A DNA stretch of 64,000 nucleotides from Heptranchias perlo (Eukaryota): contig NC_090346.1 in assembly GCF_035084215.1 (NCBI RefSeq), forward strand, positions 10,106,001 to 10,170,000, written 5' to 3'. Numbering within the stretch: position 1 is the stretch's first letter; each line of letters starts with the position of its first letter. A program made the position numbers and the translations under genes. The notes below the pieces were generated by a model that saw nothing but the letters and a program-made list of their open reading frames with translations, searched no databases and had not been told where the DNA came from. Positions 1 through 64,000 of this stretch are shown piece by piece.

Positions 1-1101
1 GACCTACATTTGTCTTCACTAATCTTTTTCGCTTGACATGTTTATAGAAGCTTTTACAGTCAGTTTTTATGATCCCTGCTAGTTTACTCTCATACTCTAT
101 TTTTCCCCTCTTAATCAACCTCTTCGTTCTCCTTTGCTGAATTCTGAACTGCTCCCAATTCTCAGGCTTGCCGCTTTTTATGGCAATTTTATATGTCTCC
201 TCTTTGGATCTAATACTATCCCTAATTTCTTTTGTAAGCCATGGTTGAGCCACCTTTCCTATTTTATTTTTGCGCCAGACAGGAATGAATAATTGTTGTA
301 ATTCCTGCACACGTTCTTTAAATATTAGCCATTGCCTATCCACCATCATCCCTTTTAGTAAAGTTCCCCAATCTATCATAGTCAACTCGCACCTCATACT
401 TTCATAATTTCCTTTATTTAGATTCAGGACCCTAGTTTCGGATTCAACTACTTCACTCTCCATCTTAATGAGGAATTCTATCATGTTATGGTCGCTCTTC
501 CCTAAGGGACCCCGCACAACAAGATTGTTAATTAATCCTTTCTCATTGCACAATACCCAGTCTAGGATCGCCTGTTCTCTAGTTGGTTCCTCAACGTATT
601 GGTCTAGAAATCCATCACGTACACACTCCAGGAATTCCTCCCCCACAGTATTATTGCTAATTTGGTTTGACCAATCTATATGTAACTTAAAGTCACCCAT
701 GATTATAGTTGTACCCTTCTTGCATACATCTCTAATTTCCTGTTTAATGCTCGCTCCTACATCTCCATTACTGTTTGGGGGCCTATAGACAATCCCCACC
801 AACGTTTTCTGCCCCTTGGTGTTTCTTAGCTCCACCTATACAGATTCCACATCGTGATTTTCCGAGCCAATATCTTTCCTCACTATTGCATTGATTTCCT
901 CCTTACTAACAACGCTACCCCACCTCCTTTCCCTTTTTGCCTGTCCTTCCTAAATATTGAATACCCCTGGATGTTCAGTTCCCATCCTTGGTCACCCTGC
1001 AGCCATGTCTCCGTAATCGCAACTATATCATACCCGTTAATATCTATCTGCGATGTTAATTCATCTACCTTATTGCGAATGCTCCTCGCATTTAGACACA
1101 A
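1..1101 (-). pseudogene. CR1 ORF2 apurinic-like endonuclease region, disrupted
   Basis: ORF 883-1101 reads NARSIRNKVDEL..ITETWL..GGGVALLV; similarity continues in other frames toward position 1. Confidence 0.85.
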
Positions 1102-1285
1102 TGGCTTTAGACTGTCTTTTTAAGATTGCTAGTCATCTTAGTTTTATTTTGCACTATGACCCTATTTGTTTTTTGCCCTTGTTTTCTCTGCCTTCCACTA
1201 TTGCTTCTTCCCTTTCTGTTTTTTTTTTCTATCCTTGTTTCCCCCTCCTCTGTCTCCCTGCTCAGGTTCCCTTCCCCCTGCCATT

Positions 1286-2216
1286 CTAGTTTAAACCTTC
1301 CCCAACAGCACTAGCAAACACCCCCGCGAGGACATCGGTCCCGGTCCTGCTCGGGTGTAACCCGTCCCGCTTGTACAGGTCCCACCTTCCCCAGAACCGG
1401 TCCCAATGTCCCAGGAATCTAAATCCCTCCCTCCTACACCATCCCTGCAGCCACGTATTCATCTGGTCTATTCTCCTGTTCCTATACTCACTAGCACGTG
1501 GTACTGGTAGTAATCCTGAGATCACTATCTTTGAGATCCTGCTTTTTAATTTATCTCCTAACTCCTTAAATTCACCTTGCAGGACCTCATCCTTTTTTTT
1601 AAACCTATGTCGTTGGTGCCGATATGGACCATGACTACTGGCTGTTCACCCTCCCCCTCCAGAATGCCCTGCAGCCGCTCCGTGACATCCTTGACCCTAG
1701 CACCAGGAAGGCAACATACCATCCTGGAGTCACGTTTGCAGCCGCAGAAACGCCTGTCTGTTCCCCTTACAATTGAATCCCCTATCACTGTAGCCTTGCC
1801 ACTCTTCTTCCTCCCCTCCTGTGCAGCAGAGCCACCCGTGGTGCCCCGAACCAGGCTCTTGCTGCTTTCCCCTGATAAGCCATCTCCCCCAACAGTATCC
1901 AAAGCAGAATATCTGTTTGAGAGGGAGATGGCCCCAGGGGACTCCTGCTCTATCTGACGGTCACCCATTTCCTTTCTGCCTGCGTAATCTTTACCTGCGG
2001 TGTGACCACCTCATTGAACGTGCTATCCACGATCGTCTCAGCATCACGAATGCTCCACAGTGAATCCACCCACAGCTCCAGCTCCGAAATGCAGTTAGCC
2101 AGTAGCTGCAGCTGGACACACTTCCTGCACACACGGTTGCCAGGGACACCTGTAGTGTCCATGACTTCCCACATGGTGCAGGAGGAGCATATCACGAGTG
2201 CGAGCTCTGCTACCAT
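1286..2216 (-). pseudogene. CR1 ORF1 (zinc finger + SGNH/GDSL esterase), frameshifted
   Basis: Three consecutive minus-strand ORFs (1950-2216, 1558-1968, 1286-1525) carry CSSCTMWE..CRKCVQL, VIGDSIVRG, VHIGTND and DGLHP motifs; frameshifts near 1955 and 1590. Confidence 0.9.
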
Positions 2217-2229
2217 GACTTGCCTTAGA

Positions 2230-3445
2230 TTTACACTGCGCTCACCTCTCGGACTCTCTTCCCGCTCTCGGACTCTCCGTTTACACTGCGCTCACCTCTA
2301 GGACTCTCTTCCCGCTCTCTAGACTCTCCTTTTACTCCACGCTCACCTCTCGGACTCTCCTTTTACACCGCCCTCAGCTCTCGGACTCTCCTCCCGCTCT
2401 CGGACTCTCCTTTTACACTGCGCTCACCTCTCGGACTCTCCTCCCGCTCTCAGACTCTCCTTTTACACTGCGCACACTCGGACTCTCCTTTTACACTGTG
2501 TTCACCTCTCAGACTCTCCTCTCACTCTCGGACTCTCCTTTTACACTGCGCTCACCTCTCGGACTCTCCTTTTACACTGCGCTCACCTCTCGGACTCACC
2601 TTTTACACTGTGCTCACCTCTCGGACTCTCCTTTTACACTGTGCTCACCTCTCGGACTCTCCTTTTACACTGTGCTCACCTCTCGGACTCTCCTTTTACA
2701 CTGCGCTCACCTCTCGGACTCTCCTTTTACACTGCGCTCACCTCTCGGACTCTCCTTTTACACTGTGCTCACCTCTCGGACTCTCCTTTTACACTGTGCT
2801 CACCTCTCGGACTCTCCTTTTACACTGCGCTCACCTCTCGGACTCTCCTTTTACACTGCGCTCACCTCTCAGATTCTCCTCCCGCTCTCGGACACTCATT
2901 TACACTGCGCTCACCTCTCGGACTCTCCTTTTACACTGTGCTCACCTCTCGGACTCTCCTTTTACACTGCGCTCACCTCTCGGACTCTCCTTTTACACTG
3001 CGCTCACCTCTCAGATTCTCCTCCCGCTCTCGGACACTCATTTACACTGCGCTCACCTCTCGGACTCTCCTTTTACACTGCGCTCACCTCTCGGACTCTC
3101 CTTTTACACTGTGCTCACCTCTCGGACTCTCCTTTTACACTGTGCTCACCTCTCGGACTCTCCTTTTACACTGTGCTCACCTCTCGGACTCTCCTTTTAC
3201 ACTGTGCTCACCTCTCGGACTCTCCTTTTACACTGTGCTCACCTCTCGGACTCTCCTTTTACACTGCGCTCACCTCTCGGTCTCTCCTCCCGCTCTCGGA
3301 CTCTCCTTTTACACTGCGCTCACCTCTCAGATTCTCCTCCCGTTCTCAGACTCTCCTTTTACACTGCGCTCACCTCTCGGACTCTCCTTTTACACTGCGC
3401 TCACCTCTCGGACTCTCCTCTTGCTCTCGGACTCTCCTTTTACTT
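2230..3445. repeat. 31-bp minisatellite at the CR1 5' end
   Basis: Unit acactg(c/t)gctcacctctcggactctcctttt repeated over about 1.2 kb with variant inserts; it produces the spurious repetitive ORFs at 2498-3785. Confidence 0.95.
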
Positions 3446-3589
3446 ATTCCCCCTGGTATGGCCAAGGGATGCTGACTTCTTTATGGCGGTTAACTGCTTT
3501 AGCCATTCATCGCCAGATCTGGCTAGGCCACATAAAGCACTATCGGGTCCTGCTCTCCTCTGCCAAAAATCCCCCTCCCCTTTAAACCT

Positions 3590-3957
3590 GCCGTCATCAC
3601 TTCCCTCCTCAAAAAACCCACCCATGACCCCTCTGTCCTTGCAAACTACCGCCCCCATCTCCAATCTCCCTTGCCTCTCCAAAGTCCTTGAACAAGTCCT
3701 TGTCGCCTCCCAAATCCGTGCCCATCTTTCCCGCGACTCCATGTTTGAATCCGTCCGATCAGGTTTCCACCCGTCACAGTACTGAAACAGCCATTATCAA
3801 AGTCACAAATTACATCCTTTGTGACTGTGACCGTGATAAACTATCCCTCTGCAACGTTGCCATCCTATTTGACCCTGAGCTGAGCTTCTGACCACATATC
3901 TGCTCCATCACAAAGACCGCCTACTTCCACCTCAACATTTCCCGTCTCCGCCCCTGC
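3590..3957 (+). mobile_element. L2 LINE reverse transcriptase fragments
   Basis: Reads NYRP/PISNLPCLSKVLE..SGFHP / HSTETAIIKVTNYIL across frameshifts, then LFDPELSF; same family as 19880-20845. Confidence 0.75.
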
Positions 3958-6226
3958 AAGGCCTGTTTAATTTGCTCATTGGTAATTTCACATTCTCTCT
4001 CCAATCCTTTACTGAATAGGAAGGAGAGTAGTTGATGATACCGATGCAGCGAGCAGTGCACGTTAAGACCTTGCCATATTTCTCACTACAGGTATTGTCG
4101 TCTCAGCTTTTGGGCTGCCTATAATTTTTGCAAGAGCGCAGTTGGTGAGTGTCATTGCCATGTTATTGAACAAAATGGGCTCCGCACATTTTCACAAATG
4201 CAGGGGAGAAGTAATGGCAAATATTTTTATACTTTTGCAGTCGGTACTTTAATATGTGTTAAAATGCCGCCCAATATGTGCGCTATTTTCATAGGTGCAT
4301 TTTTCATGTGATTAGCACATCCAGATTATCAGCAGATGAATGTTTACTGTCCAGTCTTGTCCTGGCTAAAGCCATGTTTTTGTCCAGGCTGTCACACCCC
4401 TCCATCCTAATTAGTGTTTAGAGTTTTCCTGGCTCCATGTCTAACGCTTTGCACATTTGCAGACAAGAACTGCAACCCCGATCCTTTTATGTTTCTCAGC
4501 ATTATTTTTGTTTCGATTCTTTTTTCCTTCACTATTTTTTTTGTTAACCTCTCTTATTTGCCTCAAGGTATATCTCCCTATACCCCCCTGGAGATTGCTG
4601 TTTAACAATGCTTTACCACTTCACCATCTTAGCTCTTTCTCCTACGGTCCCCTTCACAAGGGTGAAGTCCTTTCGACATTTATGTCTCCCTTCCATGCCT
4701 CCCAGGGCTGTAGATCAGCTGCAGGTTCCACTTTTGCTCTGATGTTTAAAATCACCTGCAGTACTGCTCACAGGTAGACTGGGCCCTGACTGGGGATGGA
4801 GCAGGAGGCGCTCCTGGGGCTGAGGCCAGAAGTGGAGGTATATCTAGGGTGGCGAGAGCAGCAGGGTCACTTCTGTATAAAATAAGGTATGTTTACATTA
4901 CTATTTATTATAAACTAGCTAATCTGTCATGGTATTGCAGGTAGATGACTGGGGTCTGGAGCATGGTTGTAATGTTTAGCTGCTGACTTGGTCTGTTTCT
5001 TTAACTCAAGATCGGAAAAGGCAGTAGGAAATGACTGCTTTCCTTTTGTGCTGTGGTTTGAAAATAAACTTTTTCCCTTGTGACTTGTTGGTATTTTATG
5101 AAAAGTGTCATATCTAGCATGTGATGCTCACTCTTAAAGCTTTGTCAAGATGGTGTGGTGGTGATGATGTCCTGACGATATACAGCGGGGGGGGGGGGGG
5201 GGGGGGACAGAGTCAGTTGGAACAGCAGGGCCGGCTATTAGAGCATCCATGCTATCTTTCCCAGCTTTCAGCCGTGCCTTGATGTTCCTGATGTCATGCA
5301 AGGTTGCGACTTATTGAATTTCTGCTGGATATATTCCATCATCTGCTTGTTTTTAGGTTGGAGGTTGGCCAACTCCTCCACCTGTTTCATCTTCCCTGGG
5401 CTGAGACGTCGCCTGCTGGCGTAAAATGGAAGAAACTCCTTCCTCAGTATGTGGCGTGTGTGTACAAGGTGGTGTGATTTGACACACAGTTTGTTCTTCC
5501 TCCCGCTGTAGGCCAAAGTAAGTGTGGCCTCACATCCCACTGCGAGGTACCTGAAACAAAATAGAATTGGGGTCAGAATGCTCAGCTGCACAAAATGGAT
5601 TCATGCATGCTCACAATTACAGTCGATCACAAGCATCATGTCCACAGCCTATAAGTGCTCAGCGTAAGTCACTTGTTGCGGTACTTGTTTGCATCGCATG
5701 CAAGGTTTGGGAGGGTTTAGGAGAGAAGTGAGCAGGTTTATTTGCAGTGACAGTGCTGTTGAACAAACAGTGCCACACCAGAGAGACAATCCATCTATTT
5801 GAGGGCTGAGGCCTGGGAGTGCGAGGTGGAGAAGCTAAAGATGCCAGTGGTGCCACCTGAGATGGTGGCTGGAATTTCCCGGGAATGTGCTCGCAGCCTG
5901 CAACTTTCCCCAAACATTCATTCTGACAGGTGGGAAGCCACAGGGCAGTGAGCGCATAAGTAAGAAGCCCATTTCCTGGCTCTTGGGTTGCAACATTTGT
6001 TCCAGATTGAGACAGTGGCTTGAATACATGCCCCTCTCAGCAGGGGCCATGCTTATAGCCCACCTGCTGGACATTAATCCATAACCATTTCAACATGAAC
6101 ACCACAGCAACCAAGCAGATGTGTAACAGCTGTAACACTTACCACTGATTGGGTCTTCTCCCAGTTGACCGGATGTGTGGCAGTCCATAGTGGACACAGC
6201 ACAGTTTCACAGACATGTCCTGGAAG

Positions 6227-6467
6227 TTTTTTTTAAATTCGTTCACGGGATGTGGGCGTCGCTGGCAAGGCCGGCATTTATTGCCCATCCCTAATTGCCC
6301 TCGAGAAGGTGGTGGTGAGCCGCCTTCTTGAACCGCTGCAGTCCGTGTGGTGACGGTTCTCCCACAGTGCTGTTAGGTAGGGAGTTCCAGGATTTTGACC
6401 CAGCGACAATGAAGGAACGGCGATATATTTCCAAGTCGGGATGGTGTGTGACTTGGAGGCGAACGTG
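6227..6467 (-). mobile_element. 3' end fragment of CR1-group LINE (same family as 14314-16107)
   Basis: Near-identical to 14314-14555; A-rich tail on the minus strand; aagtt present at both junctions. Confidence 0.85.
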
Positions 6468-6678
6468 CAAGTTGCCACTGTGTGGGAACGTGTCTTCGAG
6501 AAGAGGCTGCCAGTCGCCTGTGAGAAGAGAGTTGATATTCACTAAAATCTGAGTCTTTTGCCAAGAATGATAGATGAGAACAGAGTCTGCAGCTGAAGAC
6601 AACTGGCACAGAATACACATATATCTGAGGTACCTGTTGAAACTCCTGAAATTTCACATATCCGAGGGTTCGCCCACT

Positions 6679-9310
6679 GAGTCTATATGGGTAGAACTGA
6701 AAAATAAGAAGGGAGAGAACACTGATAGGATTGTACGACAGGCCCCCAAATAGTCAACGGGAAATTGAGGAGCAAATATGTAAGGAGATTACAGACAGCT
6801 GCAAGAAAAATAGGGTGGTAATAGTAGGGGACTTTAACTTTCCCAACATTGACTGGGACAGCCATAGCATTAGGGGCTTGGATGGAGAGAAATTTGTTGA
6901 GTGTATTCAGGAGGAATTTCTCATTCAGTATGTGGATGGCCCGACTAGAGAGGGGGCAAAACTTGACCTCCTCTTGGGAAATAAGGAAGGGCAGGTGACA
7001 GAAGTGTTAGTGAGGGATCACTTTGGGACCAGCGATCATAATTCCATTAGTTTTAAGATAGCTATGGAGAAGGATAGGTCTGGCCCAAAAGTTAAAATTC
7101 TAAATTGGGGAAAGGCCAATTTTGATGGTATTAGACAGGAACTTTCAGAAGTTGATTGGGAGAGTCTGTTGGCAGGCAAAGGGACGTCTGGTAAGTGGGA
7201 GGCTTTCAAAAGTGTGTTAACCAGGGTTCAGGGTAAGCACATTCCTTATAAAGTGAAGGGCAAGGCTGGTAGAAGTAGGGAACCTTGGATGACTCGGGAG
7301 ATTGAGGCCCTAGTCAAAAAGAAGAAGGAGGCATATGACATGCATAGACTGTTGGGATCAAGTGGATCCCTTGAAGAGTATAGAGATTGCCGGAGTAGAG
7401 TTAAGAGAGAAATCAGGAGGGCAAAAAGGGGACATGAGATTGCTTTGGCAGATAAGGCAAAGGAGAATCCAAAGAGCTTCTACAAATACATAAAGGGCAA
7501 AAGAGTAACTAGGGAGAGAGTAGGGCCTCTTAAGGATCAACAAGGTCATCTATGTGCGGAACCACAAGAGATGGGTGAGATCCTAAATGAATATTTCACA
7601 TCGGTATTTACGGTTGAGAAAGGCATGGATGTTAGGGAACTTGGGGAAATAAATAGTGATGTCTTGAGGAGTGTACATATTACAGAGAGGGAGGTGCTGG
7701 AAGTCTTAATGCGTATCAAGGTAGATAAATCTCCGGGACCTGATGAAATGTATCCCAGGACGTTATGGGAGGTTAGGGAGGAAATTGCGGGTCCCCTAGC
7801 AGAGATATTTGAATCATCGACAGCTACAGGTGAGGTGCCTGAAGATTGGAGGGTAGCAAATGTTGTGCCTTTGTTTAAGAAGGGCGGCAGGGAAAAGCCT
7901 GAGAACTACAGACCGGTGAGCTTGACATCTGTAGTGGGTAAGTTGTTAGAGGGTATTCTGAGAGACAGGATCTACAGGCATTTGGAGAGGCAGGGACTGA
8001 TTAGGAACAATCAGCATGGTTTTGTGAGAGGAAAATCATGTCTCACGAATTTGATTGAATATTTTGAAGGGGTAACCAAGAAGATAGATGAGGGCTGTGC
8101 AGTAGACGTGGTCTACATGGACTTTAGCAAAGCCTTTGACAAGGTACCGCATGGTAGGTTGTTACATAAGGTTAAATCTCACGGGATCCAAGGTGAGGTA
8201 GCCAATTGGATACAAAATTGGATTGACGACAGAAGACAGAGGGTGGTTGTAGAGGGTTGTTTTTCAAACTGGAGGCCTGTGACCAGCGGTGTGCCTCAGG
8301 GATTGGTGCTGGGTCCGCTGTTATTTGTTATTTATATTAATGATTTGGATGAGAATTTAGGAGACATGGTTAGTAAGTTTGCAGATGACACCAAGATTGG
8401 TGGCATTGTGGACAGTGAAGAAGGTTATCTAGGATTGCAACGGGATCTTGATCAATTGGGCCAGTGGGCCGATGAATGGCAGATGGAGTTTAATTTAGAT
8501 AAATGTGAGGTGATGCATTTTGGTAGATCGAATTGGGCCAGGACCTACTCCGTTAATGGTAGGGCGTTGGGGAGAGTTATAGAGCAAAGAGATCTAGGAG
8601 TACAGGTTCATAGCTCCTTGAAAGTGGAGTCACAGGTGGATAGGGTGGTGAAGAAGGCATTCAGCATGTTTGGTTTCATTGGTCAGAACATTGAATACAG
8701 GAGTTGGGATGTCTTGTTGAAGTTGTACAAGACATTAGTAAGGCCACACTTGGAATACTGTGTACAGTTCTGGTCACCCTATTATAGAAAGGATATTATT
8801 AAACTAGAAAGAGTGCAGAAAAGATTTACTAGGATGCTACCGGGACTTGATGGTTTGACTTATAGGGAGAGGTTGGATAGACTGAAACTTTTTTCCCTGG
8901 AGAGTAGGAGGTTTAGGGGTGATCTTATAGAAGTCTATAAAATAATGAGGGGCATAGATAAGGTAGATAGTCAAAATCTTTTCCCAAAGGTAGGGGAGTC
9001 TATAACGAGGGGGCATAGATTTAAGGTGAGAAGGGAGAGATACAAAAGGGTCCAGAGGGGCAATTTTTTCACTCAAAGGGTGGTGAGTGTCTGGAACGAG
9101 CTGCCAGAGGCAGTAGTAGAGGCGGGTACAATTTTGTCTTTTAATAAGCATTTGGACAGTTACATGGGTAAGATGGGTATAGATGGATATGGGCCAAGTG
9201 CAGGCAATTGGGACTAGCTTAGTGGTATAAACTGGGCGACATGGACATGTTGGGCCGAAGGGCCTGTTTCCATGTTGTAAACTTCTATGATTCTATGATT
9301 CTATGATTCA
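6679..9310 (+). mobile_element. 5'-truncated young CR1 LINE
   Basis: Starts inside the APE domain (ESIWVELKNKKG) and ends in a (ttctatga)n tail at 9283-9310. Confidence 0.96.
6731..9217 (+). CDS. CR1 ORF2 (partial endonuclease + reverse transcriptase), open 828 aa
   Basis: GDFNFP, LDLLL, SDH (APE); NYRPVSLTS, QHGF, DFSKAFDKVPH, GVPQG, FADD (RT); RPHLEYCVQFWSP (CR1 C-terminus). No true start codon because the copy is truncated. Confidence 0.93.
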   Translation: MYDRPPNSQREIEEQICKEITDSCKKNRVVIVGDFNFPNIDWDSHSIRGLDGEKFVECIQEEFLIQYVDGPTREGAKLDLLLGNKEGQVTEVLVRDHFGTSDHNSISFKIAMEKDRSGPKVKILNWGKANFDGIRQELSEVDWESLLAGKGTSGKWEAFKSVLTRVQGKHIPYKVKGKAGRSREPWMTREIEALVKKKKEAYDMHRLLGSSGSLEEYRDCRSRVKREIRRAKRGHEIALADKAKENPKSFYKYIKGKRVTRERVGPLKDQQGHLCAEPQEMGEILNEYFTSVFTVEKGMDVRELGEINSDVLRSVHITEREVLEVLMRIKVDKSPGPDEMYPRTLWEVREEIAGPLAEIFESSTATGEVPEDWRVANVVPLFKKGGREKPENYRPVSLTSVVGKLLEGILRDRIYRHLERQGLIRNNQHGFVRGKSCLTNLIEYFEGVTKKIDEGCAVDVVYMDFSKAFDKVPHGRLLHKVKSHGIQGEVANWIQNWIDDRRQRVVVEGCFSNWRPVTSGVPQGLVLGPLLFVIYINDLDENLGDMVSKFADDTKIGGIVDSEEGYLGLQRDLDQLGQWADEWQMEFNLDKCEVMHFGRSNWARTYSVNGRALGRVIEQRDLGVQVHSSLKVESQVDRVVKKAFSMFGFIGQNIEYRSWDVLLKLYKTLVRPHLEYCVQFWSPYYRKDIIKLERVQKRFTRMLPGLDGLTYRERLDRLKLFSLESRRFRGDLIEVYKIMRGIDKVDSQNLFPKVGESITRGHRFKVRRERYKRVQRGNFFTQRVVSVWNELPEAVVEAGTILSFNKHLDSYMGKMGIDGYGPSAGNWD

Positions 9311-10391
9311 AAGCAAACTTTTCATCGCTATCAAACTCCATTGTCGAGAAGATACCCTTGAATTGCTGGGTGGTATCCGTGGATACTTCACTTGCCATCA
9401 AGGACTGCAGCTCTACAGATGAGCACATGGAACAAATGGCAACTATAGTGAACTCACGTTGGAATGACAACATGGGAAAAGAGCTCAGTGGCGCACAGAA
9501 CTCACACCTGGATGTTTTGCCAAAGGGTTTACTTTCACGGTTTGAGTCAGAGTGACTTAGATCGCTTCTGTGAAAGGAGTGTGGGAGTGAGCAGGAAACA
9601 GTGATTAGGTCAGGCAGCTTCCACAGTCAAGACTGCAAGGAGAGGCTTGAGAGGCTTCGCTGCAATATTCCAGTCAGCGGAGTGCCTGGCCATCGGGAGG
9701 GAGGGTGGTGATCGGTCGGGAGGGACATGGGGGGGTCAGGGGGCCACAATCGGTAGTGAGGGAGATCGGAGGAGGCATGGAGCGGTGGTGATCGGGGCAG
9801 TGATTCTGGGTGAAAGTGTGCACATGTTTCCTGCCTGCCATTTGGGGGCTCAGTAGGTGGTGTAGCACCTGAAGAATGAGCATTACACGTCCAAATTTAA
9901 CCCCCATTGAGTCTGGAGCTAACAAAGGCACCAACGTGTTTTTCAGTGGCAGATGCGCTGAGGTGAGATAAGAGCAAGAGAAAGCAATGTCACCGAGATG
10001 AGGCTGGATGGCCTTTGAGATGGAGAGAATTCTTGCCATGAGGCTTCCCTGTCTGGAAAGGGTCCCACTTTACACATGCTTTGATTATTTTGGCCCCATT
10101 GGATCCCAGCGGATTTCAATGGTCTGCTGCATTTAGTCCCCCAGGAGTCCATGATCAAGCTGGAGACACGGAATTGGCCCAGGCTTCTTTGGGGCGCTCT
10201 TCCTAGACCCTTCCCTCCCCCTCCTCCCGTGCCTCATATCCGAGCCTGAGGAAGCAATGGAACAAAATGCAACTCACTTTTAAAGCATCTACGGAACATA
10301 ACCTACTGAGCACAAAAGGGAAAGTTCACAAAATTCTCACTTTGGTTGTTTCCAGTTGGCCTCTTTTCTGAACAACTATGACGGTGACATG

Positions 10392-10750
10392 GCTGGTCTC
10401 CAGCTGTGCTCCCGACTGGCCGGTCTCCGGCTAAGCTCCCGACCGACCGGTCTCCGACTGGCCGGTCTCCGGCTGTGCTCCCAACTGGCTGAGCTCCCGA
10501 CTGGCCGGTCTCCGGCTAAGCTCCCGACCGACCGGTCTCCGACTGGCCGGTCTCCGGCTGTGCTCCCAACTGGCTGAGCTCCCGACTGGCCGGTCTCCGG
10601 CTGAGCTCCCGACCGACCGGTCTCCGACTGGCCGGTCTCCGGCTGTGCTCCCAACTGGCTGGTCTCTGGCTGAGCTCCCGACTGGCCGGTCTCCAGCTGA
10701 GCTCTCGACTGGCCGGTCTCCGACTGGCCCGTCTCCGGCTGTGCTCCTGG
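10392..10750. repeat. GC-rich compound minisatellite (about 27-bp and 15-bp units)
   Basis: Repeats of ctggccggtctccggctgagctcccga and ctggccggtctccga. Confidence 0.9.
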
Positions 10751-11463
10751 CCTAGAATGAGCGAGGAGGACAAACACAAAGAAGCCTAAGTGGAGATACC
10801 GATCACCGATTAATCGGTCAGAATACTTGCAGTGCCCAGTCAGCAGAATTCCAAAGGTGTTCTCTCAGGGGCGGGATGTTTCTTGCAGCGTATCGGAAGG
10901 AATGCTCAGACTGAGACTGGCAGGTCTCTATTCCTAGAAGAAAATGAGGAAAAGACACAACACTAAGTGCAGATACTGTTTTTTGCACAGATCACAGAAA
11001 AATTGCGAATGGTCAGAAAACTTGCACCTCCCAGGTAGCAGACTCCGAGGGCTTTTGCTTGCCAAATGGTAAATCTTGGTCCAGATGCGCCAAATAAATG
11101 CACAAAAGATGAAAATTGCCTGAGATCTCTGCACCTGGAAGTAAGAAAACACAGCTCTCACAGTTACATTACAAACAAAAACACCAGGAAAATCAGCATG
11201 GAGGACAAGTAATGTCCTGCAGCAGCAGACAAATGGCAAAGGGATAACATTTGGACAAAGGAGAGGGCATGGTGGGAAGCTGGGTGTACGATGGACAAAA
11301 GGGAGCACATGGTCCTTACCAAATGTACTGCAGCTTTACGTGCACCAGATAAAAGGCACGGGGAGGAACATGTGGAGCAAAATGCAGCAAATAAAATGTA
11401 CTGGCAGGCAGTTTTGCATGGATCAAACCAAATGCAGTGAACACAATATGCAGCTTGTAGTGA

Positions 11464-11650
11464 ACCATACTCACAGACTTTCACACAGTGAAGATAACCA
11501 TACTCACAGACTTTCACACAGTGAAGATAACCATACTCACAGACTTTCACACAGTGAAGATAACCATACTCACAGACTTTCACACAGTGAAGATAACCAT
11601 ACTCACAGACTTTCACACAGTGAAGATAACCGTACCCACGGACTTTCACA
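11464..11650. repeat. 33-bp tandem repeat, about 5.5 copies
   Basis: Unit accatactcacagactttcacacagtgaagata. Confidence 0.95.
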
Positions 11651-12061
11651 GCATGGAGACCTGAAGGATTCCTCAAGATGAATTGGCATAATATACTGTG
11701 CTCATGAGGGTTAGTGTAGCAAAGAAAAATGTGAGGCCACATAGAGCAAGCACCAGTCTGACTACTATGATTCATGCAGTCGTTGGTGATAGTACCGCAA
11801 GTACTACTGAGGTTAAAGTGCAACTACCAGGAATCCACGAATCACTACAGTCATTAAAGCAATTGTACTCGTAGCTCACACAACTACTATGAACTCACAA
11901 AATACTACTGTGAATAAAGCAGCAATCAACAAGAAGGTTAACGTGCAACTACTATGGACTCACAAATATTAAAGCAGCAATCAACAACTACAAAGCACAG
12001 CCAAAGATACCACAAAGATCCAAGCAACTCCAGGCCTGAGAGCAGCAAGCAACTTCCAGCA

Positions 12062-12300
12062 CAGCAACTCGGTCAAAGTTCCCTCAGCGGGGAGCAACTC
12101 GGTCAAAGTTCCCTCAGTGGGCAGCAACTCGGTCAAAGTTCCCTCAGCAGGGAGCAACTCGGTCAAAGTTCCCTCAGTGGGCAGTAACTCGGTCAAAGTT
12201 CCCTCAATTGGGCAGTAACTCAGTCAAAGTTCCCTCAACGGGCAGTAACTCAGTCAAAGTTCCCTCAGCAGGCAGCAACTTAGTTAAAGTTCCCCTCAGC
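12062..12300. repeat. 30-bp tandem repeat, about 8 copies
   Basis: Unit gcagcaactcggtcaaagttccctcagtgg. Confidence 0.95.
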
Positions 12301-12959
12301 AGGCTCGGTCGGTACAACAGGCTCGATCAAGGTCTTCCTCCACACTAATGGCAGCTACCATGCTTGGCTAAGAGTTAACGAATGCGTATGCGCAGCCCAG
12401 TGTCGATTGTGCATGCGCAGCCCAGTGTCCTAAATTCTTTGAATGAGACTCCATTTTATAATAAATGTATATGAAGTGCTGCATGTGCTGATACATGGCA
12501 GCATTAGGGCACCTGACAGCCTGTATGTTTTGGCAACGTGAAAAGATGAACCTCTCTGAATTGTGAAGACAGGAATCTGGTTAAATACAATAATCAGTGC
12601 AAAAACCTGGAGTATGTTTTCAAGATTGAATATTGCCTTGCAGCTTACTGACTCAGTCATAAAAAGTCTTGCTCTCTGTAGCTGTTCTGTGAAAAACAGA
12701 CATAGGAAAAGAAAGAAAAATATGAACTTGTGATTATACAGTGCCTTTCATGACCTCAGGATGTCCCAAAGTGCTTTACAGCCAATGAGGTGCTTTTTGT
12801 TTTGAAGTGTAGTCACTCTTATCTTTTGGGAAACGCAGCAACCAATTTTTCTACCTTTAAAACCCTTCTTAAAACATCTCTCCATTTGAGCTTTCGATCC
12901 CCCCTCTCCTATTGTCACTGCTATTGACCTGTGAGGGGCCCTGCAACATTCCTCTATGT

Positions 12960-13385
12960 TAACAACAACTTACATTTATAAAGCGCCTTTCATGTAGTAA
13001 AACGTCCCAAGGCGCTTCACAGGAGCGATCATCCATCAAAATTTGACACCGAGCCACATGAGATATTAGGACAGGTGACCAAAAGCTTGGTCAAAGAGGT
13101 AGGTTTTAAGGTGTGTCTTAAATGAGGACAGTGAGGTAGAGAGGAGGAGAGGTTTAGGGAGGGCATTCCAGAGCTTGAGGTCTAGGCAGCTGAAGACACG
13201 GCTGCCAACGGTGGAGCGATGAAAATCGGGGATGCGTAAGAGGTCAGAATTGGAGGAGCGCAGAGATCTTGGAGGGTTGTAGGGCTGGAGGAGGTTACAG
13301 AGATAGGGAGGGGCGAGGCCATGAGAAGGATTTGAAAACAAGGGTGAGAATTTTAAAATCGAGATGTTGTCGGACTGGCAGTCCA
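12960..13385 (-). mobile_element. L2 LINE 3' end
   Basis: ORF 13066-13452 contains HGLAPPYLCNLLQPYNPPRSLRSSN...LWNALP...FKTHLKTYLFDQAF; (gtt)n tail. Confidence 0.88.
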
Positions 13386-14164
13386 TGTAACCACTATATG
13401 AATGAAAGTTCTCTTGAATATGGGTTACTTTTGATTCCTGTGAGTTAGGCAAAGCAATGGACTATATCTGTACTGGTGGGTGTTTGAATGGGCTACAGCG
13501 GATGCTCAGCTGAGCAACTCCATGTATTTTGCCTGCAGAACTGTTGCTAAGCCATTTGTTAATGTACTGTTGGTGCCCTGAATGAACAGCAAGCTGTTCT
13601 GCAGTGAGTGTGCACTGATATTCATTTTCCTGACTGGTGTGGTTGAGCCATTGGGAAATCCAAGTAGGTGTTGGATTCACTTGGCCCCCCTATTGACCAA
13701 ACCCTTCAGCCTTTTGTACGTCAAACGTTGCAGCATGACGTAAGATGGAGCACTACTTGCTGCCCATTTGGTCACTCTTACTGCCAGCTCCAATGAAAGG
13801 AGGGGCAATTTATGAGCTCGTGCTGCCAGTGCGGAGTCTCGCCTGCTGGGGGTGTGCGGGGTGAATTTCTGCAGGCGTTCTCCCGTTTATTGGCTGTAAC
13901 TCTGAACATTTACACAGTTTATCCAGGGTTCCAGGGACAAGCGGAAGAACCCCTGCGGAGATTCCCCCCACCCCCACTATTGGATGTTTGGATGCACGCA
14001 GCCCATGATTCTCCATCCATTCATTTCAAAGGTTGGAAATAATGGGGAATAGAAAGAAAGAAAGAACTTGCATTTATATAGCGCCTTTCACGACCTAAGG
14101 ACGTCCCAAAGCGCTTCACAACCAACAAAGTACTTTTGTAATGTGGGGAAGCGTAGGTGCTGTT

Positions 14165-16275
14165 TTTCTGACGAGATATTAAACCGTCTGCCTTCTCAGG
14201 TGCACGCAAAAAATCCCACGGATCTATTTTGAAGAAGAGCAGGGGAGTGCTCCCCAGTGTCCTGGCCTATATTTATCCCTCAACCAACATCACTAAAAAA
14301 CAGATTATCTGGTCTTTTTTTTAATTCGTTCATGGGATGTGGGCGTCGCTGGCAAGACCAGCATTTATTGCCATCCCGAATTGCCCTTGAGAAGGTGGTG
14401 GTGAGCCGCCTTCTTGAACCGCTGCAGTCCGTGTGGTGAAGATTCTCCCACAGTGCTGTTAGGAAGGGAGTTCCAGGATTTTGACCCAGCAACGATAAAG
14501 GAACGGCGATATATTTCGAAGTCGGGATGGTGTGTGACTTGGAGGGGAACGTGCAGATGGTGTTGTTCCCATGTGCCTGCTGCTCTTGTCCTTCTAGGTG
14601 GTAGAGATCATGGGTTTGGGAGGTGCTGTTGAAGAAGCCTTGGCGAGTTGCTGCAGTGCATCCTGTGGATGGTACACACTGCAGCCACTGGGCGCCGGTG
14701 GTGAAGGGAGTGAATGTTTAGGGTGGTGGATGGAGTGCCAATCAAGCGGGCTGCTTTGTCCTGGATGGTGTCGAGCTTCTTGAGTGTTGTTGGAGCTGCA
14801 CTCATCCAGGCAAGTGGAGAGTATTCCATCACACTCCTGACTTGTGCCTTGTAGATGGTGGAAAGGCTTTGGGGAGTCAGGAGGTGAGTCACTCGCCGCA
14901 GAATACCCAGCCTCTGACCTGCTCTTGTAGCCACAGTATTTATGTGGCTGATCCAGTTTCTGGTCAATGGTGACCCCCAGGATGTTGATGGTGAGGGATT
15001 CGGCAATGGTAATGCTGTTGAATGTCAAGGGGAGGTGGTTAGACTCTCTCTTGTTGGAGATGGTCATTGCCTGGCACTTAAGTGGCAAGTAACATTTGTG
15101 CCACACATCAGCCCAAGCCTTGATGTTGTCCAGGTCTTGCTGCATGCGGGCACGGACTGCTTTATTATCTGAGGGATTGTGAATGGAACTGAACACTGTG
15201 CAATCATCAGCGAACATCCTCATTTCTGACCTTATGATGGAGGGAAGGTCATTGATGAAGCAGCTGAAGATGATTGGGCCTAGGACACTGCCCTGAGGAA
15301 CTCCTGCAGCAATGCCCTGGGGCTGAGATGATTGGTCTCCATCAACCACTATCATCTTCCTTTGTGCTAGGTGTGACTCCAGCCACTGGAGAGTTTTCCC
15401 CCTGATTCCCATTGACTTCAATTTTACTAAGGCTCCTTGGTGCCACAATCGGTCAAATGCTGCCTTGATGTCAAGGGCAGTCACTCTCACTTCACCTCTG
15501 GAATTCAGCTCTTTTGTCCATGTTTGGACCAAGGCTGTAATGAGGTCTGGAGTCGAGTGGTCCTGGCGGAACCCAAACTGAGCATCGGTGAGCAGGTTAT
15601 TGGTGAGTAAGTGCCGCTTGATAGCATTGTCGGCGACACCATCCATCACTTTGCTGATGATTGAGAGTAGACTGATGGGGCGGTAATTGGCCGGATTGGA
15701 TTTATCCTGCTTTTTGTGGACAGGACATACCTGGGCAATTTTCCACATTGTCGGGTAGATGCCAGTGTTGTAGCTATACTGGAACAGCTTGGCTAGAGGC
15801 GCAGCTAGTTCTGGAGCACAAGTCTTCAGCACTACAGCCGGGATGTTGTCGGGGCCCATAGCCTTTGCTGTATCCAGTGCACTCAGCCGTTTCTTGATAT
15901 CACTTGGAGTGAATCGAATTGGCTGAAGACTGGCTTCCGTGATGGTGGGGATATCGGGAGGAGGCCGAGGTGGATCATCCACTCGGCACTTCTGGCTGAA
16001 GATGGTTGCAAACGCTTCAACCTTGTCTTTTATACTCCTGTGCTGGACTCCGCCATCATTGAGGATCAGGATGTTCACGGAGCCTCCTTGTTTAATTGTC
16101 CACCACTATTATCTCGTTGTTGTTTGTAGGACCTTGCTGCGCGCAAATTGGCTGTCGCGTTTCCTACATTACAACAGTGACTACACTTCAAAAGTACTTA
16201 ATCCGCTGTAAAGTGTTTTGGGACGTCCTGAGGTTGTGAAAGGCACTGTGTATAAATGCAAGTCTTTCTTTTTTA
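14165..16275 (+). mobile_element. SacSINE1-like Deu-SINE split by a LINE insertion (14165-14313 and 16108-16275)
   Basis: Deu core (gaagagcaggggag...gtcctggcc...atttatccctcaaccaacatc) stops at cagattatctggtc and resumes at attatctcgttgttgtttgtaggacc. Confidence 0.8.
14314..16107 (-). mobile_element. 5'-truncated CR1-group (non-canonical CR1/Crack-like) LINE, RT region
   Basis: ORF 14594-16078: GPDNIP, NYRPISLLS, QFGFR, DIKAAFD, GVPQGSVLGP, FADD; frameshift to ORF 14608-15006; A-rich tail. Confidence 0.92.
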
Positions 16276-17884
16276 TGAAGCAAGAATGATAAGAGTTTGC
16301 AGCCTTGATATTGTAACTGCGTTGGGGGGAGGGGGCATTAATCTGCTTCGTCTCCCAGTGTACAAAGAATAGTCTGAGGAGGAAAAGAAGTTCTGGTCGC
16401 AGTATAATACCGGGGTGAATTCTGCACCTCACTGGTCAGTGGTCGCACCTTTTTATGGAGTGCGGTGGTTCATAAAAACACCTGCGATTAAAAAAAAAAC
16501 GCAGACTCGGAATTCAAGCTGATGTTGGCGGACACTTCTGCTAACTTACTGAAGGTGACGTTTCTTAATGGAGGCTTCTGACCATCGAACAGAAGATGTG
16601 TTTTACGTGTGAAAGTGTTCACCAGTGGAGAATTCAGACAACTGAATGATGATGACACTCAACGTTAGAGCAGCAATGACGCGCCAGTGAATACAGAGAG
16701 TGTTCAACAAGCGACAAGAGAAAAGGGGTGAGTCATAGTTTAAAGAAAACACTTGAAAAGTATGAAACACGAAAAGGTTAGAATCCAACAATAGACTGAC
16801 AGGAGTACGACATCATGTCTCCTAGCAACCCCCATCCTGTTATTCACTCGAGTGAATTACAGTCAAATCTGTAGCTTTCTCTGGTAATTTTATTCCTTTA
16901 AATTTGAGGTCTCAGAAATTAAATACAGGGAGGCATGTAATGCATTTCTCTTGCATTTAATACTTTAAACATTGCGGATCGCAAGGCTTTAGTCCCTATT
17001 TACCTTTATCCTATGAGTCATTTTTTTCTGTTTCCACAATAATTTTTAATGCTCTTTTTGGTTTACTTAGCACCATTAGCCGAGGAGATTAACCTGCTCC
17101 CGGACTTCTGACAATGCTGCTGATTTTTATTTATGTCCTTTCTACCTTCAGCCCCAAGTCCCAGCTTCTGCCCTTCGTTCCTCTGGCTTACTATCCCTTG
17201 TTGGTGGAAGATCCTTCAGCTACATTGTTCCTACTCCACGGAACTCCCTCCTCTTCGTGCCGATTGTCCCTGCATTTAAAACCTGTCTTTTCCAATGTGT
17301 CTTTGGTCTTCTCCTAACTGTTCCACTCGGTCTGCACTCTCCCGTGCGAAGCACATAACAGATATTTTATTACAATGAAGGCCATATATTAACTGAAGCT
17401 GCTGTTGTTGTTGCTCCATGACCAGTTTCTGAGAGGTGTGAAAGAATGGCCAGGGTAACTTGCCTTCTGATTTTCCCTTGTATTCTACAGGGAGGGGTTT
17501 CCTTGTGATGATTAGACCAAGACCGTGCATGGACTCCCAGGTGCATGGGATACATGTAGAGTAAAACTCCCCCTGATATACCTCGGGTGCGCACCATGAT
17601 ACAGCACAGAGTAAGACTTTGATTTCCCGTGCTAGCCATCTTCATGGGCTTTCCCCATCAAGCTGCCCAATTATTACTGAAATCATGAGTGATGATGTGC
17701 TGATGACTTGTGTCTATTAGAAACTGGATTGAATTTCACTTAGGACCCTTAAGACCCAACTGGCAGGTAACTGGTCACCCCTCGAATCTGGGATGGACTC
17801 GAAGGCAGGTATTCAGGTGTCAAGGAACATTGTTACAATGGAATGTAGCCCTGGAGAAATGAATGTTAAACTATCCCTCTTTTT

Positions 17885-18350
17885 CACATTTCACACAAAG
17901 GGTAGCGGAAATCTAGAATTCACTTATCCCAAAGGTCTGTGGATGCTGGAACAATTGAAATTTTCAAGACTGAGATCGATAGATTTTGGTTAGGTAAGGG
18001 TAGTGAGGGACATGGAGCAAAGGCGGGTAAATGGAGTTGATGTGCAGATCAGGCATGATCTGATTGAATGGTGGACCAAGCTCGAGGGACTTCTGCAAAC
18101 TTGGTTGTACAACTCTCTATTCCATTTTCTAAGTCATTAATAGATAAAAGATGAGGCCCCAGTTCAGATCCCTGGGGAACACCACCAGTCAGATCCTGCC
18201 AATCAGAGAATGTTCCCTTCATCGCTACTCTCTGTCTCCTGTCTCCCAACCAATTACCAACCCATCTCACAAGATTACCTCTGATTCCCTACGCTTTCAT
18301 TTCCTGCTAGTAATCTCTTGTGCCAAAACTTATCAAATTCCTTCTGGACG
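17885..18350. mobile_element. CR1 fragments (+ strand 3' end 17885-18085; - strand RT piece 18090-18350)
   Basis: ORF 18049-18270 reads WLGDRRQRV..GVPQGSELGP..INDL..KFA; adjacent CR1 3' UTR motif. Confidence 0.75.
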
Positions 18351-18479
18351 TAGACATTCCCCGACTCTTAGTCTGGCTGCATTCAGATCACATGCAGCTT
18401 GTGCCGTAGACCTCCCACAGCGGCTGCATATCTCTCGCAGAAAAGAAAGGATCAGGATGCTCTCATATGGAGAGGGATA

Positions 18480-18978
18480 GGGGTCGATTTTGACTTTTCG
18501 GTAACTGATCAGTGGAGAGTGCCGGCCGATCTTCCATACCCGCGGCAAAGAGACGACCATGATTTTGAGGCACCGGCCTCAGTAACATCGGCTAGCAAAC
18601 TGCGGGACACCGAATGCACATCGCGAAACAGCTTGCTGGATTGAGACCTCCAGACATTGGGCCTTCTTGGCCACCAGCTAGGTAAGTGTGGGTTGGGGGT
18701 GTCGTGATCGCAGAGTGTGGGGGTCCTGGGGCTGGCCCCACAAAAATAATTCCAAACTGACCTTGGCCGGGCCACTTTGGCTCCATTGCCCATGGTTGGA
18801 GTTTGCATGGCACAGACCTAAAATGGCAGTTCAGGGTTCTGGGACCCTGATTTGTATACTTAAAGGGGCCTACAGGCGGGCACTTCATGCCCCTTGCAAA
18901 ATGTCACCGGCCTCTTCATTGATGTTAAAGGGGCTACTGACCCATTTAGAACAGGTGATAGAAGTAAAAATTGACCCC
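18480..18978. mobile_element. Harbinger-type MITE, about 500 bp
   Basis: Imperfect TIRs ggggtcgattttgactt / aagtaaaaattgacccc, matching the terminus of the element ending at 32108; non-coding interior. Confidence 0.7.
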
Positions 18979-19267
18979 AAAGGGAGAGACAGAGAACAGA
19001 AGAACATTGGTTAATAATGCACCAATATGTCCAAAGATTGCAGATAAACCTTCATTTAGAATTTCATATCCTTCATATACTGTTTCGTGTCAAGATATTT
19101 TCTGACAGAACCAAGTCTACCTTTGCAAGATTTTGCAGTGTAGTGGTTATTTTACTGGACTAGTAATCCAGAGGCCTGGACCAACAATCCAGGAATGTGT
19201 GTTCTAATCCCACCAAGGCAGTTTGAGAATTTTTAGTTGGAAATTTACCTACACTTCATGGAACTAG

Positions 19268-19878
19268 ATGGACTTCAGTTACGTGGAGAGACCAGAAAAG
19301 CTGGGATTGTTCTCCTTAGAGCAGAGAAGGTTAAGGGGAGATTTAATAAAGGTGTTCAAAATCATGAAGAGTTTTGATAGAGTAAATAAGGAGAAACTTT
19401 TTCCATTGGCAGAAGGATCGGTAACCAGAAAACATAGATTTAAGGTAATTGGCAAAAGAACCAGAGGTGAGATAAGGAGAATTTTTTTTATGCAGCGAGT
19501 TATTATGATCTGGAACGCACTGCCTGAAAGGGTGGTGGAAGCATATTCAATAGTAACTTTCAAAAGGGAATTGGATAAATACTTCAAGGGGGAAAAGTTT
19601 GCAGGGCTACAGGGAAAGGGCAGAGAAATGGAATTAATTGGATAGCTCTTTCAAAGGGCCAGCACAGGCACGATGGGCCTAAAGGCCTCCTTCTATGATG
19701 TATCATTCTATGCTAAATTTAAATCTGAGATAGATAGCTTTTTGGCAATCAAAGATATTAAGGGATATGGGCCAAAGGTGGGTATATGGAGTTAGATCAC
19801 AGATCAGCCATGATCTTATCAAATGGCAGAGCAGGCACGAGGGGCTGAATGGCCTACTCCTGTTCCTATGTTCCTATG
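19268..19878 (+). mobile_element. Two tandem CR1 3' end fragments
   Basis: LGLFSLEQRRLRGDLIKVFKIMK...FFMQRVIMIWNALP; CR1 3' UTRs with ttctatg and gttcctat tails. Confidence 0.88.
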
Positions 19879-19879
19879 A

Positions 19880-20845
19880 ACACAACATCAGATTCCACAT
19901 GTACACTGATGACATCCAGCTCTACCTCACCATCATCTCTCTCAACCCCTCCATTGTCTCTCATTTGTCACACTGCTTGTCCGACTGGATGAGCAAAAAT
20001 TTCCTCCAACTAAATATTGGGAAGACCAAAGCCACTGTCTTTGGTCCCCACAACAAACTTCGTTCCCTAGCCACTGATTCCATCCCTCTCCCTGGCCATG
20101 GTCTGAGGCTGAACCAAACCGTTCGCAACCCTGGCGTCCTATTTGACCCTGAGATGAGCTTCCAATCACATATCTGCTCCATTATCAAGTTCGCCTACTT
20201 CCACCTCCTTAACATTGCCCATCTCTGCCCCTGCCTCAGTTCATCTGCTCATGCCTTTGTTACCACTAGACTTGACTATTCCAATGCTCTCCTTGCTGGC
20301 CTCCCATGTTTCACCCTCCATAAATTTGTGATTATCCAAAACTTTGCTGCCCATATCCTAGCTTGCACCAAATCCCATTCACCCATCACCCCTGTGCTTG
20401 CTGACCTACATTGGCTCCCTGTCCGGGAACACCTCAATTTTAAAATTCTCATCTTTGTTTTCAAATCCCTCCATGGCCTCGTCCCTCCCTATCCCTGTAA
20501 CCTCCTCCAGCCTACAACCCTCCAAGATCTCTGCTCTCCTCCAATTCTTGCTTCTTGTGCATCCCCGATTTTAATCGCTCCACCAATGGCGGCCATTTCT
20601 TCAGCTGCCTAGGCACTATGCTCTGGAATTCCCTCCCTAAATCTCTCAGCCTCTCTGCCTCTCTCTCCTCCTTTAAGACGCTCCTTAAAACCTACCTCTT
20701 TAACCAAGCTTTTGGTCAGCTGACCTAATATGTCCTTATGTGGCTGGGTGTCAAATTTTGTTTGATAACGCTCCTGTGAAGTGCCTTGGGACGTGTTACT
20801 ACGTTAAAGGCGATATAAAAATGCAAGTTGTTGTTAGTGTTGTTG
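19880..20845 (+). mobile_element. L2 LINE 3' portion
   Basis: FHMYTDDIQLY, FLQLNIGKTK, RLDYSNALLAGLP, LADLHWLPV; tail aaatgcaagttgttg. Confidence 0.9.
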
Positions 20846-21702
20846 AGTCTATATTTAATCACATGCATTGAGTCTCACTGATCTGTGATTTCTGACCCTG
20901 TTAAATGCTGTTACAGAATTGATCTTTTCTTTTGCCGTTTATCTTCAAGGGGATGATTTCTCAAGTCTGTATAGTAGTGTTATTATAGTCTGTGCGGTAG
21001 CCAAATTTATATGTATCAATCATAACATACTGACATAAATCAAAATGTACCATTGCTTGTTAAGCCTGCAGTGACTACGTTACAGTCTCTGATTGCTGAT
21101 CGGTGAAGTTTGAGAAAAATAAAACTCTCTGGAAACTCAAAATACAATAAAGCCGTTACCTAAGTTCCACAGGATATATGTTATTTTAAAATAGTAATCT
21201 CTTGTGGGAGTGATCACAGAGAGTAAATGCAATTTGGGTTTGAGCTTCATTCCTGTGGCAAAGCCATCTGAACCCTCAGTGAGATTACTGGTTCCTAATC
21301 ATGCCAAGAATTTGCTCTCATTACCAGAAAAATAAAGGATAGAAACAAAAGTCTGGAATTTCCGCAATGGTGGGGGGAGTAGGGGACGAGGGGGAGGGGG
21401 CTCCTGAATTCTTGCTGTGACTTCAGCAGAATTCACCACCTCCCCCGTCGGAGAAATGTGTCAAAGGCTTACGATGTCTCTCCAGGGTTCGGCCAATCTT
21501 TTTTGATGAGATTTCTACTTAAGTGTTGTTCCTACCAACCAGTTACAGGGTCGTAACCTAGGCGAGCAAAATCTTATAAATTAAGATGAGGAGGTAATGT
21601 GTATTATTTATTAAATATAAGTTGGAATTTCAACATTTTCTGTTTATGAGTGGAGATGAAAAATGAACAATTTATCGCTTCACTTTTAGGCCCAAGTGGG
21701 AT

Positions 21703-22281
21703 CATACAACATCCCATAATACCAAGGGTGATCTGGATCCTGGGTCGTACAACATCCCATAATACTGAGGGTGATCTAGACCCAGGACCATACCACATCC
21801 CATAATACTGAGGGTGATCCAAACCCAGGACCACACCACATCCCATAATACTGAGGGTGATCTAGACCCAGGACCATACCACATCCCATAATACTGAGGG
21901 TGATCTAGACCCAGGACCATACCACATCCTGTTATACTGAGGACGATCCAAACCCAGGACCACACCACATCCCATAATACTGAGGGTGATCTAGACCCAG
22001 GACCGTACCACATCCCATAATACTGAGGGTAATCTAGACCCAGGACCATACCAGATCCCATAATACTGAGGGTGATCTAGACCCAGGACCATACCACATC
22101 CCATAATACTGAGGGTGATCCAGATCCAGGACCATACCACATCCCATAATACTGAGTACTGAGGGTGATCTAGACCCAGGACCATACCACATCCCATAAT
22201 ACTGAGGGTGATCTAGACCCAGGACCATACCACATCCCATAATACTGAGGGTGATCCAGATCCAGGACCGTACCACATCCA
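21703..22281. repeat. 43-bp minisatellite, about 13 copies
   Basis: Unit accacatcccataatactgagggtgatctagacccaggaccat. Confidence 0.95.
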
Positions 22282-22453
22282 CTGACACTGAAGGTATGGC
22301 CCTATTGGATAACTGGACCACTGTGCCCTACTCCACTCCTTCTAGACATATTTCTCCCCAGAAGCTGGTCGTTTCTCACCATTCACTCTGCTGTTAATTA
22401 TTTTCTACACTGGTGATAGAACTTCATGGTAATCAGCTAAAGATTATATTGGA

Positions 22454-22800
22454 GGACACTGTGGTGAAGTGAATTGGCACCTTATCCATTCACCTCTGGG
22501 ACCAGGCTCTCAATCCAGTACAGGTGATAAGAAAAAAAAGTCTCTTTTCTCCACTAGCTGTATTGGTCCTTAGCAAAATGGGTTTAAGACAGCTTCAGTC
22601 GAATCCTAAATAGGTAAGGCGGCAAAGAACGAAAATGGCCAAAGTTAGGCACCAATTGGCACTCATGTACAGAGGGCATGGTGATGCCAGTGTGTGCAAT
22701 GGAAGAAATCAGACTGGTGCATTAGGGGTTCCTCTTGTCTTTGAATATAAACCTCACACTGGTACTGGTGAGGTTTGAGGTTGGCGCAGGGTAGAAGTAG
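22454..22800 (+). mobile_element. Ancient LF-SINE-like element
   Basis: Ordered blocks gtgaattgg, ttcacctctggg, aatccagtacaggt, aaatgggtt, tcagtcgaatccta, ggcaccaattggcac follow the LF-SINE consensus as I recall it. Confidence 0.6.
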
Positions 22801-24662
22801 TTTTCACAGAGTTTTACAGCACAGAAGGAGGCCATTCGGCCCATGGTGCTTGTGCCGGCTCTTTGAAAGAGCTATCCAATTAGTCCCACTCCCTGCTCTG
22901 TCCCAGTAGCCCTGCAGATTTTTCCTTTTCAAGCAGATATCCAATTCCCTTTTGAAAGCTTTACACTCCGTATAATCATTAGTACAGCAGGCCCAGGAGT
23001 GCTGGTTGCTGTCACTTGGAGGCAATTCCATCAGCGTCATGGAGTAAAATGATCAGGATGGTGGCGGCCAGAGGGCCCATGCAAGTGTCCCGACTCCATT
23101 TTCAGGCTGCTATCGCCCTGTTTACGCTGGGCAGCCGCAGTTATAATCGACCCCAGGGAATCAGAACTAAGTGTAGTCTTGAGGTGACGGAGGGGTTAGA
23201 GGGCAGAGAACAATTGAATCCTGTCCTATTTCCAGTGTATAACCTCAATGGTAAAAGGATTTATTGTTCTCCTGGAGACCAAAAGGTTAAGGTTCACATC
23301 ACAGGAAGCATGTGCTTTACCTCCAGAAGCCGATTATCGTGTCAAACATGGGTGAACGATCTCTGGGTGGAGCCCAAATCGGAACAGTAACCACTTAAAT
23401 TAAATCTTGTGTTTTCACATTTTTACAGAAGGAGAAAGAGCAGATGATTGTTGCAGATTTTTATATCACAAAATAATATTATACAACATTTTTACAACTA
23501 CAGGGACGGAATAAGTTGCAAACAGAATATTCTTATCTCACCTGTCAAGGTTAGTAAAAGCCCACTACCATTCACACTCCTTGGTGATTTACAATTCCCA
23601 GCTCTCTTGTTCCTCGTAATTAACAGAATAATTTTACAATTTAGAGATATGCAAGATCTCATGGAAATTTGACAGCACTGACTGTTTCTAACAAGCATTT
23701 TCTCAGCTATATTGCTCTAATCCAGAACCATAATTCATGAGAAGACAATTAAAAGCACTCCAGAAATTAAAAATCACTGTCATTATTTCTTAATGGTGTA
23801 CTATTACCTTGTTAATTGCTGTCATGGGCTGTTCTGGAGGTAAACAATATCTAAGTTCTCTGGCCAGCCGGCCAGCCAGCCTTAGCATAACACTTTGGAG
23901 CATTTGGAAAGCAATTTTTAATTTCTAACCGTTCAGTAGAGACTCCATGAGAACATTGGGAGAAATATACTGTGACTTCTTTACTAAACCTGATGTATCT
24001 GGGTGGCCTGTTGCGGTATTTCCAGCGTTTACAAAGCCTTTCACATTTCTTAACGTTTCTTTGTTTTGCACTGAATTAATTTTTAAAGAGGGATTGTTGT
24101 GTTGTGGTAGGAAATAGGAATTTTACGTCCATCCAATTCATTCCACTCCCCTCCATTCCCTGGTTACTATTTTGATTGGCCTAGTCACAAGGGCCCTTTG
24201 CGTGGCCCATTTTGGAGGAATGAACATGCTAGATCGATGTAGAGAAAGATAGATTCCCTTCCCCCTAGTGGTGTCTATCCCATAATATTGATATCAATGT
24301 GATTGATCTCTTAGGAGAGACACAATGGAATTTTTTCTTTATTAACTTTCCACTTGGAACAAATATTAGCCGCTCCCCCAGCTTTAATCATAGAATTTTA
24401 TAATGCATAAGGAGGCCATTCTGCCCATCGTGCCTGTTCCAGCTCTTTGTCAGAGCTATTCACATAGTCCTATTCCCCTGCCATTTATCCATATCCTCCT
24501 AAGCTTTTACTTTTCAAATATCTGAATAAGAAAGGCAGGCGGAAATTAGCAACAAGAAGCACAAGGGAAAAATTAGGAAAAAGTATAAATAGATAAACAA
24601 GCATGACGAACACTAAATCATAGTGAGGTTAACTGATTTCACGTAAGTTGAGGTTGTAACTT

Positions 24663-25160
24663 GCACATGTAAACCTTGTCCACTCATACGTGTACACCTT
24701 GTCCATTTGTACGTGTAAAACTTGTCCATTTGTACATGTAAACATTGTCCACTTGTACATTTAAACCATGTCCATTTGTACATGTAAACCTTGTCCACTT
24801 GTACATTTAAACCATGTCCATTTGTACATGTAAACCTTGTCCACTTGTACACGTAACCTTGTCCACTTGTACATGTAAACCTTGTCCACTTGTACACGTA
24901 ACCTTGTCCACTTGTACATGTAAACCTTGTCCACTTGTATGTGTAAACTGTGTCCATTTGTACATGTAAATCTTGTCCACTTGTACATGTAAATCTTGTC
25001 CATTTGTACATGTAAATCTTGTCCACTTGTACGTGTAAACCTTGTCCATTTGTACATGTAAACCATGTCCATTTGTACATGTAAACTTTGTCCGCCTGTA
25101 CATGTAAACCTTGTCCACTTGTACGTGTAAACTGTGTCCACTTGTACATGTAATCCTTGT
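24663..25160. repeat. 24-bp minisatellite, about 20 copies
   Basis: Unit tgtacatgtaaaccttgtccactt. Confidence 0.95.
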
Positions 25161-26437
25161 CAATCCTAATATGAAGAGACGTAGATATACTGGGATGTCA
25201 ACACACATATAACTATCGACACTGAAAAGTGAGTTGTAGTAATCATTCTGCAGTCATTCCTATTCCTGTTATTAACACATTCAGCTCAGTTATTGTCAAG
25301 ATTATTTTATCGCTGACAAAACTCGGCCAATGTCCTCAATTGACGTCGTCAGCAGCCGCTGAAAGCTGTAATGCACCAATTAATATAGAACATGTGCAGG
25401 TTCATGATTGATCTTAACAGGCGAGGCTACCCATTCTCGCAAGCGTACATAAGCAAAACATTTACTGCAGCCTCATTAACATCAAAGTGTAGATCTTCAA
25501 AGACCAAGTAGCCAATATTGGCCAATGCAATTTCTTTGTACACAGTGTGACATGACTTTCATTGCATTCTTTTTAAATATACTATTGAAGTGTATTCAAG
25601 TTGCCTACAAATAGTGCTCACTGATTGGTGCGATATGGTGGGATGCAGGATTATGGTGTGATCTCAGCTGTACTGTCCAGAACACTATGGTGAAGAGGCT
25701 AAGCCCTTCTGGGAGAGAAAACAGAATGGCTTGTTCTCCCTGTTCCACACACCAGTTGAGTTGAGAGGGCATGTTTCCTGCCCCCATACTCTCCACCAGT
25801 GCCACTCTTTAACCAGTCCCTAACAGATCCATTGCTGAGGGAAAAAGCTCTCCCATTTTTCCTCCCTCTGTCCCAGAAGAATGAGTGCATTTTAAAGTAA
25901 TGCATTGATGGTGAGCACTTTGGGACATCCTGAGGACGTGAAAGGCGTTATATAAATGCAAGCTTTTTCTTTCTTAGACCGTTGAGATTGTTTTGTACTG
26001 TGGTGATGGAAACAGATTCATTAGTAGCTTTCAAAAGGGAATTGGATAAATACTTGAAAAGGAAAAATTTGCAGGGCTATTGGGAAAGAGCAGGGGAGTG
26101 GGACTAATTGGACAGCTCTTTCAAAGAGCTGGCACAGGCACGATGGGCCAAATGGCCTCCTTCTGTGCCTCAATGATTCTATGTTGTAGCTGCTGGAGTT
26201 ATAATGCAATAAAGAGTTATAACAGTCCACACAATATAATTAAGTACCCAAACTGGTTTGAATTGGTCCTGAGAACAGTGTTGAACTTGTGGATATTTGT
26301 GCAAAGACTTACAAGGCAAGTGTAAGTGCAAGTGTGCATTCGTCACACAAGTTCTTTATAGTGTGATCACTAAACAGGAAAGTGAATATCATAGTGGTTT
26401 GAAGCACGTTGTATGTGATATCGTATATTTCTTTTGA

Positions 26438-26735
26438 GGCCCCGTCTGATCTCTCAGGTGGACATAAAAGATCCCACGGCACTATTTTGAAGAAGAGCAG
26501 GGGAGTTCTCCCGGTGTCCTGGCCAATGTTTATCCCTCAACCAACATCACTAACAAAATCAGATTATCTGGTCATTATCACATTGCTGTTGTGGGACCTT
26601 GCTGTGTGCAAATTGGGTGTCGCGTTTCCTACATTACAACAGTGACTACACTTCAAAAGTAGTTCATTGGTTGTAAAGTGCTTTGGACGTCCTAGGGTCT
26701 TGAAAGGCCCTATATAAATGCCAATCTTTCTTTTC
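26438..26735 (+). mobile_element. SacSINE1-like Deu-SINE (5' truncated)
   Basis: Deu core plus L2-derived tail ending tatataaatgc. Confidence 0.85.
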
Positions 26736-28467
26736 TTTCCTTTTACCATGCAGCATTAATACCCTTTTCCACACCAATTGCATTTGAAGGCTGCAGAAGA
26801 TGATTTACTAAAAATACCCTGATATATGTCAAGTGTCATGTAGGAGCAAGCACTCAGGTTTATTTAGTCTTTGGATTCAACAAGCTTTTAGATTCAAGTT
26901 GTTGAGATCCCACATTATGTTGCCCTCAATGATTCGATGGTGTTGAAAAGTATCCACTTCTTTATTCTGGGGGAAACTTCCCAGGCTGTGGCTGAGGGGA
27001 TAGGTGGGGGTCACTGATGTCTCCATAATCTCTGACAATGACGGCCTGGTAATCAGCAGGGTGTAGGGTGCTGTTGTCAGACCTGAGTTAGAATCCCTTT
27101 TGATCTTCCCTCTTCCCCCTGCCCTCCTCACTCTGAGGGAAGGCAGATGCTGGACTGAAAATGACAGCAGCCAACTTCATGTAAGAAACGCAGTCAATAA
27201 GGTGACCTCCACATTTCTAATAGAGCTCATTAAAACTAAAGAAAACATTACAAAAATGACCATAAATTTCCTTTAGTAGATTTTTAAAGTATCTGGTTGG
27301 GGATGAGATTGGTGGTTATTAATCGATGGATGTAGACTGACATGATGATATGGGACCTCTTCTGATGGTGGTGGGGTGGGGGAGGTAACCAGTGACTTAT
27401 AGGGAGTAATTTTCTGAGTCTGTGCTAGTGAGGAGAACTGCTGCAACTTTCACTACATTGATTTCAAAGGATGCAAGATGGTGGTTTTTGGGTATGTGCT
27501 GATAGCTGGTGAGACTCTCCTCCACCACCATAGAATCATAGAGATTTACAGCACAGAAGGAGGCCATTCAGCCCATCATGTCTGTGTCAGCCAAAAAGGA
27601 GCTATCCAGCCTAATCCCACTTTCCGGCTCTTGGTCCGTAGCCTTGTAGGTTACGGCACTTCAAGTGCACATCCAAGTAATTTTTAAATGCGATGAGGGT
27701 TTCTGCCTCTACCACCTTTTCAGGCAGTGAGTTCCAGACTCCCACCACCGTGTACTTAGAAAGTCACCCCCTTAATATAAAACACACATAGAGTAAAACC
27801 ACCAAGCAGCACTGGAAACAGTTATATCTCTTTGTAAGAAATATTATCGCTGCATAATTCAGATGACAGGTTTGTCCTTTAATGGAGTAAACTGTGAAGC
27901 AAATCTTCTAATTCAAAACGATGAAATCTGTGCCTAATTTATGAACAGCATCAACAATATTTATCAATTGATATTCTGTGTTCAGGTTGAAATGCTAATA
28001 CAGCAGTGAGCAACAATGCAAACTCCCATTACGTTTGAATTCATTGGAATGTTAATTTATATTTGGGGACAATTATCCCGAGGGATTGTCAGAGATAAAA
28101 TGTTTATTAATTTAATAACCCTTGCTTAAAGGGAAAAAAATGACACAAAGCATTAAACTATCATTAGTGCAGTTAAGCATTAAACTGCAAATTAATTATA
28201 AAATCAGTGTAATTACTAGCATTATTTCATTCCTCCATTGAAAAATTCCCACACTGACATCAAAAGGTAAGACAGTGGGTGGTTTAGTCTCACTGGGATG
28301 ATATTTGCACTCCTTTTCTCTGCTCTTCTCCTGAACTGAAGTTTGCTACTTTACAGCTTCACGAATGGCAGCAGCCTTCCCAGTGGCCCTTACTTATATG
28401 TGAGCTTCAACAGGTCATGGAGTGTTGTGGAGGGAATCACAGTTGATTTCAATCTGGCCTGCACTCA

Positions 28468-28819
28468 GTTAGTTAGTGTCAGTTAGTAGTATTGTCACCT
28501 CTGAGTCAGAAGGTTGTGGGTTCAAGTCCCATCCCAGAGAATTAAGCACAGGGTGCCACTCCAGTGCAGTACTGAGGGAGTGCTGCATTGTTGGAGGTGC
28601 CGTCTTTTTGATGAGATGTTAAAATGAGGCCCCGTCTACCTGCTCAGGTGGACGTGAAAGTTCCCATGGCAGTATTCGAAGAAGAGCAGGGTGAGTTCTC
28701 CCCAGTGTCCTGGCCAATATTTATCATGAAGTAAACAGATTATTTCATCATTTTCTGTTTGTGGGACCTTGCTGTGCCCATGTTGGCTGCCATGTTTCCT
28801 ACACTACAACAGTGACTAC
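28468..28819 (+). mobile_element. SacSINE1-like Deu-SINE, interrupted by the Harbinger element; resumes at 32109-32158
   Basis: tRNA-like head (ggttcaagtccc B-box) and Deu core; ...acagtgactac | acttcaaaa junction. Confidence 0.85.
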
Positions 28820-29078
28820 GGGCCCAGTATTAGGAGGGAGGCGGGCTGGCAGTGGGGGGTCGACTGGGCGCGTGGGTAACGCGCCCAGTGAAATCGGGGT
28901 GCTCCACACGCGAGTGCAGCCTAATTGAAGGTACTCACGCGTGCTTCTGGGTTTCCCGTTGCAGACCTGCGCAGCGGGCGCACTGCGCACCCGCGTCACA
29001 GGCTGTCAGCAGGAGGAGCCCTATTTAAAGGGGCAGTCCTCCAATGCTCCTCCTGCAGCAAAGAAGCAAAGTAATAGA

Positions 29079-30922
29079 ATGGAGTAGGCTGCTACAAGGT
29101 TTTGTGACTCCTCACTCCAGGTGCTGCTCGATGGGGTGAGGAGGAGGAGGGAAACGTTTTTCCCATCAGATGGGAGGAGGTGGCCTGCCTCCGCCACCAA
29201 GAAGACCTGGCTGGAGGTGGCCGAGGAGGTCAGCAGCAGCGGCAATGTGTGCAGAACCTGGGTCCAGTGCAGGAAGCGCTTTAATGACCTAACCAGGTCA
29301 GTCAAAGTGAGTACACTTACGCATTCTCCCACACTCCGTCTTCCACATCACCTCCACCACCGCACAACTCCTTCTGTACTGCCACCATAACGCTCTCGCA
29401 TCACTCCTCACATCCACTCAAACATTATCCTCACCTTGCCTGCACTTATTCACCGCCCCAGTTCCCATTCGAACATTACCACGAAACCCAATCCTCATAC
29501 AATCTCATGGCGATGTCTCACACGCACCCTCCCACGCATCTCCCTCACGCTCACCCCCACCCACACCAATGCATGCAGCGGGTCACCATGCAACCATCGT
29601 TCAATCACGCCTCTCTGTGTTTTGCCGTGATAGGAGAAGAGATGCCAGAATGCCCGGGAGAGGGCAAGGACTGGAGGGGGCCCGCCACACCAGGTGGTCT
29701 TAACAGACGCGGAGCAGCAGGCAATGGAAATAAGCCGCACGCTGGAGTGCCTGTCCGTGGCAGACGCCGAGACTGGGAGTGCACAAACGGCTGGTGACAG
29801 AAACCTAACACTCAGCACTCATTATAGCGAATGATCTTAGCATCACTTGGCATCTGCAGCACCTCAACATCTGTCCATATGCTTAATATTGCTTTCTGTT
29901 CTCTTGCAGGGCCATCTGCGAGCGCCGTGACTGCGGAGGGCGATTCCTCAGAGGACCTGCCGGCCTCTGAGGGGGCATCGTCACATCTGAGCCAGCCATC
30001 CACCAACGCAGATACACACACTTCGGTGGGTCCCCGTCCTCACTTAGTTGGGCTTGCACATGGTCAGTCACCACACACATGAGCACGAGCAGACCCTGGT
30101 GGCAGCGGCAGCTGTGGAGAGCACTCTTCTCCAGGCTCTGCTCAGCTGGACCCAGATGCTGAACCCTGGGGGCCAGCCGTGAAAAGGAGAGTCATCGAGG
30201 GCCAGCAGCACATTGCCGAGGTACTGGAACAGGTGCCACGCGCACTCTCCACTATCGTGCAGAGGATGGAGGAGTCCAACTCCTGCATGAGTGGAATGGT
30301 GGCACAGGTACAGGAGGGTATCTCCGAGATAGTGTCGCAGGGATGTGAAGGCATCTCTGAGATAGTGTCGCGGGTAGGTGTGGGAATGTCTGCAATGGAG
30401 GAAAGTCTAGCCTCCATCGAGCTTCAAGCACGGCTCAACAATGAGTCCATTCAGGCCCTGACAACGGCCGTTCGGATTCAGGGTGAGCAACATTCTGCTG
30501 CCTCAAACAGACTGACAGATACCTTACAACTGGCCTTCCAAGGCTTCACACAAGTCCTCCAAACTGTCGCCAAGCAGGGTGCAAGGAGTGATGTGGGCCT
30601 GGGCTAGGAGAGGGATGATGGCGAAAGGGGACATGGAAGTGGGGACTCCACTCAAAGCGCTCCCACGTCTCACCCGTTGCCCCCGTCTCAACCAGTACCC
30701 ACAATTCTGCCTCCTCTCCAGGTGGCCGAGTCTGCCCCTGCACAGGTGCAGGTGGAGCAGTCTTTGGAGGGGCCCTCACGGGCACCGAAATCCAGAGGGC
30801 GTCCGTGCAAAGCATTTCATCGATCAGGGCATGGACAAGAGCAACCTGCCACTACCTCTGCTGAAGCCACAGGGGTAGCACCACGTAGGGGTTCCTGTAA
30901 ATGTAAAGCTAAAGTTTTGTGA
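29079..30922 (+). pseudogene. Harbinger Myb/SANT-like DNA-binding protein gene, 3 exons (29079-29306, 29634-29793, 29910-30922), with stops and a frameshift
   Basis: RFCDSSLQVLLDGVRRRRETFF...KKTWLEVAEEV...RTWVQCRKRFNDL; GT-AG introns; exon 2 EKRCQNARERARTGGGP; TAG at codon 3. Confidence 0.85.
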
Positions 30923-31112
30923 GCACAAAGGGGATGCACAAGGGTGTAAGACAGAATGCCATGTTTTTCATTTAGTTTGTTTGTTTTGCCAAGCACATTA
31001 AAATTTGTTATCACCATTACTGCCACGTCTTTGCAAATCTTGTCTGGTTTGTGCAATAATGCCCTTTCCTGAGGATCACTATGAAGACCCACAACTGATG
31101 CTACCCATTGTG

Positions 31113-31589
31113 TCACTGCAGAGTGGGTGTAGGTGTATTTGCAGGGCTCTTTTGTGCAGGCGACTGAGAGACGTCGGCAATGTCCCCAGTGGCACCCTGG
31201 AAGGATCCGGAGGAGAAGTTGTTGAGGGCAGTGGTGACTTTGACAGCGACAGGTAAGAAGATGGTGCTCGGGCCAGCTGGGAGCAGCTCGGCATCAAAGA
31301 GGCTGCAGGTGTCCACGACTACATGTCGAGTGTCTCTGAGCCTCCGTGTGCACTGCTGCTCAGAGAGGTCCAGGAAGCTGAGCCTCGGTCTGCAGACCTT
31401 GTGGCGAGGGTAGTGCCCTCTGCGACGCATCTCTCTCTGCGGTTGCCCTCCCTCCTGCTGTGCAGGTGGATGTGTCACAGCACTGTGTTGTGGAGCTCCA
31501 CGTGTCAGAGGTGGACGTTGCGGCCGGCAAGGCTGGTGATGCTGTTCGTCCTCCGATGAGGTCATGACTGCAGCTATGGCGGCCCCCAT
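31113..31589 (-). pseudogene. HARBI1-like Harbinger transposase N-terminus, truncated before the DDE core
   Basis: RPRLSFLDLSEQQCTRRLR...LPVAVKVTTALNNFSSGSFQGATGDIADVSQS is the typical Harbinger transposase HTH region. Confidence 0.88.
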
Positions 31590-32884
31590 CCGGAAGATGT
31601 ACATCTGAGGGGGTCCGCAAGGTAGGTAAATGTGTCTGCACATCAGGGTTGAGGTTCCAAGTTGGTGAATTTTATTGTTAGGAGGAGGGTGGTGGAGGCC
31701 AAACTTTGTCCAAAGTGACAGAGTGGCCTCCTGCAATGAGTGAGGGTCTCCCCCCACTACCTGTCAAATGGACCTTTGCAGCTCCCACAGGCTGGTGGCT
31801 GCAACACATCTGTTTCAACTGGGAGTGTTTCCCCCAGTACGGGAAACACGCTCAGTTGATATGAAGATCCCACCCCTCCTAAAATATCCTCCCAATCAGG
31901 TCTGCAATTGACCTGAACTATCTAATTAATTGGTTTAAGTGGGGTGGGAGTCCCGCATGCGGGGGCTGGCCCCACATCTAAGCGCATCATTGGGGAACCC
32001 GGAAGTGGGCGGGTTGGAGCCGGGCTCCGGACCCGCCCCGGGAATTCCCAATTTTAGCAGCCCCCCCGCTAAGAAACCCACCCGCTTGGCCATCCGAAAA
32101 TCGACCCCTACACTTCAAAAATAATTAGTTAGCTGTGAAGGGCTTTGGGACGTCCTGAGTGTCTGCCTCAGCTCTCTCGAGCACGATGCCCAGCCGAGAG
32201 TTAAAATCGGGGCAAACTTGTCTTTTCCACCCCATGACACTTCCCCAGGACAGACCGGGAATGAAACCTGGGAACTTCTTATTCCGTATGTCTCAGTCCC
32301 TCCTCAGACAGTGCGGTTACCAACTGAGGGAACCAGAAAAGCCCTTTCTAATTTCTTTTCAGGTAAAACATGATTCAATCCCTTGAGTTTTTTTTGTAAC
32401 TCTCCTTTGCTACATAACCTTGACGGTCTTGTTCTAAATATATTGCGCAGCATGATGAGCTATTGTAAGTGCAAAAAGGAAAGAAATTAAACAACAATGG
32501 ATGTGTGGAAGGCCAGAAGGGAGCCTGATTGAAGGACAAGAGTATAGACCAAGATATTGTGTGTTATGGTTGCCCTGAATCAAAGCTGCAAGTTTGTTAT
32601 TGTACCTTGGTTACTTTTTTGAGTAATTTGCAGTAGTTCAAAATATGAATTCCTGATGGATGTGAATTTGTGTGGGTTTTGACGTAGATCAACAAGGTCA
32701 TTTCATTGTTCATCAAGTTACGGTGTTGCTACGTTGTTCCATCTCAATGGCATTGTGTGGAAAAGTAAGCGACATGTAATCAATAAAATTCCAAGCATAA
32801 TTCAAACAATTCCAGGAGTGAGATGTACAAGGTTAATGTAGAGAATCGTGACAAGCTAAATAAAGCATAAAAGATGGTTTACTG

Positions 32885-33105
32885 TGGCCTGGACTAATAG
32901 TCCAGAGAACGTGAGTTCGAATCCCACCATGGCGGTTTGAGAATTTGAATTCAGTTTGAAAAGAACCTGGAAATAAAAAGCTGGTATCAGTAAAAGTGAC
33001 CATGAAGCTGTCAGAGTATCATAAAATCCCACCTGGTTCATGAATGTCCTTTAGGAAAGCAAACCTGCTGTCCTTACCCGGTTTGGCCTATATGTGACTC
33101 CAGTT
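32885..33105 (+). mobile_element. tRNA-derived SINE of a second shark family (related head at 19135-19235)
   Basis: ggactaat..tccagag..gagttcgaatcccaccatggc head and body shared between the copies. Confidence 0.65.
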
Positions 33106-33259
33106 CCACAGGCCCATAACCTGTTTTAGGACCCCTAGTCAAAAACTAGGCAGAGTTTGTACCATGCAAGCTATGACTAAGTTCTCCAGTTCTGCAGATG
33201 CCCAACCAGCGGTCCTTAAAGGGACCGCTGGAGTTCGCCAAAGACCAGTAAGTTTCTAG

Positions 33260-34941
33260 GGGGTTAAATTCGCTAACCCCCGAATCTGGGCGCGGGGGTC
33301 ATGGTACGCGATTAACCCGCGCCCGGCCGTTAGGATGCAGGCAGCATGTGAGATTCGTGCTCCCTGGTCATTTACCTGATTCTGCCAAGCAGCCAGGCTG
33401 GGCTGCGCTGTTGAATGGCTTCTCACCAGCAGTGGGGCCCAGATATCGCATGAGTTGCTCGCACCTCTTAAAGGCAGCCTGCACCTCTTATTTGCAAAAT
33501 ATAAGATACGGGTCCGCATGGACTCTGAACAGAGATCAGACATCGCACACGTAAACCACAGATGCAGGTCCCATCCCTATGTTTACAAACTGTTGAGTTA
33601 TGTTAAAACATTGAATAAAGGTTGCGCACTACTAAATCCTACATCCTCCAATCTGCATGCCAGACCTCATGAATCTGCTGATCTGAGTTTGTACCGTGCC
33701 TGCAAGAGAGCGTGCACCAAGTATTCTCTGCTGATGCACTAGAGGCCTTGGTGCAAGAGGTGGACAGAAGGAGGGGCATCCTATATCTGCAAGGGGGCAA
33801 GAGGCCCTCCGGACATATGCTCAAGAGGCAGTGGGAGGCAGTAGGGAACGAAGTCAATGCTAGGCGCATAGCACCATGAACATGGATGCAGTGCAGGAAG
33901 AAGTTCAGTGCTTTGACATGAATGGTCACGGTGAGTGAGATGGACTGTCAAGTGGCGTCTCCTACCAACTACACCACTAGCCGCATCCACCGGTCCACAC
34001 ACTACACCCCCCATCACCCACATACCAACAAACTCTTTCAATCAGTACTCAATTCTTCCAGTTAGATGCTTCCTCTCATCCTCACACATTACCACTGTTG
34101 CAAGCCGCACACACACAACTCACAGGTCACACACACTGGCAGCTATTCAACCATGGCAGGCACACCACCCAAACATCCTGCAGGACACTCACCGACCCAT
34201 GTCCTACTTTCTTGCAGGAGAAGGTGGTGCATAACAGGAGGCAGCAAATGGCAGTGGCATTTAGCCCGTCGAGCCTGTTCCGCCATTCATTGAGATCATG
34301 GTTGATCTGTGACCTCACTCCATATACCCGTCTTAGCCCCATATCCCTTAATACCCTTGCTTAACGAAAATCTATCAATCTCAGATTTAAAATTAACAAT
34401 TGAGCTAGCATCAACTGCCATTTGCAGAAGAGCGTTCCAAACTTCTCCCACCCTTTGCGCGTAGAGTCATTTCCTAACTTCACTCCTGCAAGTCCTGGCT
34501 CTAATTTTAGGCTATGTCCCTAGTGCTAGTATTCAAGTATAGGAGACCTCCAAAAACAGGTACAAATGCATTGTATCAGCAGCCAGAAGCAATAATCCAG
34601 CAACTAACCTGTAAATCCTGCATGGTCCCTTTAAATAGCGCTGGTGGGGGGTCCCCCAGGCCGTGTATGACCTGTTCAGCTGTACGTGGTTAAGACAGTG
34701 TGTTAGCTAGAGCGTTGAGTTCCAAAATCGTATCTGTCCCTTTAAATCACCGTTGCATGCTGATCTAACGCATATTCTCTTTACTTTACATGGTACCGGC
34801 ATTTGTTATCTGCACGTGCGCAAACGCCTTTACCGAGATGGCGTCCGGCACATGTCACACTAGAAGCGTGCATGCGCATTCCGGACTCCATTTTGGGGCC
34901 TTAGGAGGCCACGCAGCGCCTGACAGACGGGTGCTAGCCCC
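33260..34941 (+). mobile_element. Second non-autonomous Harbinger element with a Myb/SANT pseudogene, nested in an older MITE-like repeat
   Basis: TSD tag (33257-33259, 34942-34944) with GGGG...CCCC ends; 33700-33931 encodes ALEALVQEVDRRRGILY...QWEAVGNEVNA...WMQCRKKF then gtgagt; exon 2 (EKVVHNRRQQ) is cut by a CR1 3' fragment at 34258-34520. Confidence 0.78.
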
Positions 34942-35609
34942 TAGTTTTTAACTTTTAAAAAGTTTCCTTAATGTGGAGCCAAGAGGAACAGGAATTCTCC
35001 TCCTGCCTCCACAGCCATGTGCTGGCTCGCGTTCGCCCCTCCACCCGATCGCCTCCCCTCTTCCCCCTTCTCCCAGGGCCTACTGACCTACATTCATCTC
35101 CACTTTGCCTGCCACGTATCCCCAGGCAGCTGGACGGAGTTATGAAAATGAGGCCTGAGGCCCAATGTCAATCGGGCCTCAAGCCTACCAGTCCCGGTAC
35201 AGGGATTGTCCGCTGCGCCCAGCTCATGCTGGCCTAGCAAATGAATTTCTACCCCATGAAGTGCAAAATGGGCCTTTAAAGGCCTTTTCAACTCTGGAGT
35301 GAATTGAAGTGAGATTCCCTGTCTCAGCGAATCTCATTCTGTTTTGCTCTGGTACCAGCTCGGGCTCTGACTCTAGATTCAGGCTGCATTTACACTATAA
35401 CTGTAGCAACAATGCAATGTGAAACTACTTCACACTGATACACAGTCGTGTAAATACACACTCACACTTTTCTATCAATGTTTACATTTTTAAAAAACCC
35501 AATTCTGAATAATCTGCTGACATTTACCACCTAGTCTCCCGCATGAAGAATGGCCCCTTGGTACCGGGGGAGGGGTGGGAGCCAGCGCCCAGGGAACTGT
35601 ATCCCAGCA

Positions 35610-37676
35610 TTAATCAACATTTTGCTGATGATTGAGAGTAGACTGATGGGGCGGTAATTGGCCGGATTGGATTTGTCCTGCTTTTCGTGGACAGGGCATA
35701 CCTGGGCAATTTTCCACATTGTCAGGTAGATGCCAGTGTTGTAGCTGTACTGGAAACAGCTTGGTTAGAGGTGCAGCTAGTTCTAGAGCACAAGTCTTCA
35801 GCACTACAGCTGGGATGTTGTCGGGGCTCATAGTCTTTGCTGTATCCAGTGCACTCAGCCATTTCTTGACATCACGTGGAGTGAATCGAATTGGCTGAAG
35901 ACTGGCTTCTGTGATGGTGGGGATATCGGGAGGAGGCCGAGATGGATCATCCACTCGGCACTTCTGGCTGAAGATGGTTGCAAACGCTTCAGCCTTGTCT
36001 TTTGCACTCATGTGCTGAACTCCGCCAACATTGAGGATGGGGATGTTTACAGAGCCTCCTCCTCCCGTTAGTTGTTTAATTGTCCACCACCATTCACGAC
36101 TGGATGTGGCAGGACTGCAGAGCTTTGATCTGATCCATTGGTTGTGGAATCGCTTAGCTCTGTCTATAGCATGTTGCTTCCGCTGTTTAGCATGCATGTA
36201 GTCCTGAGTTGTAGCTTCACCAGGTTGGCACCTCATTTTTCAGTACGCCTGGTGCTGCTCCTGGCATGCTCTTCTACACTCCTCATTGAACCAGGGTTGA
36301 TCCCCTGGCTTGTTGGTAATGGTAGAGTGAGGAATATGCCGGGCCATGAGGTTACAGATTGTGCTGGAATACAATTCTGCTGCTGCTGATGGCCCACAGC
36401 GCCTCATGGTTGCCCAGTTTTGAGCTGCTAGATCTGTCCTGAATCTATCCCATTTAACTCAGTGGTAGTGCCACACAACATGTTGGATGGTGTCCTCAGT
36501 GCGAAGACGGAACTTCATCTCCACGAGGACTGTGTGGTGGTCACTCCTACCAATACTGTCATGGACAGATGCATTTGCGACAGGTAGATTGGTGAGGACG
36601 AGGTCAAGTAAGTTTTTCCCTCGTGTTGGTTTGCTCACCACCTGCCGCAGGCCCAGTCTGGCAGCTATGTCCTTCAGGACTCGGCCAGCTCGGTCAGTAG
36701 TGGTGCTACTGAGCCACTCTTGGTGATGGACATTGAAGTCCCCCACCCAGAGTACATTCTGTGCCCTTGCTACCCTCAGTGCTTCCTCCAAGTGGTATTC
36801 AACATGGAGGAGGACTGATTCATCAGCTGAGGGAGGGCGGTAGGTGGTAATCAGCAGGAGGTTTCCTTGCCCATGTTTGACCTGATGCCATGAGATTTCG
36901 TGGGGTCCAGAATCAATGTTGAGGACTCCCAGGGCCACTCCCTCCTGACTGTTTATCACTGTACCTCTGGTCGGTCTGTCCTACCGGTGGGACAGGACAT
37001 ACCCAGGGATGGTGATGGAAGAGTCTGGGACGTTGGCTGAAAGGTATGATTCTGTGAGTATGGCTATGTCAAGCTGTTGCTTGACTAGTCTGTGGGACAG
37101 CTCTCCTGATTTTGGCACAAGTCCCCAGATGTTAGTGAGGAGGACTTTGCAGGATCGACTGGGCTTGGTTTGCCTTTGTCGTGTCCGATGCCTAGTGGTC
37201 CGATGCCGGGTGGTCCGTCCGGTTTTATTCTTATAGATGCCAGTGTTGTAGCTGTACTGGAACAGTTTGGCTAGAGGCGCAGTTGGTTCTGGAGCACAAG
37301 TCTTCAGCACTACAGCCGGGATGTTGTTGGGGCCCATAGCCTTTGCTGTATCCAGTGCAGTCAGCCGTTTCTTGATATCACGTGGAATGAATCAAATTGA
37401 CTGAAGACTGGCTTCCGTGATGGTGGGGATATCGAGAGGAGGCCGAGATGGATCATCCACTCGGCACTTCTGGCTGAAGCTGGTTGCAAACGCTTCAGCC
37501 TTGTCTTTTGCACTCACGTGCTGGACTCCACCATCATTGAGGATGGGGATGTTTACAGAGCCTCCTCCTCCCGTTAGTTGTATAATTGTCCATCACCATT
37601 CACGACTGGATGTGGCAGGACTGCAGAGCTTTGATCTGATCCGTTGGTTGTGGAGTCGCTTAGTTCTGTTTATAGA
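35610..37676 (-). mobile_element. Rearranged CR1-group LINE (APE + linker + RT start), same family as 14314-16107
   Basis: LLTNIWGL, LTESYL, YRPPS, VGDFNVHH, LDLVLTN, SDHH, then NYRPISLLS; 37232-37676 repeats 35727-36167. Confidence 0.88.
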
Positions 37677-37959
37677 GGTCGAAGATCAACCATGATCTGA
37701 TTGAATGGCAGAGCAGGTTCGAGGGGCCGCATGCTCTACTCCTGCTCCTATTTCTTATGTTTTCATGTTCTTATATTGGTGATCTGTGAGAGTAATTTTA
37801 TAATTTACTTTCCCGCCCCTTGCCTTTAGGTGTCCCCACCCCCCCCCCACTCACCAGCTAACAGCAGTGTGCCAATGTGCCCACAGTACCTGTTGGACCT
37901 GCTGATAGGAAATGCATAGAGTTGACTGGGTGACTCACAATCAGCTCTGCCCTATCAGG

Positions 37960-38350
37960 GCAGCCTTGGCTCAGTTGGTAACACTTTCACCTCTGAGCCA
38001 TAATGTCATGGGTTCAAGTCCCACTCCAGAGACTTGAGCACATGATCCAGGCTGACACTCCAGGAGAGTGCTGCATGTTGGAGCTCCTGTATGCCCTCAA
38101 GTGTGAACAAAAAGATCCCATGGCACTAGTTCAAAGGAGAGCAGAGGAGTTCTCCTGTGTCATGGCCAATATTTACCATCAAAATAAACAAATGATTTCA
38201 TAATTTATCTCATTGCTATTTGTGGGATCTTGCTGTGCTTACATTGGCTGGCTACATTACAACAGTGCTGATGCTTCAAAAGTCCTTCATTGGCTGTAAA
38301 GGGCTTTGGGGTTGCGAAAGGCGCTAGATAAATGCAAGTTCTTTCTCCTT
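37960..38350 (+). mobile_element. SacSINE1-like Deu-SINE, degenerate
   Basis: tggctcagttgg A-box, ggttcaagtccc B-box, Deu core and tail. Confidence 0.8.
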
Positions 38351-39397
38351 TCTTTTCACCATATTGAAGCATAGTGTGCTGTGCCAGGATTTCGCCTTTA
38401 ATTGATTGACACGTCAACAAATGCACCCCTTTGGAGGAATCTTTTAACATTTAAATCCCCTCCCAAATGCTATACCAATGCTGGCCATCGGGAGTAAAAC
38501 CATGGCGAGTGCTTTTGTGAATTGAATTTTAAGTAATTGTAGGCAAAATGCGCAAATTAACAAATTGATATGGGAAACCATCCAGGTCATTTTAATTTAA
38601 TCTCGGAATCACGGTTGTCATATTTTAAACTTATCCTCAGAACATATATTTAAGCTACTTTATAAAACTGGAGGAATAAAAAGAAACAGTCCCGATGTCT
38701 TGTAAATGCACTACACAGTGTGACAGGTGTGATTTTTTTTGTATTATTCATTGAATCCTTGCACCCAGAGTCGCTATGGCGACAACGGGAGAAAGTGTGA
38801 CATCTTATGTCGCTCCGTCATTGCCGCACAACTTAAAATACGCAGGCCCATAATTGGCCATAGGTGAATAAAGAAATAAGGAACCTTGTACAATGGAAGT
38901 GCTGAAGGGAAGTGTTGACAGCTGGAATAATGGCCCACATGGTTGGGACTTGTCCATAACAAAAATGCGGAGGCTCAGAGTACTTGTGGTTTCAATGCGT
39001 CCCACTCCAAGACATGCTCGAGTGTTTTATAAGGTATATAATTAGATAAGTAAGTCAGTTATCTCAGCCGATATTTAGTACATAGGTGTGATTTCTCTCA
39101 CATACTCACTCTCAGATATTCTCGCACCTTCCACTATCCAGTCAGATGTCGGGCGAGGACAGGAGTGGGGTCAGCTGTGACGCCCAACCCTCCCCCCCTC
39201 TTTTGAATAGCCTGTTGAAAGAGTTCAGGTTTACACGTGAACAGGAGTTACTTGGGTGAGGTACTGGAAGAGTGTTCAACCATCAATCCGCAAGAATCAT
39301 GAAACTTCAACGAAAGACCAAGAATTACTGTTGTATTTGTTGCTGTGCATGATGCTGAGGCCCAGAGTTTAACAATGTTCACTTGAAGCAATCTCTC

Positions 39398-39843
39398 NNN
39401 NNNNNNNNNNNNNNNNNNNNNNNNNNNNNNNNNNNNNNNNNNNNNNNNNNNNNNNNNNNNNNNNNNNNNNNNNNNNNNNNNNNNNNNNNNNNNNNNNNNN
39501 NNNNNNNNNNNNNNNNNNNNNNNNNNNNNNNNNNNNNNNNNNNNNNNNNNNNNNNNNNNNNNNNNNNNNNNNNNNNNNNNNNNNNNNNNNNNNNNNNNNN
39601 NNNNNNNNNNNNNNNNNNNNNNNNNNNNNNNNNNNNNNNNNNNNNNNNNNNNNNNNNNNNNNNNNNNNNNNNNNNNNNNNNNNNNNNNNNNNNNNNNNNN
39701 NNNNNNNNNNNNNNNNNNNNNNNNNNNNNNNNNNNNNNNNNNNNNNNNNNNNNNNNNNNNNNNNNNNNNNNNNNNNNNNNNNNNNNNNNNNNNNNNNNNN
39801 NNNNNNNNNNNNNNNNNNNNNNNNNNNNNNNNNNNNNNNNNNN
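39398..39843. other. Assembly gap (446 N), followed by a (CA)n-rich microsatellite at 39884-39961
   Basis: Run of N characters. Confidence 1.
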
Positions 39844-40959
39844 NTGCGATAGTGTAAAATGGGTGATAGCGAGTCGGCAGCTCGCACACACGCACACGTA
39901 TGCACACACACGCACACGTATACACACACATGCACACGCGTGCACAAATGCGCACACACACTGCGAACCCCTCCCAGTGTAACGTGACAGAGGTTGAATG
40001 TTTAATTGAGGTGAGTTGGTTCAAAATTTCACCTTTTACAACCAAATTAAAAGGAATCTCATCCTCAGAGGTGTATTTTGATCTAGACATCTCTTACGCA
40101 GAAGACTCTGCCGGAGATAACAGAATTTACCACAGTCTTCACAGATGCAGCTGAAAAAAAAACCCCAGAGATTTATGGAAGCTCATTGAATTTCCTTTAT
40201 GCTTTGCAGATCAGAAATACATTTTTCATGGTCTGATATGCGTAACACTTACGCTGTGAGATTAGTACACAGCATTGGAAATAATCTCACACGTCATATG
40301 TGACCTCTAGGACAAGTGCCTGAGTAAACTGCCTCCAAATAAATCAACCCTCTCCACGTTGCTTAGCAATTCACCTACTTATTCATTAAAGTGCCCTCCT
40401 CTTTCATTCATTTCTCTCAGTCCTGCCACTTCACTTTTTTATTCCTTTCCTCATATACATTCTTAGGAATGTCTCTTATTTGCCTGTTCTTTCATTTTTT
40501 TTTCACTTCATCATTTTCAATCATTTCTCCATTTTGGTCAAGTTTTGTTCAATTTGCCTTGCTCCTCTGCCAATTTCCGTTATTTCTTGTCCTTCCACTT
40601 TTCTATCTTTTTCTCTTTGTACTAATATTTAATTTCAAATTCCCTCATTGTTCCTCCCCACCCCCATTCATCCCCATATTGCAGGTATAGGGCAGCAACA
40701 TTCCAAGGTACCTGACAAAGTAGTTACACAACATGGTAGATTACGAAACATAAGCAGCACTCCAGGAGATTGGGGGCAAAATTCCTTCTTTTACCAAAAA
40801 AGAGGAGAATGCCTATTTTTCTCTGGACTTAAAAACCTTCCAACTAAATCACATTTAGGCATTGCAACTTTCCAGACTGCGTTTTTCCACCATTTTGTTA
40901 GCGGGCTGTCAATAAACAAGGAGATCCAGGCGCTCTCCCTTCTTTCGTTAAGTTTCTCC

Positions 40960-41325
40960 CATGTGAAGAGCTCTGAGATAAAGTGAAGAGCAACTGAAGA
41001 ATAAACAGGGTGTTTACATGAGGGGTTTTCATACAGTAAATAAGGAGCAACTGTTTCCACTGGCAGGAGGGTTGATAAATAGAAGACACGGATTTAAGAT
41101 CATTTTCAAAAGAACCAGGGGGGAGATGAGGAGAATTTTTTTTACGCAGTGAGTTGTTGTGATTTGGAATGTACTGCCTATAAAGGTGGTGGAAGCAGAT
41201 TGTAACTTTCAAAAGGGACTTGGATATATACTTGTAAAGGAAAAATTTGCAGGGCCATGGGGAAAGAGCGGGGGATTGGGACTAATTGGATAGCTCTTTC
41301 AAAGAGCCGGCATAGACACGATTGG
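40960..41325 (+). mobile_element. CR1 3' end fragment
   Basis: Similar to 19268-19715 (tttttttacgcagtgagttg...gggactaattggatagctctttcaaagagccggca). Confidence 0.75.
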
Positions 41326-43429
41326 CCCTGTTCTTTTTTGCCTCTCCCAGAAAATTACAGGCTATGAGGGAGAGGAGGGTGGGGGTGCGGGGAATAGGAG
41401 GTCTCTAGTCACAATACACAGACATCATGGGTGTGGGGCAGGTTTGATGGACCAGATGGTCTTTCCTTTTTCATTTTTGCATGTTCATATGTTCAGCTAC
41501 AAACCCTAATCCACAGCGATATGTATAAGATCAAGGCATTCTGACTTGCTCAATAATTCCCTAAGGTCATTGCCTATAATGTTTAATTTCTTCCAGTTCC
41601 TCTGAAGACCGTTTATTTATATTGCAAAGAGTAGTTTCCTAATGCAACATGATTTGGGTGGGTTGTTGCACAGAATCTGTTTCAGCTCTTTGGGAAAATA
41701 TTTAACATATTCTCTGAAGCTCTGAGACTTAATGAACTAGCTAGCTTTAGTTATTTTACCTCCCAGCAATTGATAATTATATACACAGTACAGATCCCCA
41801 AACCCTCCAGTTCTTGTGCAACACAGCTTTACAAGAGGCATATTAAAATGTTATCATATTCTCACAGGAGAGACCAGGCTTATGTCTGAATGCGTAATCG
41901 TTATTTTCAAGATGATTGTCGTGTGCCAAATATTTGCAGTGCATTTAACAAACATTAGTTTCTAGCAAACATCAGACTCGTGCAATGACATTAAGCAGGC
42001 AGCATGAGGCACTTGATAGGAAAGATGCTTTTTTTATGTCTGCATCCTGTCACGCCATGAGCATTCAAGTGGCGATCGACAATATGCTTGGGAAGCAGCT
42101 GTCTGGAGGAGGCATGTCTATAATGCAAATGTTCAGATGTCTGCAGCTCTTTGTTGCTGTATCTAAGGCTGCAGCTATAATTGCACTGTTTGCATGAATG
42201 CACGGCAGTTTCGGGCGCATATTGATATGAAAATGGAAGGGCAGCTCGGGGGAGTCAGATCAGTCACTTGACACCCAAATGTGAGTTGCGAGCACACTCG
42301 CCCGGTAGGAACTCTCAGACTGCTTGGGCTTTACGCCAAGTGTGGTATATCTGCGATCCAGTCTGGGGAGTAGAGCTCTACGCATGTGAAAGAGCTTGCA
42401 TTTATACAGGGCCTTTTCACAACCTCAGGGCGTCCCAAGGTGCTTCATAGCCAATAGAAAGAAAGATTTGCATTTATACAGCGCCTTTCACGGCCCCAGG
42501 ATGTCTCAGAGTGCTCTACAGCTCATGAAGTACTTTTTGAAGTGTAGTCACTGTTGTATGTGTCACTTATCTCTATACCAGGTGCAGTGAGATGCAGCTG
42601 GCAGAATACCTTGGGTCTGCTGGTTATGCATTATGCAATGGAGATAAAATGAACCAGACAAAAAAATGGTACAAGAGGTTAACAGGCAGAGAAATTACTT
42701 GGGGCTAACAGCAAACACATGCTTAACACATTCATATGACATTCCACTGTCTGGTATTTTAACAGAGGCATTAACCATTTCTCTTAATTGTGCTAAATCT
42801 TTCATTAGAATATCAGACAGAGTAACGTCACACAAATGTGTGAGACGTTGGTCGTTATTGTCTCCAACACTCATTTCTATCCAATGTGAATAAGTGCACA
42901 AAGGTTTTGGTAGGTTGTTTTTTTGTAACTTTGAATTTCCCCTTGCTCTCTCTCACCCAGGAAAATTAAAATGAGACGTTCCCCCTGATTTTCAACTGGA
43001 TCAAAATTTTTATTTACATAAAACTGGAAAATTCCTGAGAGACTTCAAAAGAAAGAGCCCCAAAAAAACAGCAGCTCTGTCCCAATTTTATGGAGCACTT
43101 TGTCCTTATTCCCAAATGTTGATTCTCGCCTGTCCCGAAGTGGGCCTGTTTGTGAATGGTTGTCAACAGACAGCCTCCACTTCAAAGTAACAAGGGAAAG
43201 AATTAGCATCAGGCCAAGTGATTTTGCTACCATGTACAAGCTTAGCTACCAGGAATACAGTCATTGAAAAATCTCAAGTGTCAGGAATATTTAAAGCAGA
43301 GGCCCAGAAACAAGTAGGAACATGAAGCAGGTCGGACGATTTCCTCTGTGCACTGTGCGTAGCAGAATCATAAACTTGTTTATAAAGGAGAGGTTTACAA
43401 TGTTGTGACCTGTAAGAAATTTTCCGCGG

Positions 43430-44043
43430 GTGCTATTTCCTTTTCTACTTCTTCCAGCTAACAGTAGACAGATATAACAGTTAATTCGATGCTCCCAGCA
43501 GCGGGGGAGCTGCACTCAAAGGGAGCACACGTCGGAGATAGGCCTACGGCATTGTAACCCCAGTTCTCCAACCTGTGCTCCCTGCCGGTCCAGCTCCCCA
43601 CTGGGAACTTGGAATTAGCCGTATAATTGACGTGAGTAAACGCCAAGTTGATTAATAAAACTTTCCATTTCCCCCCCGATTTCCGGCCGCTGAACGGCCT
43701 CCTAAGACTCCTACATGGCAGGAAGTGCACGCTTGTTACGAGCCGGAAGTGCGGCGCCCGCCATATTAGTAAAGACCCAAAAAATTGGCATGCCGTGCCC
43801 ATGCCTGAAACAGGCATTAGGCCCTTTGCATATGCAAATAAGAGGCCTAACAACTGTTTGAGGCCCCCACTGCAAGATTGGTTTGCCATGAGGCAGCCAG
43901 CTGCACTTAGGAAAACCAGGTCTACATGCGGCCTAACTGGCGGTCCTTAAAGGGACCACTACAAGCCGCAACAAACAAGGTGGGATTTTAAAATATACTT
44001 ACCTGAATGTGGAGCCGGGTGGAGCAGCCCGAATTTCTAGGCC
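43430..44043. mobile_element. GC-rich MITE-like repeat (probably Harbinger-derived); boundaries approximate
   Basis: Shares ggtccttaaagggacc and aatgtggagcc motifs with 33200-35250 and ends in aatttctaggcc. Confidence 0.5.
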
Positions 44044-44104
44044 TATATTCTTGCACTACAGCAAAATTTAGTCTTTATTCTGAGTTAGTCATGTAGCAAG
44101 GGCA

Positions 44105-44155
<51 letters not shown>

Positions 44156-44199
44156 AGCCCCTGTGCAAGGATGACACTCAAATTCGTGAAGCGTTCCAT
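44105..44199 (+). pseudogene. RNU6: U6 snRNA retropseudogene (tailless)
   Basis: Matches U6 from nt 7 to ...GCGTTCCAT, including the ACAGAGA box, with 3 substitutions; flanked by the direct repeat catgtagcaagggcagc; no PSE/TATA or T-run terminator seen. Confidence 0.95.
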
Positions 44200-44354
44200 G
44201 TAGCAAGGGCAGCAGTGCACTGACAGAGATACCATGTTGATAGTCCCTTGAGGATAAGGTCCTCGATCTAAGGCTGGCTCTGATCATACATCAAGGCATT
44301 GTTTACTAAAAGCAAGATTGTGCATACTCTCCAACAATTTTTAATATCCCACAA

Positions 44355-44800
44355 AGACTTGTGTTTATATATAGCGCCTTTCACGACCTCAGGACATCCC
44401 AAAGTGCTTCACACCCAATGAAGTAGTTTTGAAGTGTAGTCACTGTTGTAATGTAGAAAACTCGACAGCCAATTTGCGCACAGCAAGATCCCACAAACTG
44501 CAATATGATAATGATCAGATAATCTGTTTTAGTGATGTTGGGTTGAGGGATAAATATTGTCCAGGACACTGGGGCGAACTCCCCTGCTCGTCTTCGAAAT
44601 AGTGTTGCGTGGGATCTTTTACATCCAACCGAGAGGGCAGACGGGACTCGGCTTAACGTCCCATCCGAAAGACGGGCTCCTCCGACAGTGCAGCACTCCC
44701 TCAGTACTGCACTGGAGTGTCAGCCTAGATTTTGCGCTCAAGTCTCTGGAGTGGGACTTGAACCCACCACCTTCTGCTCAGTCACTGAGCTACGGCTGAC
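44355..44800 (-). mobile_element. Near full-length SacSINE1-like Deu-SINE
   Basis: tRNA head at 44800-44750, Deu core and L2-like tail. Further copies at about 42393-42560, 45360-45930, 51035-51430, 53290-53720, 58412-58880, 62545-62790. Confidence 0.9.
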
Positions 44801-47800
44801 ACATAATGGCAGGTAAGTGGCTGGAGCCACAATAATAAACATAGTTTCCTCAATTATACTTTTAATTTAAAAATACGACCTAGGGTTTAGATGACAGTGT
44901 GATGGTAAGTCCTGTAAAAGTGGTGTCTATGGTGTTAATAAGTGTGGGTTGTCATTTAGTTTGACTGTACTTTTTTGAAGTCCCTTGATTGTTTTCTTGA
45001 GTTTTACTGATGTTCAAAATAAAACAATTCATCTGGGCTTTTTTTGGGCTCCAATATTTTTCCACTGATTTTCTTCTTTTCTTACGCTAAAAATAAAACA
45101 TTAAAAAAACTGGGTTTTGAAATTGGCAATAAAAAGTGACTTTAACCATCGTTAATTAAAACCTTACCTGCCCCGTTTGATCTCAGGAGACCGGATGATG
45201 ATTGACAGATAATTTTCAACACAGCTATCCAGAAGGAGAAACTTCCTAAAGTGCCCATTGATAGACTGATTATCAGGAAGGACTTTGATCAACCTTCATT
45301 GCTTTGCAGTTAAAATGTATTAACATATTAAGGCCATCTAGATTCTTTCTGACTCTATTGTCAGAGGTGTGGTCTTTCAGATGACATGTTTAACCCTCTC
45401 GAGTGGATGTAAAAGATCCCATGGCTCTATTTGAAGAAGAACAGTGGAGTTCTCCCCAATTTTTTTCACTCCATCGTTGGCGGCCGTGCCTTCAGCTGTT
45501 TAGGAATTCTGGAATTCCCTCCCCAAACCTCTCTGTCTCTCTACCTCTCTCTCCTCCTTTAAGATGCTCCTAAAAATCTACCCCTTTGACTAAGCTTTTA
45601 GTCACCTGTCCTGATATCTCCTTATGTGGCTCAGTGGTAATTTTTGTCTGATAACGCTCCTGTGAAGCGACTTGGGCTGTTTAATTACATTAAAGGCCCT
45701 ATATAAATGCAAGTTGTTCTTGTTGTTCTGGCTAACATTTATCACCAAAAGAAACAGAATATTTGGTCATTTATCTCATTGCAGTTTGTGGGACCTTGCT
45801 GTGTGCAAATTGGTTGCTGTATTTGCCTACATTACAACAGTGACGACACTTCAGAAGTAATTCATTGGCCGTGAAGCGCTTTGGGATGTCATGAGGTGGT
45901 GAAAGGCCCTATAAAAATGCTAGTTCTTTCTTTACATAATATTGGAGCTCAATGTGCCTATTTCTCAGGTGGTTCATGGCCAGGAATCGTCTCTCTTTTT
46001 CACATAGTCACAGATAGATTCATATGGAGAAAACCCTTCAGCTAATTTACCATTTTCAGTTTTAATCAAGCTAATACCATAATAGATTGAAAGTGTTCCT
46101 GGTCTCAGTAATGTAATTGTGAATGTACTTCAACTTGTTCTCCATTACCTGCAGTGAGTGTTTAAATCATTGCCTTCAAAAGACAAAAGGTCAAACTGTA
46201 ACAATTCATTATTCAGATGGCTGTTCTTTCTCCCTCCAGTTCTCTCTGCTTCTCTCTTGTATAATTCCCACGTGATCATTCTTCACGTGTGACTGCGGAC
46301 AGTAGGAGTTTTAAAGTGAGCCTGATCCTGCCCTCAATTGATAGCCATACACGCACACTTCCCAGCAAGGGTCAGGAATGAAAACGGTGACTAACTTTTC
46401 CCCCTCCTTAGCAAATGGACGCTACGGTCAACTTAGAGCCTCTAAACATCATCTTAGCTAAGATCAGCCAACTAAACACACACTGGAATTGACCCTGTGG
46501 CCTTTGTTATTTGTAGGTCTCAGTTTCAATCTAGGCAGTGCAGATATCAACAGAGCCATTATGAGACTTCCTAGGCTCTTGGCTAACCCTCAATTCCCTA
46601 GGACAGTATATACATGCATAATGCTCCTACAAGTGAACCTAATGGATTACGACCAGAAGTTGTGCCTTTTCATTATGTCGTTTCTCCAGGGTTTCCACTG
46701 ACCTTCCACTGAAGTTATGGCAGGAGGTCTGGTCAAACCCAATGGAAATTCCAGGCATTGGTCTTTCCCTATTCACTGTATCAAAACTCTCCATAATTTT
46801 AAAAACCTCTATTAAATCTCCTCTTAGCCTCCTGTGCTCCAGTGTAAATAATACCTCAAGTGTCCCCATATAACTATAGTTAAACTCATCCCTGGCATCA
46901 CCCTGGCAAATTTACGCTATTCTTGTCTTGATATAGGCTGTGAAGTACCAGCATAAAAAGTCAACCCACTCATCCTGAAGTTCCTTCCTGCATTATTTTA
47001 TTCGAGGCATTAACATGTTTAGAATAAATAGATCAACACCTCTGCTAAACCTGCAGAGAGACGGATTTCAGGTAAGCATGTTAAGTGTTTGTACGTTAAT
47101 ATCCCACTGTACAATTTCAAGGCCATTATTTTTAGGGCACCCAATAATGCAGCATTAAATAATAAAGGAAAAAACAACTAGATTTGTTATGGTTGTTATG
47201 GTTCACATTCAGCAGCCCATTGCCAGCCTACAATCTCCATTTTGCAAACTGACAGACATCGCTAGTCCGAGTCTAACTGATTACTTATTTGAAACATTGA
47301 CGCTTAAGGGGACACTTCTAAATACTCACATTCAACCAATATACCATTACAAAGCTAACATATATTTTTGTCTGCAGAGCTTCAGTCTATTTACGTGTTA
47401 CCAGACAAGCACGGTGGATTCAGGAAATTCTGCTTTGTACATTATGTAGATATTAGCCATTTAAATTAACAACCATCATTTGAACTATTTTAAACTCATA
47501 CCTGCACATCTGCAACAACACAGCTCTAAAGTATTGGATGGTATATGAATGTGTGCAGTGTTATGACACTGTTTGGCAGGAAGATCACTCAGACTAAACT
47601 GTCAAGTGTTGCTGTGATTTATTAGTACTCAGTGAGTTACAATGATTTTTAGCTTAAGAGACTGCGCAAGGAATGCTCAAATAGATTGAAGTGCTAACAT
47701 GAAAGTGTTGTAAACACTTGATTAGCTCCTGTCCAGGAAAGGCAAGGGACTCTTGGCCAGCAAATGAACGCCACATTATTCCAATTATGGGTTGACTATA

Positions 47801-49159
47801 TTTAAACGGAAAGGCTAGCAGCATGGAGAAGGGTTTAATGTGCCCTTCAAATCAATTGAACATGCAAAAGATGCCAGAATTCAATCTTCCCCCTACTCCT
47901 TCCAAGAAGAGGAACTTTTGTTTGAATTTGTTCCCAACAGAGGGAACATAGGAACAGGAGTAGGTCATTCAGCCCCTCGAGCCTGTTCAGCCATTCAATT
48001 CGATCATGGCTGATCTATATCTTAACTCCTTCTACTCTCCTTAGTTCCTTAATACCCTTCCCTAACAAAAACCTATCAATCTCAGTTTTGAAATTTTCAA
48101 TTGACCCCCAGCCTCAACAACTCTTTTCTGGGGAGAGAGTTCCAGATTTCCACTACCCTTTGTGTGAAGAAGTGCTTCCTGACATCACCCCTAAATGGCC
48201 TAGTTCTAATTTTAAGGTTGAGGAGAGATATTGATGCTGGCAATTAAATATTTTCTACTTCTGGTGTCCACGTAGCTAGTGTCAGCACCAAATACTTCCA
48301 GGTTAGATACAGCAGGGGTGAGATTCAGGGTAAGGCTCCCTCTCTATTGCCCAGCAATGCACCTCGACCTCAGCTTCAATAGATTGAAGAAATAAGGGCA
48401 GAGAACAAGGTTGCCGTGTGAGAGGCATCGATAGGAGACGCTCTACAATAGTAGAATACATTGGCCTAGAAATTAGATTAGGTGAACCTCAGCGAGTGAA
48501 TACTTAATGCGTTCCAACACGATTTCTTCATCTGTTATCGTAACTGAGGCGTTAACACATTTAAAATAAATAGGTTATCAGCTCTCCCGCATTCCCCTCT
48601 TCAATGGAGGACCAGATCATATACCCTTCACCCTCCTCCTCTTTGCCTTAGCCATAGAATTCACCAATCCTGTGTTCCCAGAATAACCTTCACTTGAAAG
48701 GTTGAGTATATTCAAGACTGAGATCGATAGATTTTTGGACTCCAGGGGAATCAAGGGATCTGGGGATCCAGCGGGAAAGTGGAGTTGAGGTTGAAGGTCA
48801 GCCATGATGTAATTTAATGGCAGAGCAGGCTCGAGGGGCCATGTGGCCTACTCCTGCTCCTATTTCTTATGTTCTTGTGTTCTTATGAAACGAGCATGTG
48901 GTCAGAGAATCAGCACAGTGCAATGGCCCTGTCTCTCCCACATCTTCCCTTTGAGTGCATCACCCCACTGGGACCAGTGATCTTACCCATGCATTCCTAG
49001 TTTGTTTTAGAATCGATAGTTGGACTTTAACCAGATTTAGGTAGGAGGGATAGTTAGTTGGCTTCATTAAACTGCAAAGCTAAGGTAGCCCGTGACCTCA
49101 GAGGCAGCTGCCCTTAGCTTGTGCCTGGGATGTACTGAAGTAATGACACTACTCCATGA

Positions 49160-50360
49160 GATCATAGAATCATAGAAAGTTACGGCACAGAAGGAGGCCT
49201 TTTGGCCCATCATGTCCATGCCAGCCGAAAAAGACAGTTTAATCCCACTTTGCAGCACTTGGTCCGTAGCCCTGTAGGTTACAGCACTTCAAGTGCACCT
49301 TCAAGTACTTTTTAAATGAGTTGAGGGTTTCTGCCTCTACCACCCTTACAGGCAGTGAGTTCCAGACCCCCACCACCCTCTGGGTGAAAAAAATTTTCCT
49401 CAGCTCCCCTCTAATCCTTTGTAAGCGAGGAAAATCTGGAAGGTAAAACAGAACTAACAGACTCAGGTGTTACCCAGATCAATAGTTTATTACGAGTGCA
49501 CACGGGCGAACAATCTCAGCCATCCCAGCTGGAGACCTCGTTCTCAAAGGAAAAGTGGCAATACAACTTAGTTTATACAGTTTATTAGATAACACCCACT
49601 AATTACTAATGGGGGTGTATACATGGTAATATTGATACATCATTGGTTTATAGGGTTAATCAATCAACTACTAGGCCTGCCCTTTGAACTCGAATACCCC
49701 CTGTGAGAAGCTTATGGGCTGCAGAGGCTTCACTCTAACTTCGCATTCTTGAGCTATCTCTTACTCTTGTTATCACTATAGGGAGGGATCTTCAGCAGGA
49801 ACATGGCCTGCTTGACTACAAAGCTCTATTGAATTATGCAGCCAACTGACTCCTTTCCCAGACCATCAGCAGGTGTTTTATCAATACACCTTTATACTCT
49901 TATCACTTCTCAGGAACAGACCCCTTCTAAACATTCCTTAAGTAAAGCTTGGAATGTCCTTGGTCAGCTAAACCTATCTATGTTAGTTTGAAAAGGGCTA
50001 ACATGGTCAAGTATCCCATGGTGCTTTGTGTTTTGTTTCCAGCCTAACAAGACTGAATGGTACCTTTCAGACCGTTTTATACTGGCGAATTGGGGCCCAC
50101 CGCTTTATATCCCTTCATCCAAATTTTATCCCTACATCCTTCTACCAATTACTTTAAATGTATACCCCCTGGGCACTGACCCCCCTGCTAAGGGAAATAG
50201 GTCCTCCCTATCCATTCTATTTAGCCCCGTCATAATTTTATATAACTCAATTAAATCTCCCCTCAGCCTCCTTTGTTCCAAAGAAAATATCCCCAGCCTA
50301 TCCAAACTTTTCTCATGGCTAAAATTCTCCAGCCCTGGCAACATCCTCGTAAATCTCCTG
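49160..50360 (-). mobile_element. CR1 3' fragment split by a solo LTR
   Basis: ORF 50132-50344 reads LGIFSLEQRRLRGDLIELYKIM; sequence continues at 49419-49160 to the ttctatga tail. Confidence 0.85.
49420..50136 (-). mobile_element. Solo LTR, 717 bp (ERV or LTR retrotransposon)
   Basis: TG...CA termini with imperfect terminal inverted repeat; 5-bp TSD tcctt (49415-49419, 50137-50141); minus-strand CCAAT (49642-49646), TATAAA (49572-49577) and AATAAA (49486-49491) in U3-R-U5 order. Confidence 0.88.
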
Positions 50361-51699
50361 TGTATTGAGGAGATAGTGACACCTCTCCATTGTAACCCAA
50401 CTCTACCAACTGTTGTATATTATCCAATCCATTGACTACTGAACTTTATATCTGTATTGACTTTCATAATTAACTGAATCATTTAATGGCAACATTTAAT
50501 CAGTTCCAAAGCTCTATCGTTATTGTAATTTTGTTTCGCCCGTTCTAGCAAGTTCTGAACAGTATTGGGTCTTTTGCCTCCAATCTTCAAAATGGACTCA
50601 GGCTATTATGACGTGAAATTAAACTCTTCTTTGTGTTGCTGGTGTTCACTTGGATTCGGATTGTTGTCAGAGAATTTATGAAGCAGGGTCATTTTCAGAG
50701 AGCGCTGTCTGTAAAATGAAAAGCTGTAACAGTGAACTGTAGGCAGTTGTTCTATTTACTGAACAACTGCAGACGCTGTTTGCGGGATTTAATCACAACA
50801 GCAACAACTTGCATTTATATAGCGCCTTTAATGTAGTAAAATGTCCCAAGGCGCTTCACAGGAGCGATTATCAAACAAAATTTGACAAAATATGAGAAGG
50901 TGATGGTGAAATTCCTAGATTGACTTTATTTTGTCACTTCAAGTGCTGGTTGCCAAAATCAGGGCTGTCTTATATGTTTATCAAATAAGTGATGCAAGGC
51001 ATTAATTTAAAAACCCTTCTCCAGAAGAGACTCATCCCACTCCAGAGATTTGAGCACAAAATCTAAGCTGACACTCCAGTGCAGTACCGAGGGAATGCTG
51101 CACTGTCGGAGGTGATGTCCTTTAGATGACACGTTAAACCGAGGCCCCATCTGCCCTCTCAGGTGGACATAAACGATCCCATGGCCGCTATTTCAAAGAA
51201 GAGCAGGGGAATTCTCCCTGGTGTCCAGGCCAATATTTATCCCTTAACCAACCTCACTGAAACAGATTATCTGGTCATTATCACATTGCTGTTTGTGGGA
51301 CCTTGCTGTGCGCAAATTGGCTGCCACATTTCCTACATTACAACAATGACTATACTTCAAAAGTACTTAATTGGCTGTAACGTGCTTTGGGATGTCCTGA
51401 GGTCCTGAAGGATGCTATATAAATGCAATTCTTTTTGGTAGGGATCTGAAACAAGTTAATCTGCGACTTCTTAATTCCAGTTTCTGCCTGAATCTAAAGG
51501 ACTTCCAGAATGTTCCAGAATGCAGGCTGCTGTTCCATGCTCCCCCACTGCTGACATTTCCTACTCTGAAATCGCTTCCAGCTGGTTTTACCACATTTTT
51601 TCTTTCCTTTGAGCCGGGGGCGATTTTTTTTGTTTGAAATTAGTTTTATTTTTCCTGTTGGATCATGAACAATGGCCATCTGGAGACTGAACACACCAA

Positions 51700-51988
51700 G
51701 TTCTAGGCTGGTTACAGCAACTCGAAGAGCAACAATCTGATTGTTTTGATCCAAAGCAAAGAGTTTTTTTTTGTGCAAAGAAGATCCCTCAAGTCGCTTG
51801 TAGATGCAAACAGAAATAGAAAGCAGCTTGACCTGTGCTCGACTGTGTCATCTGAAGAGTCGAGGCAGAGACCGGGAACGCAGAGTGGAGGAATTCACTG
51901 TGTGCTGAGTGGATGCAAGGAAACCTGTTCAAAACAACTGGAGCAGCCACACTGAAGAGGAAAAAAAATATTAGTAGCAAGTCCTCGG
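51700..51988 (+). other. Probable non-coding 5' UTR exon of the C1QTNF8-like gene (start uncertain)
   Basis: Repeat-free sequence ending in a strong donor TCGG|GTAAGT; the downstream coding exon has an acceptor before its ATG, so an upstream exon is required. Confidence 0.45.

Positions 51989-64000: not shown

Follow-up and report, generated by a model that had tools for sequence, protein, structure and literature searches.

Which gene once occupied the minus strand between positions 9398 and 5233 of the window (the whole 64,000-nucleotide stretch of Heptranchias perlo contig NC_090346.1 analysed here), and was it a host gene or part of a transposon? The first-pass annotation had read here a decayed, intron-containing, ZSWIM3-like transposase gene of Mutator type, and this reading is supported by the domains of sister copies and by their common intron position. 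From our analysis, the window very probably holds a dead, internally deleted copy of a multi-copy MULE family without inverted-repeat ends. Its catalytic core and both termini are lost, and a CR1 and a LINE tail have been gained in its exons. The missing core, the multi-copy status, and the non-inverted ends are all beyond what the window alone shows.

Structure of the Window Copy

Comparison with sister copies resolved the element into the following pieces, given in the order of transcription.

9399..12416, minus strand: 5′ non-coding part of the element, from blastn to sister copies, reaching about 12414-12416
9307..9398, minus strand: exon 1, coding part before the CR1, starting with ATG at 9398 and aligned in copies
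6657..9306, plus strand: 5′-truncated CR1 LINE in exon 1, from empty sites in sister copies, with a frame at 6701-9217
6634..6656, minus strand: end of exon 1 after the CR1, from alignment with empty-site copies
6518..6633, minus strand: intron 1, GT-AG, phase 0, 116 nt, with splice sites kept among copies and the join of protein P0002
6471..6517, minus strand: first part of exon 2, from alignment with sister copies
6227..6470, minus strand: 3′ tail of a second LINE family within exon 2, at a gap of about 36 bases relative to sister copies
6143..6226, minus strand: second part of exon 2 (CCVHYG ... RPNQ), holding the first Cys of the WRKY/GCM1-like zinc site
5551..6142, minus strand: intron 2, GT-AG, phase 2, 592 nt, from sister-copy splice sites and RNA-type contigs of copy C14c
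5235..5550, minus strand: 5′ part of exon 3, with the remaining DNA-binding domain and a helical linker (23 genome matches)
5234..5235, minus strand: junction of an in-frame deletion of ~1.46 kb with a 2-bp GC overlap, from a gap of 1426-1476 bases relative to 4 sister copies
5140..5234, minus strand: C-terminal coding remnant adjoining a second deletion
3956..5139, minus strand: 3′ non-coding part of the element, interrupted by another CR1 at about 3955

The order of these pieces matches that of annotated shark proteins (tblastn with exon 3: E 1.8e-26 and 9.6e-30). Exon 1 (9307..9398) shares 81% identity with residues 1-31 of sawshark protein P0002, and the second part of exon 2 is 74% identical to residues 117-143 of horn-shark protein P0151. 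The single frameshift that had been proposed lies in exon 3, near 5310, and all the peptide motifs named in the first-pass annotation occur on the minus strand within 5233-9398.

The larger insertion was rightly recognized as a plus-strand CR1 LINE; its boundaries, placed at 6679-9310, needed correction, since in sister copies free of the insertion 9307 is directly followed by 6656, and the CR1 therefore spans 6657-9306. The proposed join of MEFDSDEKFAL to TQWAN was mistaken, the TQWAN peptide being CR1 DNA read backwards. A 4-bp overlap, TGAA, is present on both sides of the CR1, the tail is (TTCTATGA)n, and the 838-aa frame matches the Pfam families RVT_1 (E 2e-34) and Exo_endo_phos_2. A great many near-identical relatives of this CR1 (frame 6701-9217) occur in DNA and RNA-type runs, and its family is a young one; an empty-site joint for the window CR1 was not among the joints listed from the DNA run. 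The smaller insertion, a LINE tail, is present at about 6227-6470 as proposed, where it substituted for about 36 bases (12 codons) of the element as compared with sister copies; the HSGN frame suggested upstream of it gives way to SHTVAT. The same tail terminates a LINE at about 14.3-16.1 kb of the window (14314-16105), which is 5′-truncated, has a 503-aa open frame, and represents the family that supplied the tail.

Two deletions shortened the coding region. The one at 5235/5234 carried away intron 3 along with the DDE core and the SWIM finger, so that none of the 186 core residues is represented in the window, and the second, near 5140 and about 1.7 kb relative to copy C1a, took the C-terminal part. 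The 5′ non-coding part contains tandem repeats with units of 27/42, 33, and 30 bp; the outermost 5′ terminus of the copy is lost, and no good 5′-terminus motif occurs in the window. On the other side, the element continues outside the window beyond the CR1 at about 3955, and a search of 80 kb of flanking sequence past the window edge yielded no 3′ terminus. With neither terminus, the target duplication of this copy is unreadable. Elsewhere, window positions 1-3955 hold the second CR1 with its 5′ region and a 31-bp tandem array (2230-3419), and positions 39398-39844 are 447 N within a low-complexity stretch.

Introns and Splicing

The first-pass intron at 6142-5551 (GT-AG, phase 2) stands as described, with the donor GT in 14 of 16 copies and the acceptor AG in 19 of 20, the window included. 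A second intron, suggested at ~6632 and in phase 1, does exist; sister copies show it at 6633-6518 and in phase 0. Among the copies aligning there its donor GT is kept in 7/9 and its acceptor AG in 13/13, and the same exon join is found in annotated sawshark protein P0002. The family gene has a third intron of 92-98 nt inside the core. A divergent copy, C4c (L038, G000:C4:57940729-57950728; about 70% identity), is without intron 3, which implies a gain or loss of this intron during the history of the transposon lineage.

Two runs of one sample, which we guessed to be RNA, gave contigs (called RNA-type here) that skip a 577-nt intron 2 with GT..AG and whose loose end matches copy C14c (L036, G000:C14:27244499-27254498). 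In the same contigs, a foreign upstream piece, absent from the family loci compared, is joined at the intron-1 acceptor. These joins indicate that the splice sites are in use in at least one sister copy, and the spliced C14c product is probably a chimeric transcript. No RNA-type contig covered the window transposase exons at 96% likeness, which says nothing on their expression, and no RNA data set was listed for the window stretch.

Domains, Catalytic Core, and Homologues

Three GT-AG introns split the gene of the family, whose product has a ZSWIM3_N-like domain first, then an RNase H-fold core bearing D-D-E, CxxH, and W, and then a SWIM finger. The profile check proposed in the first-pass annotation came out in two ways: none of the 5 element pieces in the window matched ZSWIM3, FAR1, or MULE in Pfam, and the sister copies did produce matches, so that the family was assigned through sister copies and homologues. 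Among 15 natural stretches searched against Pfam, sister copies matched ZSWIM1-3_RNaseH-like (PF21056; E 1.7e-24, 86.6 bits) and MULE (PF10551; E 5.3e-12, 46.5 bits against a cut-off of 27.6), and copy L031 matched SWIM (PF04434; E 2.4e-5, 24.2 bits against a cut-off of 19.6). Both things on which the first-pass reading had been made to depend, a profile match and related copies with an intron at the same position, were thus obtained. For the putative N-terminal WRKY/GCM1-type domain the matches were mixed, with ZSWIM3_N at E 5.6e-4 in family pieces (below the cut-off), 2.2e-14 in the sawshark homologue (over the cut-off), and no match in the window pieces. The alignment profile matched AFT2 (4.2e-4) and, weakly, WRKY1 (0.069) in its N-terminal part.

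The DDE triad was assigned by homology, with copies scored against a horn-shark homologue. The first D is kept in 12 of 14 copies, the second in 9 of 15 (E in 4), and the E in 13 of 14, while among the copies scored the C of CxxH is kept in 12/13, its H in 10/13, and the first W in 10/11. For the predicted model of the horn-shark homologue (pLDDT 83.5), the best fold match was the ISCth4 transposase (E 2.7e-8), which was also matched by sequence profile (E 0.0014).

An HMMER profile search of proteins gave 331 relatives, unlike word-index searches with longer proteins, which gave nothing. The closest named relatives (20 named of 30 examined) are from the sharks Heterodontus, Pristiophorus, Carcharodon, and Cetorhinus (E 3e-52 to 7e-27); other named relatives are from crustaceans, molluscs, lancelets, an acorn worm, a tick, insects, and a hydrozoan, along with one moray eel. 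Several of the annotated shark proteins (P0002, P0004, P0005) lack the DDE core, keep the DNA-binding half, and break near the point of the window deletion. P0004, in which white and basking shark fall in one 90% cluster, is a possible domesticated gene. A stricter first look for a close ortholog of this white/basking-shark gene in the genome found none, the best hit (E 6.5e-34, 43% identity) being among family copies only.

A genome search with the ZSWIM3_N family found one gene alone, on contig C1203 (L044 / L193-L194, G000:C1203:145600-158300), and missed the transposon family. This gene is a candidate for a ZSWIM3-like host gene. Its exon 1 is open (ZSWIM3_N E 1.5e-9) and ends at a GT donor in the phase-2 position after the RP.Q-R motif, as at intron 2 of the family; in its RNase H-like exon, S stands where the second D would be. 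The phase-2 donor at the intron-2 place would fit common descent of the host-like gene and the transposon family.

Copy Number, Decay, and the Question of Domestication

An 80-residue piece of exon 3 gave 23 matches at 21 loci, the window included, in the 3.25-Gb genome; these loci share about 87% identity and are spread over many contigs. Stops, frame breaks, or deletions were found in all 21 copies examined, none of which is intact. Exon and intron have diverged equally from their sisters (87.3% and 87.9% identity). A ZSWIM3 host gene should appear as a single intact locus under purifying selection; here the gene is multi-copy and its exon is as diverged as its intron. Omega is about 0.77 over 17 copies and about 0.64 for the window copy, whose exon 3 departs from the majority sequence of the family at 14 of 240 bases (5 synonymous and 9 non-synonymous changes). 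From these values we infer that the window copy decayed roughly neutrally since its insertion.

We considered whether the window copy could have been a domesticated or repressor-like gene for the DNA-binding half that was later pseudogenised. The core deletion is in frame, and DDE-less proteins with nearly the same break are annotated in sawshark, horn shark, and white and basking shark, as such a history would have it; against it, selection cannot be read from as few as 5 synonymous and 9 non-synonymous changes, the copy carries a frameshift and two exonic insertions, and its deletion junction was found in no other copy compared. We regard domestication at this locus as unlikely and retain the reading of a dead transposon copy.

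Some copies show structure of their own. In a subfamily of seven (L025, L026, L027, L030, L036, L041, L042) a CR1 lies at one intron-1 position, with one junction common to 4 copies and the other side common to 6. Three of these copies have E instead of the second catalytic D, and the outer ends of the subfamily copies were looked for and not found. On G000:C1275 and C1499, many similar partial matches suggest that the element lies in a locally amplified block.

Element Ends and Target Site Duplications

Walking outward through sister copies, we found that the element starts sharply with CGCTGTGACTAG... at its 5′ end and finishes with a different motif, ...TAGACGCGACC, at its 3′ end, after short hairpins and 32-bp repeats. 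Both ends stop sharply at a duplicated target. The 5′ and 3′ end patterns gave 117 and 134 matches, as against 4 and 0 for reversed controls. Among the matches listed (100 of each end), 29 same-strand end pairs were chosen by eye, in 2 of which the 3′ end was unreadable. A 9-bp target duplication with at most 2 mismatches was present in 20 of the other 27, compared with 0.91 on average and 6 at most in 1,000 shuffles; 17 of the 27 sites read equally well as 10-bp duplications. The duplication is absent from 7/27 pairs, including the transposase-bearing copy C1a. Of the three transposase-bearing copies with both ends, two have it, C4b at 8/9 and C1b (16,030 bp) at 7/9. Whole elements range from 235 bp up to tens of kb.

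A duplication of 9 bp is within the 8-11 bp required of a MULE. Zisupton elements are SWIM-bearing transposons of fish with an 8-bp duplication, a short TIR, and a KDZ-type enzyme; they were ruled out, as the duplication here is 9 bp and Pfam assigns MULE rather than KDZ. Helitrons were ruled out by the 9-bp duplication.

Cargo and the 32-bp Subterminal Repeat

One element-to-LINE junction was found again in 6 of 13 whole elements tested, 5 of the 6 with their own duplication, so the LINE piece moved with the element. The transposase gene was found in 0/13 whole elements tested, and most elements with these ends lack it. The number of 32-bp units per whole element varies from 0 to 118. The 32-bp subterminal unit of the window copy forms a 35.1-kb array outside the window (G000:C25:10062445-10097508; L045, L046, L281-L283), directly after the element's own 3′ pieces, with 1,082 motif matches of which 1,065 are spaced by 32.

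The capture of foreign DNA allows a different explanation, in which the ends are those of some other mobile element, with the ZSWIM3-like gene carried as captured, Pack-type cargo unrelated to the enzyme at work. The capture itself is clear from the recurrent LINE junction, and the gene is missing from most elements, as cargo could be. However, 9-bp duplications and the CxxH and W residues are marks of MULEs, being described in excerpts of PMC5499845 as a 9-bp duplication, (C/D)xxH 15-45 residues after the second D, and W before the E. Moreover, the cargo would have to be a complete catalytic transposase, an intact donor was not found (the best host-like relative in the genome is 24-33% identical), and with MULE and LINE queries no other transposase was noticed in whole elements. 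We therefore hold a cargo origin of the gene to be very unlikely, and we take the ends and the transposase to belong to one MULE family. In a lizard, DNA transposons are known to carry extraneous cargo, according to an excerpt of PMC3014272, so that cargo in the shark family is not new in itself.

Absent or Strongly Degenerate Terminal Inverted Repeats

The long TIR of classical MULEs was not seen. No inverted repeat above shuffles was found in any of 18 whole elements when the first and last 300 bases, or half of the element, were compared. No inverted copy of the 5′ end turned up when one was searched for, and an inverted piece in L147 is internal. The outer 20 letters, inverted in register, match at 7-13 positions per element and at 10/20 for typical ends, which may be a worn TIR and not the lack of one. 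TIRs are thus absent or strongly degenerate in the family. That the family is an ordinary long-TIR MULE with decayed inverted repeats, or that its ends are misplaced, is hardly tenable, for although the copies are old and have these 10/20 identities at the very ends, the two ends break off abruptly at the duplicated target, the outer 300 bases on the two sides resemble each other no more than shuffles do (which largely excludes this reading for the family), and each end is so well conserved among copies that decay in place cannot account for the asymmetry. The unlike ends, the 9-bp duplication, and the MULE transposase together describe a non-TIR MULE in a vertebrate.

Proposed Mechanism and Significance

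Presumably the transposase, made from a spliced transcript, attached to both dissimilar ends, probably via its N-terminal zinc domain and the subterminal repeats. Our best guess is that the unlike ends would be recognised by separate binding sites at each end together with a few common terminal letters. By analogy with Aedes Muta1, as presented in excerpts of PMC5499845, the enzyme would then have cut the element out and inserted it with a 9-bp stagger, and it may also have moved deleted derivatives carrying LINE pieces. Action of the family transposase on these ends is presumed from sequence and analogy, all 21 copies examined being broken.

In a wider view, which we put forward tentatively and at slightly less than even chances, sharks hosted a TIR-free, transposing Mutator lineage, the first in a vertebrate, that was a mobile relative of the ZSWIM1/3 host genes with a shared intron position and that repeatedly spawned DNA-binding-only genes, carried LINE fragments, and seeded satellites out of its subterminal repeat. 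Clear vertebrate Mutator elements had been doubted; here the motifs of the enzyme, the duplicated target sites, and the number of copies are all present. Descriptions of autonomous non-TIR MULEs come from plants and flatworms, and the vertebrate case offers defined asymmetric ends for tests of TIR-free recognition. The family ties ZSWIM3-type genes to a mobile relative and a transposon repeat to a 35-kb satellite. Annotation tools based on TIRs would likely miss such a family, and its relatives in public databases carry the labels of ZSWIM3 host genes.

Comparison with Known Systems

Excerpts of PMC6446971 report no matchable MULE transposase in vertebrates and pose the absence of MULEs there as a question. 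The sole human MuDR listed in an excerpt of PMC5753468 is Ricksha, MULEs are called rare among animals in one of PMC8277862, and shark genomes are described as dominated by LINEs and SINEs in one of PMC5381603; excerpts of PMC10236294 and PMC8293314 gave general background only. In the articles searched, a non-TIR MULE from sharks or other vertebrates was nowhere described, though such a family may be filed in Repbase or Dfam.

The family shares its Pfam domains with the ZSWIM1/ZSWIM3 host genes and the C1203 gene. Unlike these host genes, it is dispersed, decayed, and flanked by duplications, whereas both exons located for the C1203 gene are open in frame, and this gene is 24-33% identical to the family. 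The ZSWIM3(-like) or uncharacterised RefSeq proteins of Heterodontus, Pristiophorus, Carcharodon, and Cetorhinus are its best relatives and have the same exon joins, although they are annotated as host genes. ISCth4 (IS256 family, PDB 6XG8), itself a Mutator-family transposase, differs in being bacterial, 13% identical, and copy-out/paste-in.

Among eukaryotic elements, Aedes Muta1 resembles the family in its DDE core, its CxxH 21 residues after the second D, its W before the E, and its N-terminal zinc domain (putative in the family), and also in its 9-bp duplication, subterminal tandem repeats, and non-autonomous derivatives with captured DNA (excerpts of PMC5499845). Muta1 has 145-bp TIRs that are 97% alike, whereas the shark family has two dissimilar ends, reaches tens of kb in length, and lives in a vertebrate host. 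VANDAL of Arabidopsis and Curupira of Schistosoma are listed as being without TIRs in excerpts of PMC6446971; they differ in their plant and flatworm hosts, a second gene like VANC was not noticed in the shark family, and by the features described there they are like the shark family in their missing or degenerate TIRs, 9-bp duplication, and SWIM finger.
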